64,000 nucleotides of DNA from a virus. The stretch lies in IMG/VR virus record IMGVR_UViG_3300028569_001145, positions 32,001-96,000 of that record; one strand, written 5' to 3'. The notes beneath the pieces were generated by a model. It saw nothing but the letters and a program-made list of their open reading frames with translations, made no database searches and had not been told where the DNA came from. Both the position numbers and the translations under genes were made by a program. Positions 1 through 64,000 of the stretch are shown here, one piece after another (position 1 is the first letter of the stretch; every line of letters starts with the position of its first letter).

Positions 1-531
1 CATATACAAAAATATAGACTGACCTCTAAGGATATCCAGACACAAGTTTTGTTAGAGACAGATGATTACGAAGAATTGAAAAAAGTTGCATTAGAGTATA
101 GTATGGAATTACATATTGCACTTTCGCCACAGTTTGCAAATTTAGTGCCAGAAGATGGCGCCTGTCCGGTGAAGTACTGTGATTTTAGTAAAAGAGCGAC
201 ACCGGAATATAGATCTAAAATAAGTCAAGCTTTAACAGGAAAGCCTAAATCCAAAGAACACGTGAGTAGAGTTGTAGAAACTAGAAAAACAAAAGGATAC
301 ACGCCCTGGAATAAAGGCTTGGTACAGCCTTATACACGTACAGATGAAACTAAGCAAAAAATGCAAAAAAGCCACCGGGAAAGATCTTTAAAAATTTTTA
401 AAGAAAAGTTGGACCCTATAATAGAAAATCTTATATTAGACAGTACACAACACAAGGGAAGAGATTTACAACGAAAATATAAACTAACATATGCACAATT
501 TAGAAGAGCAAAAAAAGTCTATGGGTTTTGA
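1..531 (+). CDS. GIY-YIG/NUMOD3-type homing endonuclease-like protein (5' truncated by window edge)
   Basis: Frame is open from base 1; NUMOD3-like motifs (KISQALTGKPKSKEH, PWNKG, TDETKQKM). Confidence 0.6.
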   Translation, partial: HIQKYRLTSKDIQTQVLLETDDYEELKKVALEYSMELHIALSPQFANLVPEDGACPVKYCDFSKRATPEYRSKISQALTGKPKSKEHVSRVVETRKTKGYTPWNKGLVQPYTRTDETKQKMQKSHRERSLKIFKEKLDPIIENLILDSTQHKGRDLQRKYKLTYAQFRRAKKVYGF

Positions 532-1438
532 CAGCAACCAAGAAGCTGTTAAGTCCATAGCAGCAAAACACCTAGGGAAAGTAGGCGGAGAAGGGTACAA
601 AGCAACTTACGACCCGGAATTGTTAGTAGCAATTCCACGTCATTTTAATCGAGAATCTTATAACATTAAAGAAGGAGACTTACCTTTTGTAGGAGGGGAT
701 GTCTGGAATGCTTATGAAGTTTCTGCTATCACTAAAAAAGGAAGACCGGTAAGTGGTATGATGAAAATCTACTACTCTTCTGATTCACCTTTGCACGTAG
801 AGTCTAAATCAATTAAGCTCTACCTTAACTCATTCAATATGACTCCATTAGGGGAGACAGGTGCTGAGTGTGTTGAGATTGTTGAAAAGATAGTAGCTGA
901 AGATTTAAGCAAGGCTTTGCAGACAGACGTTCAAGTAAGTTTCCATACCGGCAGTAACGACACAGAAGTTATTTTTGGATTGGAGTATGATTCTTTGAAT
1001 GACATTATCGATCTAGATACAGTAGAGTTTAATACCTACCATTCAGACGCCTCTCAATTAAAGACCGGTACCCAGAATGAAAGGATTTTAGAATTAAAAA
1101 TTCACTCAGATCTACTACGTTCAAATTGCAGGGTAACTAATCAACCAGACTGGGGGGATGTTTATATTCACCTAGTAGGTAAGAACATGCCTGACTTGCC
1201 ATCACTAGCCCGTTATATTGTGTCACACCGTCAGGTGAGTCACTTCCACGAGGAGATTTGCGAGATGATGTTCGTTCACCTATTAGAGGCTTATGATCCT
1301 GAAAAGCTGATGGTTACTTGCTTATATACCCGCAGAGGGGGTCTTGATATTAATCCTATAAGAGCAACTCATGCAGATATGATACCAGGAGTATTTATAG
1401 ATGTACATACCAGAAATGCAAAAACATTAAGACAATAA
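521..1438 (+). CDS. queF: NADPH-dependent 7-cyano-7-deazaguanine (preQ0) reductase, bimodular QueF
   Basis: Motifs WNAYE, ESKSIKLYLNSF, LRSNCRVTNQPDWG (catalytic Cys/Asp), FHEEICE, YTRRGGLDINP; ATG 521 preferred over 491. Confidence 0.93.
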   Translation: MGFDSNQEAVKSIAAKHLGKVGGEGYKATYDPELLVAIPRHFNRESYNIKEGDLPFVGGDVWNAYEVSAITKKGRPVSGMMKIYYSSDSPLHVESKSIKLYLNSFNMTPLGETGAECVEIVEKIVAEDLSKALQTDVQVSFHTGSNDTEVIFGLEYDSLNDIIDLDTVEFNTYHSDASQLKTGTQNERILELKIHSDLLRSNCRVTNQPDWGDVYIHLVGKNMPDLPSLARYIVSHRQVSHFHEEICEMMFVHLLEAYDPEKLMVTCLYTRRGGLDINPIRATHADMIPGVFIDVHTRNAKTLRQ

Positions 1439-1439
1439 T

Positions 1440-1763
1440 ATGGGAGATTTAGTAATCGCAATTCTTGTACTAGGTATTATGGCAAGCACTCTTGCTTTTA
1501 TACTTTGGTACTCTAACAAAACACGTCAACGGATGATTGATGAGATGGAAAAAAACCAGGTAGACTGGGAGGCAGATCTTGATGCTCAATATGAGCATAA
1601 GAATCCTGTTCCGGTCGAAGATGAGGAACCTAAAAAGCAAGCCACTATTACCGACATTATGGAGGTTTTAGAAAAAGCAGCTGAGGTAGCTGAAACAATA
1701 GAGATACACCAGCCGCCTAAAAAGAAACGACGCGGCAGGCCTAAAACTAAGAAAAATTCTTAA
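1440..1763 (+). CDS. Hypothetical membrane-anchored protein with basic C-tail
   Basis: N-terminal hydrophobic helix; KKKRRGRPK tail. Confidence 0.7.
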   Translation: MGDLVIAILVLGIMASTLAFILWYSNKTRQRMIDEMEKNQVDWEADLDAQYEHKNPVPVEDEEPKKQATITDIMEVLEKAAEVAETIEIHQPPKKKRRGRPKTKKNS

Positions 1764-1770
1764 AATTTTC

Positions 1771-1812
1771 AGGGGAGTAGTTGTCTACTCCCTTTTTTGT
1801 TCGTACATTTAG
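1771..1812 (+). promoter_or_regulatory. Fused terminator hairpin / early promoter cassette
   Basis: GGGAGTAG-TTGT-CTACTCCC + T-run followed by TTCGTACATTTAG; the TTG lies in the hairpin loop. Confidence 0.7.
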
Positions 1813-1826
1813 GTATAATAGAAAGT

Positions 1827-2090
1827 ATGAAACTATACACAGAAGAACAGATGAAATCGTTTTACGAACTTGGTAAATTTGATGGTATTGTAGCAAGAGA
1901 AAAAGATGTAGACGTAGAGATTAAAAACTATACCCCCATCGAACTACCAAGTGATGAGGAGATAGAAGATAAAGGTAAATGGGCATTTAATGATGCTGGA
2001 CATACTATCTTTACCCATTATAACACAGTACCAAGTTGGGTAGATGGAGCAAAATGGATGCGTGATAAAATACAAGGAGGTAACAAATGA
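1827..2090 (+). CDS. Hypothetical protein, MKLYTEEQ/TPIELPSDEEI/GAKWMR module family, copy 1
   Basis: Shares three DNA-level blocks with 2259..2693; ATG 1827 is downstream of the promoter. Confidence 0.7.
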   Translation: MKLYTEEQMKSFYELGKFDGIVAREKDVDVEIKNYTPIELPSDEEIEDKGKWAFNDAGHTIFTHYNTVPSWVDGAKWMRDKIQGGNK

Positions 2091-2272
2091 AAATCACGAC
2101 AAGAGTAAAAAGTAGTTGGGTAGAATTAACTATTGAAAATAGTAGCGCAACAATCAATTACGACATTTGGAAAAATGAATTAGTTGAAGTTAAAGCAATG
2201 TTAGAAAATGCTATTGATGACATCAATCACATGATTAAAGAAACACAAGAAGGTAACAATGAGCAACAATAA
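2087..2272 (+). CDS. Hypothetical protein
   Basis: ATGA overlap with upstream stop. Confidence 0.6.
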   Translation: MKITTRVKSSWVELTIENSSATINYDIWKNELVEVKAMLENAIDDINHMIKETQEGNNEQQ

Positions 2273-2693
2273 ACAAAGTATGAAACTATACACAGAAGAA
2301 CAATTAAAAGAGATATATTTTAAAGGGGTACATAATGGCAGAATGCAAATTGAAGGAAAATGTAGCGATGAAATTAATTCATTAACCCCCATCGAACTAC
2401 CAAGTGATGAAGAGATATGGGATAAGGCAGATGAAGAAGATAATAATGGAAAACATTACGCTTTTACAAGAGGCGCAAAATGGATGCGTAATAAAGTACA
2501 AAGAGGTAACAATAAACAGTACCATATTGAAAACGGTTCAGAAATTTGGAATGATACAGTTAATCCACCAACTGTAGAAGTGGTTTCTTATTGGGTAATG
2601 GAAGAAGACCAAATGATAGAAATTTGTGATACTTATGAAGAAGCTGTTGAATATATTAATCAATTAAACAAAAACAATGAGCAACAGTATTAA
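2259..2693 (+). CDS. Hypothetical protein, MKLYTEEQ module family, copy 2 with C-terminal extension
   Basis: Paralogous blocks to 1827..2090. Confidence 0.7.
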   Translation: MSNNKQSMKLYTEEQLKEIYFKGVHNGRMQIEGKCSDEINSLTPIELPSDEEIWDKADEEDNNGKHYAFTRGAKWMRNKVQRGNNKQYHIENGSEIWNDTVNPPTVEVVSYWVMEEDQMIEICDTYEEAVEYINQLNKNNEQQY

Positions 2694-2730
2694 TAGCTGT
2701 TGTTAGTTGTATAACATAATAAGAAAGAAT

Positions 2731-2841
2731 ATGGAAATATTATTTGAAATGCTTGCTACAATTTTTGCTTCAGTTAATGGTAAAGTAGCAATTTTTATAG
2801 GTATATCATTAATAGGGTTAATGTTATGCTTACTCTTGTAA
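2731..2841 (+). CDS. Small hydrophobic peptide (36 aa)
   Basis: MEILFEMLATIFASVNGKVAIFIGISLIGLMLCLLL; A-rich leader; not in ORF track. Confidence 0.5.
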   Translation: MEILFEMLATIFASVNGKVAIFIGISLIGLMLCLLL

Positions 2842-2866
2842 AAAACGAAACATTTGCAAAATAGTA

Positions 2867-2899
2867 GTTGCTTGCTCTAAACAGAGTTCGTATATTTAG
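2867..2899 (+). promoter_or_regulatory. Early promoter (TTG-N20-TATATTTA)
   Basis: GTTGC...TTCGTATATTTAG, matches the motif repeated upstream of early genes. Confidence 0.75.
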
Positions 2900-2920
2900 G
2901 CATATTAAAAAATAAGAGTT

Positions 2921-3697
2921 ATGAAATTTTTAACAAAAGAAGAAATTCAAGCACAAGCACCAGCAGTAGCTTCAATGGAAGCAGCAACTAATGTATCTGG
3001 TAAGTACGTTCACGTTCCTACTATGGAATTGATTGATGACATGGAGAAACTAGGTTGGAAAGTATCTGATGTAAAGCAGGTAGGTTCTAAAAAAGGAATG
3101 CAAGCTTACAAGAAGCATTTAGTAGTCTTCAGAAACCCTGAAATCGTTATTCAGAGTAGTGACGGAGAAACTGTTTACCCACAGCTTCTATTAAGCAATT
3201 CCCATGACGGGTTATCATCCTTCCAGTTCCGTGCCGGGTTATTTAGACTGGTTTGTACTAATGGGCTAGTAATCTCAACTAAGGATTTTGGTTCTATGTC
3301 TATTCGCCATAAGGGATATTCCTTTGAGGAACTTAAAAAGACTGTGTTGGAGCTTGTAGAGAAGCTTCCGGTAACGATTGAGACTCTAAATAAATTTAGA
3401 GAGGTTACTTTGTCTGAAGAGCAGAAGGTTGAATTTGCTTTAGCAGCAATCGGAGTACGTTTTGGGGAGAATGGAGCTGAGGTAGAGGTTCAGGAGCTTC
3501 TAAAACCTATACGTAAGGAAGACGAGGGTAATGAACTATGGCAGGTCTTTAATGTCATTCAAGAGAAGCTAACAAGAGGAGGCTTCAAATATAAAGCATC
3601 TACTGGTCGAAATAAGACAGCACGGTCCATTAAGAACTTCAACAGAGACATTCAATTGAATGAGCAGTTGTATGAACTAGCAGAATCGTATGTCTAA
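2921..3697 (+). CDS. DUF932-family protein
   Basis: LLLSNSHDGLSSFQFRAGLFRLVCTNG and LWQVFNVIQE motifs. Confidence 0.85.
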   Translation: MKFLTKEEIQAQAPAVASMEAATNVSGKYVHVPTMELIDDMEKLGWKVSDVKQVGSKKGMQAYKKHLVVFRNPEIVIQSSDGETVYPQLLLSNSHDGLSSFQFRAGLFRLVCTNGLVISTKDFGSMSIRHKGYSFEELKKTVLELVEKLPVTIETLNKFREVTLSEEQKVEFALAAIGVRFGENGAEVEVQELLKPIRKEDEGNELWQVFNVIQEKLTRGGFKYKASTGRNKTARSIKNFNRDIQLNEQLYELAESYV

Positions 3698-3704
3698 ATT
3701 GGAT

Positions 3705-3726
3705 AGGGGCTTCGGCCCCTTTTTTT
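3705..3726 (+). terminator. Intrinsic terminator
   Basis: AGGGGC-TTCG-GCCCCT followed by T-run. Confidence 0.8.
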
Positions 3727-3731
3727 GTTTG

Positions 3732-4247
3732 ATGGAGAGTAAGTTTAATCTAGTTGAAGAGTTGAGGCTTGGCTCCAACCAAGCTAAGGAACTTGTGTTT
3801 AGGGAATACTACGAGTACTTTATAAGCATAGCTATTAAAATAGTTCAATCAAAAGAGGATGCAGAGGATGTTGTTAGTGATTGTATGAATAAGATCTTTA
3901 ATAAGGTAGGGCAATTAAAAGACCCTTCCCAATTTTTAAGCTGGTGTAGGTCTATTATAACCAGAGACTGTTACAACTATATAAAAGCCAGGAAGGTACA
4001 TAGCGGTATAGAAACATATAATTCAGGATACCAGAGTGATTATTATAAAGCTTTTGATTTAAATTTAGTAAAGAAAGAGATTGAAAGACTATCCCCAGGG
4101 TACAGGCAGATATTAGAACTACATTGTATACAGGGTCATGATGGACTAGAGGTAGCAAAGATGCTAAAGATACATCCTGGAACGGTACGTTCTCAACTTT
4201 CTAAAGCCCGGAGAGTATTACAAAAGAGATTACATTATGAATACTGA
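3732..4247 (+). CDS. ECF-type sigma-70 factor
   Basis: Region 2 (EDAEDVVSD...FLSWCRSI) and region 4 HTH (EVAKMLKIHPGTVRSQLSKAR); ATG 3732 follows the terminator. Confidence 0.88.
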   Translation: MESKFNLVEELRLGSNQAKELVFREYYEYFISIAIKIVQSKEDAEDVVSDCMNKIFNKVGQLKDPSQFLSWCRSIITRDCYNYIKARKVHSGIETYNSGYQSDYYKAFDLNLVKKEIERLSPGYRQILELHCIQGHDGLEVAKMLKIHPGTVRSQLSKARRVLQKRLHYEY

Positions 4248-4285
4248 AAGGTTGGTACTATAATTAGAAGTTCATATCTTTAGGC

Positions 4286-4414
4286 ATGAAAGAAAAACAT
4301 ACACCTGAAATGAGACGAATGGCACAATTGATACGTCGAAAGATGCTACAAAAAAACCATGGTGCTAAAAGAACCTATAACCGGAAAGATAAAACCTGGA
4401 AGAAAGAACCATAA
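4286..4414 (+). CDS. Small basic protein (42 aa), probably leaderless
   Basis: MKEKHTPEMRRMAQLIRRKMLQKNHGAKRTYNRKDKTWKKEP directly after promoter TTCATATCTTTAG (4271-4283). Confidence 0.6.
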   Translation: MKEKHTPEMRRMAQLIRRKMLQKNHGAKRTYNRKDKTWKKEP

Positions 4415-4508
4415 ACCTAAACCTAAAAACAAACAGGAGAGTGGTTATAAGAGGTGTTATTAATATAATTCAGAGTATACAATATAAGATAATCTATGAT
4501 AAAAAGAA

Positions 4509-4626
4509 AACCGTAGAGACAACCGTATAACTAGTAAACCGTAAGATAGTAAACTGTAGAGAAAATTGTAGAAGTAAACCGTAGCATAGTAAACCGTAGG
4601 AGAAAACCGTAAGATAGTAAACTGTA
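4509..4626 (+). repeat. Nine AAYYGTA iteron-like direct repeats at 12-16 bp spacing
   Basis: Copies at 4509, 4521, 4537, 4552, 4564, 4577, 4592, 4605, 4620. Confidence 0.8.
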
Positions 4627-4849
4627 GAGAATGGGAAGTGTAGAAATAAGAAAAGGGTGTGTGGTGTTAAATTGAAAGTATTATGGAAAGGATATGGAAT
4701 TAGGGTAGGTTGTGTAGAAAGAGTAGAGAGTATGTAGAGGAGAGTTTGGATAGAAATTACGGAAATGTACCGCCCCAAATTCATCCCCCATGAATCTCAA
4801 GGGTATAAGAGGTGGTGCCCCACTCAAGACTAGCCGGACTGTCCTGCTA

Positions 4850-5045
4850 AGACCCGGGGAGAGACTTGGGCAGAACCTTGGAGGACCTTGGAGAACCTAC
4901 CCCGCAGGGTGGGGGGCGGACCGGGGGGAGTACCGCCGGGGGAACCGGGGGGGGGCAAGGGGAGAGGCTCCGGCCGCCGGGCCGGGGGGCCGGGGGTACC
5001 GCTAAGGGAGGCTGGGAGAGTGGTACCTGGAAAGGTACCGGAATG
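4850..5045 (+). other. GC-rich G-tract island (putative G-quadruplex; possible origin or packaging site)
   Basis: Many runs of 3-9 G on the + strand in an otherwise AT-rich genome. Confidence 0.6.
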
Positions 5046-5053
5046 AGCATGGT

Positions 5054-5155
5054 CCAAACTACGTCTGATCTCTTCAACCCCTTGGGAGCCGCCCTTCGTA
5101 CTAGATATTATCTTTCCGACACTCTAAATATACGAACTTTCTTTCAGGGGCCAAG
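5054..5155 (-). repeat. Duplicated minus-strand promoter + non-coding element, copy A
   Basis: Reverse-complement early promoter (CTAAATATACGAAC 5124-5137) next to blocks CCAAACTACGTCYGATCTCTTC, CCGCCCTTCGTACT, ATCTTTCCGACAC shared with 5852..5947. Confidence 0.75.
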
Positions 5156-5379
5156 CCTTTTTTTTATTTTGTTGATATTTATTAATGTAGGCTACAGAGA
5201 CAGTAGATGTTACATAAGGCAACGAGCTTAGGGCACATAATAAAATAACAATCTCAGATTCATTAGAACCTACAGAAACATTGTATTAGACTTCGTTTAG
5301 CCACAAAAAATGCTTTGGATGGTTAAAATTTTTTTTTGTCAGAAGTTGGCGCTTCAGCCTCTTGTTCGTATCTTTAGGT

Positions 5380-5769
5380 ATGGAAATGAAAGAATTTAAA
5401 GTAAATGTTGAGACAGTGGTTACTGCTGACATGATTGAGAACATTATTGTTGGAGCTTTAGAAGGTGGTTCTAACTATTGGTATCTATTGGGAGAGGGTA
5501 TTCCTCCTTCTGATGGTACTCCTATTGCTGAGAGAATCCTTAATGCATTATTAAATGATTCAGATTACAAATTAGAAATTTTAGATTTGGAAGATGAAGA
5601 AGGTGAACCATTAGGGTATTTGACATTAGAAGGATTGCTTAATGCATTCCAGATTGTCTCTAAAAACTACCCCGAGCATTTTTACAACCTGCTGACTGGG
5701 AATGATGATGCTGAGACTGCTGATGTATTTTTTCAATGTGCTGTAATGGGGGAGGTGGTATTTGGGTAA
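5380..5769 (+). CDS. Hypothetical acidic early protein
   Basis: ATG directly after TTCGTATCTTTAG promoter (5365-5377). Confidence 0.75.
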   Translation: MEMKEFKVNVETVVTADMIENIIVGALEGGSNYWYLLGEGIPPSDGTPIAERILNALLNDSDYKLEILDLEDEEGEPLGYLTLEGLLNAFQIVSKNYPEHFYNLLTGNDDAETADVFFQCAVMGEVVFG

Positions 5770-5800
5770 ATACTAAATTGTTTTAATTAGGTGATAACAT

Positions 5801-5833
5801 GGACTGCTCCCGAGAGGGAGTGGTTCCTTTTTT
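5801..5833 (+). terminator. Intrinsic terminator
   Basis: ACTGCTCCC-GAGA-GGGAGTGGT hairpin followed by T-run. Confidence 0.7.
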
Positions 5834-5851
5834 ACCCGCTTTCTCCACAGC

Positions 5852-5947
5852 CCAAACTACGTCCGATCTCTTCAGGTTTTTACCCCGCCCTTCGTACTCC
5901 ATCTTTCCGACACCCTTAATATACGAACATTACTTTCAAAAGCCAAC
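5852..5947 (-). repeat. Duplicated minus-strand promoter + non-coding element, copy B
   Basis: Same three blocks as copy A plus CTTAATATACGAAC (5915-5928). Confidence 0.75.
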
Positions 5948-6024
5948 AGAAAAAAAAATTATTTTTTAGTTGCCTCATAAGCGGCTAGTTCGTATATTTA
6001 GGTATCAAAATAAAAATAAAGGTT

Positions 6025-6372
6025 ATGCAAAAACAAATTCAAAACACAATCGAAAAGGTTTCAAACAGTTTCCCTTCACTATTCTCAAGAGAGGATGTAA
6101 TCAAATTGTTAACAGACTTAAATGCAGAAATGCAACTTGAATCTCCAAAACCTCAAATTGAAAAAGAACGATTAATGGAAATCTTCAAAGAGGTTCTTCG
6201 GGATAAGGAGTTTGGGGATGTTGTTAATAGCGATGATATTGAACTCAGTTTGAATTATGATAATAGAATCGAAATCGAATCGGCTCCAGTTGATGAAGAT
6301 TTTATCGTTGATACGGCGATGGACGCTTTAGATGCTGCTTGGGACGTTTTAGCATCTGCTGAAGAAGATTAA
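6025..6372 (+). CDS. Hypothetical acidic early protein
   Basis: Promoter 5989-6001, A-rich leader. Confidence 0.75.
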   Translation: MQKQIQNTIEKVSNSFPSLFSREDVIKLLTDLNAEMQLESPKPQIEKERLMEIFKEVLRDKEFGDVVNSDDIELSLNYDNRIEIESAPVDEDFIVDTAMDALDAAWDVLASAEED

Positions 6373-6424
6373 AAAAAGTTTGGGGGAGGGTTTGGTCTCT
6401 CCCTTTTTATTCGTATATTTAGGT

Positions 6425-6712
6425 ATGGAAATAAAAAAGGTTATCGAATTGTTAGGTGATAAAATCTTCACCGTTACCTTCACAAAAAAAGATGGGTCTA
6501 TTAGAGTCATGAATGCAAGAAGGGGAGTTAAAAAAGGAGTTAAGGGAGTAGGGATGTCCTACAATCCAACAGAAAAAGATTTAGTTGTTGTCTTCGATAT
6601 GCAGAAGGAAGCATTTAGAATGATTAATGCTAAAACAATTTTAGAGATTAAAGCTGATAAAAAGGTTTATAAGTTCTCAGAAGAAGGATTATTATTAGAG
6701 GAAACTAATTGA
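6425..6712 (+). CDS. SH3-like beta-barrel (WYL-like) domain protein
   Basis: FTVTFTKKDGSIRVM...VFDMQKEAFRMIN; paralogous to a domain in 38233..38838; leaderless ATG after hairpin-promoter cassette 6382-6422. Confidence 0.7.
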   Translation: MEIKKVIELLGDKIFTVTFTKKDGSIRVMNARRGVKKGVKGVGMSYNPTEKDLVVVFDMQKEAFRMINAKTILEIKADKKVYKFSEEGLLLEETN

Positions 6713-6764
6713 AAATAATTTAGGGGAGGGTTGGCTCCCTCCCTTCTTATTCGTATATTTAGGT

Positions 6765-6884
6765 ATGGAAAAGATGATAATGTATAAGGACTTAATCAAG
6801 ATGGCACATCAGTTAGGAATCCACACCAAAGGACAAACTTACTCTACGATCCTCAAACACGTTCAAGCAAAGCAAAAAAAATAA
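6765..6884 (+). CDS. Small hypothetical protein (39 aa), probably leaderless
   Basis: ATG right after hairpin-promoter cassette 6722-6762; not in ORF track. Confidence 0.6.
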   Translation: MEKMIMYKDLIKMAHQLGIHTKGQTYSTILKHVQAKQKK

Positions 6885-6944
6885 AAAAACAGTTGCTTCC
6901 TTAGAAGCTTACTCGTATATTTAGGTATTAAAGAAATAAAGGTC

Positions 6945-7109
6945 ATGAAAAAAGAATTAAAACAATTAGTAAGAGTATTGGAAAATTTCCAAGCCAAGTT
7001 GAATGCTTTTGATGAAGATGTTGTAAGGACTTGGAGTATTGAAAGTTTGTGTGAAGAGTTAGATGAATTGATAGCTCAAACAAATGATGAACTTTCGGAT
7101 GAAGAGTAG
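6945..7109 (+). CDS. Small acidic hypothetical protein (54 aa)
   Basis: Downstream of promoter CTCGTATATTTAG (6912-6924); not in ORF track. Confidence 0.65.
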   Translation: MKKELKQLVRVLENFQAKLNAFDEDVVRTWSIESLCEELDELIAQTNDELSDEE

Positions 7110-7162
7110 AAAAAGTCTAAAGGGAGGGTTGGTTCCCTCCCTGCTTATTCGTATATTTAGGT

Positions 7163-7657
7163 ATGAAAGAAGTAATAAAGGTTTCGATTAAAGTTGCTAA
7201 GGATGCAATCATCGGTTATTCAGATTCTAAAATAGCTCAATCAGAAGCTAATGATTGTTTTGTTAGAGCAGTTGCCGGAGCATTAGAAGTAAGTTATGAT
7301 GATGCTCATGAGTATGTAGCAAAAGAATTTAACAGAAAAGACAGAGAAGGAACTTACGGAGTTATACCTACGTTAAGAAAGAAGCAAGAGATATTAGGCA
7401 GACGGATAGAGCAATTAGGAGAAGAAGGCAAATACGATTTAGGTAAGAGGCTTATAATGAGATATAAATGCTATGGAGAGATAGTAGAAAGAGAAATGAC
7501 ATTCAAAAGCTTTATAAGAAACTACCCAGAAGGAACTTATATAATGATTGTAAAGAATCATGCCTTCTGTTTAAAGAACGGAGTAGTAGTGGGAGGTAAT
7601 TATTCTGATTCTGAACAATTGAGAAAGAGAGTATGGGCGGCGTTTAGAATATCATAG
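7163..7657 (+). CDS. Hypothetical protein, possible papain-like Cys/His fold
   Basis: NDCFVRA and HAFCL motifs; ATG right after hairpin-promoter cassette 7121-7160. Confidence 0.6.
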   Translation: MKEVIKVSIKVAKDAIIGYSDSKIAQSEANDCFVRAVAGALEVSYDDAHEYVAKEFNRKDREGTYGVIPTLRKKQEILGRRIEQLGEEGKYDLGKRLIMRYKCYGEIVEREMTFKSFIRNYPEGTYIMIVKNHAFCLKNGVVVGGNYSDSEQLRKRVWAAFRIS

Positions 7658-7715
7658 CAGCTTTTTTTTATTTACCATAAGGAGGGAGCCGGCCGTAGGG
7701 TTGGCTCTCCCTGTC

Positions 7716-7830
7716 AGTAGACCGTACGTAGTACCGTAGTATATACGTAGTACGTATGTATGTAGTACATCATCAATACAAGTGACATTATTATCACTAT
7801 AGAGTATCGTACGGTATACGTAGGCCTAAG
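7716..7830. repeat. Low-complexity GTAC/TACG-rich palindromic tract
   Basis: ccgtacgtagtaccgtagtatatacgtagtacgtatgtatgtagtac ... cgtacggtatacgtagg. Confidence 0.6.
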
Positions 7831-8009
7831 TAACGCGCAGAATTCCGACAGAATTCACTCTATACGGGTATATATTTATATTTAAACCCATAGGTAGTGC
7901 TTTTTTCCAAATCCCAAACCCATCATAGAATCCAGAACCCCCGGGGAAATTTTCCGGAAAAATTTTAGTCTATAAGTGATTATATAAGTATATTTTCGTA
8001 TCTTTAGTT

Positions 8010-8645
8010 ATGAGAGTGAAGTATATGCCTTTGGAGGAACTCCTAGAGTTAGAATCTAGAGGGTTTGTTACCATCTACACCAGTCATAGCCCAACAACCG
8101 ACCAGGAAACCTACACCAAGTTAAACCTAAAGAAGTACCATACTAACTTTCAGGACCTTGCCTTCAAATACCGCAAAGTAAACCTAGGTGAAATCTTAGG
8201 TTTTATCGACTGTGAATACTATTCTGATGTAATCAGTCATGTCAATAAAGAAACTAGGTCTATTACTTGGATATACTTGTATGCTAAAGATATTTCACGT
8301 TTATCTTCTTATGATCTTTCACAATCAAAGGGCAAGTATGTTTACATATTAACAAATGAGGCATATCCTGATATATGTAAGATAGGCAAGGCAGTCAATC
8401 CGTCCGATAGGATCAATCAAATAAACGGTGCCGGAACAGTATCGGAATGGGTTCTTAGGTATGCCCTACCGGTAACAAACGACTATAAGGTTGAGAATCT
8501 GGTTCACCGTCATTTGGCTAATGTCCGTAAGGACTCCGACCAAGGCCATGCCCGGGAGTTCTTTGAGGTGTCTTTGGAGGATGCTATAGAGGCTTTGAAT
8601 TACTACGGTAGGGATTTTTTAGACGGGGAGGCTATTTTTTATTAA
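8010..8645 (+). CDS. T5orf172 (GIY-YIG superfamily) domain protein
   Basis: YVYILTN...CKIGKA...RINQIN...ENLVHRHL...REFFEV. Confidence 0.85.
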   Translation: MRVKYMPLEELLELESRGFVTIYTSHSPTTDQETYTKLNLKKYHTNFQDLAFKYRKVNLGEILGFIDCEYYSDVISHVNKETRSITWIYLYAKDISRLSSYDLSQSKGKYVYILTNEAYPDICKIGKAVNPSDRINQINGAGTVSEWVLRYALPVTNDYKVENLVHRHLANVRKDSDQGHAREFFEVSLEDAIEALNYYGRDFLDGEAIFY

Positions 8646-8652
8646 AAAAAGC

Positions 8653-8731
8653 TTGCCTCTAGCTTTAAGTGTTCGTATATTTAGTCATATTTATATATGG
8701 TGGATCGAAAAGCACCGGCAGTTCTTTGACA
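8653..8731 (+). promoter_or_regulatory. Tandem early + late promoters and boxA-like antitermination leader of the RNA cluster
   Basis: TTCGTATATTTAG 8672-8684, TATTTATA 8688-8695, small hairpin, GTTCTTTGACA 8721-8731. Confidence 0.65.
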
Positions 8732-8746
8732 TATTAGAAAAAATTT

Positions 8747-8829
8747 GCAGATGTGGCGAAACTGGTAGACGCACTAGACTTAGGATCTAGCGTTGTAATG
8801 ACATGGGGGTTCGATTCCCTTCATCTGCA
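8747..8829 (+). tRNA. tRNA-Leu(TAG)
   Basis: GCAGATG/CATCTGC acceptor, CTAGA-CTTAGGA-TCTAG anticodon arm, long variable arm. Confidence 0.92.
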
Positions 8830-8835
8830 CAATAA

Positions 8836-8911
8836 GCCCCCTTAGCTCAGTTGGTAGAGCTTCTGATTTGTAATCAGACGGTCGCAGGTTCGAGTCCTGC
8901 AGGTGGCTCCA
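8836..8911 (+). tRNA. tRNA-Thr(TGT)
   Basis: TCTGA-TTTGTAA-TCAGA anticodon arm, GGTTCGAGTCC T arm, encoded CCA. Confidence 0.92.
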
Positions 8912-8914
8912 AAG

Positions 8915-9110
8915 TGAAACTTTTCCTACATAGGACGGATAAGCACCGTTGAAAGAGAACTTGGCTTCGTGGGAGTAGCTACCCAATGAAGTAATCATGT
9001 CCCAAGTTGTAATGTGATGGACCCTGCTCTATGGTGCACTCATAACAGGTGAACAGTAAACTATGTTCAGTCAAATCCACAACTACGGTGAGCGTAGAGG
9101 ATTAGTTTCA
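8915..9110 (+). ncRNA. Candidate ~200-nt structured RNA
   Basis: Closing stem TGAAACT/AGTTTCA with internal helices AACTTGG/CCAAGTT, TGAACA/TGTTCA, AATCC/GGATT, CTACG/CGTAG. Confidence 0.5.
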
Positions 9111-9117
9111 TTTAAAT

Positions 9118-9188
9118 GGCGGATTGGTGTAATGGTAACATATTGGGCTCATAACCCAAAGTTTATAGTTCGAGTCTATAGTCCGCAA
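9118..9188 (+). tRNA. tRNA-fMet(CAT)
   Basis: TTGGG-CTCATAA-CCCAA (three G-C pairs), unpaired 1:72. Confidence 0.85.
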
Positions 9189-9320
9189 CTAAACGTACTT
9201 AGTATCATACCATAAGAACTGCTACTAGGTCTTTTTACAACCTGTACCCTTGAAAAACTCGTATTTAAAGATAAGCAGGTTGGTTCCGAAATAAAAGGGT
9301 AAGAGAATAAGGAACAAAAT

Positions 9321-9393
9321 AGTCAGGTAGCTCAATGGTAGAGCGGGTCCGTAACAGGAGATGCCGTAGCAAGTTCGATTCTTGTCCTGACTA
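9321..9393 (+). ncRNA. tRNA-like unit 1 (73 nt)
   Basis: AGTCAGG/CCTGACT-A acceptor, D arm GCTC-AATGGTA-GAGC, T arm; no canonical anticodon arm. Confidence 0.75.
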
Positions 9394-9418
9394 CAAAAAA
9401 AATTAAAAAATAAATGTT

Positions 9419-9493
9419 ATGAAAGATTATTACATTGACAACAGAGAGTATTACTTATGGTGTATTGAAAATAATGTAATACCATATTGTTAA
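9419..9493 (+). CDS. Possible 24-aa peptide inside the tRNA-like array
   Basis: MKDYYIDNREYYLWCIENNVIPYC after an A-rich leader. Confidence 0.35.
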   Translation: MKDYYIDNREYYLWCIENNVIPYC

Positions 9494-9498
9494 AATAT

Positions 9499-9581
9499 AG
9501 TCAGGTGGCGGAATGGTAGACGCTCCGGGGAATGGACACCGGTTAGAAACCATGTTGCAGGTTCGAATCCTGTCCTGACTA
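9499..9581 (+). ncRNA. tRNA-like unit 2 (83 nt)
   Basis: AGTCAGGTGGCGGAATGGTAGACGC...CAGGTTCGAATCCTGTCCTGACTA. Confidence 0.8.
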
Positions 9582-9665
9582 CAAAGTGTTGTTCCATTGA
9601 GAACGGAATGTATAAGAGTAAGACTAAACGTTGCTACAACACAGAGGATTTCTCACCCTCAACAT

Positions 9666-9762
9666 AGTCAGGTGGCGCAATTGGCAGACGTTGTTCCGAA
9701 GTACAAGGAATGTAAAATGGGTTCATACTCATAGCATGCAAGTTCGAATCTTGCCCTGACTA
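9666..9762 (+). ncRNA. tRNA-like unit 3 (97 nt)
   Basis: Same ends; T stem covaries (GCAAG/CTTGC). Confidence 0.8.
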
Positions 9763-9816
9763 CAAATTCAGTTATCGGTGGGCAAGTCTGAATTAAAACA
9801 AAATCTTGCCCAACAT

Positions 9817-9980
9817 AGTCAGGTGGCGGAATTGTTTGGCGCTGGGATAAAAACTGGGGCCTGAGACATTGGTAGACGCTATTATCTGAGACGCTGGGCG
9901 TGATTCTCGTTCGATTCGAGAAGTAGACTCTGGTGGGAGTAGGCGCAGCTCACTTACAGGTTCGAATCCTGTCCTGACTA
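9817..9980 (+). ncRNA. tRNA-like unit 4 (164 nt) with an extra hairpin insert in the D loop
   Basis: Same ends; ~36-nt insert between GGCGGAAT and TGGTAGACGC plus a long central insert. Confidence 0.8.
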
Positions 9981-10058
9981 CACAGAGTTATCTTATAATT
10001 TATTCTACTCTTTCCAAAAACGGTATAAATTATGGCAGCTTGGAAAGACAAGCAATAC

Positions 10059-10185
10059 AGTCAGGTGGCGGAATGGTAGACGCAGGTTGGTATTAAGTGT
10101 CGGTAATCAAGACGGGTGTATAAGCAATAGAAGCCCTGAGAGAAAAGCACACCTCATCACACAGGTTCGAATCCTGTCCTGACTA
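10059..10185 (+). ncRNA. tRNA-like unit 5 (127 nt)
   Basis: Same ends, unique central insert. Confidence 0.8.
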
Positions 10186-10246
10186 CGGTTCTGTGCTGCC
10201 TAAACGTACAGGAGGATGTCAACTTTCCTCTAACAATAGTTGAGTT

Positions 10247-10319
10247 AGTCAGGTGGCGCAACGGTGACGCTGTGGAGTCGCTCTCTGCATTGATACAGGT
10301 TCGAATCCTGTCCTGACTA
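10247..10319 (+). ncRNA. tRNA-like unit 6 (73 nt)
   Basis: Same ends; central hairpin TGTGGAG-TCGCT-CTCTGCA is not a canonical anticodon loop. Confidence 0.8.
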
Positions 10320-10372
10320 CAAAAATACATCAACGTATTGGGGATCAAACCTCGTTAGGCTCTGGGTATTTT

Positions 10373-10507
10373 AGTCAGGTGGCGGAATTGGTAGACGCTC
10401 ATAAAGTTGTGGAATAGCACTTTGAAAAGAGAAAGCTCACATTATAGTTAGAAGCTATTTATGGATAGTTGCAAATAATACAGGTTCGAATCCTGTCCTG
10501 ACTACCA
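10373..10507 (+). ncRNA. tRNA-like unit 7 (132 nt + encoded CCA)
   Basis: Same ends followed by CCA; unique central insert. Confidence 0.8.
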
Positions 10508-10581
10508 AAAAAAATCGTAGTACCGAAAGGGAACAATGTAGAAGGAACATCTACAGCAGGTTAAGCGATATCCTGTATTTT

Positions 10582-10654
10582 GGACTTTTAGCTTAATTGG
10601 CCAGAGCGTGACACTGATAAAGTCAAGATACAGGTTCAAGTCCTGTAGAGTCCA
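10582..10654 (+). tRNA. tRNA-Ile(GAT)
   Basis: GGACTTT/AGAGTCC acceptor, TGACA-CTGATAA-AGTCA anticodon arm. Confidence 0.8.
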
Positions 10655-10765
10655 CACCTTAAAACCGATTCGGGTTCGTGAACAAGGGAGGCCCGTTCTT
10701 CTCGTGCAAGAAAGAAATCACGTTAAATCTCCTCATTCCAGGTGGCGGCGGTGACCTGGTAATAT

Positions 10766-10837
10766 TACCTCCTCGTCTAACGGCAGGACAAGTGGTTTTG
10801 GTCCACTTAATCGAGGTTCGAATCCTTGGGAAGGTAG
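10766..10837 (+). tRNA. tRNA-Gln(TTG)
   Basis: AGTGG-TTTTGGT-CCACT anticodon arm, GGTTCGAATCC T arm; acceptor has a bulge. Confidence 0.8.
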
Positions 10838-10873
10838 CAATAGAGTTTTTGATTTTTGGACTATTTATATTAA

Positions 10874-11491
10874 ATGGTTAACATATCAAAGCTTAGAAAA
10901 TATCATTTCCTATACAAGACTACTAATCTTGTAAATGGGAAGTACTACTATGGAATGCATTCAACAAATAACCTTAAAGACGGTTATTTAGGCAGTGGAA
11001 AGTACTTATGGTATGCGATTAAAAAATACGGGAAAGAAAATTTTTACATTGAAATTTTAAAGTTCTTTGAAACAAGGGAAGCTTTAATAGAAGCAGAAAA
11101 GAAACTTGTAACTGTTGTCGAAGTTAATAATTCAAATTGTATGAATTTAAAACCCGGAGGTAAGGGGGGATTTAAAGACTCTAAACATAGGGAAGCTTTT
11201 GTTAATAGTATACCTGTAGATAAAAAAAGAGAATATGCATTTAAAAGACATAAACAAGGTGTTTTCGGTTTTAAAGGTAAAAACCATAAACCTGAAACTA
11301 TTGAAAAGATGAAGTTACATAAAGGTAAACAAGCAAAAGAAAAGAATTCTCAGTTCGGAACAAAATGGATTACAAATGAGATTGAAAATAAAAAAATAAA
11401 AGTTACTGATCAGATTCCAGAAGGATGGAGAGCGGGTAGAAAAATAAAGTTGGATTTTAAGCAAGAAGTTCGTATAATTATAGCAACATAA
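10874..11491 (+). CDS. Seg-like GIY-YIG homing endonuclease with NUMOD3
   Basis: FLYKTTNLVNGKYYYG...YLGSG...AIKKYGKENF; KGKNHKPETIEKM; located inside the tRNA cluster. Confidence 0.88.
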   Translation: MVNISKLRKYHFLYKTTNLVNGKYYYGMHSTNNLKDGYLGSGKYLWYAIKKYGKENFYIEILKFFETREALIEAEKKLVTVVEVNNSNCMNLKPGGKGGFKDSKHREAFVNSIPVDKKREYAFKRHKQGVFGFKGKNHKPETIEKMKLHKGKQAKEKNSQFGTKWITNEIENKKIKVTDQIPEGWRAGRKIKLDFKQEVRIIIAT

Positions 11492-11535
11492 AGGGAGTTC
11501 TTTGACATTTTAAAAACAAGAAAGGAAAAAACAAA

Positions 11536-11817
11536 ATGGAAATTACATCATTCGTTTTAGGTATGCTTACGGTTACAGGTTTGGCAATTGCTGTACTTGT
11601 AGTTTTAGGTATAGTTAAGATTTACAACCAAGGCAAGAAAATTGCAGAATTAAAACAATCAATTGGATTAGTTGAAAACAATTCAAACGATTGGATTATG
11701 CAACTAGAAGAACAAATGTGCAGGAATTTTGATGACATTAGACGTGAGTATTCGTCTTATGTAGATTCACGTATTGACAGGCTTCAGTCAAATAAAAAGG
11801 AGGCAATAACTAAATAA
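11536..11817 (+). CDS. Hypothetical membrane-anchored coiled-coil protein
   Basis: N-terminal TM helix; flanked by an inverted repeat (11488-11506 / 11828-11848). Confidence 0.75.
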   Translation: MEITSFVLGMLTVTGLAIAVLVVLGIVKIYNQGKKIAELKQSIGLVENNSNDWIMQLEEQMCRNFDDIRREYSSYVDSRIDRLQSNKKEAITK

Positions 11818-11850
11818 TCATTAACCCGTCAAAGAACTTTTCCTTTATTT

Positions 11851-11924
11851 GGACCTTTAGCTCAGCAGGTTAGAGCAGCGCTCTCATAAAGCGAAGGTCT
11901 CTGGTTCGAATCCAGAATGGTCCA
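11851..11924 (+). tRNA. tRNA with CAT anticodon, likely Ile2 (lysidine) rather than elongator Met
   Basis: GGACCTTTAGCTCAG 5' end, CGCT-CTCATAA-AGCG anticodon arm. Confidence 0.8.
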
Positions 11925-11955
11925 CAACGCAGTCAGATGCCCGTAGCTACGGTTT

Positions 11956-11988
11956 AAGGTCTATCATTAATTTGGTAGGCCTTTTTTT
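11956..11988 (+). terminator. Intrinsic terminator ending the RNA cluster
   Basis: AAGGTCTATCA...TGGTAGGCCTT + T-run. Confidence 0.7.
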
Positions 11989-12009
11989 ATTTTACTATTT
12001 ATCAATGTT

Positions 12010-12162
12010 ATGGCACCAGCAAAAGGAAAATCAAAAACCACTTCAGTTATTACCAGGATTGAAAAGCCTAAAGTACGTCGTCCAGGAGTTCATGCAAAAT
12101 CTAAAACATCTAAACTTAAACAAAGTAGAAATTACAAGAAGCTAAATAGAGGGCAAGGTTAA
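12010..12162 (+). CDS. Small basic protein (50 aa) ending in RGQG
   Basis: MAPAKGKSK...RNYKKLNRGQG, downstream of TATTTAT; not in ORF track. Confidence 0.7.
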   Translation: MAPAKGKSKTTSVITRIEKPKVRRPGVHAKSKTSKLKQSRNYKKLNRGQG

Positions 12163-12198
12163 TTGCTTTCTTCTTATTTTATTCGTATATTTACTGTT

Positions 12199-12429
12199 AT
12201 GAATAGTAGTTGGAGGATTATTGCTTTAAACCCTGATAAGAAGATAGGGGGTGTCTGGAGATTGAAAGATGATAAAAGGTTTTATTTAGGTGATTCTACT
12301 TCTTTCGGCTATATTGCAGAATTTTCAGTACGTAGTGGTTATATGTGGGCAAAGTGCGGTGGATCTAAAGTATACGGTATTCCAGAATTAAGAAGGTTTG
12401 AATACGTTCTTTTAGAAGCTCTTTCCTAA
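12199..12429 (+). CDS. Hypothetical protein
   Basis: ATG just after early promoter TTCGTATATTTA. Confidence 0.6.
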   Translation: MNSSWRIIALNPDKKIGGVWRLKDDKRFYLGDSTSFGYIAEFSVRSGYMWAKCGGSKVYGIPELRRFEYVLLEALS

Positions 12430-12464
12430 GATACTACCTATTTATATAAAAGCGCTTTTTTAAA

Positions 12465-12998
12465 ATGAATAAACAATTTAACAGAATGCAGAAACTTGCC
12501 GGTATACTTACCGAAGGTTTATACACTACTCAAATGGATTTTGAATCTCCTGTTGCTACGGAAGGAAATGAAGTTCATGAGGAGGCGATGGATAATGTAG
12601 AGGGACCTATGCCCGAAGCTAGAAAGATGACCAAGGAGGAATTCAAATCTAAGATCCGTGAGATGATCTTGGCGGAAAGATCTCTTAGTGAAGCTAAGAA
12701 AAAGAAAGATAAAGAAGAGGATACTGCAGAGGAAGATGTTAATGTTGATATGGAACCTACCGGAGAAGAGGATGTTGATATGACTATGGATGTTCCACAG
12801 CCTGGTGATACTTCTATCGATATTAACGGTGACGGTGTTACTGATATTGATGCAGGATCTTCAGAAGCTAAAAAAGCCTTTGGTGATTTAACTGATGCTT
12901 TTCAAGCTGCTAAAGCTTTGGGAGATGAGAAGTTGATCCGTCAAATTGCAAACACAATTACATACTTTAATAAGAATATTATTCTAAAACAGGGTTAA
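12465..12998 (+). CDS. Acidic late protein, putative head-internal protein
   Basis: TATTTATA upstream; RMQKLAGI motif resembling the scaffold C-terminus RFKKLAGL. Confidence 0.6.
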   Translation: MNKQFNRMQKLAGILTEGLYTTQMDFESPVATEGNEVHEEAMDNVEGPMPEARKMTKEEFKSKIREMILAERSLSEAKKKKDKEEDTAEEDVNVDMEPTGEEDVDMTMDVPQPGDTSIDINGDGVTDIDAGSSEAKKAFGDLTDAFQAAKALGDEKLIRQIANTITYFNKNIILKQG

Positions 12999-13019
12999 TC
13001 AAAATATCTGTGTTAGATT

Positions 13020-13048
13020 AAGGGGATATCTTAGGGTATCCCTTTTTT
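13020..13048 (+). terminator. Intrinsic terminator
   Basis: AGGGGATATC-TTAG-GGTATCCCTT + T-run. Confidence 0.75.
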
Positions 13049-13093
13049 ATTTAGGTTTTACGTTACTATCTTCTTATTTATATACAAACTACT

Positions 13094-13525
13094 ATGAATG
13101 CTGATAATGTGTTTGGTCTGTTTGATTCTGAAGAAGTAGGCCCTGATGTTAAGAAGATTACAGATGTAACTCAATACCCTACTATTTTCATAAAGTTATT
13201 TGTTAAGTTTGTTAATAATATAGATCCTCTGAATGAGGTTATGGCTAAGACTTTGAAGAAGATGGGCGGTGATGCTGATCTTGAGAAATTAAAATACGCT
13301 AACAAACTAATATCAGTAGCTAGAGCTTACGAAATAATACAGGAGTTCGATTTCCAGGATAACACACACGTTGAAGCTCTCCTTGAGGAAGATGCAGAAG
13401 AAGTACTTGCTGCTTGTACTTATATGCTACAGGTACTTACTCGATATGAGGAATATGAAAAATGTGCTTTTATTAAAGATTTGAAAGATTTTATAACTTT
13501 TTCTCAAAAGAAGTTGCTTTTGTGA
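13094..13525 (+). CDS. Hypothetical protein
   Basis: ORF with UVR-like EEYEKCAFIKD tail. Confidence 0.7.
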   Translation: MNADNVFGLFDSEEVGPDVKKITDVTQYPTIFIKLFVKFVNNIDPLNEVMAKTLKKMGGDADLEKLKYANKLISVARAYEIIQEFDFQDNTHVEALLEEDAEEVLAACTYMLQVLTRYEEYEKCAFIKDLKDFITFSQKKLLL

Positions 13526-13614
13526 TTCCCTGTTCCTATATTAAGAACATGGGGTTTGAAAAAAAAGTTTGAAAAGAGGTTGGATAAAAGGATGTAAGTT
13601 ATTATATTAAGTAT

Positions 13615-13809
13615 ATGAGATATAGAAATCAAGTAAATGTTAAGTTAGATGTATTAGAAAATAATTTAAGGACATTAGAGCAGATTGTTCAAAGACAGTT
13701 ACCAGTCAAGGAGTATTTAGATACTTTAGAGAAAACTAAGAAAATATTAGAAGATGTGAAAGGTTTGATTAGTATTGAACCAACCACTAATGATGAAATC
13801 TCAAACTAA
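13615..13809 (+). CDS. Hypothetical protein
   Basis: Short ORF after early-type promoter. Confidence 0.65.
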   Translation: MRYRNQVNVKLDVLENNLRTLEQIVQRQLPVKEYLDTLEKTKKILEDVKGLISIEPTTNDEISN

Positions 13810-13823
13810 CCTAAATTAAAGTT

Positions 13824-14612
13824 ATGAACTTAGCAGCAGAACAAATTCAAGCAAATTGGGAAGAATTCTTAGGGTATATTGACCGTTATATTGAATCTCC
13901 TAGAAAAGAGCAATTAACACAATTTTATTTAGACAGACAGGGTAGATTTATTTTGATGCCTGCTGCTAATACTACTAAGTACCATAACTGCTTCCCTGGC
14001 GGTTATGTTGAGCATGTTAATCGAGTAGTTAAAGCTTCTCTACATTTTGCAAAACTCTGGGAGAAGTTTGGATGTGATATGTCTACTTTTACTATTGAAG
14101 AATTAGTTTTTGCTGCTCTCAATCACGATCTAGGTAAGGTAGGTGATACTGAGAATGATTTATATATTCCAGGTCAAGATGAGTGGAGAAGGAAAAACCT
14201 AGGTGAAGTTTATACATATAATACCCAGGTTGCTTTCATGACAGTACCGGACCGTTCTCTATTCTTATTACAGGATGCAGGTATTAGGGTTTCTATGAAC
14301 GAAATGCTTGCGATCAGAACTCATGATGGTCTTTATGATGAAGCAAATAAAGGATATTTAATATCTAGAGTTCCAGAGAGCAGACCTAAATCAGCAATCG
14401 TTTATATCTTACACCAAGCCGACTTAATGGCTTCAGTGGTTGAATTAACTATCAACCCAGTTGAACAACCAAAGTCAAAGCAGTTTGCAATCGCAAAAGA
14501 AACTACTCAAAAGAACCCAGTAACTCATCAACAACAAGCAAAAAATAAAGCTCTTTCAAATGTGCAAAGTGAAGGCTTAAAAAATGCAATGTCTAACTTT
14601 TTTGAAGCATAA
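13824..14612 (+). CDS. HD-domain phosphohydrolase
   Basis: YHNCFPGGYVEH...HDLGK...HDG...HQAD. Confidence 0.85.
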   Translation: MNLAAEQIQANWEEFLGYIDRYIESPRKEQLTQFYLDRQGRFILMPAANTTKYHNCFPGGYVEHVNRVVKASLHFAKLWEKFGCDMSTFTIEELVFAALNHDLGKVGDTENDLYIPGQDEWRRKNLGEVYTYNTQVAFMTVPDRSLFLLQDAGIRVSMNEMLAIRTHDGLYDEANKGYLISRVPESRPKSAIVYILHQADLMASVVELTINPVEQPKSKQFAIAKETTQKNPVTHQQQAKNKALSNVQSEGLKNAMSNFFEA

Positions 14613-14902
14613 TGGGACTACTTGTAAGCATATTAGGGATACTTGTTTTAGTTTTAGGGTATACAACCTTTAACCTTTTACGTAAAAATGAGAAACAGGA
14701 AGATGTGCTTGCACAATACCTAACATACATGGATAACATATCTAAACAGATAGAATATTCTGATGTAAAGTTAAATCAAATAGACGCTAAGGGTATCTTT
14801 AAATCTGATGATGAAATAGGTTGGTTTTTTGAACAGATAAAGAATCTGCAATTACAGTTAAATAATTTTAAATTACTCGATGACGGCAGAAGCAAAAAAT
14901 AA
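14612..14902 (+). CDS. Hypothetical membrane protein
   Basis: N-terminal TM helix. Confidence 0.7.
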   Translation: MGLLVSILGILVLVLGYTTFNLLRKNEKQEDVLAQYLTYMDNISKQIEYSDVKLNQIDAKGIFKSDDEIGWFFEQIKNLQLQLNNFKLLDDGRSKK

Positions 14903-15617
14903 AAATTACTTTACTCATGATACTGAACTTGCTATTATAAAATATAACATAACAGAAGATCTAGGGGAACGTAATAAGATATACCGGGAAGAGATTCATT
15001 ATCCGTTATTTAAGTTAACGCAGAACCTAATACATACGTTTAAATTCTATTATACAGAAGAAACAAATCTAGAAGATCTTCAACATGAGGTCATTACCTT
15101 TTTGCTAACCAAACTGGATAAGTTTAATCCTGAGAAAGGAGCTAAGGCATATTCATACTTTGGAACGATAGCAAAAAGATACTTGATTGCATCTAATCAG
15201 AAAAACTATAAAAAGAGGTTAGAACTACTATCATTAGATAGTTTAAATATCGAACAAGAGGATGGTGAATTCGTATATGGAGATACTTTAGATACCTCCG
15301 AGATTACCCCAGAGACCTTACTAACTCAAGAATTAGAAGATATAACAGAATTTCTAAACGCTTATATTGAGCATTGTACAGAGAATATCTACATTATATT
15401 TCCCAACAGTGATGACGCTAAGATAGCAGATGCTATTTTAAATCTATTTAGAAGAAGAGATAAAATTTCAATCTTTAATAAAAAAGCACTCTACATTTAC
15501 ATAAGGGAGCAAGTTGATATTAAAACTCCTAAGATCACTAGGATTGCTAACGAATTGCGAGATATCTTTAATAGAGAGTATGTTTTTTATCTAGAGAATG
15601 GGTATGTTAATTTCTAA
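14880..15617 (+). CDS. Phage late-transcription sigma factor (gp55-like)
   Basis: KNYFT start; LDKFNPEKGAKAYSYFGTIAKRYLI resembles gp55/sigma region 2. Confidence 0.65.
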   Translation: MTAEAKNKNYFTHDTELAIIKYNITEDLGERNKIYREEIHYPLFKLTQNLIHTFKFYYTEETNLEDLQHEVITFLLTKLDKFNPEKGAKAYSYFGTIAKRYLIASNQKNYKKRLELLSLDSLNIEQEDGEFVYGDTLDTSEITPETLLTQELEDITEFLNAYIEHCTENIYIIFPNSDDAKIADAILNLFRRRDKISIFNKKALYIYIREQVDIKTPKITRIANELRDIFNREYVFYLENGYVNF

Positions 15618-15654
15618 AAGTCTTTAGTTTCTATTTATAAAAAATAGACTTACT

Positions 15655-15990
15655 ATGAGCTTAGATAAGATTATATTCAAGAATAAAAAATTCTCAGACC
15701 TTCTAGAAGAAATATATGATAACCAGAAAAAGAAGGAAAAGCAGATTACTGGCCTGATCGGAGAACTCAGACCACTGGTTCAAGATACCGGAGACGCTAC
15801 CTTGATTGTACCTTTAATCAAAGAGTATTTAGAAATAGGAGTAAAAAATGACGAACAGTTAATTAAAGTAGCTACTATTCTTCAACGAATCTTCCAGAAC
15901 CAAGAATCAGGTGGAGAAGGGTTAGGTATAACAGAAGAAGAAAGAGAACAGTTAATGCAATCAATTGATACCTTAGTTAAAAAAGATTAA
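15655..15990 (+). CDS. Hypothetical late protein
   Basis: TATTTATA upstream; helical. Confidence 0.7.
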   Translation: MSLDKIIFKNKKFSDLLEEIYDNQKKKEKQITGLIGELRPLVQDTGDATLIVPLIKEYLEIGVKNDEQLIKVATILQRIFQNQESGGEGLGITEEEREQLMQSIDTLVKKD

Positions 15991-17225
15991 TGTCAGTACT
16001 TGGTTTTGCAGCTATAAATGATGGAACTAAAGCATCTCTAGCCGGTAATAGCCAGGTATTAGATGCTTTAAAGGCTTCTAAACTTATTGCAACTGGGAGA
16101 GTACTTTCTGTGATCTTAGATGAGACACACCCAAGGTATAAAGAGTTAGGAGGACCTAAAGCTATCGGTGCAGTTGAAATTATAGACATAGCCGGAGGTA
16201 CAGCAGACTATTCTACAACCTCTCAAAATCAAAACTACACAGTAGCTTATCCACTATACCCAGGAGTCAAAAACTATCCATTAATTAATGAGGTTATCTA
16301 CTTAGTTTCACAGCCGAGTAAACAGACTCAAAATAAAACTACAGCATTCTCATTATACTACATTAGTGTAGTTAACCTCTGGAATCATCCACATCATAAC
16401 GCAATACCGTATTCTGCAGGATCAACAACACCTCAGAATTCAAAAAATTACCAAGATGTTGCCGCTGGAAGTGTAAATAAGTTGACAGACTCTTCCGGCA
16501 CTATTAAATTCGGTAATTATTTTAAAGAACGTACGGATATTAACCCGTTAAAGCCTTTTGAAGGAGATCATATACTAGAAGGTAGATTTGGTAATAGTAT
16601 ACGTTTAGGGAGTACCGGAGGCACTAGCCCTTGGTCAACAACCGGGGAACAAGGTAACCCTGTTATGATTTTAAGGAACGGGCAAGGTACTATTGCACCT
16701 GATTCTTGGACCCTACTGCCGGAAGATATCAATCAAGACCTGTCCTCAATTTACCTAACATCAACTCAGAGAATCCCTTTCCTGCCAGCGAGTATAAATT
16801 ACTTTTCGTATAAGCAGAACCCTCCTGAAACTCCAAATCAATTCACAGGAAATCAAATAATACTAACCTCAGGAAGGTTACTCCTCAATGCCTCCGCAGA
16901 CCATCTATTATTAAGCTCAGCTAAAAGTATAAATCTAAGTTCAAACTCATCTGTAAACATAGACACCCAGGAACTAGTGATGCAGACAGGTAATATTTAC
17001 CTAGGTTCTAAATCAGCAAAAGAGCCTTTACTATTAGGAGATACAACTACAGCTCTACTAGATGATTTGATTTCAATAGTAAGCAAACTATTAGAAGCAT
17101 CACTTCAAGCCAATAATGGAGGAGGTCCTATACCTAGTTTAAACAAAGCGGGAGCTGATTTACTAATTAGGTTGCAGAGATTACAAACCTCTGAATTAAA
17201 ATCGAAGTATAATTTTACTGTATAA
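15990..17225 (+). CDS. Baseplate hub/spike protein (gp5-like)
   Basis: OB-fold-like N-terminus (PLINEVIYL), GDHILEGRFGNSIRLGS, beta-rich C-terminus; adjacent to gp25/gp6-like genes. Confidence 0.55.
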   Translation: MSVLGFAAINDGTKASLAGNSQVLDALKASKLIATGRVLSVILDETHPRYKELGGPKAIGAVEIIDIAGGTADYSTTSQNQNYTVAYPLYPGVKNYPLINEVIYLVSQPSKQTQNKTTAFSLYYISVVNLWNHPHHNAIPYSAGSTTPQNSKNYQDVAAGSVNKLTDSSGTIKFGNYFKERTDINPLKPFEGDHILEGRFGNSIRLGSTGGTSPWSTTGEQGNPVMILRNGQGTIAPDSWTLLPEDINQDLSSIYLTSTQRIPFLPASINYFSYKQNPPETPNQFTGNQIILTSGRLLLNASADHLLLSSAKSINLSSNSSVNIDTQELVMQTGNIYLGSKSAKEPLLLGDTTTALLDDLISIVSKLLEASLQANNGGGPIPSLNKAGADLLIRLQRLQTSELKSKYNFTV

Positions 17226-18385
17226 TGACTCCGGAAGAACTAGAAAAACAACGTCAACAAGAACAGGCAAAAAGAGAGCAGTTTAAGAGGCGAATTAAAC
17301 TCGCAACCTCTATCGCTACAGCCGGAGGAGCAATTGCAGTATCTCAAATCAAAGGTTTAGATAAAATAAATCAAACAATAAACGATAAAGTAGCATCCCT
17401 CCAGAGTAAAGCAATAGGCCAGCTATTAGTACTTGCTTCCGATTTAGGAATTGAGGGTTTAGAAACCGGAATACCTACACTACCTAACCTATGCCCCCCT
17501 GCTGCACTCCTAGATAAAGCACTCGCTATTAGAAATAATTTAGGGGATTCTATTAATATAACAGCAGCTTATATCAATACAGTAAACGCATCTTTAAGAA
17601 TAATTTCAGACTTACTTAATGGAACTATCACAACACTAACTGCTTTAAACCTGCTAAAAACAGTAACATCAGTAGGAGTAAAAGTAATACCGCCAGGTGC
17701 AGTACCTGGAGCAGTTACAGCACTTCTAGCAGACTTAGATGATACCAGAACATTACTTACATTTAAAACAGACGGTACTCCAAAACTACCAGAATTAAAA
17801 AGAGCAGTTGAGATAGGATCAACATACATAAATCAAGCAGCTGTTACTCTAAGTACTATTATAACTCTCCTGGATTTTGTAGATCAAATTTTAATTAAGT
17901 GCGGTAAGAATCCAAATAATATAGGAGATCAAATCAATACCTTACTAGCAACTAAAAAAGCAGAAGATACAACATACAAAGGATTTACATTCAGAATAAT
18001 AGAAAAGCCATTCTCCCCCACCGTTTCCCAGAAGATTGGACAAGCTTTAAATAAAGAAGGTATAGTCTTATTGCAGACAGCACCATCCTTTACTCTAGAC
18101 CCCCAAGTTTTAATTGAGGAATTAAAATTAATAATAGATAGGGATAATCTTACTGCAGACCCTTATACACTGAATGATATAAGTCAAAGCATAAATAACC
18201 CACCGCCCCCAACTACTAAACAAACACCTACTAACCCTGCTGTAAATCAAGACGTTACCCCGCTAGGCTATGCTGGAAAGGTAGTAGGTGAAAAAGGGAA
18301 CCTACCGGTAGGCAACGGATCTTTTGAAGAAGTATATCAATGGACTGGAGATAAGTGGGTATACGTAGAAACTATCAGCATTTAA
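17225..18385 (+). CDS. Hypothetical virion-region protein
   Basis: Coupled to upstream gene. Confidence 0.65.
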   Translation: MTPEELEKQRQQEQAKREQFKRRIKLATSIATAGGAIAVSQIKGLDKINQTINDKVASLQSKAIGQLLVLASDLGIEGLETGIPTLPNLCPPAALLDKALAIRNNLGDSINITAAYINTVNASLRIISDLLNGTITTLTALNLLKTVTSVGVKVIPPGAVPGAVTALLADLDDTRTLLTFKTDGTPKLPELKRAVEIGSTYINQAAVTLSTIITLLDFVDQILIKCGKNPNNIGDQINTLLATKKAEDTTYKGFTFRIIEKPFSPTVSQKIGQALNKEGIVLLQTAPSFTLDPQVLIEELKLIIDRDNLTADPYTLNDISQSINNPPPPTTKQTPTNPAVNQDVTPLGYAGKVVGEKGNLPVGNGSFEEVYQWTGDKWVYVETISI

Positions 18386-18397
18386 TATTTATAAACA

Positions 18398-18811
18398 ATG
18401 GACGTTAAAGGACTTAAAAAACTCATTAAGGAAACTGTCAGAGAAGCTATTCAAGAAGAATTAAAGGATATCCTTTTAGAAGCCGTTCGTGCACCTAGGT
18501 TGACATTAGAAGGTACGCCGGTAGGCATCGGCGGATACGGTACTCCTAATCAAACTATGACCGAGACAGTCTTGCATAAAACCGCAACAACCCCTTCATT
18601 AAATACTAGAGAGCAGTATGCCTCTCTACTAAACGGTATGATGGAATCTAGAAACGGTAACCTAAATCTAAATTCAAATAACGCAATGTCGTTCGGAGCC
18701 AGTCAAGAATATAGACCACCAGCAACAATCAACACTGCAGGGGAAGGTTCCTCCTTACCGGCAGGAGAGGTTAACCTAAGCCAGATAATGGGCTTGATGA
18801 CTAAAAAATAA
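18398..18811 (+). CDS. Hypothetical late protein
   Basis: TATTTATA upstream; LKKLIKE..REAIQEE start. Confidence 0.7.
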   Translation: MDVKGLKKLIKETVREAIQEELKDILLEAVRAPRLTLEGTPVGIGGYGTPNQTMTETVLHKTATTPSLNTREQYASLLNGMMESRNGNLNLNSNNAMSFGASQEYRPPATINTAGEGSSLPAGEVNLSQIMGLMTKK

Positions 18812-18815
18812 ATAA

Positions 18816-19229
18816 ATGACCTTCCAAACTAGAAAGATAAATCCTTTAGATATTGACCCTAATACCGGGGTAGGAGTCGGTTTGGAATTTCAAAGTAAAG
18901 GTGTTTTTCAAACAACCTACACCACCCAACAAGCAATCAAGAATAACCTAATCAACTACCTACTAACCGGGCCAGGGGAGAGGTATTTGAATCCCAACTT
19001 TGGATTAGGTTTGCAAAAATACCTCTTTGAACAACTTACCAGTAATACTGAAACTAGCATTGAAGAAGATATTCAGACAGCAGTAAGAGAATATTTTCCA
19101 TCAATTACTATTCAGAATCTAACCATTACACAAAACCCAGATACTTACCAAATTTATATTCAATTAACTTACGTTATAGGCCCTGTAAATTTAGGAGTAC
19201 CAGATACTTTAGAAATAACACTAGGATAA
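18816..19229 (+). CDS. Baseplate wedge protein, gp25-like
   Basis: AIKNNLINYLLTGPGERYLNPNFGLGL. Confidence 0.85.
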   Translation: MTFQTRKINPLDIDPNTGVGVGLEFQSKGVFQTTYTTQQAIKNNLINYLLTGPGERYLNPNFGLGLQKYLFEQLTSNTETSIEEDIQTAVREYFPSITIQNLTITQNPDTYQIYIQLTYVIGPVNLGVPDTLEITLG

Positions 19230-19230
19230 A

Positions 19231-21081
19231 ATGGCTACCAATAAAGATATTAAATATTTAAATAAGGATTTTACTACCCTTAGAAGCCGGTTGATTGATT
19301 ACGCTAAAACGTATTTCCCAACAACCTATAACGACTTTACTCCCGCCTCCCCCGGTATGATGTTTATGGAAATGTCTGCCTACGTAGGAGATGTAATGTC
19401 ATTTTACCTAGACAACCAAATACAGGAAACCTACCTACAGTATGCTCGACAGACTGACAATCTATTTGAATTAGCATATATGTTCGGATACCGTCCCAAA
19501 GTTACTGGGGTCGCTACCGTACCTGTTGACTTCTACCAGCAAGTACCATCAAAACTTTCAGGTTCAGTTTATATACCTGATTTCGATTATACTTTATTAG
19601 TAGCAGAGAATTCAACCATAACTTCTACATCGAATAATACAGTCTCTTTTTTGATCCAAGACAGTGTAGATTTTTCAGTATCATCTTCACAAGACCCAAC
19701 TGAAATTACAATCTATCAAACAGCTGGATCGAATCCGGTCAGCTACTTATTAAAGAAAAGTAGACAAGCAATATCAGCCACCATTAATACAGTAACCTTT
19801 GCCTTCACTACTCCAACACAATTCGATATACGAACTATCACCGGGGATAATATTGTAGGTATTTTAGATATAGTAGATGCTGATGGCAATACCTGGTATG
19901 AGGTAGATTATTTAGGGCAAGATATGGTGTATAAAAAAGTTAAGAACACAAACCCTAACATACCAACTAATTCAGATCCCGATACCGCTTACACCTTAAA
20001 ACTCGAACAAGTACAGAGGAGGTTCACTAGCAGGTTCTTAGACTCAGCAACACTTCAAATTCAATTTGGAGCAGGCACTACAGCAGACTCTGATGAAAAT
20101 ATTGTACCTAATCCAAACAACGTAGGAATAGGCTTACCCTTTGAGCAAAATAAATTAACAACTGCATATTCACCTACTAATTTTATTTTTACAGATACCT
20201 ACGGTATTGCTCCGGCAAACACTACACTAACTGTAAGATACTTAACCGGAGGTGGAGTTCAAGCAAACGTACCTGCCAATGACCTTTTAACATTAGCAGC
20301 AACCGTCAATTACCAAGCAACCAACCTTAATACAAGCACAGCTAATACTTATAGAGCAACTCTAGCAGTTAGTAACCCATTAGCAGCATCAGGAGGAGGT
20401 TCCGGAGATACAATCGAGGATATTCGTCAGAATACTTTAGCAACATTCCCAACACAGTTAAGAACCATAACCCCAGACGACTATTTAATTAGAGCACTAT
20501 CACTACCCTCCAATTACGGTACCGTAGCAAAAGCTTATATTGAACAATCAAAACTAGCTAACCTATTACCTGGAGAGACTCCATCCACTTTAGATCTTTA
20601 CATATTAACTTACGATGTAAATCAAAACCTAGTAACTGCATCTGATACACTAAAACAAAACCTAAGTACGTATTTATCACAATATAGAATGCTAGGAGAC
20701 TCTATTAAAATCAAAGATGGTTTCGTAGTTAATATAGGTATAGATTTTAGCATAACCGTAGATCCTAATTTTAATAGTAGTGAAGTATTATTAAGATGTA
20801 TTCAAGAACTACAAAATTACTTTAAAATAGATAACTGGCAAATTAACCAGCCAATCCTGTTAAAAGATCTTGGAATTCTATTAGACAAAGTAACCGGGGT
20901 ACGTACAGTTAAGACCTTAACTATTAATAATCTAGCTGGAGGATCAATAGGATATTCTAACTACGCTTACGATGTTCAAGGTGCAACCATAGATAACGTA
21001 GTATACCCTTCAATTGATCCAATGATTTTCGAAGTGAAATACCCAAGCACTGATATTAAAGGTAGGGTAGTTTCTCTATAA
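19231..21081 (+). CDS. Baseplate wedge protein, gp6/baseplate-J-like
   Basis: DFTTLRSRLIDY...YNDF...GMMFMEM...LAYMFGY; QLRTITPDDY. Confidence 0.85.
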   Translation: MATNKDIKYLNKDFTTLRSRLIDYAKTYFPTTYNDFTPASPGMMFMEMSAYVGDVMSFYLDNQIQETYLQYARQTDNLFELAYMFGYRPKVTGVATVPVDFYQQVPSKLSGSVYIPDFDYTLLVAENSTITSTSNNTVSFLIQDSVDFSVSSSQDPTEITIYQTAGSNPVSYLLKKSRQAISATINTVTFAFTTPTQFDIRTITGDNIVGILDIVDADGNTWYEVDYLGQDMVYKKVKNTNPNIPTNSDPDTAYTLKLEQVQRRFTSRFLDSATLQIQFGAGTTADSDENIVPNPNNVGIGLPFEQNKLTTAYSPTNFIFTDTYGIAPANTTLTVRYLTGGGVQANVPANDLLTLAATVNYQATNLNTSTANTYRATLAVSNPLAASGGGSGDTIEDIRQNTLATFPTQLRTITPDDYLIRALSLPSNYGTVAKAYIEQSKLANLLPGETPSTLDLYILTYDVNQNLVTASDTLKQNLSTYLSQYRMLGDSIKIKDGFVVNIGIDFSITVDPNFNSSEVLLRCIQELQNYFKIDNWQINQPILLKDLGILLDKVTGVRTVKTLTINNLAGGSIGYSNYAYDVQGATIDNVVYPSIDPMIFEVKYPSTDIKGRVVSL

Positions 21082-21097
21082 TTCATATTTATAACAA

Positions 21098-22198
21098 ATG
21101 GCTGTTTACAAACTCTTTCCTGAAAAAGACGCTACTCTGTATAGCGAGTACCCGGTTATGAATTCCGGTATCGATGAGATAATAGAAGCTACTACAGCAA
21201 CCAATATAGCCGGACAACAAACCACCAGTCGATTTTTAGTTCAATTCAACCAAGCGCAAATTCAAGACGTATTTAGTAGCAAAATTACCGGATCCTATGA
21301 TGCATACTTAAGGTTGTTTATGGCTAAAGTTGAAGGATTGGCACAAGATACTTTAATATACTGCTACCCAGTTTCAGGATCATGGGCTAACGGTACCGGT
21401 AAATACTTAGATAACCCGGCAGTAACCGACGGAGTAAGTTGGACTTACAAAATAACATCAGGTTCTGGAGCATGGGATACAATCTTTTCAGAAGGAAATG
21501 CAACTGGATCTTGGTCCGGAACTAATACAGGAGGGGGTAATTGGTATACTTCAAGTCTTTATGCTCAAAGTGCTTCCTTGCAGTATAGATCAACTTTTGA
21601 CCTTAACTTAGAAGTTACTAATGTAGTTAATGCTTGGAGCGGTAGTATTATCGAGAATAATGGGTTTATAGTTAAACAAGAAAATGCTGCAGAATTTGAC
21701 CCTAGCCGGAATGTTGAATTTAAATATTTTTCAACAGACACTAATACCATATACCCACCACAGTTAGAATTCAGATGGGACGACTATATCTTTAATACCG
21801 GATCATCTACACAAACTATTATAAATACCTCCAATATAGTTGCTACACTGCCCAACAATCCTGGAGTATATCAACCAGATTCTATTCAAAGATTTAGAAT
21901 CAATTGTAGACCTCAATTCCCAACCAGAGTCTTTACTACCTCCTCCCTATATACAACTAATTATTATCTACCAACAGCATCATACTGGGCAATCAAAGAC
22001 CTAGATACTGATGAGTTCGTAGTTGATTTTGACACAGTATATACAAAGGTTTCTGCTGATGCTAACAGCAACTACTTTGATGTGTATATGAATGGGTTAG
22101 AACCTGAGAGATACTATAAGATCCTAATTAAAACTACTATTGACAATAGTGTTAAGATTTTAGATGACGACTACTACTTTAAAATAGTAAACGGGTAA
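21098..22198 (+). CDS. Virion structural protein
   Basis: EKDATLYSE...SRFLVQF...PPQLEFRW beta-rich; baseplate context. Confidence 0.6.
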   Translation: MAVYKLFPEKDATLYSEYPVMNSGIDEIIEATTATNIAGQQTTSRFLVQFNQAQIQDVFSSKITGSYDAYLRLFMAKVEGLAQDTLIYCYPVSGSWANGTGKYLDNPAVTDGVSWTYKITSGSGAWDTIFSEGNATGSWSGTNTGGGNWYTSSLYAQSASLQYRSTFDLNLEVTNVVNAWSGSIIENNGFIVKQENAAEFDPSRNVEFKYFSTDTNTIYPPQLEFRWDDYIFNTGSSTQTIINTSNIVATLPNNPGVYQPDSIQRFRINCRPQFPTRVFTTSSLYTTNYYLPTASYWAIKDLDTDEFVVDFDTVYTKVSADANSNYFDVYMNGLEPERYYKILIKTTIDNSVKILDDDYYFKIVNG

Positions 22199-22551
22199 TG
22201 AGTGAGCAAGTTTCAATATCTAAACAAGTCTTTGAAAGCCGACAATACCGTCAGATTATAGATACGAATTTTACACAACTGACTGTCGGAGATGGAGCCA
22301 CAACAACTACTCCTGCCCCCTTGCCTACTGTTTCTGAATTTTTTGAGTATTATTCGGATTTATTTTTTCAAATACCAAAACAAGGAGAAATTAACTCACA
22401 CGAATACTTAATACAACAGAGTAGTGAGTATGTAGGAGGTCAAGCAGTCAATCAAGATATCCTTGCTCTGCAGCAAGAAATAACAGCTTTAAGAGAAGAG
22501 AACTTGCAATTACAGGAACAATTACTTAACTTATCAAGAACAAATGGATAA
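22198..22551 (+). CDS. Hypothetical structural protein with C-terminal coiled coil
   Basis: Coupled within baseplate operon. Confidence 0.65.
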   Translation: MSEQVSISKQVFESRQYRQIIDTNFTQLTVGDGATTTTPAPLPTVSEFFEYYSDLFFQIPKQGEINSHEYLIQQSSEYVGGQAVNQDILALQQEITALREENLQLQEQLLNLSRTNG

Positions 22552-25500
22552 AACAGTATACATTGAGAACATACCGTCTATTGAACTAGGAGGTCAAACA
22601 TACCAATCCTCAGATACTGCATTAATATCCTCTTTTGATACTGAGAATGCTTTTGACTCTACAGTCAACTATATTGAGTATCACATATACAACGGGAATA
22701 AATTTCTTATTGATACTATTGAGAATCTAGATTCTTATAGGATTTATAACAACCAGGTTTATATAGATCCTGAGCAGGATTTAGAATCTAGGGTATTCCA
22801 ACCAGGGCAATATTATAGCGTCTATAATTTCCTAACCCCGGTACTATCATCAAGCTTTCAAGAAACTTTTTACATCTCAGAAATATCAACAGATAGAACT
22901 GAATTAAGACTTGCAAGCACTGATATACTAGGAGGTGATATTATAGACAGTACAGAAGCACTCAAAACCTTAATAGACTCCTCACCATACTATCAGGATT
23001 TTTATTTAAATTTTGGCAATAATAATTTAGTTATTGCTAACAATATTTTATTAGATGATTCTGATCCGGAGAATATAACTGTTTTAATTAAGCTATACGA
23101 ACCGCTTGCAGATTCGTTTCAATTAAATTCACAGTGTTGGGCTGTTCAAAAGATTGCTGAATCTTTAGCTTATCTTTTCAACGTACAGATGTCTTTTGAT
23201 TCAGTAGATGAATTAATAAGAATTAAAGGACCCAACACAAACATACTAGCTCTAGAATCAGGTAATAAATCTACAGAGATTGTAGCAAGTTCTGATTTAC
23301 TATATACTACTGAGGATAGTCTTAAAAATCAACTGCAGAGTTACTTACAAGAAGCAGGTAGTGATTTAAATATAGACTACTCAGAATATACTAATTTTGT
23401 TTTCTTCTCTAAAGCAGAAACCAGATTAGAGAATTTTTACTATAAACTAGGTTTAATAGAAGAGTATGCATATAGTGCTAGTCTATATACAGACACTACT
23501 AATTTTTACAATTCAGGAAGTTCAACATACTGGGAGAGCAAACTCAAGGAAGTTATAACCAACTTCGATGGATATGAATACTACTTGTATTTTGAATCAG
23601 GATCAACAACCTGGCCAAAATCAAACAGCACACCTCCATACACCAACTACCCGACTACATCCTCACAGGCAGTAGCATGGTTAAACACACAACTAGCAAC
23701 TGCAAGTATTTACGATACTGAGAATAAAGACTCTTTAATAAACTCAGTACCTCTCTATATTAGAGAAAATTCTGACAACCTAAATTACCTACTATTTGTA
23801 GAGATGGCCGGACAGCATTTTGATGATATCTGGCTCTACATTCAAGCAGTTACTGAAAAGTACAACAATATTAATGGAGTAAATAAAGGGCTATCTAAAG
23901 ACTTAGTAGGGATAGCTTTAAGAGATTTTGGAATTAAACTATACCAGAATAACTTTACATCCGATAACTTATACAGTACATATTTGGGAATTACCCCATC
24001 CGGAAGCCTGTTACCGTATACCGGCCAAGAATTAATAAATACCTACGTTACTGCATCAGCAACCGGTTCATTAATACCGGTAAATGACCTTTCTTCTGAG
24101 ATACACAAGAGGTTATATCACAACCTACCCCTATTAGTGAAGAAAAAAGGAACGGCAGCTGGATTGAGGATACTAGCCAATATTTACGGAGTTCCAGCTT
24201 CAATCTTAAGAATCAATGAATTCGGAGGAAAAGATAAAAATACAAATACCTGGGACTATTGGCAGAATACTTTCGACTACAGTTTTAATACTCAAGGTAT
24301 AAATTACTTAACATCTTCTTTTGCTGTAAATACAGCCTGGGGAGCTATTAATAATGTACCTAGTGCTGTTGAATTTAAGTTTAAAACCACAGGACTGCCA
24401 GCAGCTTCTAACTATTCTCAAAGTTTATGGGCCACCGATAAAAACGTGGGGCTAAGGTTAAAATACACCGGTACTGGATTAACCTCTGGATCATATTCAG
24501 GATCTATTGTAGACCCGTACTTCGAATACGGTTACCTAGAATTCTTCCCAGACATTACAGATTTAAATTCAAGTGCTAGTATTTACTTGCCGTTCTTTGA
24601 TGGGGGTTGGTGGTCTGTTTTAGTTAATAAGAACTCTAATAGTGACTATACTCTGTATGTAGGTAATTCATTATATAGCGGCAATGATGGTAATACCTTA
24701 GGGTTTACATCAAACTCAACTGTAAATAAGTTAGGAAACTGGTCAGGAAGTGCTGTATCTTATTTCGGAACATCTTCTTTGAATGCAAGCACATTCTCAG
24801 GATCTTTACAAGAGATTAGGTATTATAAAAATGCACTGAGTCAATCAGTATTTAATGACTTTATAATGAATGGAAGTTCAATTGAAGGCAACGGTATAAA
24901 CTCCGCACCGGATCAATTAATCTTCCGAGCATCTTTAGGAGGTGAGCTTTATACTAGTTCAATTTCAATACACCCTAAAATATCCGGAGAGTGGGTAACT
25001 ACATCTTCATTCGCTTCTGACAGTACTTTTTATTTTAATACAACTCCGGTTTTTACTGCTAATAATTTAATTTCTTTCTACGATCAACCAGTAACAGGTA
25101 TTAAAAACCCAGTTTCTGATAAAATTAATATTCAAGGTAAAACAGTATACGGAAACGTACTTTCTACTTTAACAACCCTACAGCAAAGCTATCCAGCAAG
25201 TTCATCATTTACACGTGACGTAAATTATTTAGAAGTAGGATACTCTCCTCAGAATGAAATCAACGAGGATATTACGGATTCAATTGGGTATTTTAATATC
25301 GGAGACTATATTGGAGATCCAAGGCAATTCTCATCCTCAACATTATCTTACCCTGAGCTAGATTCTTTAAGAGATTCTTATTTTGAAAAGTACAATAAGT
25401 CTTACGACTACCAAGATTATTTCAGGTTAATTAAATTCTACGATAATTCACTGTTTAAGTTAATCAAAGATTTTATACCTGCTAGAACTGCTGCAGCTAC

Positions 25501-27007
25501 TGGTGCTATCGTTAAACAGCATTTACTAGAAAGAAACCGCCAAAGATCTGCTCAAATTACCTACTCAGAACCTTATTATACAGCATCAGTTACTTCGCTA
25601 CCTAGAGACTATGAGACTGGATCTATCGGAGTATTTGATGGAGGGTCTGGAGGATCAGTTAATCAGTGGGTAAACATAAGCCAATCATACACAGCATCAG
25701 TTTTAGGTTTAGCAGGACTGGTAACCTTTATTGAATCCTCCGAGTATGAATTTTATAACGGGCAATATTCAGGATCAAATATTGAGTGTCAATTATCGCA
25801 TTCTATCAACACTACACCGTTGTTAAATAATGTAAGTTCAAGCAGACTTTCAACCGTTTACGAAGATGTTGATTACAATTCAGATGCTTTAAACCCAACT
25901 AACCTACCATTCATACAATCAGGTTCTGCATTCAAAGCAGCTGTACAAGATTCAAATTATGCTTCCGGCAGTGTTTGGAATATACCAAGATATGAAGGAT
26001 CAGAAAATACCGGACAGTACAACTACACTATTAATTTCCCGAGCACATCTATTGCACCAGGCTATCCAATAGATGACTTTTCAGAATACATTGCATACTT
26101 TGATTGGGTTGGAGGATCAGATCCACAGTACCCAGGTGGTGGTAATGTTCACATTATAAGTTTAATTAAAACCGACGGAACAGTAATTGGATTAGATACT
26201 GCAAACAAGAATTTAGATATTGTCGAGAAAATATTCAAAGCAGGTACGTCTCCTACAATATACATACAAACTTATAGTTCAATTGAACCCACTACACCAA
26301 CCACAGTAGTAGAAGGAGGGGCCTTGTACCAAACAATTATGTTCGGTACCGGGAGTGATATTAGAGGTATTTCTGTAGAAAGTAACGGTAACAATAATGC
26401 AGTAAACGTTTTATTTACAACCAGTAGTATAAATACCCTAGTTGATAGTGCATCTATTGCAGGAGGGGATAATGGACTATACGCTCTGCAAACAGGTACA
26501 GCAAGTGTTGGTATCATAGATTTAATAGGAAGTATTTCCGACGGAGTAGGTATCTACAACAACACTCTAGGTAGTATAGCAGGGCAGAACGGAACTAGTT
26601 TATATTTCCCATACAGGGATTCTTTATTTCCTTTAAAGTATGGAGATTTTATTAGATTCGGTACAACAGGCTCATACAGTCAGAATAATATCTACGCACT
26701 CGATGGTACTTTCCAAGCTAGCGGCTTACTCCAAATAAAGCAGATAAATTTAGGACCATCTCCAGTAAGTACTTCAAGCATAGAAGTAACTCCTGTAATC
26801 ACTGGACATATAACAGGGTCTTTACAAACACCGTTCAACGGAAGTTACGTAAACCAGAACTACCGTATCTTTAGAAGAATACCTAATGAAACTTTTATAT
26901 TAATTCAGAATAAACCGGTAAACCCGGGAGCCGGTGTAATAGTACCACATAATTTTAACCCTAATTACGATCCAATACAATTGGCAAGACAAGTTGGTTT
27001 AATTTAA
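22544..27007 (+). CDS. Large baseplate/tail structural protein (1487 aa)
   Basis: LYHNLPLLVKKKGTAAGLR (gp7/P2 gpI-like wedge motif), LamG-like middle. Confidence 0.65.
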   Translation: MDKTVYIENIPSIELGGQTYQSSDTALISSFDTENAFDSTVNYIEYHIYNGNKFLIDTIENLDSYRIYNNQVYIDPEQDLESRVFQPGQYYSVYNFLTPVLSSSFQETFYISEISTDRTELRLASTDILGGDIIDSTEALKTLIDSSPYYQDFYLNFGNNNLVIANNILLDDSDPENITVLIKLYEPLADSFQLNSQCWAVQKIAESLAYLFNVQMSFDSVDELIRIKGPNTNILALESGNKSTEIVASSDLLYTTEDSLKNQLQSYLQEAGSDLNIDYSEYTNFVFFSKAETRLENFYYKLGLIEEYAYSASLYTDTTNFYNSGSSTYWESKLKEVITNFDGYEYYLYFESGSTTWPKSNSTPPYTNYPTTSSQAVAWLNTQLATASIYDTENKDSLINSVPLYIRENSDNLNYLLFVEMAGQHFDDIWLYIQAVTEKYNNINGVNKGLSKDLVGIALRDFGIKLYQNNFTSDNLYSTYLGITPSGSLLPYTGQELINTYVTASATGSLIPVNDLSSEIHKRLYHNLPLLVKKKGTAAGLRILANIYGVPASILRINEFGGKDKNTNTWDYWQNTFDYSFNTQGINYLTSSFAVNTAWGAINNVPSAVEFKFKTTGLPAASNYSQSLWATDKNVGLRLKYTGTGLTSGSYSGSIVDPYFEYGYLEFFPDITDLNSSASIYLPFFDGGWWSVLVNKNSNSDYTLYVGNSLYSGNDGNTLGFTSNSTVNKLGNWSGSAVSYFGTSSLNASTFSGSLQEIRYYKNALSQSVFNDFIMNGSSIEGNGINSAPDQLIFRASLGGELYTSSISIHPKISGEWVTTSSFASDSTFYFNTTPVFTANNLISFYDQPVTGIKNPVSDKINIQGKTVYGNVLSTLTTLQQSYPASSSFTRDVNYLEVGYSPQNEINEDITDSIGYFNIGDYIGDPRQFSSSTLSYPELDSLRDSYFEKYNKSYDYQDYFRLIKFYDNSLFKLIKDFIPARTAAATGAIVKQHLLERNRQRSAQITYSEPYYTASVTSLPRDYETGSIGVFDGGSGGSVNQWVNISQSYTASVLGLAGLVTFIESSEYEFYNGQYSGSNIECQLSHSINTTPLLNNVSSSRLSTVYEDVDYNSDALNPTNLPFIQSGSAFKAAVQDSNYASGSVWNIPRYEGSENTGQYNYTINFPSTSIAPGYPIDDFSEYIAYFDWVGGSDPQYPGGGNVHIISLIKTDGTVIGLDTANKNLDIVEKIFKAGTSPTIYIQTYSSIEPTTPTTVVEGGALYQTIMFGTGSDIRGISVESNGNNNAVNVLFTTSSINTLVDSASIAGGDNGLYALQTGTASVGIIDLIGSISDGVGIYNNTLGSIAGQNGTSLYFPYRDSLFPLKYGDFIRFGTTGSYSQNNIYALDGTFQASGLLQIKQINLGPSPVSTSSIEVTPVITGHITGSLQTPFNGSYVNQNYRIFRRIPNETFILIQNKPVNPGAGVIVPHNFNPNYDPIQLARQVGLI

Positions 27008-27051
27008 CAAAATAACTATATTTATAACATATAACTAATTAATTAAAAACA

Positions 27052-27708
27052 GTGGGTTACCTTAATAATGCAGCAGTCACAGTTGATGCTATTCTAACTA
27101 AAAAAGGGCGGGAGCTTTTAGCTAGAGGAGACGGTTCTTTTAGAATCACTCAATTTGCTTTATCTGACGATGAAATAGATTATACCTTGTATAATCCTAC
27201 ACAACCTTCAGGATCAGCCTTTTACGGAGAGGCTATCGAAAATATGCCCCTATTAGAAGCATTTCCTGATGAAACTCAGATTATGAAATACAAACTTGTA
27301 ACCTTACCTAGAGGTACTGCTAGAATGCCAGTATTGGATATCGGATATTCTGCAATCACTATTAAACAAGGTGCTAGTTTAGCAATCACCCCTCAGACTT
27401 TAAATTACCTATCTCAGACTTCCTTAATTGAATCCTCAGGTTATACATTTACGATTTCAGATGTGAGATTGTTTAACAGCTTCACAGGAGTAGGTATTAA
27501 CACTCCGGATGTAGTAGCAGCTAATGCAACTACAACTATCGGAACCAATGTATCTAAGACAGTGATTGGAACTACTTTAAATTTAACAGCAACCACAGTT
27601 AATACTTTATTTGGCTCTAATACTAGTTTATCTGCAACCTTGCAGGTGATTGGAAGAGATTCTGGAGCAAGATTACAAATACCAGTAACAGTAACTAAAA
27701 CGACCTAA
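27052..27708 (+). CDS. Virion structural protein
   Basis: DAILTKKGRELLA...ITQFALSDDEIDY; late promoter upstream. Confidence 0.65.
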   Translation: MGYLNNAAVTVDAILTKKGRELLARGDGSFRITQFALSDDEIDYTLYNPTQPSGSAFYGEAIENMPLLEAFPDETQIMKYKLVTLPRGTARMPVLDIGYSAITIKQGASLAITPQTLNYLSQTSLIESSGYTFTISDVRLFNSFTGVGINTPDVVAANATTTIGTNVSKTVIGTTLNLTATTVNTLFGSNTSLSATLQVIGRDSGARLQIPVTVTKTT

Positions 27709-27718
27709 TTTATAACAG

Positions 27719-28708
27719 ATGTCATTTAAAAGATTAGATCCAGAAGATTTTCTAGTAAGTGTTGATTCAATAACAGCAACTGCCTGGTCGACCAACTCAC
27801 CGACCTTAACTCAGTTTTTCACTTCATCAACTACATCTACCAACGATTCTTACTACAAGAACGTATACCAAACAGCATCTGCAAATAGTGCAGCAGCTAT
27901 TCAATTTGCAATAGCTTACGGAAACCTTAACGGATCCGGTAGTGTAAATTACAATGATTTAGTACCGGGTAAAACACCTACTAGAACAGTTTATGGACAG
28001 TACCGTAACTTAATCTACGGAGATGAAAACGCAACATTTAACTTTTCAGGAGTAACTGCTTCAGATTTCTGGGCATTATCTATTGAAAGATCTAGATATA
28101 AACAACATCTGCTAAAAGGTACTTTTAACCTACAATTAAAGAACGGAAGCTCTACTTTGGTATTAACAGATAATTCAGGTATGGTATCAACTGATACCTA
28201 TCTAGATTGTGGTAGAGTATATCAGATTATTTCTGGATCTAACGGAATAGCATATTCAGGAACAGGAAACTCACTATCATCAGGATCTTATGGATTATTT
28301 CTACCAGATATTGCAACAATTATTTTAAACCCGTTAGCATTATCGCAATCAATTAATTTAGAACCTTCTAGATCAAATGACTCTGATGGTTTGAATATTA
28401 GTAGAATGTTCACAGCAATCTCCGGAGCTGCTTCTTTTCAACTAAATAGTGAAGAAACAGTGACCTCGGATTATGTTTATGTACGAGCTAGAAATGCTGA
28501 ATTTAACTACTCAGAGAATCCATCATTCATTTCAGGTTCAACTGGAGATGTACTGTATAGTAATTTTATAAACTCACCACAGACGTATTTAACAACTGTA
28601 GGATTTTACAACGATACTAATGACTTAGTTGCAGTAGCAAAATTATCTAAGCCATTAACTAAAGATTTTACAAAAGAAGCATTAATAAGAGTTAAGCTTG
28701 ACTTCTAA
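27719..28708 (+). CDS. Virion structural protein
   Basis: C-terminal YLTTVGFYND..LVAVAKLSKPL shared with next gene. Confidence 0.65.
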   Translation: MSFKRLDPEDFLVSVDSITATAWSTNSPTLTQFFTSSTTSTNDSYYKNVYQTASANSAAAIQFAIAYGNLNGSGSVNYNDLVPGKTPTRTVYGQYRNLIYGDENATFNFSGVTASDFWALSIERSRYKQHLLKGTFNLQLKNGSSTLVLTDNSGMVSTDTYLDCGRVYQIISGSNGIAYSGTGNSLSSGSYGLFLPDIATIILNPLALSQSINLEPSRSNDSDGLNISRMFTAISGAASFQLNSEETVTSDYVYVRARNAEFNYSENPSFISGSTGDVLYSNFINSPQTYLTTVGFYNDTNDLVAVAKLSKPLTKDFTKEALIRVKLDF

Positions 28709-28714
28709 GAATGA

Positions 28715-29677
28715 ATGAGTGCATTCAAAAAACTTTTAGCATCTGACGTCATAGTCACTCCCTTTGAGGTAAACAAAGGCTTTACCTTTGTAGGAGCTAG
28801 TCAATTGACAGCATCAGATGCTGGAATCAACAGATTCTTAGGACAAAACATTACCGGATTATTTAACCTTTCAGAAGCTAGTACTGGAGAAACTTATTTA
28901 GAATATAAAAGACTAATTTACAATTCAGCTAAAGAATTATACTACTCTAATACTATAGCAACAGCAAGTCTTGCTTTTACAGTACCGGGTTTAGATTCTA
29001 CAGGTAATGTATTGACCGGACCAGTAAGTTCAGCTGGAAGATACGAAAATTATCTGCAGACTACTTTAACAGTTGAGAGGTACTTTCCGACCGGTTCAAA
29101 CGATATTATAGGAGTAATTTCAATCCCATCTAAACTATATGGAGATAAAATACAACCAGGATCTTTTGTATTTACAGCAGAATCTGGCAGTGTCTCTGAT
29201 GATGGGAATGGAAACTTAATTTTTAGCCTGGATGGAGCTTATGCTGGCAATATTATATACCAACATGGTTTGATTATTTTAACCAAAGATAATGAATCTT
29301 CCGGAGGTTCCCTATACGGAACCGGTGTATACGGAACAGGTATTTATGGAGGAGATGCGAATCCCTTTATAGAAAATTTTATACTCTCTGCAAATGTAAC
29401 CTGCTCATTTTCAAGCTCAATTACACTTTTTGAAACTCAGTACAAATGTACTATCGACACCTCAGAGTTTAACTTTAGCTTAAATCCAAGCCTTATATCA
29501 GGATCAACCGAAGGCACAGTCTACGACTTTGCAACAGGTTCTTACTTTAACCCGTACATTACAACAGTAGGCCTTTATAACGAAAATCAAGACTTAATTG
29601 CTGTAGGTAAATTAGCAAAGCCACTACCCTCTAACAACACAACAGATTTAACAATACTAATTAACATCGATAGATAA
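28715..29677 (+). CDS. Virion structural protein, paralog of upstream gene
   Basis: YITTVGLYNE..LIAVGKLAKPL. Confidence 0.65.
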   Translation: MSAFKKLLASDVIVTPFEVNKGFTFVGASQLTASDAGINRFLGQNITGLFNLSEASTGETYLEYKRLIYNSAKELYYSNTIATASLAFTVPGLDSTGNVLTGPVSSAGRYENYLQTTLTVERYFPTGSNDIIGVISIPSKLYGDKIQPGSFVFTAESGSVSDDGNGNLIFSLDGAYAGNIIYQHGLIILTKDNESSGGSLYGTGVYGTGIYGGDANPFIENFILSANVTCSFSSSITLFETQYKCTIDTSEFNFSLNPSLISGSTEGTVYDFATGSYFNPYITTVGLYNENQDLIAVGKLAKPLPSNNTTDLTILINIDR

Positions 29678-29678
29678 T

Positions 29679-30119
29679 ATGTGGTTATACGAAGGCAATC
29701 CGGTTACAAGTCTAGAACAGCTTCCGGAAAATGCCCACGGTTTTATTTATGTAATCTATAAAAAAGATACTAGAAAAACCTATGTGGGTAAGAAAAATTT
29801 ATTTAGTATTACTAATAAACCTTTAACTAAGAAGGAATTATTAGAAATAACAGATAAACGTAAATCTAAAAAAAAGCAGGTTATTAAAGAAAGTAACTGG
29901 TTATCATACTGGGGTTCTAATAAAGATCTTTTAACCGATATTAAAACTCTAGGAGAAGATGCTTTTGAAAAGCATATCTTGAAAGTCTGCTTCACTAAAA
30001 AAGAACTAACTTATTATGAAATACACTTTCAATGCGTCCTCAACGTATTACTACAAGACAGCTACAACGACAACATCCTGGGCAAATTTTACAGAAGGGA
30101 CTTGCACCCACCTTATTAA
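29679..30119 (+). CDS. GIY-YIG nuclease (endonuclease II-like)
   Basis: GFIYVIY...YVGKK...WLSYWGS...YYE...YNDNI. Confidence 0.75.
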   Translation: MWLYEGNPVTSLEQLPENAHGFIYVIYKKDTRKTYVGKKNLFSITNKPLTKKELLEITDKRKSKKKQVIKESNWLSYWGSNKDLLTDIKTLGEDAFEKHILKVCFTKKELTYYEIHFQCVLNVLLQDSYNDNILGKFYRRDLHPPY

Positions 30120-30136
30120 GTTCGTATATTTAGTCG

Positions 30137-31063
30137 ATGGTAAATCATCTACTAGTAAACTTAATGGACAGCCTTCTAGGAAAAGGCAAACCTACATCTG
30201 GGGATAATTACTCATACCACTGTCCTTTCTGCAATCACCATAAACCTAAATTAGAAATAAACCTTAGAGAGAATGAAGAGGGCTTGCATCATTGGCATTG
30301 CTGGGTTTGTAATAAAAAAGGTAAAAAACTAATTTCATTATTTAAAGCCGTTCAAGCACCAGATAATAAAATTGAAGAGTTAAAAGCTTTTGTAAAAATT
30401 TCCTACCATGAGGCAAAAGGAGTAAAAGTAGAAGCAATAACACTACCGAAAGAATTTATACCGCTATACCCAGCAGATAAGAATAATGTTTCAGTTAGAC
30501 AAGCGTTAAGGTACTTAAAGGGTAGAAAAGTAAACGAATTAGACATAAAGAGGTATAATATAGGATACTGTGAAGCTGGACCTTATAGGAATATGATTAT
30601 TATACCATCTTACGATGAGTTTGGGGTTCTTAATTATTTTATAGGTAGAAACTTCGGCCCGGCTGAAATCAAATATAAAAACCCTAAAGTCTCTAAAAAT
30701 ATTATAGCTTTAGAGAATACAATTAATTGGAATTCACCTTTGATAATATGTGAGGGTATGTTTGACGCTATTGCAATCAAAAGGAATGCTATCCCACTAT
30801 TAGGAAAAACCATACCTGAAAAACTTATGAAGAAAATAGTATCCTCAGGTGTTAAACAAATCTTTGTTGCATTAGATACGGATGCTTTAAAACAGGCGTT
30901 TGAGTATTGTATAACCTTTCTAAACCACGGAAAACAGGTCTTCTTTGTTGACTTGCAAGAAAAAGATCCATCCGAACTAGGGTTTGAGGAATTTACAAAA
31001 ACTCTCCATACAGCCGCACCATTAACCTTTAGAGATATCCTGGAAAAAAAATTAGCATTATGA
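30137..31063 (+). CDS. DNA primase
   Basis: Zn finger CPFC..HCWVC, TOPRIM CEGMFDA / LDTDA; early promoter 30121-30133. Confidence 0.88.
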   Translation: MVNHLLVNLMDSLLGKGKPTSGDNYSYHCPFCNHHKPKLEINLRENEEGLHHWHCWVCNKKGKKLISLFKAVQAPDNKIEELKAFVKISYHEAKGVKVEAITLPKEFIPLYPADKNNVSVRQALRYLKGRKVNELDIKRYNIGYCEAGPYRNMIIIPSYDEFGVLNYFIGRNFGPAEIKYKNPKVSKNIIALENTINWNSPLIICEGMFDAIAIKRNAIPLLGKTIPEKLMKKIVSSGVKQIFVALDTDALKQAFEYCITFLNHGKQVFFVDLQEKDPSELGFEEFTKTLHTAAPLTFRDILEKKLAL

Positions 31064-31854
31064 TAGAAAAAAATACAAATATCCGTAAAGATAAAAAAAT
31101 AAACCGCATTGTAGAAGCAGATCCTACAGCCAGGCAAATAACCATTCTAGACTCTAGATACTACCAGAGAAAAGAAGGAGTCTTTTACCCGTCGGTAACT
31201 TACGTACTTTCACATTTACCTAAAGATAAATTTTTTGAATCCTGGATGAAAGATGTAGGGCATAATGCTGATATCATTATGAGAAGAGCCGGAGATGAAG
31301 GAACTCAAGTACATAATGCTGTAGAGGCTTACTTAGCAGGAGAAGAGATTACCTGGATTGACGATAACGGAAATGTAAAATATAATTTAGAAGTCTGGAA
31401 AATGATTTTAAAATTTGTTGATTTCTGGGAGACTCATAAACCCGAACTCATTGCTTCTGAAACGCATTTATTTTCTGATGAATTAATGGTAGCAGGAACT
31501 GGGGATCTAGTAGTAAAGCTAAATGATAAACTTTGGTTGTTAGATATTAAAACTTCAAATTCATTACATGAAAGCTATGATTTACAATTATCAGTTTATA
31601 GAAAAGCATGGAATGAATTATTCGATACAGAGATTGAAGAAACAGGTATCCTATGGCTAAAAGCATCTACCAGAGGTCCTGATAAGTCGGGTAAAAAGGT
31701 ACAAGGAGATGGATGGCAATTGAAACCAACCGGAGATAAGTATGAAGAAAACATTACACTTTTCAAGCATTTATTTGAAATTTTTAAAGCAAAAAACCCA
31801 GAATTAAAACCTTATAGCGAGTTACTGCCTACATCGGTCAAGTTAGAGTTATAA
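31060..31854 (+). CDS. PD-(D/E)XK exonuclease
   Basis: YPSVT, GTQVH, AGTGDL, LLDIKTS, LQLSVY. Confidence 0.85.
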   Translation: MIEKNTNIRKDKKINRIVEADPTARQITILDSRYYQRKEGVFYPSVTYVLSHLPKDKFFESWMKDVGHNADIIMRRAGDEGTQVHNAVEAYLAGEEITWIDDNGNVKYNLEVWKMILKFVDFWETHKPELIASETHLFSDELMVAGTGDLVVKLNDKLWLLDIKTSNSLHESYDLQLSVYRKAWNELFDTEIEETGILWLKASTRGPDKSGKKVQGDGWQLKPTGDKYEENITLFKHLFEIFKAKNPELKPYSELLPTSVKLEL

Positions 31855-31874
31855 CTATTTATATTATATAGTAT

Positions 31875-33515
31875 ATGAACATCGATCAGATAACAGAACA
31901 TTTAATAAAAAACCTACTTCCAGAAAACCTGACCCCCGTCAGAGAAGTAGGAGAAGGAAGTAGTAAAGCCTTCCCAGCTATTAAAGAACATGACGATGTC
32001 GATTTAGAAGATGGTTATCTATTCGGTACAACTGTTTATAGCTTCACTGATTCTAAAGATCAGTATTATACTGTTATATTAGAGTACGAAGGATTAGAAG
32101 TCACAGTCAGTTTTACAGCAGACGAGTCTTTTGAACAAACAAACTCTAATGAACTATATGCTGTTATAACTACAGTTTTCCAAATACTTAAGCAGGACAT
32201 TTCACAATCACCTAAAAACCTTGTAAATTTAATTAAATACACCCCAGCATCAACGAAAGGAAAACCTGGACAGAGTCAAAAAGGAGCAGACCAGAGAGAC
32301 AGAGTATATCAAGCCTATTTTAAGAGAATGTTCCCAAATGCAACAGTAGAAAAAGAAGGGCCAGATACTGTTGTATATCTAGAAGAATCATATAAAGGTA
32401 AAAGAACAAACGACGGGGCACCGGGTACCTTTAAAGCTAAAATTACTAAAGCTTATGGAGGGCCTGTAACTATTGAAAAAGCTAAGAAGTTTAAAAATAG
32501 AGAAAATGCTACCGCTCATGATAAGCGTCAGGCAAACTGGTTTATTAATTTTCATTCTAAGAATGAAGGGTTAAACGAAGTAGGGGATGCATCTGCATCT
32601 AAGTACGAATGGGAAGAAGTTGATAGAGAAGGTTATTTTACATATGTTCGTTTTATAACAGATAGTGAGACTGAGTATGATGTAGATCTTGAAACTATGA
32701 CATACACTCCTAAAGATTCTACATCAGGTATCAAAGCAATAGGAGTTGAATTCTCAGCCAAACCGAAAGATGCTGAGTTCCTGGGCGGTTCATCTAACAT
32801 AGTAGTTAATAAAGGTGAACTTTACAAGGTAATGGCTACTGTATTAGATATCATTAAAAAATACCTTAAAGAATTTAAAGCCCAGGCTATTATTTACACC
32901 CCCTCTAAAAAATCAAACGAAGACTTCGGTAATCAAAGAGACCAGGTGTATAAAGCTTTTATTAGTAAAGCATTCCCAGAAGTAAAATTTGAACAAAAAG
33001 GAGATATGGTGGTTGCTATTTTACCTAGCACTACGTATCTTACGATTGATGAAGTAGATGACTTACAGGAAAATATAGAACCAACAGAAACCTCAGGTAA
33101 GGCAGCACCTTACGGTTCAGGTTACAAACCTCTAGAAGAAACACTTGAGCCGTTAATAGCAGAACTGACTAAATACATGTATGAGGAAGGTTTACCTATT
33201 GATCCTGCACCTACTGTTGAATTCATAGAGGATGAAGTAAATGCACAAAATCCTTTAGGGAGAACCGCTTATTATGATCCTCAAAACCGGCATATTGCTT
33301 TATACGTAACTAGTCGGCACCCTAAAGATATTTTAAGATCTTTTGCTCATGAAATGATTCATCACATGCAAAATTTAGAAGGACGTTTAGGTAATATGCC
33401 AAATACAGTTAATGTAAATGAAGACGATCATTTAAAGTCGATAGAGGAAGAAGCCTATAAACTAGGCAATATTTATTTTAGAAGTTGGGAAAATAATAAA
33501 AATAAAGTAAAATGA
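31875..33515 (+). CDS. Mosaic late protein with tandem duplicated domain and C-terminal zincin (HExxH)
   Basis: Two EVG...ELY.V..TV...IYTP...QRD.VY.A repeats; AHEMIHHMQ. Confidence 0.65.
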   Translation: MNIDQITEHLIKNLLPENLTPVREVGEGSSKAFPAIKEHDDVDLEDGYLFGTTVYSFTDSKDQYYTVILEYEGLEVTVSFTADESFEQTNSNELYAVITTVFQILKQDISQSPKNLVNLIKYTPASTKGKPGQSQKGADQRDRVYQAYFKRMFPNATVEKEGPDTVVYLEESYKGKRTNDGAPGTFKAKITKAYGGPVTIEKAKKFKNRENATAHDKRQANWFINFHSKNEGLNEVGDASASKYEWEEVDREGYFTYVRFITDSETEYDVDLETMTYTPKDSTSGIKAIGVEFSAKPKDAEFLGGSSNIVVNKGELYKVMATVLDIIKKYLKEFKAQAIIYTPSKKSNEDFGNQRDQVYKAFISKAFPEVKFEQKGDMVVAILPSTTYLTIDEVDDLQENIEPTETSGKAAPYGSGYKPLEETLEPLIAELTKYMYEEGLPIDPAPTVEFIEDEVNAQNPLGRTAYYDPQNRHIALYVTSRHPKDILRSFAHEMIHHMQNLEGRLGNMPNTVNVNEDDHLKSIEEEAYKLGNIYFRSWENNKNKVK

Positions 33516-34024
33516 GATACATATACGAAAACGAAGAGGAATTTGCAGCAGGTGGTATTTTAATGGACCGTGACCAGGTATTAGTTCCAAAAGCACCGCA
33601 TACAGTAGAGGATGTAATTAAAGCTATTAATACTATAGACTACTACGGACCTTATATCTCAAATATGAGAAGTAGGAAAGTATCAGATAAAGACTTAGAA
33701 GCACATTTCGGACCCAACTCAGCTAGAGCTAAAGCAGCTTTAGAAAAAGAAAGAGGGGAGAAATTCCCAGTTAAAACCAAACAGGCTATTGATGATTTTA
33801 TTAAACAAGGAGTAAAGAAACCAGATTTAATAAATTATGACCTTGAAGATGGAGAACTTATTTTTAAAGTAGAAAGAAACCTACAGAGAGGAAGATTACG
33901 CAGTATAATTAAAACCGTAATGGATAATGCTGGTATCTCTTATAAGTTGAGAGAAAAACAGGAAGGTGAAAAGAAGCGACTTAAAAAAATTGTTAAGGAA
34001 GCTATTGACAAAAAATTAAAATAA
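33512..34024 (+). CDS. Hypothetical protein
   Basis: Coupled ORF. Confidence 0.7.
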   Translation: MRYIYENEEEFAAGGILMDRDQVLVPKAPHTVEDVIKAINTIDYYGPYISNMRSRKVSDKDLEAHFGPNSARAKAALEKERGEKFPVKTKQAIDDFIKQGVKKPDLINYDLEDGELIFKVERNLQRGRLRSIIKTVMDNAGISYKLREKQEGEKKRLKKIVKEAIDKKLK

Positions 34025-34596
34025 TGTCTAACGAATCAGTTTTGAAAAAACAATTCTCATCTTCTGACCTTCAGAGAATGAGAAACCTAGTTCAAGGTAA
34101 GACCGGAGAAAAGACCTCAGTCTCTGCCGGATACACCAAAGACTACATTGACAGAAAAGAAGGTGATATCTGGGAGGAAGATGGACGTCAATGGACTATC
34201 AAAAATGGAGTAAAACAGAATATATCAAAACTACAGAAAGCTCGTGAATTAGGTAAAATGCCTTTGTTCTGCCCGGAGTGTAAATCCTTAATGAAGCACC
34301 GGTATGATGAGCAATTTTACCGAATACACAACCATTGCTTTGATTGCCAGATCAAGTTTGAGACTAAATTGAAAGTAGAAGGTAAATGGGATGAATACCA
34401 TACCCAAATACACAACTCAGAAATTGATGGAATAATAGACAATTATGAAATGTGGGTTGATGATTTAATTAACGAATCTAACGATAGTTTCATGTCAGAG
34501 ACCGGAGAGCTGGAATCATGGTCCAAAGTAGATAAAAGTAAAGTTTTACAACAGAAAGAAGAAGCAATTGAGTATCTTACAAAGTTAAAGAAATAA
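34024..34596 (+). CDS. Hypothetical Zn-ribbon protein
   Basis: CPEC...HCFDC. Confidence 0.7.
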   Translation: MSNESVLKKQFSSSDLQRMRNLVQGKTGEKTSVSAGYTKDYIDRKEGDIWEEDGRQWTIKNGVKQNISKLQKARELGKMPLFCPECKSLMKHRYDEQFYRIHNHCFDCQIKFETKLKVEGKWDEYHTQIHNSEIDGIIDNYEMWVDDLINESNDSFMSETGELESWSKVDKSKVLQQKEEAIEYLTKLKK

Positions 34597-34610
34597 AGCT
34601 ATTTATTAAT

Positions 34611-35186
34611 ATGACAAACTCTTTTAACATGTCAGACTGGAGACGCAAATACGTCTTAATGGCAGAAAACGATAACCAGTACCCAGATTACAATCCAGAC
34701 AAGCATAAGACCTTAATGAGAGGTGCTATCGATTATGAATTAGAAGGTGATAATATTGTAGCATATTTACCGTTTGAAGAAGAACCGGAGTACGCTGTGA
34801 AAATGACTTTCCCAGTATCCCGTCTAGAGCAGTACTTAGGAGATGAAATCGAAGATAATGAAGCTTTACAGGCTTACGATTCGGATAGAATTGATAGATT
34901 CTTCCACGATAAATGGTCTGGGCTATTTGGAAAATACCATAAAATGGCTAAAGAAAGACCTGAAGATCCTTTTTTAAAAGGTAAGTTTAATGAAACTACA
35001 GAAATGGATCTTATGGAGCAAGTCTCAGGAGAAGAAGATCTAGATTTTTATATGGATAAAATTATAGGCCTGGCACAAAAAGCAAAAGACACTTGGAGTA
35101 AAGATGATAGAATGGAGTACTTCCGTGCTATTGAACAGGCTGTTAGAGATGCTGAATTTTTCATTAAGACACTTCCAAGATATTAA
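34611..35186 (+). CDS. Hypothetical late protein
   Basis: TATTTAT upstream. Confidence 0.7.
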   Translation: MTNSFNMSDWRRKYVLMAENDNQYPDYNPDKHKTLMRGAIDYELEGDNIVAYLPFEEEPEYAVKMTFPVSRLEQYLGDEIEDNEALQAYDSDRIDRFFHDKWSGLFGKYHKMAKERPEDPFLKGKFNETTEMDLMEQVSGEEDLDFYMDKIIGLAQKAKDTWSKDDRMEYFRAIEQAVRDAEFFIKTLPRY

Positions 35187-35189
35187 ATA

Positions 35190-36590
35190 ATGCCACTTAA
35201 AAAAGACTTAGGACAGTGGATCACCCACTTTAAAGATTCAGACGCTCCTCAATTTAAAAGTAAGTCTGAAGAAGAACGTAAAAATATGGCTTTAGCAGCT
35301 TTTAGAAAAAAATACGGTAGCCTGAATGAAGCTTACACAGATGCTTCTAATAACGAACTAGCCTCTTTTGTAGGCGTACTTCAAAATCAAATAGGAGCTG
35401 AGAAGGACCCTAAGAAACTTGCTATGCTTAAACAGGATCTTGAAGACGTTAAAAATGAACTCAAGAAACGAAAATCTTTAAAAGAGGCTAAAGCAACTCT
35501 TTGCGGTAGATGCGGACACAAACACGTTAAAGGAACTCCTTGTCCAAGGCCTTTTAAAGAGAATCAAGAGATGGACCCTGTTGATGTTATCACGATGGAT
35601 CTTCCTTTGTTCTTGAGAATGCTTGAATTTGCAAGAGAAGATGCATCTCAAGACATGGACCTACATGATGTGACTGAGAAAGCAAACATGTTAACTAAAG
35701 AGAAAGACATGTTAACAATGGAAGATTATAATGAGATTGTTAAAGCAGCAGAAGAAATTGATGAAGCTACCGACTATATGAAACGTAGAAAAGCTCAAGA
35801 TGATTATGCTACTAACAAAAAAGACAAACCTAAAAAGCTACATACTGATAACCCTTCTGGTAAAACAGATTATATGAAACGCCGTGAAGCTGATAAAAAA
35901 TCACTAGAAGAGGAACTTAGTGAAACTTTTGCCAAAGAGTTTGATGATAACCCCTCTTTAAAAGGCGGTCAGAAGAAACTACCGGATAATTTGCAGAAAG
36001 CAATCATAGACAGAGCTTCAAAGAAAATGGAAGAGATCACCGTAACTGATGATCCGGATGCTGCTGAAAAAATCACTAAGACTGGACAAGAGGTAAAACT
36101 TGTACCTAAAGGAACCATAAAAGAAGGTCGTGAATTTGACTACGAAGGTTCCATGGCCCGTACTCAACTTTATTCAATTATTAAGAATGCAAAAGCTCTT
36201 TTTGATCAAATGAGTGACGGAACTCAATTACAGGGGTGGGTACAGTCTAAATTAACTAAAGCAGAAGATTATATTGATGCTGTTAGAACTTATTTAGAAG
36301 GAGAGGCATTAACTTCAACCACTCCTTTAATGGTAGCTGAGCAATCAATCTCAGATGAAGAAGGTGCTAACCTTAGTATAGGAGACGTGGTTAAAGCTGG
36401 AGATGGAGGGATTTACCAAATAATCTACTCATACGGAGAAGGTAAACCTTTTCTAGTTGCTTTTGATTTAAAAAAGAGAAAACCAACTAACTTGAGGAAT
36501 AGAGTTTACTTTGATACTGATTCTATGATTACTAAAAAATTACACAAAGTATTGCCCTTCTCTGCTACCAAAGGCGGTTTTATGAAATAA
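35190..36590 (+). CDS. Mosaic late protein, putative head-internal polyprotein
   Basis: Short modules separated by (L/I)xE; TDYMKRR occurs twice. Confidence 0.6.
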   Translation: MPLKKDLGQWITHFKDSDAPQFKSKSEEERKNMALAAFRKKYGSLNEAYTDASNNELASFVGVLQNQIGAEKDPKKLAMLKQDLEDVKNELKKRKSLKEAKATLCGRCGHKHVKGTPCPRPFKENQEMDPVDVITMDLPLFLRMLEFAREDASQDMDLHDVTEKANMLTKEKDMLTMEDYNEIVKAAEEIDEATDYMKRRKAQDDYATNKKDKPKKLHTDNPSGKTDYMKRREADKKSLEEELSETFAKEFDDNPSLKGGQKKLPDNLQKAIIDRASKKMEEITVTDDPDAAEKITKTGQEVKLVPKGTIKEGREFDYEGSMARTQLYSIIKNAKALFDQMSDGTQLQGWVQSKLTKAEDYIDAVRTYLEGEALTSTTPLMVAEQSISDEEGANLSIGDVVKAGDGGIYQIIYSYGEGKPFLVAFDLKKRKPTNLRNRVYFDTDSMITKKLHKVLPFSATKGGFMK

Positions 36591-36600
36591 TATTTAAAGT

Positions 36601-37089
36601 ATGAATTTAGGTAGTATTAAATCTTTAATAAGACAAAAAGTCGAGGATAAAATGAAAAACTTAGGAGTAAATAAGTACTCCGAGTTTAGGTTACTAAACA
36701 GAGTACCGGAACTAATACCTATCTTAGAGGATTTATTAACTAATAAATTTAATTACTTTGTAAAAGATGTAGAATGGGTAGCCCCTAAGCCGCCAGAATA
36801 TAGAGTACTTTTGGAAAATGGACAGTATTTTTACTTAGCAGACTATGGAAGATCTTGGGTTGCAACAGTAGAAGGTAAACGTTACTACTTACTAAACCTA
36901 GGAGAATCACAAATGGCAGTAGAAGCTGTTGCAAGGATTCTAAGATACGGTGAACCAGTTAACCCGGAAGATGTAGGGCCATTAGAGAATACAGCCGGAA
37001 CAGACATGGAAGCAGCTCTAGATCAGGAACCAGAAGCACCAGAAACAGAAGAAACCCCAGTAGGAGAAATACCGAGCGATTTATTATAA
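36601..37089 (+). CDS. Hypothetical protein
   Basis: ORF with acidic tail. Confidence 0.7.
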   Translation: MNLGSIKSLIRQKVEDKMKNLGVNKYSEFRLLNRVPELIPILEDLLTNKFNYFVKDVEWVAPKPPEYRVLLENGQYFYLADYGRSWVATVEGKRYYLLNLGESQMAVEAVARILRYGEPVNPEDVGPLENTAGTDMEAALDQEPEAPETEETPVGEIPSDLL

Positions 37090-37135
37090 CCTTATAAGTT
37101 GCTTTTTAAATAAAAAGGTTTTATATTTAGAATAC

Positions 37136-38230
37136 ATGAGTACTGAAAAAGTTATAACTTCCGAAGTTACTGATAGAATAGTTACTATCGAGAAGTTGCT
37201 AGAGATCTACAGTATCGATTTAGAGATATGGGAGATTGAAAAACAAGTAGTAAATACATGGGAGGTAGGAGCAAAAGATCCAAGCGGTCAAATTGTAACC
37301 ACTCCATTATTTCAGGTTAAATTATGGCTTAAAAAGAAACAAGCAGCAAGTGACTTAGCTCTTATTAGAAAACAATTTATCGAAGATCTAAAAGACCTAG
37401 CCCCGGCTGTTGAAAAATATAAGTATAAACATGAAGAAACTGGAGGGAAATTACTAGAAATTAATATTTTTGATTTACACTTTGGTAAAGTAGCCTGGCA
37501 TGAAGAGGTGGGAGAAAACTACAATATTGAAGTAGCAACCTCACGATTCAATAATGCTATAGATTATTTTATAGACCTACATAAAAATCATAATATAGAA
37601 AAAATCTTATTCCCAATTTCAAATGATTTTTTTAATTCTGACAGGTCTCACCCGTTTAACTCTACAACTAGCGGAACTCCTCAAGAAGAGGATACTCGTT
37701 GGCAGAATACCTTTAGAAAAGGTAGAACTCTGCTTGTAGAAGCTATTACTAGATTATCCCAATTAGCCCCTGTAGAGGTTAAAGTAATCCCGGGTAACCA
37801 TGATTATGAACGTAGCTTTTATCTAGGAGATTCTTTAGAAGGATGGTTTTACAGTAACAAAAATGTGACCATTGATAATAATGCAAGCCCAAGAAAGTAC
37901 TATAAATTCGGTAAATGTCTTATAGGACTTACACACGGTAACAATGAAAAGACAGCCGATCTACCTATGATTATGGCACAGGAAAATCCTGAGGCTTGGG
38001 CTAAGACTTTTTATAGAGAATTCCATTTAGGTCATCTACACCATAAGAGAGAAACTCAATTGAAATCAACCGCTGAATACCAGGGAGTAATCATACGCCA
38101 TATGAGTTCCTTATCCGGAACCGATAGCTGGCATCATAAAAAAGGTTATGTAGGAGCTAGAAAATCAGCAGAAGCTTTTCTATGGGATCCTGAAACAGGG
38201 TTAATAAACCAGACTTACTTCAATATTTAA
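37136..38230 (+). CDS. Calcineurin-like metallophosphoesterase
   Basis: DLHFG, GNHD, HG, GHLH motifs; early-type promoter 37098-37130. Confidence 0.85.
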   Translation: MSTEKVITSEVTDRIVTIEKLLEIYSIDLEIWEIEKQVVNTWEVGAKDPSGQIVTTPLFQVKLWLKKKQAASDLALIRKQFIEDLKDLAPAVEKYKYKHEETGGKLLEINIFDLHFGKVAWHEEVGENYNIEVATSRFNNAIDYFIDLHKNHNIEKILFPISNDFFNSDRSHPFNSTTSGTPQEEDTRWQNTFRKGRTLLVEAITRLSQLAPVEVKVIPGNHDYERSFYLGDSLEGWFYSNKNVTIDNNASPRKYYKFGKCLIGLTHGNNEKTADLPMIMAQENPEAWAKTFYREFHLGHLHHKRETQLKSTAEYQGVIIRHMSSLSGTDSWHHKKGYVGARKSAEAFLWDPETGLINQTYFNI

Positions 38231-38232
38231 TA

Positions 38233-38838
38233 TTGATGAGTACTATCCTTTTAGAAGACTATTTAGACGACCTTTACAAACTAATAGAGCAAGAAGATAC
38301 CGAACAGCAACCGGATCAAGCTTCTGAATTAGGTGATAAACAAGCACCGGCAGAAATAGATACCTTAACTAAGGAACAGTTGCGGTATGTCTTAAAAAAT
38401 AGTAAAGGTAAAATCATGACCTTAGTCTTTAAAAAGAAAGATGGTACTATGAGGATGATTAATACCCGAACAGGGGTAACAAAAAATATTAAAGGAACAG
38501 GTCTTGCTTACGACCCGGATAAGTATGGTTATGTTATACTTTGGGATCTGCGCAAAGGAAATTATAGAACAGTTAATATAAACACTGTAACTTTGCTTAA
38601 AAGTGCAGGAAAAACCTATACTATAACTGAAACCTTAGGATGGAAGCCTTTAGTATTTAAACATGGGGGTGTTACTCTAGAAGGGGAGGCTGCTTGGAAT
38701 AAGTGGAAAAGATGGGCAGATTTAAATAGAAAAGATGATTTTTTATACAAAGTCTTAGATTCTATCAAAAGGCAGGGTTATAAAGCTAGTGCAAAACAAC
38801 AACAAGTACTTGTCAACTGGTTCAATAAGAAAAGATAA
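38233..38838 (+). CDS. SH3-like beta-barrel domain protein
   Basis: FKKKDGTMRMIN...WDLRKGNYRTVN paralogous to 6425..6712. Confidence 0.65.
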   Translation: MMSTILLEDYLDDLYKLIEQEDTEQQPDQASELGDKQAPAEIDTLTKEQLRYVLKNSKGKIMTLVFKKKDGTMRMINTRTGVTKNIKGTGLAYDPDKYGYVILWDLRKGNYRTVNINTVTLLKSAGKTYTITETLGWKPLVFKHGGVTLEGEAAWNKWKRWADLNRKDDFLYKVLDSIKRQGYKASAKQQQVLVNWFNKKR

Positions 38839-38851
38839 CTATTTATAACAT

Positions 38852-39466
38852 ATGTGCAGCTGCGGATGTAATACCTGCGATACAGCAACCAGAGGACCTC
38901 TTTTGAATGAAGCTATTCAGAGGAATGGACTTATCTCAGAAGGTATGATGTATCATACAACTACCAAGACTCCTCTTTACGAAAATATTTACCGTTATGG
39001 TTCTAAAAAATATCTTGAACTTTTTAAAGAAGCTAGGTATCTGTATTCTAGAAACCTTATCGATGTAAACGAAACCGATGAAGAAATCCTAGCAGAAACA
39101 GACCTCGGCGAGATGGCCCTGTATGAAGGACAGCAAGTACCTTTAGATTTAATCTTAGAAGAGGAAAATCTCGAAGAAGCAGATAAGAAAAAAACTCCTC
39201 AATTGAATAAACCTAAAAGAGGCGGCTCTAAAAAGTTTTATGTCTATGTAAGAAATCCTAAAACTAAAAAAATTAAGAAAGTATCTTTCGGAGACACTTC
39301 CGGATTATCTGCCAAGATTAATAACCCTAAAGCACGTAAGGCATTTGCCGACCGTCATGATTGTAAAAATAAAAAAGATAAGACTAAGGCCGGATACTGG
39401 GCATGCAGACTTCCAAGATATGCTAAACTTTTAGGGCTTAAAGGATCTTATTCAGGCTTCTGGTAA
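38852..39466 (+). CDS. Hypothetical late protein with basic C-terminal domain
   Basis: KKFYVYV...KKVSFGD...RHDC...AGYWAC. Confidence 0.7.
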   Translation: MCSCGCNTCDTATRGPLLNEAIQRNGLISEGMMYHTTTKTPLYENIYRYGSKKYLELFKEARYLYSRNLIDVNETDEEILAETDLGEMALYEGQQVPLDLILEEENLEEADKKKTPQLNKPKRGGSKKFYVYVRNPKTKKIKKVSFGDTSGLSAKINNPKARKAFADRHDCKNKKDKTKAGYWACRLPRYAKLLGLKGSYSGFW

Positions 39467-39467
39467 T

Positions 39468-39911
39468 ATGGAAAACATTCAACTCCTTATAAGAAAAAAA
39501 TTAGAAGAACGCAGTCTTAGAGACTGGGTCAAGGAGAAGTGGGTCCGTATTGATTCTGACGGTGATATTGCCGGACCCTGTGGTACATCAAAGAACAAAC
39601 AAAGACCGGATAGATGCTTACCTCAAGCAAAAGCTCAATCTTTAACTAAATCTGAAAGAGCAGCTACTGCACAGAAAAAGAAAAAAGCTTCTAGACAATT
39701 CGTTTCAAATACTAAAAAAGCAAGAGTAACTGAGATCTTACAAATACTAGAATCAGATTATTCCCCAACAAATAAGGAATTATGGTCTAGAGCAAAATCA
39801 GCTGCTAGAGCAAAATTTGATAAGTACCCATCAGCCTATGCCAACCTATGGGCTTCTAAATGGTATAAGAAAAAAGGTGGAGGTTGGAGAAAAAAGAAAA
39901 AGAAAAAATGA
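39468..39911 (+). CDS. Hypothetical basic late protein
   Basis: LRDWVKEKWV, YPSAYAN, KKGGGW. Confidence 0.7.
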   Translation: MENIQLLIRKKLEERSLRDWVKEKWVRIDSDGDIAGPCGTSKNKQRPDRCLPQAKAQSLTKSERAATAQKKKKASRQFVSNTKKARVTEILQILESDYSPTNKELWSRAKSAARAKFDKYPSAYANLWASKWYKKKGGGWRKKKKKK

Positions 39912-40342
39912 TTAACCTAGTAGATATATTAAGTGAAGCAGAGGTAGCTAAATGCCCTGCACCTACTCAGAACATAGAATTAAACCTTGAGAATAGACAA
40001 AAGGCAATCAATGAGTATGGATACGGTCCATTAAACCCTAATGAACCTAATGAGAAGTTCTGGCAAGCTAAAGTTGAAATGTGGAAGCTTGATTCTGCAG
40101 AAGAAGCTAAAAAATCACTTTGTGGAAACTGTGCTGCCTTTGATATTACTAAAAAGACTTTAGATTGTATTGCTAAGGGTATTGGTGATGATGAAGGTTC
40201 TGAAGATCCGTTTGATGTTATTGAGGCCGGTAAACTAGGGTATTGTAGGTTCTTGAAGTTTAAATGTGCTGCTGCTAGAACTTGTGATGCTTGGGTTGTT
40301 GGTGGGCCAATAACAGACAAAAAAAATGATAAAAAATCTTAA
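39908..40342 (+). CDS. Cys-rich hypothetical protein
   Basis: CGNCAAF...GYC...KCAAARTCDAW; ATGA coupling at 39908. Confidence 0.7.
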   Translation: MINLVDILSEAEVAKCPAPTQNIELNLENRQKAINEYGYGPLNPNEPNEKFWQAKVEMWKLDSAEEAKKSLCGNCAAFDITKKTLDCIAKGIGDDEGSEDPFDVIEAGKLGYCRFLKFKCAAARTCDAWVVGGPITDKKNDKKS

Positions 40343-40808
40343 AAAATGGTTTGACCATTTAATTATACCCCGAGAAGAACTTAGTAATATGCCTATCTGT
40401 CCGTTTGCAAAAACGGCTATTAGTACCGGGCAATATACCGTAGAAGAAACTACTTTAGATACAATACCCTTTCAAGCAAGTACTGCGAACGTACAAGTCT
40501 ATAAAGTCTGTATTTTTTATCTAGCTAATTATGAGGAGTATGAAATAGAAGCACTGGAAGTTAAAACTAAAATGCTTAACCGTACTTTATTACAAACCGG
40601 TAAGGTCGTTTTAGATAACGATCCTAGAAACCCGTTTGTAATAAACGGAGTAACAACCACTTTCCCGGATTGTTATTTATGGATAGTTCAAGACCTAGTA
40701 GACTTGACTTCTAAGTCAAACAGTCTTAAATTTACAGATTATTATAAACACTGGACTCAAAAGCAAATAGATGAAGTTGTGACATGGAGAAACCTTACAG
40801 AGATATAG
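40326..40808 (+). CDS. Hypothetical protein
   Basis: PICPFAK motif. Confidence 0.65.
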   Translation: MIKNLKKWFDHLIIPREELSNMPICPFAKTAISTGQYTVEETTLDTIPFQASTANVQVYKVCIFYLANYEEYEIEALEVKTKMLNRTLLQTGKVVLDNDPRNPFVINGVTTTFPDCYLWIVQDLVDLTSKSNSLKFTDYYKHWTQKQIDEVVTWRNLTEI

Positions 40809-41053
40809 AAGTAGGAGAAAACTACGTTATAAGAGAGTTCAATCAGAATATCGATCCGATTGAACTTTTATGGCACCGCGACAATGAAGACCGTATGATT
40901 GAAGTATTAGAATGCGGTGAAGGTTGGGGATTTCAATTTGATGACGGACTTCCTTTTGATTTAGAGCCAAGTACATCTATATTTATACTAAGACACGATT
41001 GGCATAGAGTTATAAAAGGAACAGATAGGTTATTAATAAAGATCAGTAAATAA
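40784..41053 (+). CDS. Small cupin-like protein
   Basis: WHRD...WGFQFD...WHRVIKG. Confidence 0.6.
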   Translation: MEKPYRDIEVGENYVIREFNQNIDPIELLWHRDNEDRMIEVLECGEGWGFQFDDGLPFDLEPSTSIFILRHDWHRVIKGTDRLLIKISK

Positions 41054-41391
41054 TGAAAGACTTACTATACATTGTAATAGGGATAGTTGCAGGCGCTTGG
41101 ATATACTCAAAATACTTTAGTAAAAAGCCACAATCTCTACCAGACACTTCTGTTTATGAAAACAGGATAGATTCTTTACAGAAAGCTATTATAGCTGATA
41201 AAGCTAAACTTACAACTTATGATTCTATAGCAACAGCTCAAGAAACTAAGATTGCAAAATTGAATAAGAAATTACAAGATATAGCTGATGAAGCTGCTCA
41301 ACAACAAAAACAACATGAAGAAGATATTCAGCGTATTGGCGCTATGTCTAATAATGACATCGCCTCTACATTCGCAGAAAGTTTTAAATGA
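41053..41391 (+). CDS. Membrane-anchored coiled-coil protein (possible spanin-like)
   Basis: N-terminal TM + coiled coil. Confidence 0.5.
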   Translation: MKDLLYIVIGIVAGAWIYSKYFSKKPQSLPDTSVYENRIDSLQKAIIADKAKLTTYDSIATAQETKIAKLNKKLQDIADEAAQQQKQHEEDIQRIGAMSNNDIASTFAESFK

Positions 41392-41719
41392 TACCTGCTG
41401 TGTACCTTGCCAGGCATTGCGCAAAGCTCTGATAATGAAATCAGAGAAAGAGTTATTAGAGAAGAAACTTAAAAATACTAGAGATACTATCAGTGTTTAC
41501 TCTGAAGCTTTACTTGCTAAAGATACTATAATAACAGCACGAGATAGTTCTATTGCTGTCTATATCCGTAATGAAGGGCGTCATAATGAAATTATAAACA
41601 ATAAGGACTCTATTATTACAACATACGGGCAAGAAATACAGAATCAAAAGAACCAAAAAATAGGTGTTATTATAGCTCTAGTAATAACTATTCTAACTTG
41701 GACATTAACTAGTTTATGA
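41315..41719 (+). CDS. Exported coiled-coil protein with C-terminal TM (possible spanin-like partner)
   Basis: MKKIFSVLALCLIM signal-like start, overlaps previous gene. Confidence 0.45.
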   Translation: MKKIFSVLALCLIMTSPLHSQKVLNDTCCVPCQALRKALIMKSEKELLEKKLKNTRDTISVYSEALLAKDTIITARDSSIAVYIRNEGRHNEIINNKDSIITTYGQEIQNQKNQKIGVIIALVITILTWTLTSL

Positions 41720-42567
41720 GTTCACCAGACTTAAAACAAATTATTCGACAGGAATATGTAAAGTGTGCTGTAGATCCGGTGCATTTTATGAAAAAATACT
41801 GCTATATCCAGCACCCACAACGTGGTAGAATCTTCTTCCAACTGTACCCATTTCAAGAAAAAGTATTAACTCACTTTCAAAATAACCCATACTCAATCGT
41901 TTTAAAATCAAGACAGTTAGGATTATCGACTCTTGCTGCTGGATATTCACTATGGTTGATGCTTTTTCATAAAGATAAGAACGTACTAACCCTAGCAACT
42001 ACTCAAGCTACTGCCCGGAACCTAGTAACAAAGGTTCAATTTATGTATGATAACCTCCCAACATGGTTAAAGATAGATGCAGTAGAGAAAAACAAATTAA
42101 GCTTAAGGTTATCTAACGGATCTAAAATTACAGCTAAATCTTCAAACTCGGATTCTGCCCGTTCAGAAGCAGTATCGTTACTACTAGTAGACGAGGCAGC
42201 CTTTATTGAAAACATTGCAGAGACATGGGCATCAGCACAACAGACACTTGCAACAGGGGGAGGAGCAATTATACTTTCAACACCGTATGGTACCGGTAAC
42301 TGGTTTCACCAGACATGGGTTAAAGCCGAACAAGGAGATAATAACTTTTTACCGATCAAACTACCATGGTACGTTCACCCAGAGCGTGATCAGACTTGGA
42401 GAGATGCACAAGATGCTTTATTAGGAGATCCAAGACTTGCAGCACAGGAGTGTGATTGTTTATGGGGCCCGACTCTAGTCACTGTACAGGATATACAAAC
42501 AGGAGAAGAAAAAATAATATCTTTAGAAGATTTATATTGGGAATTACAAGAATGTGACTATTTATAA
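41716..42567 (+). CDS. terL: Terminase large subunit, N-terminal ATPase half + 36-aa split-intein N fragment
   Basis: Walker A KSRQLGLST, Walker B LLVDEAAF, STPYG; ends AQECD|CLWGPTLVTV...DYL (IntN 42457-42564). Confidence 0.92.
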   Translation: MSSPDLKQIIRQEYVKCAVDPVHFMKKYCYIQHPQRGRIFFQLYPFQEKVLTHFQNNPYSIVLKSRQLGLSTLAAGYSLWLMLFHKDKNVLTLATTQATARNLVTKVQFMYDNLPTWLKIDAVEKNKLSLRLSNGSKITAKSSNSDSARSEAVSLLLVDEAAFIENIAETWASAQQTLATGGGAIILSTPYGTGNWFHQTWVKAEQGDNNFLPIKLPWYVHPERDQTWRDAQDALLGDPRLAAQECDCLWGPTLVTVQDIQTGEEKIISLEDLYWELQECDYL

Positions 42568-42589
42568 TAGGAAGACCTTCTTGAGCATT

Positions 42590-43336
42590 ATGAATCAAAG
42601 TCAAAGAACAAAAAAAAGCTGGGAAAAAAGAAAACAGGAAATACACGCTGCAGGAGTATACACTCGACAAGAAACCGTGGAGAAATTAATGCAGGACGGG
42701 TATTACAAAACACTTAAAGGTAAAGCTAAAAACAGGACACTGAGTAAGGAGAATAAAAAACTGTTTAACTCAATATATAAACACACAGAGGAACTGGAGA
42801 AAACCTTTAGAGACCAGGGAGCATATAAAATTAACTACAGCTTTTACTATAGGATTTTATTTTTAGTAGAACACAACTCAAACTTAGACCAACTAAAATG
42901 TAAATGCGGTAGAAAGTATACATGGACAACCTACTGCAGGCACTGCCCAGAATACAAAAAAACATTTGCAGGTAAAAAACATACAGAAGGTACAAAGCTA
43001 AAAATGAGAATATCGGCATTAAACTACCTAGAAGAAGCTAAAGGGCAGCTGATGCCAAGGTATAATAAGCAAAGCATTCCTGTTATAGAGGCATACGGTA
43101 AAAAACACGGGTATAAATTTATGCATGCTGAAAACGGGGGAGAGTATTTTATAAGAGAGCTTGGCTATTTTTTGGATGCCTATGATCCTATTCAGAATAT
43201 TGCTCTAGAAGTTGATGAGAAACATCATTTTAACAACAATGGGGAAATAAGAGAACGTGATTTAGAGAGACAAAAACAAATTGAAAACCTACTAGGGTGT
43301 ACCTTTATAAGAATAAAGCATGATAACACTTTATAA
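42590..43336 (+). CDS. Free-standing Vsr/DUF559-like homing endonuclease nested in fractured terL
   Basis: YFLDAYD...ALEVDEKHH...RDLERQ...GCTFIRI; NUMOD3-like FAGKKHTEGTKLKM; late motif TATTTATA at 42559 precedes ATG 42590. Confidence 0.8.
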   Translation: MNQSQRTKKSWEKRKQEIHAAGVYTRQETVEKLMQDGYYKTLKGKAKNRTLSKENKKLFNSIYKHTEELEKTFRDQGAYKINYSFYYRILFLVEHNSNLDQLKCKCGRKYTWTTYCRHCPEYKKTFAGKKHTEGTKLKMRISALNYLEEAKGQLMPRYNKQSIPVIEAYGKKHGYKFMHAENGGEYFIRELGYFLDAYDPIQNIALEVDEKHHFNNNGEIRERDLERQKQIENLLGCTFIRIKHDNTL

Positions 43337-44483
43337 AAACCAGAAATATAAAATAAAAACCCCGGATGGGTATCAATTTTTCGAAGGAATAAGACGAACA
43401 ACTAAGGATAAAGTTCTCATAGTTGAGTTTACAGACGGCACAAAAACAGAATGTTCGGAAGAGCATATCTTTGTAGTTGGTACGGAACAAATCCTTGCAA
43501 AAAATTTAAAACAAGGTACCAAACTTAGTTCAACAAAGGAGGTAGGCAGTGTTAGAGCCGGGGGAACTTCTAAATTTTTGTACGATCTTGTACAGGTAGG
43601 TACAGAACATATCTACATAACAGATGGATTCGTGTCACACAACTGTGATTTTGCTACATCTGGAGATACAGTATTCTACGGGGAATACATGGAGTTCTAC
43701 GAACAGACCTATATGAAAGAGCCCCTAGAGAGAAGAGGTGTAGATAGGAATTTATGGATATGGGAACCTGTAGATTACTCTAGAAGCTACATGGTTATTG
43801 CTGACGTAGCAAGAGGAGATGGTAAAGATTATTCTGCTTTCCATATATTAGATATCGAGAACAATACACAAGTAGGAGAGTATAGGGGACAATTACCCCC
43901 TAAAGAATTTGGACACCTTTTAGTAGGGGTAGCCACAGAGTACAATACAGCACTACTGGTAGTAGAAAATGCAAATATTGGATGGTCTACTATTGAAACT
44001 ATTTTAGAAAGAGCTTATTCAAACCTATACTATTCTCCAAGATCAGGTAATGTTTCTGCAGATTCTTATTTCGATCAATATGATCAGAGTTCAAACATGG
44101 TACCTGGATTTACTATGAATTCAAGAACTAGACCGTTAGTCATTGGCAAATTTCAAGAATACTTTAATGAGAAAGCTGTGATTATACAGTCTAAACGTTT
44201 AATGGAAGAGATGAAGGTCTTTGTTTGGAAAAATGGACGAGCAGAAGCACAAGGAGGTTATAATGATGACTTGGTGATGTCTTTCGGAACAGCTATGTAT
44301 GTCAGGGATACTGCTTTAAAGTATAGACAGCAGGGATTAGACCTAACACGTAATGCCCTTAATAATATAACAGTTACAAAAGCACCGCATCAAGCCGTTT
44401 ATATGCCTACAAATTTTCAAAATCCTAATCTAATAGACAACCACAAAGGAGGTCAAGAAGATATTTCTTGGATATATAAATAA
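43320..44483 (+). CDS. terL: 108-aa split-intein C fragment + terminase large subunit nuclease half
   Basis: IntC 43320-43643 with CSEEH (block B), YDL (block F), SHN|C (block G); then ADVARGDGKDYS and NDDLVMS nuclease motifs. Confidence 0.92.
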   Translation: MITLYKNQKYKIKTPDGYQFFEGIRRTTKDKVLIVEFTDGTKTECSEEHIFVVGTEQILAKNLKQGTKLSSTKEVGSVRAGGTSKFLYDLVQVGTEHIYITDGFVSHNCDFATSGDTVFYGEYMEFYEQTYMKEPLERRGVDRNLWIWEPVDYSRSYMVIADVARGDGKDYSAFHILDIENNTQVGEYRGQLPPKEFGHLLVGVATEYNTALLVVENANIGWSTIETILERAYSNLYYSPRSGNVSADSYFDQYDQSSNMVPGFTMNSRTRPLVIGKFQEYFNEKAVIIQSKRLMEEMKVFVWKNGRAEAQGGYNDDLVMSFGTAMYVRDTALKYRQQGLDLTRNALNNITVTKAPHQAVYMPTNFQNPNLIDNHKGGQEDISWIYK

Positions 44484-44530
44484 AAGTAACTGGCTTTCTT
44501 TCCTATTTATACTTATATTGTTGATTACAC

Positions 44531-46423
44531 ATGGCAGATACCAGTATACTTAGCAGACTACGTAGATTATTTTCTACTGATGTTATTATTAGAAACGTCG
44601 GAGGAGAACAACTAAAAGTTGCTGACACCAATCAAATTCAAATGTCCGGAGAGTTGGAAAATAACTCTCTTTTTTCTAGATACAATAGAATATACACGAC
44701 ATCCCCAACATCCCTCTACGGATACCAATCATCATTTAACTACCAGACTTTAAGAACCCAATTGTATTCTGAGTATGATGCTATGGATACTGATGCAATT
44801 ATTGCTTCAGCTCTAGACATTCTTTCAGAAGAATCTACCTTGAAAAACGATATGGGGGAGGTTTTGCATATCCGATCTACAGATGAAAATATTCAAAAGA
44901 TTTTATACAATTTATTCTACGACGTATTAAATGTTGAATTTAATTTAAGCTGGTGGATTAGAAATATGTGTAAGTATGGAGATTTTTTCTTAAAATTAGA
45001 AATCTCTGAGAAGTTTGGAGTCTACAATGTCATTCCTTTTTCTGCATTTAATATAGAAAGACAAGAAGGTTACGACCCAGAAAACCCAATGAAGGTACGA
45101 TTCAGGTACGACCCTGATGGACTTGCAGCAGATACTTATGGATATTTTAAGCTACCTAATCAAAACGATAGCAAATCCCTTTACTTCGATAACTATGAGA
45201 TAGCACACTTCAGATTACTAACAGATATCAACTTCTTACCTTATGGCCGTTCTTATATTGAACCTGCTAGAAAGTTATTCAAGCAGTATACCTTAATGGA
45301 GGATGCAATGTTAGTACACAGGATTGTAAGAGCTCCTGAGAAGCGTATTTTCTATATGAACGTAGGTGGTATCCCTCCTACAGAAGTAGAGAACTTTATG
45401 CAGAAAGCTATCTCTAAGATGAAACGTACCCCTTATATTGATCAAACAACCGGTGAATATAATCTTAAGTATAACATGCAGAACCTTATGGAGGATTTCT
45501 ACATTCCTGTGAGAGGTAATGACACTTCAACTAAGATTGATACTTTAGGGGGTTTGCAGTATGACGGTATAACGGACGTTACATACCTAAGAGACAAGTT
45601 ATTTGCTGCTTTGAGAATTCCAAAAGCATTTTTAGGTTATGATGAGAACGTTCAAGGTAAAGCAACACTTGCTGCTGAAGATATTCGCTTTGGTAGAACA
45701 GTAGAGAAAATACAGAGAATCATTACTTCAGAACTATATAAGATTGCTTTTGTGCATCTATATACACAAGGTTATACAGAAGAGGGGTTGACTAACTTTG
45801 AAATTTCTTTAACTACTCCATCTATTATTTACGACCAAGAAAGAGTAGCTTTAATGAAAGAAAAAATGGAGTTAGTAAACTCTATGATGGATTCTCAACT
45901 ATTCTCTTCTGATTGGATTTATGATAATATATTCCACTTAAGCCAAGATGAATACGCAGAAATGAGAGACCTTGCTCTACAAGATGCTAAACGTAAATTC
46001 CGTATGTCGCAGATCGAAAACGAAGGAAACGATCCTTTGGAGACTGGTAAATCTTTTGGAACTCCACATGATATTGCAACAGCTTACGGCAAAGGTAGGG
46101 TATACGAGAGACCAGGTAACGTACCGGATGGCTATAATGAGGACGAACCTACTTTAGGTCGCCCTAAAGAAAAAGCATCTCATTACGGAACTCAAAACGA
46201 CCCTCTAGGTCAGGATAGAATCGGCAAAGTAGGTATGAAGACTGATGACCAGCAGGGATACGGTAGAGATAAATCAGCACCATTTGCTATGGAAACAAAG
46301 AAGCATTTCTACAAATACCAGAACATTTTAGATTCTATGACAGAGAAAAAAGTATTGCTATTTGAAGCAGAAAAAACAGCAGAGAATATGCTGGATGAGA
46401 GTCAATTAAGAGAAGAGATTTAA
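44531..46423 (+). CDS. Portal vertex protein (gp20-like)
   Basis: LMEDAMLVHRIVRAPEKRIFY, MEDFYIPVRG, KLFAALRIPK. Confidence 0.93.
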   Translation: MADTSILSRLRRLFSTDVIIRNVGGEQLKVADTNQIQMSGELENNSLFSRYNRIYTTSPTSLYGYQSSFNYQTLRTQLYSEYDAMDTDAIIASALDILSEESTLKNDMGEVLHIRSTDENIQKILYNLFYDVLNVEFNLSWWIRNMCKYGDFFLKLEISEKFGVYNVIPFSAFNIERQEGYDPENPMKVRFRYDPDGLAADTYGYFKLPNQNDSKSLYFDNYEIAHFRLLTDINFLPYGRSYIEPARKLFKQYTLMEDAMLVHRIVRAPEKRIFYMNVGGIPPTEVENFMQKAISKMKRTPYIDQTTGEYNLKYNMQNLMEDFYIPVRGNDTSTKIDTLGGLQYDGITDVTYLRDKLFAALRIPKAFLGYDENVQGKATLAAEDIRFGRTVEKIQRIITSELYKIAFVHLYTQGYTEEGLTNFEISLTTPSIIYDQERVALMKEKMELVNSMMDSQLFSSDWIYDNIFHLSQDEYAEMRDLALQDAKRKFRMSQIENEGNDPLETGKSFGTPHDIATAYGKGRVYERPGNVPDGYNEDEPTLGRPKEKASHYGTQNDPLGQDRIGKVGMKTDDQQGYGRDKSAPFAMETKKHFYKYQNILDSMTEKKVLLFEAEKTAENMLDESQLREEI

Positions 46424-46448
46424 TACTATATTTATTATAAACCATACA

Positions 46449-47285
46449 TTGATGTCAATCAAGCATTCAAAATACAGAAATACTGGACTTCTTTTCGAAC
46501 TGCTGGTGAGACAGGTTACTTCTGATACTTTAGAAGGAAAAAAATCACCCGCAATCAACATACTTAAGAAATATTTCGTTAATACTGAATTAGGTAAGGA
46601 GTATCGTTTATATGAACAGTTAACTTTACGTAAGTCTTTAACAGAAGCTAAAGCTGAGATCATTATTAACACTCTAGTAGAAGCTTCAACTAAGTTGAAA
46701 AGAGCTGAAATTAGAAAACAAAAATATAACCTAGTTAAGGAAATTAAAAATAACTACGATTTAGAAAATTTCTTCAAAGCTAAGGTTAATAATTATAAGA
46801 TTTATGCTGCTCTGAACAACTTGATTGAAAATCAGTCTTTAGAGGATGTAAAACCTTCGGCGGTAATCAACAACAAACTTACATTACTAGAACACTTAAC
46901 CGCCACCCCGGTTAAACAACCTGTAGATGAGTTAGTAGCAGAATACAAAACCTACAGTAAGGATGTACGCATCTTGACTTACCAAATGCTTTTAGAGAAG
47001 TTTAATGAGAAGTATGATCATTTAAACACAAAACAAAAAGAAGTACTTCGCCAGGTCATTAATTCAGTAGACAACACCGACAAATTAAAAGACTATTACA
47101 ATAGCCAAATCTTAGAGATACAAAAAATATTAGCAAAAAAACAAACCACAGTAGTTAATGAAGTAGTAAAAATTAAGCTACAAGAAGTGAGTAAATATAT
47201 CAAGCCATTAGAAAAGACAGAAAAACTAACTAATGATTGTGTAATCAACCTATTACAGTATTACGAACTACTTAACGAACTTTAA
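46449..47285 (+). CDS. Hypothetical head-module protein
   Basis: IKHSKYRNTGLLFELL; between portal and protease. Confidence 0.7.
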   Translation: MMSIKHSKYRNTGLLFELLVRQVTSDTLEGKKSPAINILKKYFVNTELGKEYRLYEQLTLRKSLTEAKAEIIINTLVEASTKLKRAEIRKQKYNLVKEIKNNYDLENFFKAKVNNYKIYAALNNLIENQSLEDVKPSAVINNKLTLLEHLTATPVKQPVDELVAEYKTYSKDVRILTYQMLLEKFNEKYDHLNTKQKEVLRQVINSVDNTDKLKDYYNSQILEIQKILAKKQTTVVNEVVKIKLQEVSKYIKPLEKTEKLTNDCVINLLQYYELLNEL

Positions 47286-47287
47286 TT

Positions 47288-47509
47288 ATGACTAGAACTG
47301 AATTCAAACAAAAACTCAAGGAAATGATTAAAGAAGAATCAGCTTCCGGTGCTGCTGGAGGGTATAGTACCCCGTATGCATTCAATCCAAATAAGAATGC
47401 TCAAGGCACTTCCCGTAATTACTACTTAAAGATGGGTTGGAAATTAGTTAATAAAGCTAAAACCAGAAAAGCAGCTAAGGGAATGGAGTATAAAGACCTT
47501 TGGAAGTAA
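47288..47509 (+). CDS. Hypothetical head-module protein
   Basis: IKEES...GYSTPYAF. Confidence 0.7.
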   Translation: MTRTEFKQKLKEMIKEESASGAAGGYSTPYAFNPNKNAQGTSRNYYLKMGWKLVNKAKTRKAAKGMEYKDLWK

Positions 47510-47529
47510 TTATTAGATATTTATAACAT

Positions 47530-49212
47530 ATGAAAAGCCTACAAAATAAATACAACCTTATTAAAGAAGGTAAAGGCAATAAAGAACTATTCTTAAAAGA
47601 AGCAAAAGCATTATTTCCAAACGTGGTTACTAATGCCCTAACCTTTGATCAAGCCATTCACAACCTATCAGAAAGAGGGATCATCTCTGAAGCTTTAGTA
47701 TTTGGAGGGATTGCACAACCAACCACCCCGGACTGGTTTAAAGTCTTTAAAGAGAATACCGGCGATGTAAAAGCCGAACTCAAAAAGACTGATAAAGAAG
47801 TTGAAGAAGCTGAAACTAAGGGGTTTGACTACAAGGATAAGAAAAACAACAATAACATTTCAACAGCTGAAATTTTAAGCGGTTACTATGTAGAAATGAA
47901 AGACCCTAAAAATGCTGAAAAGACTGAGACTGAAATTAAAGCAATGGTGTTCAAGAATCTTGAGAAAGATCCTTTACATTATGTAAAAGAAGGTCAATTC
48001 GGTGTTAAAGAATTGGGTTATAAAGATGAAGCTCCTGGTTTAGGTAAACCTAAAGAAGTAACAGGTAAATACAAATCATCCGGAATGGAACCTGTTAAAT
48101 TAAACGAAGCAAAGCATAGTGATGAAGCTGATCTAAAAATTTACAAATCAGAATTAAAGATGCTTACTAAAGTTAAACCAACAGGAGAAAAGCAATTAAA
48201 GAGAAAAGAAGAACTAGAAAAGAAAATTGCTGATTTAGAAAAAAAGGTAACAGAAGTGTTTTACGGAAGCTCTGATGGGGATTATGATGCCCAGGAAGAG
48301 GACAGACAAATGGCCTACTACAACTACGATAAAGGGCTAGAAGCTTACAGCGAAGGAGATTATTTAAAAGCAGATAGGTACTACACAGCTGCTTTAAGAT
48401 ATGGAAGTTACCTAGGTTGGACTGAACAAGATTTACCTCCTTACGGTGATGATATGAATGAATCATTAAACGAAGGCTACGGAATGTCATTAGCAGATGC
48501 TATGAAACAGGCATATGAAGAAAGTCTTAATGGATACGTGCAACACGTTGAAGATAATGGAGATGGCACTTTTAAAGTAACAGACTGGTATGATAGTGAC
48601 AACACAGTAGTTAGTTTCGAAGATGGTAGAAAGTTTAATGATAAGACATCAGAATATGAATTAGGGGAAATTGATATTACCGGAGTTGCAGGATCAGATG
48701 AAGAAGATGATTGGAGAGAAGGAGCTAGAGGTGTTAGACGTCCTAAACCAAAACAAGAGACTTTATCAGAAGTTAAAAGAAAAGCAGTAGAAAAGCACCT
48801 TAAGGAAATTGAAAAACTAGGTGAAATTGCATCTGTTGCTCATAAAATTCAAAAAATTAACGAAAAAATTGAAGAACTTAACAACAGACTCACTATGTCA
48901 GAAGGTGATGATGTTAAGGAAATAGTTGATAAAAAAGCTGTAAAAGAGATTCAAAAAGATATAAAACTTTACGAAAAGAAAAAAGCTTTCTACGAAAAAA
49001 TGCATTCTAAGATGTCTAAAAAAGCAGGAGTAGAACCTATGGAAGAAGAAGTTCCTATTATGGAAGCTGATGATGATAAGCCTGCATTTAATGACCCTGA
49101 GGGTGATATGATTCGTAATGCAATGAAAAGAGACACTGGAACTAAATTAAGACCCTGGTCTGAAATTGTCAAAGACATACTAAAAGACAAAGTACCCGGA
49201 ACAAGTAAATAA
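47530..49212 (+). CDS. Mosaic head-module protein, putative core/internal polyprotein
   Basis: TATTTATA upstream; alternating charged modules separated by LNE/LSE/VTE. Confidence 0.6.
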   Translation: MKSLQNKYNLIKEGKGNKELFLKEAKALFPNVVTNALTFDQAIHNLSERGIISEALVFGGIAQPTTPDWFKVFKENTGDVKAELKKTDKEVEEAETKGFDYKDKKNNNNISTAEILSGYYVEMKDPKNAEKTETEIKAMVFKNLEKDPLHYVKEGQFGVKELGYKDEAPGLGKPKEVTGKYKSSGMEPVKLNEAKHSDEADLKIYKSELKMLTKVKPTGEKQLKRKEELEKKIADLEKKVTEVFYGSSDGDYDAQEEDRQMAYYNYDKGLEAYSEGDYLKADRYYTAALRYGSYLGWTEQDLPPYGDDMNESLNEGYGMSLADAMKQAYEESLNGYVQHVEDNGDGTFKVTDWYDSDNTVVSFEDGRKFNDKTSEYELGEIDITGVAGSDEEDDWREGARGVRRPKPKQETLSEVKRKAVEKHLKEIEKLGEIASVAHKIQKINEKIEELNNRLTMSEGDDVKEIVDKKAVKEIQKDIKLYEKKKAFYEKMHSKMSKKAGVEPMEEEVPIMEADDDKPAFNDPEGDMIRNAMKRDTGTKLRPWSEIVKDILKDKVPGTSK

Positions 49213-49829
49213 TGAGTAAAAGTCTACTTATAGAAACTATAGCCTTCACTCCTACCCCGCTAAAACTTAGTGAGGGTAAGGGTGGTTCTGGGCTTCCTTT
49301 AGTTGAAGGTATTTTAGCTACTGCCGAAGTTAAAAACGGCAATGGTAGGTATTATAGTAAAAAGATCTGGGATAGAGAAATTAACAAGTATATGGACTCT
49401 GTTAGACAAAATAGAGCCGTTGGAGAATTAGACCATCCTGAATCCACAGTTATTAACCTTAAAAATGTTTGCCATAACATCAAAGATATTTGGTGGAACG
49501 GTGATCACATAATGGGCAAGATTGAATTACTTCCAACACCATCAGGTAATATACTACAAGCATTAATTAACTCAGGTATTACTGTAGGAGTATCTTCTAG
49601 AGGAATGGGATCGGTTAAACAAATGGGAGAGACTTTAGAAGTTCAAGATGATTTCGAGTTGCTTTGTTTCGATTTTGTATCTACCCCATCTAATCCAGGA
49701 TCTTGGATGTACCCAAGTGGGAAGCATACTATGAATGAATCTTTAAATATAGACAGTGAAGGCTACGTAAAAGCTAATGAAATCATTCGAGAAATCCTCT
49801 GTGCACATGGCAACTGTCCATTATTTTAA
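49212..49829 (+). CDS. Prohead core protease (gp21-like)
   Basis: NGNGRYY, GELDHP, GVSSRGMGS, DFVSTPS. Confidence 0.93.
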   Translation: MSKSLLIETIAFTPTPLKLSEGKGGSGLPLVEGILATAEVKNGNGRYYSKKIWDREINKYMDSVRQNRAVGELDHPESTVINLKNVCHNIKDIWWNGDHIMGKIELLPTPSGNILQALINSGITVGVSSRGMGSVKQMGETLEVQDDFELLCFDFVSTPSNPGSWMYPSGKHTMNESLNIDSEGYVKANEIIREILCAHGNCPLF

Positions 49830-49873
49830 TAGAACCCTAGCATAGTTTTTCAAAGTCCGCCTATTTATAATAG

Positions 49874-50599
49874 ATGGAAAAAGTATGCCCTACCTGTAAA
49901 GTATCAAAATCTCTTCAAGAATTTAGTAAGAATAAATTAAGGAAAGACGGCTTACAAAGAGAATGCAAGGTTTGCTGCAAAGCAAATCACGATAAACACT
50001 ACTACTTAAAAAAATCACCAAGCCGTTTTAAAACACCAGATCTCCCCGGACACAAAACTTGTACAACCTGTAAAGAAGTTAAGGCATTTGAAGAGTATAG
50101 CAAACTGAAAGCAGGAAAGTATGGGTTAGCAGCAAAATGTAAAATCTGTAGCGCAGCAAGTCACGATAAATGGAGACAGGGGGCAGGTAGAGAATGGGAG
50201 AACATATACGTTAGGACTAGAAAGAAAAACGACTCTAATTACAAAGTAAAAGCACTGCTTAGGTTGAGATTACTAGACGCAGTAAAAAGACACACAGCCG
50301 GAGGAAAGGTTAATAAAAAACACTCAGCAGTAGCCTTACTAGGCTGTACAGTAGAGCAAGCAGTTGAATATTTAGAAAAGCAATTCTTACCGGAGATGAA
50401 TTGGAATAACCACGGTAAAATCTGGGAGATCGACCATATAAAACCTTGCGCTTCCTATAACTTAGAAAACCCGGAAGAGCAAAAAGAATGCTTTAATTAT
50501 AAAAACCTTCAACCTCTATTTATAACCAGTAAGATTGCACAAGAGTATGGGTACACAAACTACAGAGGCAACAGGAATAAATTAGATAAGATATTTTAA
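49874..50599 (+). CDS. HNH endonuclease with Zn-ribbon repeats
   Basis: CxxC pairs; WEIDHIKPC...FNYKNLQPL...NRNK. Confidence 0.85.
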   Translation: MEKVCPTCKVSKSLQEFSKNKLRKDGLQRECKVCCKANHDKHYYLKKSPSRFKTPDLPGHKTCTTCKEVKAFEEYSKLKAGKYGLAAKCKICSAASHDKWRQGAGREWENIYVRTRKKNDSNYKVKALLRLRLLDAVKRHTAGGKVNKKHSAVALLGCTVEQAVEYLEKQFLPEMNWNNHGKIWEIDHIKPCASYNLENPEEQKECFNYKNLQPLFITSKIAQEYGYTNYRGNRNKLDKIF

Positions 50600-50626
50600 C
50601 CCCTCTTAGGATAGTATCCTTTGATT

Positions 50627-50660
50627 GACCCTCCCCTAAAAAAGGAGGGTTTCTTTTTTT
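50627..50660 (+). terminator. Intrinsic terminator
   Basis: ACCCTCC...GGAGGGT + T-run. Confidence 0.7.
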
Positions 50661-50788
50661 GCAAAAAAGTACCATATTTATATTTGTATGTAGTATTCTC
50701 TAATATACTACCCTATCAAAAAATACACCCTTTATTACGCTCCTTTTATTAAGCGTATTTCCCAAACAAAAATTATTATTAGGAAAAA

Positions 50789-52093
50789 ATGTCAAACAGA
50801 GATTTGTTAAAAGAAGCGATTGCTGATGCAAAAGCTGTCAAAGAAATCGCTATTACTAATGCTAAAGCTGCATTAGAAGAGGCGTTCACTCCTCATTTGA
50901 TGTCAATGTTCGAACAAAAACTAACAGAGATGGAAGATGAAAGTGAAAAGAAACACTCTATGGAAGAAGAAATGCACGATGACGAGCATAAAGACACCAT
51001 GGAAGAAGAATTAGACGAGGACTTGGAATTAGAAGCTTTATTGAGAGAACTTGAGGAAGCAGAAAAAGAAGAGTCTGAAGAAGAAGAGGAATCTGAAGAA
51101 GAGGAAACCGAAGAGGGAGAATCTGAAGAAGAGGAATCTGAAGAAGTAGAACTAGACTTTGATGAAATGGAAAAGAATCCTGAGAAGTTTACTGACATGA
51201 TTGAAAAGATTGTTGATGAAGTTATCGACGAAATGATCGCTGACGGTGAATTAGAAGGAGGACATCCTGGAATGGAAGATGAAGCTGGTGCTATGGAACC
51301 TACAATGGATGCTGAAGAAGAAGCTGGTGAAGACATGGAAATGCCTACAATGGCAGAAGCTAGAAAATCTAAACACTCTAAGGTAATGAAAGAACAGGTT
51401 AGTGCTGAAACTTGGATACAAATTATAGCAAACTACGGAGGGTATCATTCTGAGAAGGTAAACTACGAGACTGAAAGTTTTAAAGGAAACACCTCGGAAA
51501 TGAAAAACAAAGTACAAACTTTGATGGATAATGAACAAATCAGTGAAGGTATGGAACTCGACTTTTCAGACTCTAAAGTAGTTGCTTTCACGAACTATGA
51601 CGGCGAGTTTGTATTTTTTGTAAAGAAAGATGCATTTCCCGGCCCGGTAGATGAAAATTTTGTAGATGCGGTAGAAGAGTATGTATATAACGGAGGCATG
51701 ACCGAAGCTAGAAAATCTAAACACTCTAAGGTAATGAAAGAACTTAAAGAAGCTCGCACTGCTTTAAAAACCATCCAATCAGAATTGAATGAAGTTAACG
51801 TACTAAATTCAAAACTTCTTTATGTAAACAAGATCTTCAAAGCACAAAACTTAACAGAAGGTCAAAAAGTTCACGTTTTAGCAGCATTCGATAAAGCTGA
51901 AACAGTGAAAGAAAGTAAATTGATTTATGAAACTTTGAAAAATAACTTAGCTAAAACAGCTACTGCTAAAAAGAAAGAGTTTATCAATGAATCAAAAAGT
52001 TTTGCATCAAAATCAGTTGGAACTTCGCCAAAACAGCCTGTGGTGGAGACTAATCCAATGGTAGAGAGATTTAAAAAACTTGCAGGCTTATAA
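50789..52093 (+). CDS. Prohead scaffold/core protein with inserted domain
   Basis: Glu-rich, immediately upstream of MCP; LLKEAIADAKAV start; internal 40-bp direct repeat. Confidence 0.75.
   Translation: MSNRDLLKEAIADAKAVKEIAITNAKAALEEAFTPHLMSMFEQKLTEMEDESEKKHSMEEEMHDDEHKDTMEEELDEDLELEALLRELEEAEKEESEEEEESEEEETEEGESEEEESEEVELDFDEMEKNPEKFTDMIEKIVDEVIDEMIADGELEGGHPGMEDEAGAMEPTMDAEEEAGEDMEMPTMAEARKSKHSKVMKEQVSAETWIQIIANYGGYHSEKVNYETESFKGNTSEMKNKVQTLMDNEQISEGMELDFSDSKVVAFTNYDGEFVFFVKKDAFPGPVDENFVDAVEEYVYNGGMTEARKSKHSKVMKELKEARTALKTIQSELNEVNVLNSKLLYVNKIFKAQNLTEGQKVHVLAAFDKAETVKESKLIYETLKNNLAKTATAKKKEFINESKSFASKSVGTSPKQPVVETNPMVERFKKLAGL
51356..51743 (+). repeat. Perfect 40-bp direct repeat (51356-51395, 51704-51743) flanking an in-frame insert
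   Basis: GAAGCTAGAAAATCTAAACACTCTAAGGTAATGAAAGAAC twice, 348 bp apart. Confidence 0.9.
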
Positions 52094-52124
52094 CAACCTA
52101 TTTATAAAAACACACATTTAAGAA

Positions 52125-53762
52125 ATGTCAAACGTACAAACATTACTAGAATCTGCTAACCCATGGCAGTCTTTGCAATCTGACGCTGCTAGATTGGCAA
52201 AAAAATGGGGCGCTACTGGCCTTTTAGGAGGCATCAGTAACGAAACTGAGAAAAACAACATGTCAATGATCCTTGAGAACCAAGCCAAGCAGTTGGTTAT
52301 TGAGCAGTCTCAAACTGGAACTGGTGCTAGCTTTACTGCAGGTACTGGTGAGCAGTGGGCTGGTATTGCTCTTCCTTTGGTAAGAAAGGTATTTGGTCAA
52401 ATCGCTGCTAAAGAATTCGTTTCTGTTCAGCCTATGAACCTACCTTCAGGTCTTGTATTCTTCTTGGATTTCCAATATGGAACTACAAAGAATCCTTTTA
52501 CTGCAGGTAACTCTATGTATGGTGATACTTCTGCTAACTTCGGTAACACCTCAACTGGTGCTCTTTACGGTGCAGGTAGATTCACCTACTCTACTAACCA
52601 GTTCTCTGCTTCTGGTGTAACTGCAACTGCAACTTCTGCTTCTTTTGCAAGCGTTAATTTTGACTCAGCTTATTCTGCTTCTGTAGCAGCTGATGAAATC
52701 AAAAGATTGACTATTGCTAACATCTCCTCAGTACTAAGTGACTACGATTCATTAGCTGTTAGAGGCTTCTTGATCAACTCAGGTTCAGTAACTGACGGTA
52801 AAGTATTGCAAGAGTTAACTAAAATTAACGGAACTTCTCTTGAGTTCTACGTAACTGCATCTACTGCACAGATCCCAACTTTGAATGGATTCACAGTATT
52901 CTACAATAAGTTGACTAAAGACAATGCAAGAGGTGATTTCGAAGCTGGTGCTTCTTACTCTACTCCTAACGCTGAGTCTGAATCTACTATCGTTATCCCT
53001 CAGATTAACGTTCAAATGAGATCTGAACCTATTGTTGCTAAGACTAAAAAGTTGAAAGCACAATGGACTCCTGAATTTGCTCAAGACTTGAATGCATACC
53101 ATAGCTTGGATGCTGAAGCTGAATTGACAGCTGTAATGTCTGAGTACATCTCTTTGGAGATTGACATGGAGATTTTGGATATGTTAATCGAGTCTGCTGC
53201 TGCTGGTACTGAGTACTGGTCTGCTGCTAACAACAACTTCCTAAACGCAGGTGGAACAGCCTTCACTTCTGCAGGTGTTGATGCTGGTGGATTCTACAAC
53301 AGCCAAGGACAGTGGTTCCAAACTTTGGGAACTAAGATGCAGAAATTGTCTAACATTATCCATCAAAGAACTTTGCGTGGTGGTGCTAACTTCTGCGTAG
53401 TATCTCCTACTGTTGCTACTATCTTGGAAAGTATCCCAGGCTTTGCTTCTACTTCTAACGGTGACGTTACTGTAGCTAGCTATGCATTCGGTGTACAGAA
53501 GATGGGTCAAATCAACAACAGATACACTGTTTACAAGAACCCTTACATGAAGGAAAACACCATCTTGATGGGCTTCAAAGGTAGCCAATTCTTGGAAACT
53601 GGTGCTGTATTTGCTCCTTACATTCCATTGATCATGACTCCTTTGGTGTATGATCCTGATACCTTCGTTCCACGTAAAGGTCTTTTGACTAGATACGCTA
53701 AGAAGATGGTCAGACCAGAATTTTATGGTAAAATTTACGTAAGTGGCTTGAACACTTTGTAA
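52125..53762 (+). CDS. Major capsid protein (gp23-like)
   Basis: VSVQPMNLPSGLVF, KTKKLKAQWTPEFAQDL.AYH, FAPYIPL, TRYA. Confidence 0.95.
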   Translation: MSNVQTLLESANPWQSLQSDAARLAKKWGATGLLGGISNETEKNNMSMILENQAKQLVIEQSQTGTGASFTAGTGEQWAGIALPLVRKVFGQIAAKEFVSVQPMNLPSGLVFFLDFQYGTTKNPFTAGNSMYGDTSANFGNTSTGALYGAGRFTYSTNQFSASGVTATATSASFASVNFDSAYSASVAADEIKRLTIANISSVLSDYDSLAVRGFLINSGSVTDGKVLQELTKINGTSLEFYVTASTAQIPTLNGFTVFYNKLTKDNARGDFEAGASYSTPNAESESTIVIPQINVQMRSEPIVAKTKKLKAQWTPEFAQDLNAYHSLDAEAELTAVMSEYISLEIDMEILDMLIESAAAGTEYWSAANNNFLNAGGTAFTSAGVDAGGFYNSQGQWFQTLGTKMQKLSNIIHQRTLRGGANFCVVSPTVATILESIPGFASTSNGDVTVASYAFGVQKMGQINNRYTVYKNPYMKENTILMGFKGSQFLETGAVFAPYIPLIMTPLVYDPDTFVPRKGLLTRYAKKMVRPEFYGKIYVSGLNTL

Positions 53763-53788
53763 GATTAACCATACTAGTCTTCATAAAG

Positions 53789-53814
53789 AGCCCGGCGAAA
53801 GTCGGGCTTTTTTT
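53789..53814 (+). terminator. Intrinsic terminator after MCP
   Basis: AGCCCGGC-GAAA-GTCGGGCT + T-run. Confidence 0.85.
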
Positions 53815-53880
53815 ATATAATAAAGTTTTTTGTTAGGCAGTAATATCATATATTTATTATTAAATAATCCCCTTAGCGTT

Positions 53881-55266
53881 ATGGCAAGACAGAAAGATAA
53901 CACTCCGGTTGAATGCAAGCTATGTTCATTAATAATACCAGCAAGCGGTATGCCAAGTCATTTGCAACATAAACATAATAAACTATCATCAGATGAATAC
54001 GCATTAAGATTTGGAGAATTCAGACAAAAACACCTTAAGCAGCAAATTAAAAAAAACACCAGTACAGTTATTTGTCAAATCTGCAACAATGCTATGGTGT
54101 CTCATAAGCAATTACTACACCACCTACATACTCATAATATAACATGGCAAGAATACTACATTAAATACTACTTTAACGGTAAGCATCCAACCTGTTCTTG
54201 CGGATGTGGTGCAGAAGTAAAACTCTTGCGTCATGGAAAAAATGAAAAAGGTGAATCTGTCTTTGCAAGAGAAATGCTCCCCGGACATTGCAACCACAAG
54301 CCTGGTTATAGACACAACACCCCTGAGCAGAAAGAGACTATGCGCAAGGCAGCTATTAAAAGAATGGAGGAAGGTAATCTAGTATTTAACAATGGGCCTA
54401 CACAGTTAGAAGAGCAAGTAGTATCATACCTTCAAACATTAGGCATAACCAACATAAAACAATCAGATCGTGAGATTTTAACAGGTCTTGAAATCGACAT
54501 CTACCTACCGGATTACAACCTTGGGATAGAGGTTAACGGAAACCGTTTTCATAGTGATCTGTTTAAAAAGAAAAACTACCATTTAAAGAAGACAGAGGAG
54601 TGTGCACGTAAAGGCGTTAGGTTGCTTCATATCTGGGAATGCGATTTAGTAAAAAAGCAAAGCATAGTATTTTCGAACTTAAAATCAATTCTAGGGAAAG
54701 TAGAAACAAAGATTCATGCCCGTAAATGTGTAGTTAAAACACTAACAGCACAGCAAACTAATATATTTCTACAGGAAAACCACCTTCAAGGAAGTACAGT
54801 AGCAGGGGTTCGTCTTGGATTATTTTACGGAGATCGGCTGGTTTCTGTAATGACCTTTTCAAAATTACGTAGAGCAGTGGGTATGAGTCATAGACAAGGT
54901 AGTTACGAACTCGCTAGATTCTGTAATGAAAAAAACACAGCAGTTGTTGGAGGTGCTTCCAAATTATTTCAATATTTTATACAGAACTACAGCCCAGAAT
55001 ACATTCTTTCTTTTGCTAACCGGGACTGGAGTATAGGCAACCTTTATGAAAAACTAAAAATGACTTTTAAAGGGTACACCCCCCCGGGTTATTTTTATGT
55101 AAAATCACAATATAAGTATAGCCGTTTTGCTTTTACTAAGCATAAATTAATTCAAATGGGATACGATCCATTAATGACAGAGTATGATACTATGACACAG
55201 CAGGGTTATTTTAGGATATGGGACTGTGGTAACTTAAAGTATGAGTGGAGTGCTATTTATCATTAG
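53881..55266 (+). CDS. Hef-like homing endonuclease (Zn fingers, Vsr-like nuclease, GNAT-like C-terminus)
   Basis: C2H2-like fingers, CSCGCG, EIDIYLP..GIEVNG..FHS, IHARKC, YELARFC, RIWDCG. Confidence 0.75.
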   Translation: MARQKDNTPVECKLCSLIIPASGMPSHLQHKHNKLSSDEYALRFGEFRQKHLKQQIKKNTSTVICQICNNAMVSHKQLLHHLHTHNITWQEYYIKYYFNGKHPTCSCGCGAEVKLLRHGKNEKGESVFAREMLPGHCNHKPGYRHNTPEQKETMRKAAIKRMEEGNLVFNNGPTQLEEQVVSYLQTLGITNIKQSDREILTGLEIDIYLPDYNLGIEVNGNRFHSDLFKKKNYHLKKTEECARKGVRLLHIWECDLVKKQSIVFSNLKSILGKVETKIHARKCVVKTLTAQQTNIFLQENHLQGSTVAGVRLGLFYGDRLVSVMTFSKLRRAVGMSHRQGSYELARFCNEKNTAVVGGASKLFQYFIQNYSPEYILSFANRDWSIGNLYEKLKMTFKGYTPPGYFYVKSQYKYSRFAFTKHKLIQMGYDPLMTEYDTMTQQGYFRIWDCGNLKYEWSAIYH

Positions 55267-55278
55267 GAGAGTTATAAT

Positions 55279-55968
55279 ATGACAAGCGACCATTACAGCG
55301 CAGAGGTTTTTAAAGAAAAAAGAAAACCTAAGAATCCAATTAAATTTGGAATCACCTTAAACGAAGAGCAAAAATCAGCCAAAGCCCACATGTTATCTAG
55401 CGATATTGTGGCAATCAAAGGCCGGGCCGGATCAGGAAAAACCTTACTAGCTGTTCAGACAGGGTTAGATATGTTATTTAACCGTGATGTTGAGAAGTTA
55501 ATCATTGCCCGTCCTTATGTAACTGCAGGAGAGGATATTGGACACTTACCCGGAGGTGTGGATGATAAACTAGCCTACCTTACAGCCCCTGTTTATAACA
55601 TAATGTATGAACTAGTAGGTAAGGATAAGACTGATAAACTAGTGTCTGAGGGGTCTGTCCAGGTTTCTCCCTTTGGATTCTTAAGAGGTAATACATTCAC
55701 CAACTGTTTTGTTTTAATTGATGAGGCACAGAATGCCACTATGAGACAAACTGAATTAATGATTGGCCGATTAGGTATTCATTCTAAGATGATATTCTGC
55801 GGTGATATGTCACAGTGTGACTTAAAAAATAAAAAAGACTCCGGGTTTGATTTCTTTTTAAAATTAGAACCACAAGTAGCCGGAATTAAAGTGATTACTT
55901 TAGAGCAAAACCACCGTCACCCAATAGTAGAACCAACATTAAAAGTATTTTCAGACTACAGAGAATAA
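55279..55968 (+). CDS. phoH: PhoH-family ATPase
   Basis: GRAGSGKT, IGHLPG, LRGNTF, IDEAQN, GDMSQCD, RHPIV. Confidence 0.92.
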   Translation: MTSDHYSAEVFKEKRKPKNPIKFGITLNEEQKSAKAHMLSSDIVAIKGRAGSGKTLLAVQTGLDMLFNRDVEKLIIARPYVTAGEDIGHLPGGVDDKLAYLTAPVYNIMYELVGKDKTDKLVSEGSVQVSPFGFLRGNTFTNCFVLIDEAQNATMRQTELMIGRLGIHSKMIFCGDMSQCDLKNKKDSGFDFFLKLEPQVAGIKVITLEQNHRHPIVEPTLKVFSDYRE

Positions 55969-56558
55969 TGCCGCAGATACAGCTTATATCAACCTCAGGA
56001 TCAGTACCTACCACCACTCAACTGGCTTTGGGGGATATAGGTATTAATTCATATGATAGTAGGGTTTATTATAAGAGGTTTAGGGAAAATTCACAGGAAG
56101 TAATTCCTTTGAGTAATGCTTTGGCTTACGGCCAGTGGCAAAACAACACTACTTTAAGCGGATCTCTCAACACGTCTCAATCATTTCAGTACGATACAAC
56201 TGATTTAGTCTATAAAACCTACTTAGAGCCCCCTAGTAAACTTTACGTAGAAACATCAGGAGTATTTAACATTCAGTTTTCTGCACAATTAGAAGAACCC
56301 GGATCAGGGGCAGCAGTTATTTACATCTGGTTTAAAAGAAACGGAATAAATATACCAGAATCCGCCACGGTAATTGATCTAGCTAATAAAGGAAAACAAG
56401 TGGCTGCCTGGAATTTTATGACTTATCTAAACGCTGGAGACTATGTAGAACTTGTTTGGCAATCAGATAATGGCAGTACTCAAATACTTGCAACAACAGC
56501 CGGGGATAGTATACCGGCTATACCTTCAATTATTACAACAATAACACAAGTTCATTAA
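55968..56558 (+). CDS. Structural/tail-associated protein
   Basis: LALGDIGINSYD..YYK N-terminus, beta-sandwich C-terminus. Confidence 0.55.
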   Translation: MPQIQLISTSGSVPTTTQLALGDIGINSYDSRVYYKRFRENSQEVIPLSNALAYGQWQNNTTLSGSLNTSQSFQYDTTDLVYKTYLEPPSKLYVETSGVFNIQFSAQLEEPGSGAAVIYIWFKRNGINIPESATVIDLANKGKQVAAWNFMTYLNAGDYVELVWQSDNGSTQILATTAGDSIPAIPSIITTITQVH

Positions 56559-56586
56559 ACTGTCATATATTTATAACAAACACGTT

Positions 56587-56838
56587 ATGGAACATACAAA
56601 ATTAACACAGGAGGAAATCTCCCAACTACAAGAGGTAAGACAGCAGTCACAGGCTTTAGTTTTAGAATTAGGTAACTTAGAATTAGCTAAGATTCAACTT
56701 GAGAATCGCTACGATGAACTAGTAGAATTCTACGATGACCTAAAAAACAGAGAGCGTGAACTAGGAAAAACCTTATCAGATAAGTACGGAGACGGTACTA
56801 TTGATATTGAAAAAGGGGAGTTTATTGCTAAAGACTAA
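56587..56838 (+). CDS. Small coiled-coil late protein
   Basis: KYGDGTIDIEKGEF; TATTTATA upstream. Confidence 0.7.
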   Translation: MEHTKLTQEEISQLQEVRQQSQALVLELGNLELAKIQLENRYDELVEFYDDLKNRERELGKTLSDKYGDGTIDIEKGEFIAKD

Positions 56839-56866
56839 ACGTAAAACTTTACATTCTTATAACATT

Positions 56867-56887
56867 AGGGCCTCCAGGGCCCTTTTG
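56867..56887 (+). terminator. Intrinsic terminator
   Basis: AGGGCC-TCCAG-GGCCCT + T-run. Confidence 0.6.
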
Positions 56888-56914
56888 TTGTTTTTGAAAT
56901 ATTTATAAGAAAAT

Positions 56915-57310
56915 ATGTCTGCAGGAAGATACTCTCTGTATATAGAGCAAGGAACCACGGTTAATTTTGAAATTCAGTATAAAGACGTTGCCGGAAACCC
57001 GGTAAACTTAACCGGTTATGGTGCTCGAATGCAGATTAGGCCTACTGTAGAGTCATCAACAGTATATCTTACCTTAAGCAGCAGCTTACAGCCTGATGGA
57101 ACAGGGCTTAGTATGTCAGGGTCTGCACCGTATAAGCCACTATCCTCTGGGTCTATTGGGGTTTATATTGCATCTTGTACGTCCTCGATGTTAAATTTTA
57201 CAGACGCTGTATATGACCTAGAAATTTTTGTACCAAATGGAACAGACTGTCCCACTGTAACCCGTATCTTACAAGGTCCGGTTAGACTCTCTAAAGAAGT
57301 AACAAGATGA
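56915..57310 (+). CDS. Tail/baseplate-associated Ig-like protein
   Basis: IEQGTT...PVNLTGY.ARMQIR...YDLEI...RILQG. Confidence 0.65.
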   Translation: MSAGRYSLYIEQGTTVNFEIQYKDVAGNPVNLTGYGARMQIRPTVESSTVYLTLSSSLQPDGTGLSMSGSAPYKPLSSGSIGVYIASCTSSMLNFTDAVYDLEIFVPNGTDCPTVTRILQGPVRLSKEVTR

Positions 57311-60183
57311 ACAACATAGTAACTACCGATATTAATACCAACGTTGTTGTAGTAACATCCCCAGGTCCTTCCGGACCTGCCGGACCTGCCGGTCCTCAAG
57401 GTAATACCGGTACTGTAGAAGCCAATTCCGGATTCCTAGCCACGCCTTTCTTAAATGTATCCGGTGCAATGTCAGTTACTGGATCAACAGCTTTTACAGG
57501 CAGTGTTGTTATTACAGGATCTTTAACAGTTTCTGGATCTAACACCTTTACTAATACTGGCCCGGCTATTTTTTCAGGGTCTGTAGATGTTTCTGGATCA
57601 GTAACAGCAACTTTATTCTCAGGATCAGGTGCCGGATTAACAAACATCCCTGCTGCAGGAATTACAGGTTTAAATTTAAATAGAATTGCTAGCGGATCAG
57701 TATCAGCTTCAGTATCACCAACAGGCAAGGCTTTTAATTTAATAAAAAGCAACACCTCTCTTTTTAGTATAGACCAGTTCGGTAACGTTTCTGGTTCAGG
57801 TCTTTACATCTCAGGTTCTACTATCTACATAGACGGTCCAACAATCAGGTTATACGGTAATGCTACATTAAATGATGCAGCTATTACAACTACTGCAACC
57901 ACAACTACCGATAGAATTCAGTCAGGCACTATCACAGCCTCGGTTGCTACCCTAGGCAATGCATTCACTTTACAATCTGCCGGAGTTACTTTGTTTAAAG
58001 TAGGTACAGATGGTATATTATCAGGATCAGGTGCTAACTTATTTGATATACCTGCCTCTGGAATCACAGGACTAAATCTTTCCAGAACAACTACAGGATC
58101 AGTAACAGCATCTGTTAATGTAGGCACTACCAACTTTCAAATCATTAGCGGATCTAGTAATTTACTATCTTTAGATTATACAGGGAAATTAGCTGTTAGT
58201 AAATCAGTTAACGTTGGTGTACCTACATCTAATAACTGGCAATCTGGTTTGAATGGTTCTTACTTCAACAACTTTACATCAAACACAGATGTCTCTGAGA
58301 TGTTAAGGTTTATAGCAGGTTTATTAAGTGCATCAGCACCTGATGCTTCTCCTAATACTAGAACTTACGGTGGAATTTCCGAAACTATAACCAATAGCGG
58401 CACTACTACTGCTCCTTCAGGATATGTTCCTCAAAATTCTACAACAGCCGATATTATCTACATAGTAGGTAAAGGATTTGCCTCTACCGGTAGTACTATA
58501 TTCTCCGGTAAAACAATCTACAATAATGCTTCTTACGGTATCTCTTATAGCAGTACAGCAGGTGGATCTACAATAGTTTCATCTTCTGCCGATGCTCAGT
58601 TGTTTGGCCTAGGATTACTTTCAAGCGGTAATGCCACTCCGTTTAATGTTTCCGGAACTATAAACTGGTTCTACTCAGATAATAACTCAGAAACTATAAC
58701 CGCAACCTCACAATCACAAAACCTAGTATCAAATAGCTCATTTGGAACTTCAAATGGGGTAACTATAGCAAGAATTAATACAGTAAATCCAGCAGTTATT
58801 CCTCCTGCTTACCAGGATGGTAAATTTACTACAGTATTTTCTTCCGGATTATTCAACGGAGGTAGAAGCTTTACAAGTGTAAGTTCTTCTGGTTGGTACC
58901 ATATTAGTGCCTCTATTACAATTGCAACCGGAAGTTCAGACTATAGCCCTGCTAGAACAGCAGTAGAGAGAATATTCTGGGCCCCTATCTCTAGTATTAG
59001 TATTCCTACCCAGACAATTACATTCTCAGGAGTAAATAATAATGCATTAACTGCAACCTCAAGATCACTATCTGGTGCTCCTTACCTATTGACATCGACA
59101 TTTAACTTTGGAGTTACTGTAGAAGGATTATTTAATCCAATGTATACTGCAGATTCTGCTATTGCTTCTGTAACCGAAGTAGATTCTTTAGTAACTTTAG
59201 GAGGTACAACCAGTATTTCTACCTTAGCTGCTTTAATACAAACAATAAACGGTGTTTATGACTCAACAGGTACAGTAGTTAGATCAACAGGCATAGTTCC
59301 TTTTGAAACCGATATTGCTAAAATGACCGGCTCTGCTAACTTCAGTGCAGGAAATGGAGGAAATACCAATATTGCCACTACAGGATTAGGAATAACATCA
59401 GTTGTTTTGACTCATGCCGGTAAAAATAGATTAGGTGCTTCAACAACAGGCACTCAAACTATACCTTATCATACTGCTGGAACCTTTGGTCAACCAGCAT
59501 CATCTGGGTCTATGGCATACTATGGAAGAACATCTCAAACTTATGATGGTGGTTCATTAACAGGACAAACAGAATCATTTACAGGTGAGGCTTATCGTAT
59601 ACAGTTAAATGATAACGTAACTACATTTACAGGAAATGCCTGGGATAATAGTTTTGGATTATATAATTTAGGAGGTAAGGATCTTCAAGTTAAACCAGGT
59701 AACCTAGTAAGACCAGGAGGTACTTACGGATACTGGTTAACTGATCCTGATAACACTCAAGAGTACAAATACTATATTAGAAGATTCCAAAGAACATCGG
59801 TATTAACTTCATTTACCTTGAACGTAGGTAAGACCTTAGTAGCATGGGATGATACATCAACCAATAATGCTGTAGCTGTGGGAATTATTTTCGAATCAGC
59901 TAAAGGAGGTGCTAGTAACTGCCGATTATTTGACCCTGTATATGCAAACGGTTCTCGAGGTGTAACATTCTCAGGTGCAACCGTAGGAACTAATCCATTT
60001 ACAAGTGCTCTAGATTATTATGGAGCAGGAGGAGCATTAGCAGGAACTACCTACACAATTACAGTACAATCAGCAACTAACATGGTACTAAATGGTACAG
60101 CAGGTTCAGATGAGATTTACGTAATAATCCGATATAAAGGAGACCCATCACCAGTTACCTCTTTAACAGTATCTGGTACTTAA
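57307..60183 (+). CDS. Tail-fibre-like protein with short collagen repeat
   Basis: GPSGPAGPAGPQG; S/T/G-rich; C-terminal module paralogous to next gene. Confidence 0.7.
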   Translation: MNNIVTTDINTNVVVVTSPGPSGPAGPAGPQGNTGTVEANSGFLATPFLNVSGAMSVTGSTAFTGSVVITGSLTVSGSNTFTNTGPAIFSGSVDVSGSVTATLFSGSGAGLTNIPAAGITGLNLNRIASGSVSASVSPTGKAFNLIKSNTSLFSIDQFGNVSGSGLYISGSTIYIDGPTIRLYGNATLNDAAITTTATTTTDRIQSGTITASVATLGNAFTLQSAGVTLFKVGTDGILSGSGANLFDIPASGITGLNLSRTTTGSVTASVNVGTTNFQIISGSSNLLSLDYTGKLAVSKSVNVGVPTSNNWQSGLNGSYFNNFTSNTDVSEMLRFIAGLLSASAPDASPNTRTYGGISETITNSGTTTAPSGYVPQNSTTADIIYIVGKGFASTGSTIFSGKTIYNNASYGISYSSTAGGSTIVSSSADAQLFGLGLLSSGNATPFNVSGTINWFYSDNNSETITATSQSQNLVSNSSFGTSNGVTIARINTVNPAVIPPAYQDGKFTTVFSSGLFNGGRSFTSVSSSGWYHISASITIATGSSDYSPARTAVERIFWAPISSISIPTQTITFSGVNNNALTATSRSLSGAPYLLTSTFNFGVTVEGLFNPMYTADSAIASVTEVDSLVTLGGTTSISTLAALIQTINGVYDSTGTVVRSTGIVPFETDIAKMTGSANFSAGNGGNTNIATTGLGITSVVLTHAGKNRLGASTTGTQTIPYHTAGTFGQPASSGSMAYYGRTSQTYDGGSLTGQTESFTGEAYRIQLNDNVTTFTGNAWDNSFGLYNLGGKDLQVKPGNLVRPGGTYGYWLTDPDNTQEYKYYIRRFQRTSVLTSFTLNVGKTLVAWDDTSTNNAVAVGIIFESAKGGASNCRLFDPVYANGSRGVTFSGATVGTNPFTSALDYYGAGGALAGTTYTITVQSATNMVLNGTAGSDEIYVIIRYKGDPSPVTSLTVSGT

Positions 60184-60195
60184 TATTTATAACAA

Positions 60196-63100
60196 ATGGC
60201 TATCGATCCAATAAAAAAATCCAGTAGGCTACTACAAAGTAGACGTTATACATTAGATACTTTAACTGATGGGCAGGAAGCATTCACCCAGGTACTTGAT
60301 TTAGGATCAGGAGAAATCTACTCAGAGACTAATCTAATACCTTCTGCTTCTTTACCTTTTTCAGGTAGTTCACAAGCAGGAGCTACTTCCGGAGTATTAA
60401 AATTCTGGTATAGACAAAGATTAACACGGGGTGTTGAAAGTGATGGTAGACAGGTTTGGTTCTTTTTAGAACCATTTGCAGCAAGTGCTGACTCACAGAC
60501 TATCCAAGCAACACAGGTAACTAACTTCATATCTCCTAAATACTCAATTCCGTCCTTAGCGGCAAGTAATACTGAGATTTCAACTCCGGGGTATCTAACC
60601 ACAGTTAGAACTTCGATCAACGGAGTAACATTTTCAGACCCTATTAACACTAACTTTTACGCTTTTGATTATAAAACTGGTGTTTTACAATTTAGTTCAT
60701 CAGCAGTAACACCAGTATCAGGAGATGTTTATATTTCAGTTTACCAGTACACAGGTAGAACCCTAGCATCAGATGCTATATTAGGATACTCAGGTTCATT
60801 CTCAGGATCTTTTCAAGGCAATGGAGCTGGATTAACTAACTTACCAGCATCATCAATTGTAGGTCTAAACCTTACTCAAATAGCTGATTCTCAAGTATCA
60901 GCAAGTGTCTCTGCAACCGGAACATCTTTTACAGTATCTAGTGCAAGCATTGACCTTTTAACAGTTAATAACCAGGGTCTAGTATCCGCTAGTTTATTCT
61001 CAGGGTCTTTTGTAGGTAGTAGCAATACAACAGGATCTTTTAGAGGAATAGGTTCAGGATCATTTTCAGGATCATTTCAAGGTAATGGAAATGGCTTAAC
61101 CAATATTCCTGCTGCATCAATTGTAGGTTTAAATTTATCTTTAGTATCTACAGGATCTGTAACAGCATCTACAGCACCAGACGGAACAGTATTTCAAATT
61201 ACTTCCGGATCTAGTACCTTACTATCATTGAATAGCCTGGGGGATCTAACAGTAAGTGCTTCTGAATTCATAGGAAATAATTTAACAGCTGTTGGAAATG
61301 CAGCAATTACAGGTAGTTTATCTGTAAATGGGGTTACTGCTTTAAATAATAATTTAAATGTTGGTGGAAATACAACTTTTCTTAACAGTGTAGCTCTTAC
61401 AGGATCTTTAGAAATTTCTCAAAATTTAACAGTTCAAGGAACTGCGTCTATATCTTATCTTCAATCGGTTACAGGGTCAGCAAAAATAATTGGAGACGCT
61501 TTCATTATCCTAAACTCAGACCTGCCAGCAGAGAGATATGCTGGTCTTATTGTAATTGATAGTGGATCAAGTGGACAAACAGGATCATTCCTTTATGATG
61601 CCGAACAAGATCACTGGTTTTATGATTCAACAGCAGAGGGATACGCCTCTGGGTTTATAGCGGGAGCTAGAGCAACTAGAGACAATATAATTTACCCTAA
61701 TAGGTACGTTATAACTAGAGGAGATGGTGGTAACCATATTGTAGATTCAAATATTTACTCTACTGGTTCTTATGTTACTATAAACAGAGGTGATACCGGT
61801 TCAAAAATTGCTGAAATCGATATAGTAGGTTCAATGTTAATAACAGGATCTACTTTATTACCAAGCCCGGATGGTGCTGTAAGCAGTAAATACGCTTTAG
61901 TCACTAGTCAATCAGCATGGCATAATAATGTAAATGTTGGATACCCGACTTCAAATAACTGGCAGACAGGTCTAAACGGATCATACTTTAATAATTTTAA
62001 CGCCAATTCAGATGTATCTGAAATGTTAAGATTTATTGCTGGACTATTAAGCGCATCAGCACCTGATGCATCTCCGAACACTAAAACTTACGCAGGTATT
62101 TCCGAAAATATTACCAACAGCGGCACAGGAACACCAGCATCAGGATATGTACCTCAATCAAGTACTGAGACAAGTATTATATATTTAACATCTAAAGGAT
62201 TTGCATCAGCAGGAACTACTTTATTCCCAGGTAAAATCATCTACAATAGTAGTGCGTATAACATAACATACACCAGTACAGCAGGTGGATCAACCATTGT
62301 ATCATCTTCTGCAGATGCCCAGCTGTTTGGATTAGGTTTATTAACCAGCGGAGGACCTACTCAATTTAACGTTTCAGGTGCACTTAACTGGTTTTATTCT
62401 GATAATAATTCAGAAACAGTTACAGCAACCTCAGCATCTCAAAATTTACTTTCTAATAGTACTTTTGGAACAACCAGCGGTTTAACTTTAGGAAAAATAA
62501 ATACGGCTAATCCGGCTGTTATTCCTGCTGCTTATCAGGATGGTAAATTTGCAGGTATTTTCTCCTCTAACTTGTTTAACGGAGGTAGAAGTTTCACCAA
62601 TATTAGTTCTTCTGGTTGGTACCATATTAGTGCTTCTATTAGAATTGCTAGTGGTAGTTCACCATACAGCTCTGTTCAATCAGCAACCGAAAGAATATTC
62701 TGGGCTCCTTTATCAAGCATCAGTATTGCAAATAACACCAAGGCAGTAGGTTATGCAGGTTTCCAAGCTTTAACAGCAACCTCAAGATCATTATCAGGTG
62801 CTCCTTATTTAACAGCAGCAACTTACCAGGTATCTTCTTCTGTAACTGGCTTATTTAATCCGATGTACAGTGCAAACGTAACCATTGCCCGTCAAGGTGC
62901 AACAGGAAACGTTACTTTGACTAACGGAGGTACAGGTGCTACTCAAGCAACCATAAATGCAAGTGGTTTAATATCATCAGCAGACACAGTTTATGATTCA
63001 ACAGGAGTTACTGTGAGAGCAACCTCAACAATTCCTTTTGAAACTGATCTAGTTAAATTAACCGGTAGCATCTCTTTAAACATAGGAACCGGTACTAACA

Positions 63101-63924
63101 TTACATCAACTGCCTTATCACCAACAACCTTTGCAATTGATACTTTCGGTAGAGACAGATCAGGAACCGAAGGTAGTACTTTAAATACACAGACAATTTT
63201 GTACCATACAGCGAGTGCTTTTGGACAACCTGCATCATCAGGATCTATGGCATACTATGGAAGATCACAAGGATCTGATACCGGAACATTGACCGGCACT
63301 TCAGAACCATTCACCGGAGAGTCTAACAGGGTTCAAATTACAGATAAATTCTTATCAGGATCTTATTCTGCTGCAGATACCTGGTCTACAGCATTTGGAT
63401 TATATAACCTAGGTGCATTAGACCTTCAAGTTAAACCAGGATTCCTAGTAAGACCGGGAGGAACCTATAAGTATTGGTTAAACGATCCAGACGGAACTAA
63501 AACCTACAAATTCTATGCAAGAGCATTCCAGAGAAGTTCAGGAACTGCTGCTAACAACCTAATCTTAAATTTAGGAACTACATTAGTAGCATGGGATTCC
63601 GCAACACCTGGAGTTGCGGCAGCAATTATATTTAAATCTTCGGGGGTAATTAATTTTGCCACTCCTAGGATATATGATCCTACACAATTAACTTCTAACT
63701 TAATTAATGCAAGTATTGCAAATGACAACCAGAGAAATCCATTTTCACGTAATATTGCATTGTATGGAAATACCGGAGGTAATTTAGCATCAACAACATA
63801 CACAATACCTTTAAGGGAAGCAGACGGTATGATCTTAAACGGAACAAACCAGGACTATATTGTATTAGTAAGGTATACCGGAGACCAGGCACCAATCACA
63901 AGCATAACAGTATCATATTCATAA
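60196..63924 (+). CDS. Tail-fibre-like protein, paralog
   Basis: Shares NVG.PTSNNWQ.GLNGSYFNNF... to C-terminus with previous gene. Confidence 0.7.
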   Translation: MAIDPIKKSSRLLQSRRYTLDTLTDGQEAFTQVLDLGSGEIYSETNLIPSASLPFSGSSQAGATSGVLKFWYRQRLTRGVESDGRQVWFFLEPFAASADSQTIQATQVTNFISPKYSIPSLAASNTEISTPGYLTTVRTSINGVTFSDPINTNFYAFDYKTGVLQFSSSAVTPVSGDVYISVYQYTGRTLASDAILGYSGSFSGSFQGNGAGLTNLPASSIVGLNLTQIADSQVSASVSATGTSFTVSSASIDLLTVNNQGLVSASLFSGSFVGSSNTTGSFRGIGSGSFSGSFQGNGNGLTNIPAASIVGLNLSLVSTGSVTASTAPDGTVFQITSGSSTLLSLNSLGDLTVSASEFIGNNLTAVGNAAITGSLSVNGVTALNNNLNVGGNTTFLNSVALTGSLEISQNLTVQGTASISYLQSVTGSAKIIGDAFIILNSDLPAERYAGLIVIDSGSSGQTGSFLYDAEQDHWFYDSTAEGYASGFIAGARATRDNIIYPNRYVITRGDGGNHIVDSNIYSTGSYVTINRGDTGSKIAEIDIVGSMLITGSTLLPSPDGAVSSKYALVTSQSAWHNNVNVGYPTSNNWQTGLNGSYFNNFNANSDVSEMLRFIAGLLSASAPDASPNTKTYAGISENITNSGTGTPASGYVPQSSTETSIIYLTSKGFASAGTTLFPGKIIYNSSAYNITYTSTAGGSTIVSSSADAQLFGLGLLTSGGPTQFNVSGALNWFYSDNNSETVTATSASQNLLSNSTFGTTSGLTLGKINTANPAVIPAAYQDGKFAGIFSSNLFNGGRSFTNISSSGWYHISASIRIASGSSPYSSVQSATERIFWAPLSSISIANNTKAVGYAGFQALTATSRSLSGAPYLTAATYQVSSSVTGLFNPMYSANVTIARQGATGNVTLTNGGTGATQATINASGLISSADTVYDSTGVTVRATSTIPFETDLVKLTGSISLNIGTGTNITSTALSPTTFAIDTFGRDRSGTEGSTLNTQTILYHTASAFGQPASSGSMAYYGRSQGSDTGTLTGTSEPFTGESNRVQITDKFLSGSYSAADTWSTAFGLYNLGALDLQVKPGFLVRPGGTYKYWLNDPDGTKTYKFYARAFQRSSGTAANNLILNLGTTLVAWDSATPGVAAAIIFKSSGVINFATPRIYDPTQLTSNLINASIANDNQRNPFSRNIALYGNTGGNLASTTYTIPLREADGMILNGTNQDYIVLVRYTGDQAPITSITVSYS

Positions 63925-63933
63925 TAGAGAAAG

Positions 63934-64000
63934 ATGGCAATTGACAAAATAATAAAATCCAACCGACTCCTACAGAGTAGACGGTATACTGTAGCTTCTT
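63934..64000 (+). CDS. Start of a further tail-fibre-like paralog (truncated)
   Basis: MAIDKIIKSNRLLQSRRYT vs MAIDPIKKSSRLLQSRRYT of 60196. Confidence 0.7.
   Translation, partial: MAIDKIIKSNRLLQSRRYTVAS

What the first reader, a model, noticed from the sequence alone, without database searches (positions are those of the whole stretch)
9582..10246. Spacers between tRNA-like units each encode a different small pseudoknot or kissing-loop RNA
Seen: spacer 2-3 has stem GTGTTGT/ACAACAC with loop TGAGAA (9598) complementary to loop TTCTCA (9650) of a second hairpin. Spacer 3-4 has stem AATTCAG/CTGAATT with loop TGGGCAAG (9779) pairing CTTGCCCA (9805). Spacer 4-5 has stem ATAATTTAT/ATAAATTAT with loop TCTTTCC (10009) pairing GGAAAGA (10042). 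Spacer 5-6 has stem GAGGA/TCCTC with loop TCAACT (10219) pairing AGTTGA (10238). Four consecutive unrelated 54-84 nt spacers with crossing helices are unlikely to be filler. Inference: tRNA-type processing of the flanking units would release a library of compact pseudoknotted RNAs. These recall type III toxin-antitoxin antitoxins (ToxI pseudoknots, which some phages mimic) or exonuclease-resistant RNAs.
Basis: partly seen in the sequence, partly recalled or inferred. Interest (0 to 1): 0.78.

Follow-up and report, generated by a model that had tools for sequence, protein, structure and literature searches.

The report
Knotted leader RNAs between tRNA-like genes
The gaps between the tRNA-like genes of this uncultured phage hold small folded RNA modules, and one belongs to a large uncatalogued family of knotted RNAs that many phages place directly in front of tRNA genes; nothing ties them to toxin-antitoxin antidotes and their job is unknown.

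Summary
The four spacers are unrelated to each other. Against shuffles, crossing helices are significant for spacers 3-4 and 4-5 and marginal for 2-3 and 5-6.

Comparative evidence separates them:
- Spacer 2-3 belongs to a widespread RNA family (over 120 IMG/VR contigs, no Rfam match). It has a three-way junction and a 6-7 bp loop-loop knot. The only two natural variants of the knot carry matched changes on both strands.
- Spacer 4-5 carries the conserved hairpin of a second widespread family. Its knot is unique to this phage and is not a family feature.
- Spacers 3-4 and 5-6 are rare modules (2 and 4 relatives). Their knot strands are kept, but no covariation is available.

In other phages all four module types also sit 0-6 nt upstream of a tRNA or tRNA-like gene. 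Leader positions -1, -2 and -4 are conserved in a way that fits RNase P cutting.

The modules are best read as structured, excisable leaders. The ToxI comparison fails on repeats and toxin gene. The exonuclease-block idea is untested. Other follow-ups in this scan reported similar module chains in phage tRNA arrays on other DNA.

The parts
9499..9582 (+). tRNA-like unit 2, the upstream boundary of spacer 2-3
   Evidence: Shared 23-nt 3' end. ARAGORN and Rfam tRNA hits.
9586..9662 (+). Family A RNA in spacer 2-3. P1 is 9586-9592 with 9636-9642. P2 is 9593-9595 with 9605-9607. The variable hairpin is about 9617-9635. P4 is 9644-9647 with 9657-9660. The loop-loop knot is 9598-9603 with 9650-9655.
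   Evidence: Covariance model R1 scores it 75.6 bits, E 8e-13. Pair counts on 112 matches. Matched double change in the knot in L014 and L239.
9666..9763 (+). tRNA-like unit 3. Its insert (about 9692-9717) repeats the family A P2 stem with a different loop.
9764..9816 (+). Spacer 3-4: an H-type knot. S1 is 9765-9771 with 9788-9794. S2 is 9779-9786 with 9805-9812. The third loop is A-rich and 10 nt long.
   Evidence: 0 of 500 shuffles match it. There is an identical copy in L381. The variant L423 keeps 6 of the 8 S2 pairs.
9817..9981 (+). tRNA-like unit 4
9995..10033 (+). AU-only hairpin of spacer 4-5. Its loop (10009-10015) is complementary to the family B loop.
   Evidence: This complementarity is not conserved in the family.
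10033..10055 (+). Family B leader hairpin. The stem is 10038-10042 with 10049-10053, the loop is 10043-10048, and the flanks are conserved.
   Evidence: Exact match to the family pattern, which is found in over 120 IMG/VR contigs. The stem covaries. It occurs once in the window.
10059..10186 (+). tRNA-like unit 5
10187..10246 (+). Spacer 5-6. Hairpin H1 is 10191-10196 with 10206-10211. S1 is 10212-10216 with 10226-10230. Knot helix S2 is 10219-10224 with 10238-10243.
   Evidence: Four relatives: L410, L414, L416, L419. H1 covaries at 3 pairs and S1 at 1 pair. S2 is invariant.
10247..10320 (+). tRNA-like unit 6, the downstream boundary

Best explanation
The four spacers are structured 5'-leader modules of a co-transcribed array of tRNA-like genes. 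Each comes from a different, recombining module family that phages place 0-6 nt in front of a tRNA-shaped gene.

Shown:
- The modules recur in other phages in the same position.
- Spacer 2-3 folds as a three-way junction locked by a loop-loop knot.
- The spacer 4-5 hairpin and the spacer 5-6 hairpins are kept through compensatory changes.

Inferred:
- RNase P cuts at the 3' edge of each module.
- 3'-end processing of the upstream unit, which has no encoded CCA, cuts at the 5' edge.
- Compact RNAs of about 55-85 nt are therefore released.

Inferred with less weight: their first role is in cis. Seven neighbouring units share the same acceptor and T arms. A fast-folding knot next to each cleavage site would keep these units from mispairing and would fix the processing sites. 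The near-invariant loops of family A suggest that it also meets a specific partner.
For: Family A:
- The 5' half is found in over 120 IMG/VR contigs.
- 112 model matches are 94.9% paired. P4 has GC-to-AU changes (11) and GC-to-UA changes (7). The P1 3' strand shows G-U wobbles. The knot is over 90% paired.
- The only two IMG/VR variants at the central knot position both carry the matching change on the other strand.

Position of family A:
- Of 67 unique type-a copies, 34 have a tRNA or unit starting 17-30 nt after P1, which is right after P4.
- 13 have a tRNA 3' end 2-4 nt upstream.
- 26 of 72 are followed directly by the same kind of tRNA-like unit.

Family B: the stem covaries, with six or more pair types.

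Spacer 5-6 family: the hairpins covary.

Leaders of 311 units: U at -1 in 85%, A at -2 in 74%, A at -4 in 70%. From memory, this fits known bacterial RNase P leader preferences.

Crossing helices that end within 12 nt of the unit are enriched among 280 leaders. 12.5% reach p<=0.05 and 3.9% reach p<=0.01. In controls these figures are 5% and 1.25%.
Against: - There are no RNA data, so transcription, cutting and stability are all inferred.
- The cis role does not explain why family A loops are almost invariant across very different phages.
- About a third of family A copies, and all 29 type-b copies, are not next to a recognised tRNA.
- Family B also lies in front of protein genes and in long ORF-free regions.
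- Most leaders (about 88%) show no significant crossing helices, so a knot is not required in front of a unit.
- The knots of spacers 3-4 and 5-6 have no covariation.
- The knot of spacer 4-5 is private to this phage.
Confidence: 0.5

Rival explanations
1. The released modules act in trans as decoys or regulators, for example against host RNA-directed or tRNA-directed defence nucleases. Type III antitoxin mimicry, is one special case.
For: - Family A loops are nearly invariant. Only 2 of more than 120 contigs vary at the central knot base.
- Family A also occurs away from tRNAs.
- The P2 loop looks like an anticodon loop.
- An earlier follow-up in this scan (e1-6016009) reported a known RNA antitoxin in the same kind of slot in other phages.
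Against: - There are no tandem like repeats.
- No ToxN-type gene is in the record (control silent).
- No Rfam antitoxin family was hit in the window or in about 30 related loci.
- No target is known.
Confidence: 0.2
2. The knots are mechanical roadblocks to exonucleases, like viral xrRNAs. They would protect neighbouring RNAs or themselves.
For: - Family A joins a three-way junction with a long-range knot. This is broadly like flaviviral xrRNA topology (compared from memory).
- Spacers 3-4 and 5-6 are compact H-type knots with A-rich third loops.
- Other follow-ups in this scan report coremin-like knots in phages.
Against: - Nothing matches an Rfam family at E<=5.
- The family B loop does not fit the YGAD or YGNNAD loop rule, and it lacks the conserved spacer of coremin (PMC6546385, PMC10520033).
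- The coremin-like core is not enriched in the window.
- If RNase P removes the leader, the leader cannot shield the downstream RNA.
Confidence: 0.12
3. Apart from spacer 2-3, the crossing helices are chance or historical residue. Spacers 3-4, 4-5 and 5-6 would be decayed pieces of tRNA-like units and shuffled modules whose knots have no function.
For: - The spacer 4-5 knot is seen in 1 of 80 family members, which is what chance predicts.
- Spacer 3-4 resembles the ends of unit 3, with p about 0.02.
- The spacer after unit 7 holds a degenerate T arm.
- L423 loses both terminal pairs of the spacer 3-4 helix.
Against: - Spacer 3-4 beats all 500 shuffles.
- The knot strands of spacer 5-6 stay invariant in five phages while the adjacent stems change.
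- Both modules keep their place in front of a unit in other phages.
Confidence: 0.15
4. Family A is a self-cleaving ribozyme that trims neighbouring tRNA precursors.
For: - The loops and junctions are very highly conserved.
- The spacing to tRNA ends on both sides is fixed.
Against: - No known ribozyme family matches.
- The helix order does not fit HDV-like, pistol, twister or hatchet folds (my comparison, from memory).
- Leader positions -1, -2 and -4 point to RNase P.
Confidence: 0.03

Closest known systems
Phage T4 RNAC and RNAD (species 1 and 2 RNAs) of the tRNA gene cluster
   Same: Small stable non-tRNA RNAs encoded among phage tRNA genes and matured with them. Their function is still unknown (PMC9697503).
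   Different: There is no sequence or fold relation. The modules here are shorter (55-85 nt), knotted, and placed as leaders directly in front of tRNA-shaped genes.
ToxI and other type III antitoxin RNAs
   Same: Small pseudoknotted RNAs cut out of a longer precursor. Phages are known to mimic them (from memory).
   Different: ToxI is a tandem array of near-identical 36-nt repeats next to its toxin gene and is cut by the toxin itself. Here the spacers are unrelated to each other, no toxin gene is present, and the flanks are tRNA-type processing sites.
Exonuclease-resistant RNAs (flaviviral xrRNA; coremin or xrRNA-C of plant viruses)
   Same: Compact knotted folds. Family A combines a three-way junction with a long-range loop pairing. 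Family B shares a short purine-rich core with coremin.
   Different: The helix order differs from flaviviral xrRNA. The family B loop breaks the YGAD/YGNNAD rule and lacks the conserved coremin spacer (PMC6546385, PMC10520033). Resistance has not been tested.
Upstream pseudoknot domains in front of plant-virus tRNA-like structures
   Same: Pseudoknots placed directly 5' of a tRNA-shaped RNA (from memory).
   Different: Those are 3' ends of RNA virus genomes that act in translation and replication. There is no homology, and here the knot is probably cut away by RNase P.
Lambda-type boxB hairpins
   Same: Family B is a 5-bp hairpin with a purine-rich GA-type loop and conserved flanks (resemblance from memory).
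   Different: The loop is 6 nt with a different sequence. No N-like protein or boxA partner was identified. Family B usually sits in front of tRNAs.

Membership tests
Type III antitoxin RNA (ToxI-like) | Tandem array of near-identical short repeats | tested here: not met
   No tandem repeats in 9200-10700. The spacers are pairwise unrelated.
Type III antitoxin RNA (ToxI-like) | Adjacent endoribonuclease toxin gene (ToxN/AbiQ type) | tested here: inconclusive
   PF13958 gave no match in the 104.7-kb record, but the control genomes were silent too. The neighbouring ORFs are a T5orf172 protein, a WYL_2 protein or unassigned.
Type III antitoxin RNA (ToxI-like) | Match to a curated antitoxin RNA family | tested here: not met
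   No Rfam match in the spacers, even at E<=5.
Coremin / xrRNA-C | First hairpin with a YGAD or YGNNAD loop | tested here: not met
   The family B loop begins with a purine and does not fit either rule.
Coremin / xrRNA-C | Conserved 8-10 nt spacer followed by a second hairpin | tested here: not met
   The core with its spacer is not enriched in the window and is absent from the spacers.
Any xrRNA | Stalls a 5'-to-3' exonuclease | not testable with these tools
   This needs an enzyme assay.
Family A (defined here: P1, P2, variable arm, P4, loop-loop knot) | All four helices and the knot present; scored by model R1 | tested here: met
   Window 9586-9666 scores 75.6 bits over the full model. Helices are as.
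Family A | Lies directly 5' of a tRNA-shaped gene on the same strand | tested here: met
   Unit 3 starts 24 nt after P1. Unit 2 ends 3 nt before P1.
Family B (defined here: conserved-flank hairpin) | Exact family pattern with a paired stem, a few nt before a tRNA-shaped gene | tested here: met
   10033-10055 matches the pattern. Unit 5 starts 3 nt later.
H-type pseudoknot (spacers 3-4 and 5-6) | Two crossing helices with loop lengths that allow stacking | tested here: met
   Loops are 7, 1 and 10 nt in spacer 3-4 and 2, 1 and 6 nt in spacer 5-6.
H-type pseudoknot (spacers 3-4 and 5-6) | Covariation in the knot-forming helix | tested here: inconclusive
   The helix is invariant in 5 sequences for spacer 5-6. 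For spacer 3-4, one variant loses both end pairs.

The most novel reading that the evidence does not exclude
Family A and the tRNA-like units form one phage system. In it, the leader RNA presents an anticodon-loop-like hairpin locked onto a matching loop, next to leucine-type tRNA bodies. It would act as a decoy or sensor for host factors that read tRNA anticodon arms, such as defence nucleases or the translation machinery.
Probability: 0.08. Interest if true: 0.85.

Novelty: new variant of a known kind. Interest (0 to 1): 0.6.

Why it matters
Phage tRNA clusters are usually read as codon-usage helpers. Here, and in hundreds of uncultured phages, they also carry families of small folded RNAs that no catalogue lists.

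Family A is abundant, sharply conserved, restricted to phages and tied to tRNA-shaped genes. That makes it a good candidate for a new functional RNA class, whether as a processing signal, a decoy or a roadblock.

Family B also occurs in cultured Vibrio, Erwinia, Salmonella and Bacillus phages, so it can be tested at the bench now.

Tried and rejected
- Rfam at gathering and at relaxed thresholds found nothing in the spacers.
- GenBank phages hold no family A copy.
- Literature searches for a prior description found none.
- A test for a general rule, that every leader is knotted, gave only a two- to four-fold enrichment.
- Loop complementarity across family B is at chance level.
- A scan for spacer 5-6 relatives with its stem fixed gave only chance hits.
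- Most hits of the spacer 3-4 scan were simple palindromes.
- I considered a sigma-70 or phage-type promoter reading of the conserved sequences. I dropped it because the stems covary and the P1 3' strand shows G-U wobbles.
- I considered HDV-like or theta ribozyme mapping and dropped it on helix order.
- A link of type-b copies to tmRNA holds only for a few loci.

Full report
CONTEXT

The window is part of a 104.7-kb IMG/VR virus record. Between 8747 and 11925 lies a cluster of tRNA genes.

The cluster contains seven tRNA-like units. They share a leucine-type D arm and a nearly fixed T arm and acceptor end, and they carry very different inserts. The exact 23-nt 3' end of these units occurs in at least 120 IMG/VR contigs, often several times per contig. 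With relaxed matching I counted 345 units in the fetched loci, 70-233 nt long, of which 311 have unique leaders.

The finding concerns the four spacers between units 2 and 6.

THE OBSERVATION

The spacers are 83, 53, 77 and 60 nt long. They are unrelated to each other and are not tandem repeats.

I scored the best pair of crossing helices by stacking energy and compared it with 500 dinucleotide shuffles.
- Spacers 3-4 and 4-5 beat all shuffles.
- Spacers 2-3 and 5-6 reach only p about 0.10 and 0.06.
- The combined p is about 3e-5.
- Spacer 6-7 has no crossing helices.

Ordinary nested folding is unremarkable for spacers 2-3 and 5-6. I therefore relied mainly on comparison with other phages.

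SPACER 2-3 (FAMILY A)

The spacer aligns with sequences in other contigs. Its 5' half, used as a pattern, hits at least 120 IMG/VR contigs. It matches no Rfam family even at E<=5. It is absent from GenBank phages. In 185,579 species genomes it occurs only on nine MAG contigs, three of them Bacteroidota.

A covariance model found 112 matches in the loci. Counted on that alignment, the proposed structure is 94.9% paired.
- P4 shows many two-sided changes.
- P2 shows a few two-sided changes.
- The 3' strand of P1 shows G-U wobbles. These keep pairing only in RNA of this strand.

The loop-loop helix is over 90% paired. Its 5' strand was fixed by my search pattern, so I ran a separate scan that allowed any other base at its central position. 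That scan returned only two contigs. Both carry the matching change in the partner loop, in otherwise different sequence contexts. The knot is therefore real and under strong selection.

In 49 whole contigs that carry the tRNA-like units, 11 hold family A, with one or two copies each.

POSITION OF FAMILY A

There are 67 unique copies of the main type.
- In 34 of them, a tRNA or tRNA-like gene starts 17-30 nt after P1, which is right after P4.
- In 13 of them, a tRNA 3' end lies 2-4 nt upstream.

Of 72 copies inspected, 26 are followed directly by a unit of the same kind as in this window. At least four more are followed by ordinary leucine-type tRNAs, and a few by other tRNAs. The rest are followed by further conserved modules and then a unit.

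A second type has a different 3' part and a conserved upstream hairpin. It is never next to a tRNA. In some loci it lies 100-260 nt upstream of a phage tmRNA, but not in 15 others.

SPACER 4-5 (FAMILY B)

The 3' third of this spacer is a hairpin with conserved flanks. It occurs in at least 120 IMG/VR contigs. It also occurs in 92 GenBank phage records, always in unannotated DNA: Vibrio 59, Erwinia 21, Salmonella 5, Bacillus 2 and others.

The stem covaries freely. The hairpin usually ends 3-6 nt before a tRNA or tRNA-like gene. It also occurs in front of protein genes and inside long ORF-free regions.

Among 80 non-redundant family members, upstream complementarity to the loop is at chance level: 12 observed against 9.7 expected for five or more bases. 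This window is the only member with seven. The knot is therefore not a property of the family. It may be a local addition or an accident.

The hairpin shares a short purine-rich core with the plant-virus coremin element, a lead from earlier notes of this scan. It fails the loop rule and lacks the spacer that define coremin.

SPACERS 3-4 AND 5-6

Spacer 3-4 has one identical copy in IMG/VR (L381), in front of a different unit. It has one variant in a metagenome (L423), with no unit upstream. In the variant the 8-bp knot helix loses both end pairs and keeps six. The third loop stays A-rich. The spacer weakly resembles the ends of unit 3 (p about 0.02), so it may descend from a collapsed unit.

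Spacer 5-6 has four relatives, each in front of a unit. A second scan that left the knot free found the same four. The upstream hairpin covaries at three pairs and the knot's first stem at one pair. Both strands of the second helix are invariant. That is consistent with a knot, but it does not prove one.

HOW GENERAL IS THE PATTERN

The 311 unique leaders fall into families A (22) and B (23) and 221 further clusters. Crossing helices that end within 12 nt of the unit reach p<=0.05 in 12.5% of 280 leaders and p<=0.01 in 3.9%. In random segments of the same loci the figures are 5% and 1.25%. Knotted leaders are therefore recurrent but not the rule.

Leader positions -1, -2 and -4 are U, A and A in 85%, 74% and 70% of units. 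The trailers begin with the discriminator and one C but have no CCA. From what I know of bacterial RNase P and CCA-less tRNA genes, this fits cutting by RNase P at the unit's first base, with 3'-end processing followed by CCA addition.

MECHANISM

The best reading is that the spacers are modular, structured leaders that are excised when the flanking units are matured.

A cis role is plausible. All seven units carry the same acceptor and T arms, so neighbours could mispair in the precursor. A compact knot at each junction would act as an insulator and a fixed landmark.

This does not explain the near-invariance of the family A loops. Those suggest recognition by a partner, so a trans role is a serious rival.

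The ToxI comparison fails on repeats, toxin gene and processing sites. Exonuclease blocking remains possible but is untested. A ribozyme role is unlikely.

RELATION TO OTHER WORK IN THIS SCAN

Other follow-ups reported chains of conserved folded modules in phage tRNA arrays on other DNA, and named the T4 RNAC and RNAD RNAs as the nearest known case. I agree with that comparison (PMC9697503).

One of them reported a known RNA antitoxin in such a slot. I found no Rfam antitoxin hit in the window or in about 30 related loci.

Noticed in passing
window 9692-9717 versus 9589-9612: The insert of tRNA-like unit 3 repeats the stem of the family A P2 hairpin and its flanks, but with a different 9-nt loop. 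L144 shows the same arrangement. This suggests exchange between leader modules and unit inserts.
   Followed up: partly
window 9596-9604 and family A alignment A6: The P2 loop of family A looks like an anticodon loop: an invariant U, then a leucine-type triplet, then two A. It pairs with a loop that holds the matching codon. The two natural variants switch both to an isoleucine-type pair.
   Followed up: partly
window 9239-9313: The stretch in front of unit 1 is another conserved module, found in at least eight other contigs (L055, L052, L151, L212, L108, L079, L012, L225).
   Followed up: partly
window 9013-9075: A freshwater-1 RNA (RF02979, 72.3 bits against a cut-off of 72) lies between tRNA-Thr and tRNA-Met.
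   Followed up: no
window 10506-10581: The spacer after unit 7 holds a degenerate T arm. Its similarity to the unit ends beats all 300 shuffles, so it is probably a decayed unit.
   Followed up: partly
window 10874-11491 and 8010-8645: ORFs sit inside and beside the tRNA cluster. One carries a T5orf172 domain. The other has no Pfam match but, read by eye, has an N-terminus that resembles GIY-YIG homing endonucleases, reminiscent of segB in the T4 tRNA cluster.
   Followed up: partly
L189, L150, L126, L213; L194:3961-4386: The second type of family A lies upstream of phage tmRNA genes, with a further conserved long-range helix in between. One such locus also holds a GOLLD RNA.
   Followed up: partly
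L391:917-1933 (Bacillus phage 022DV001): An ORF-free region of about 1 kb lies behind a sigma-A-like promoter, after the capsid protease gene. It contains the family B hairpin and has no Rfam match. It may be a large unknown RNA.
   Followed up: no
units in all loci: The trailers of the tRNA-like units start with the discriminator A and a conserved C, then AAA or UAA. CCA is never encoded.
   Followed up: partly
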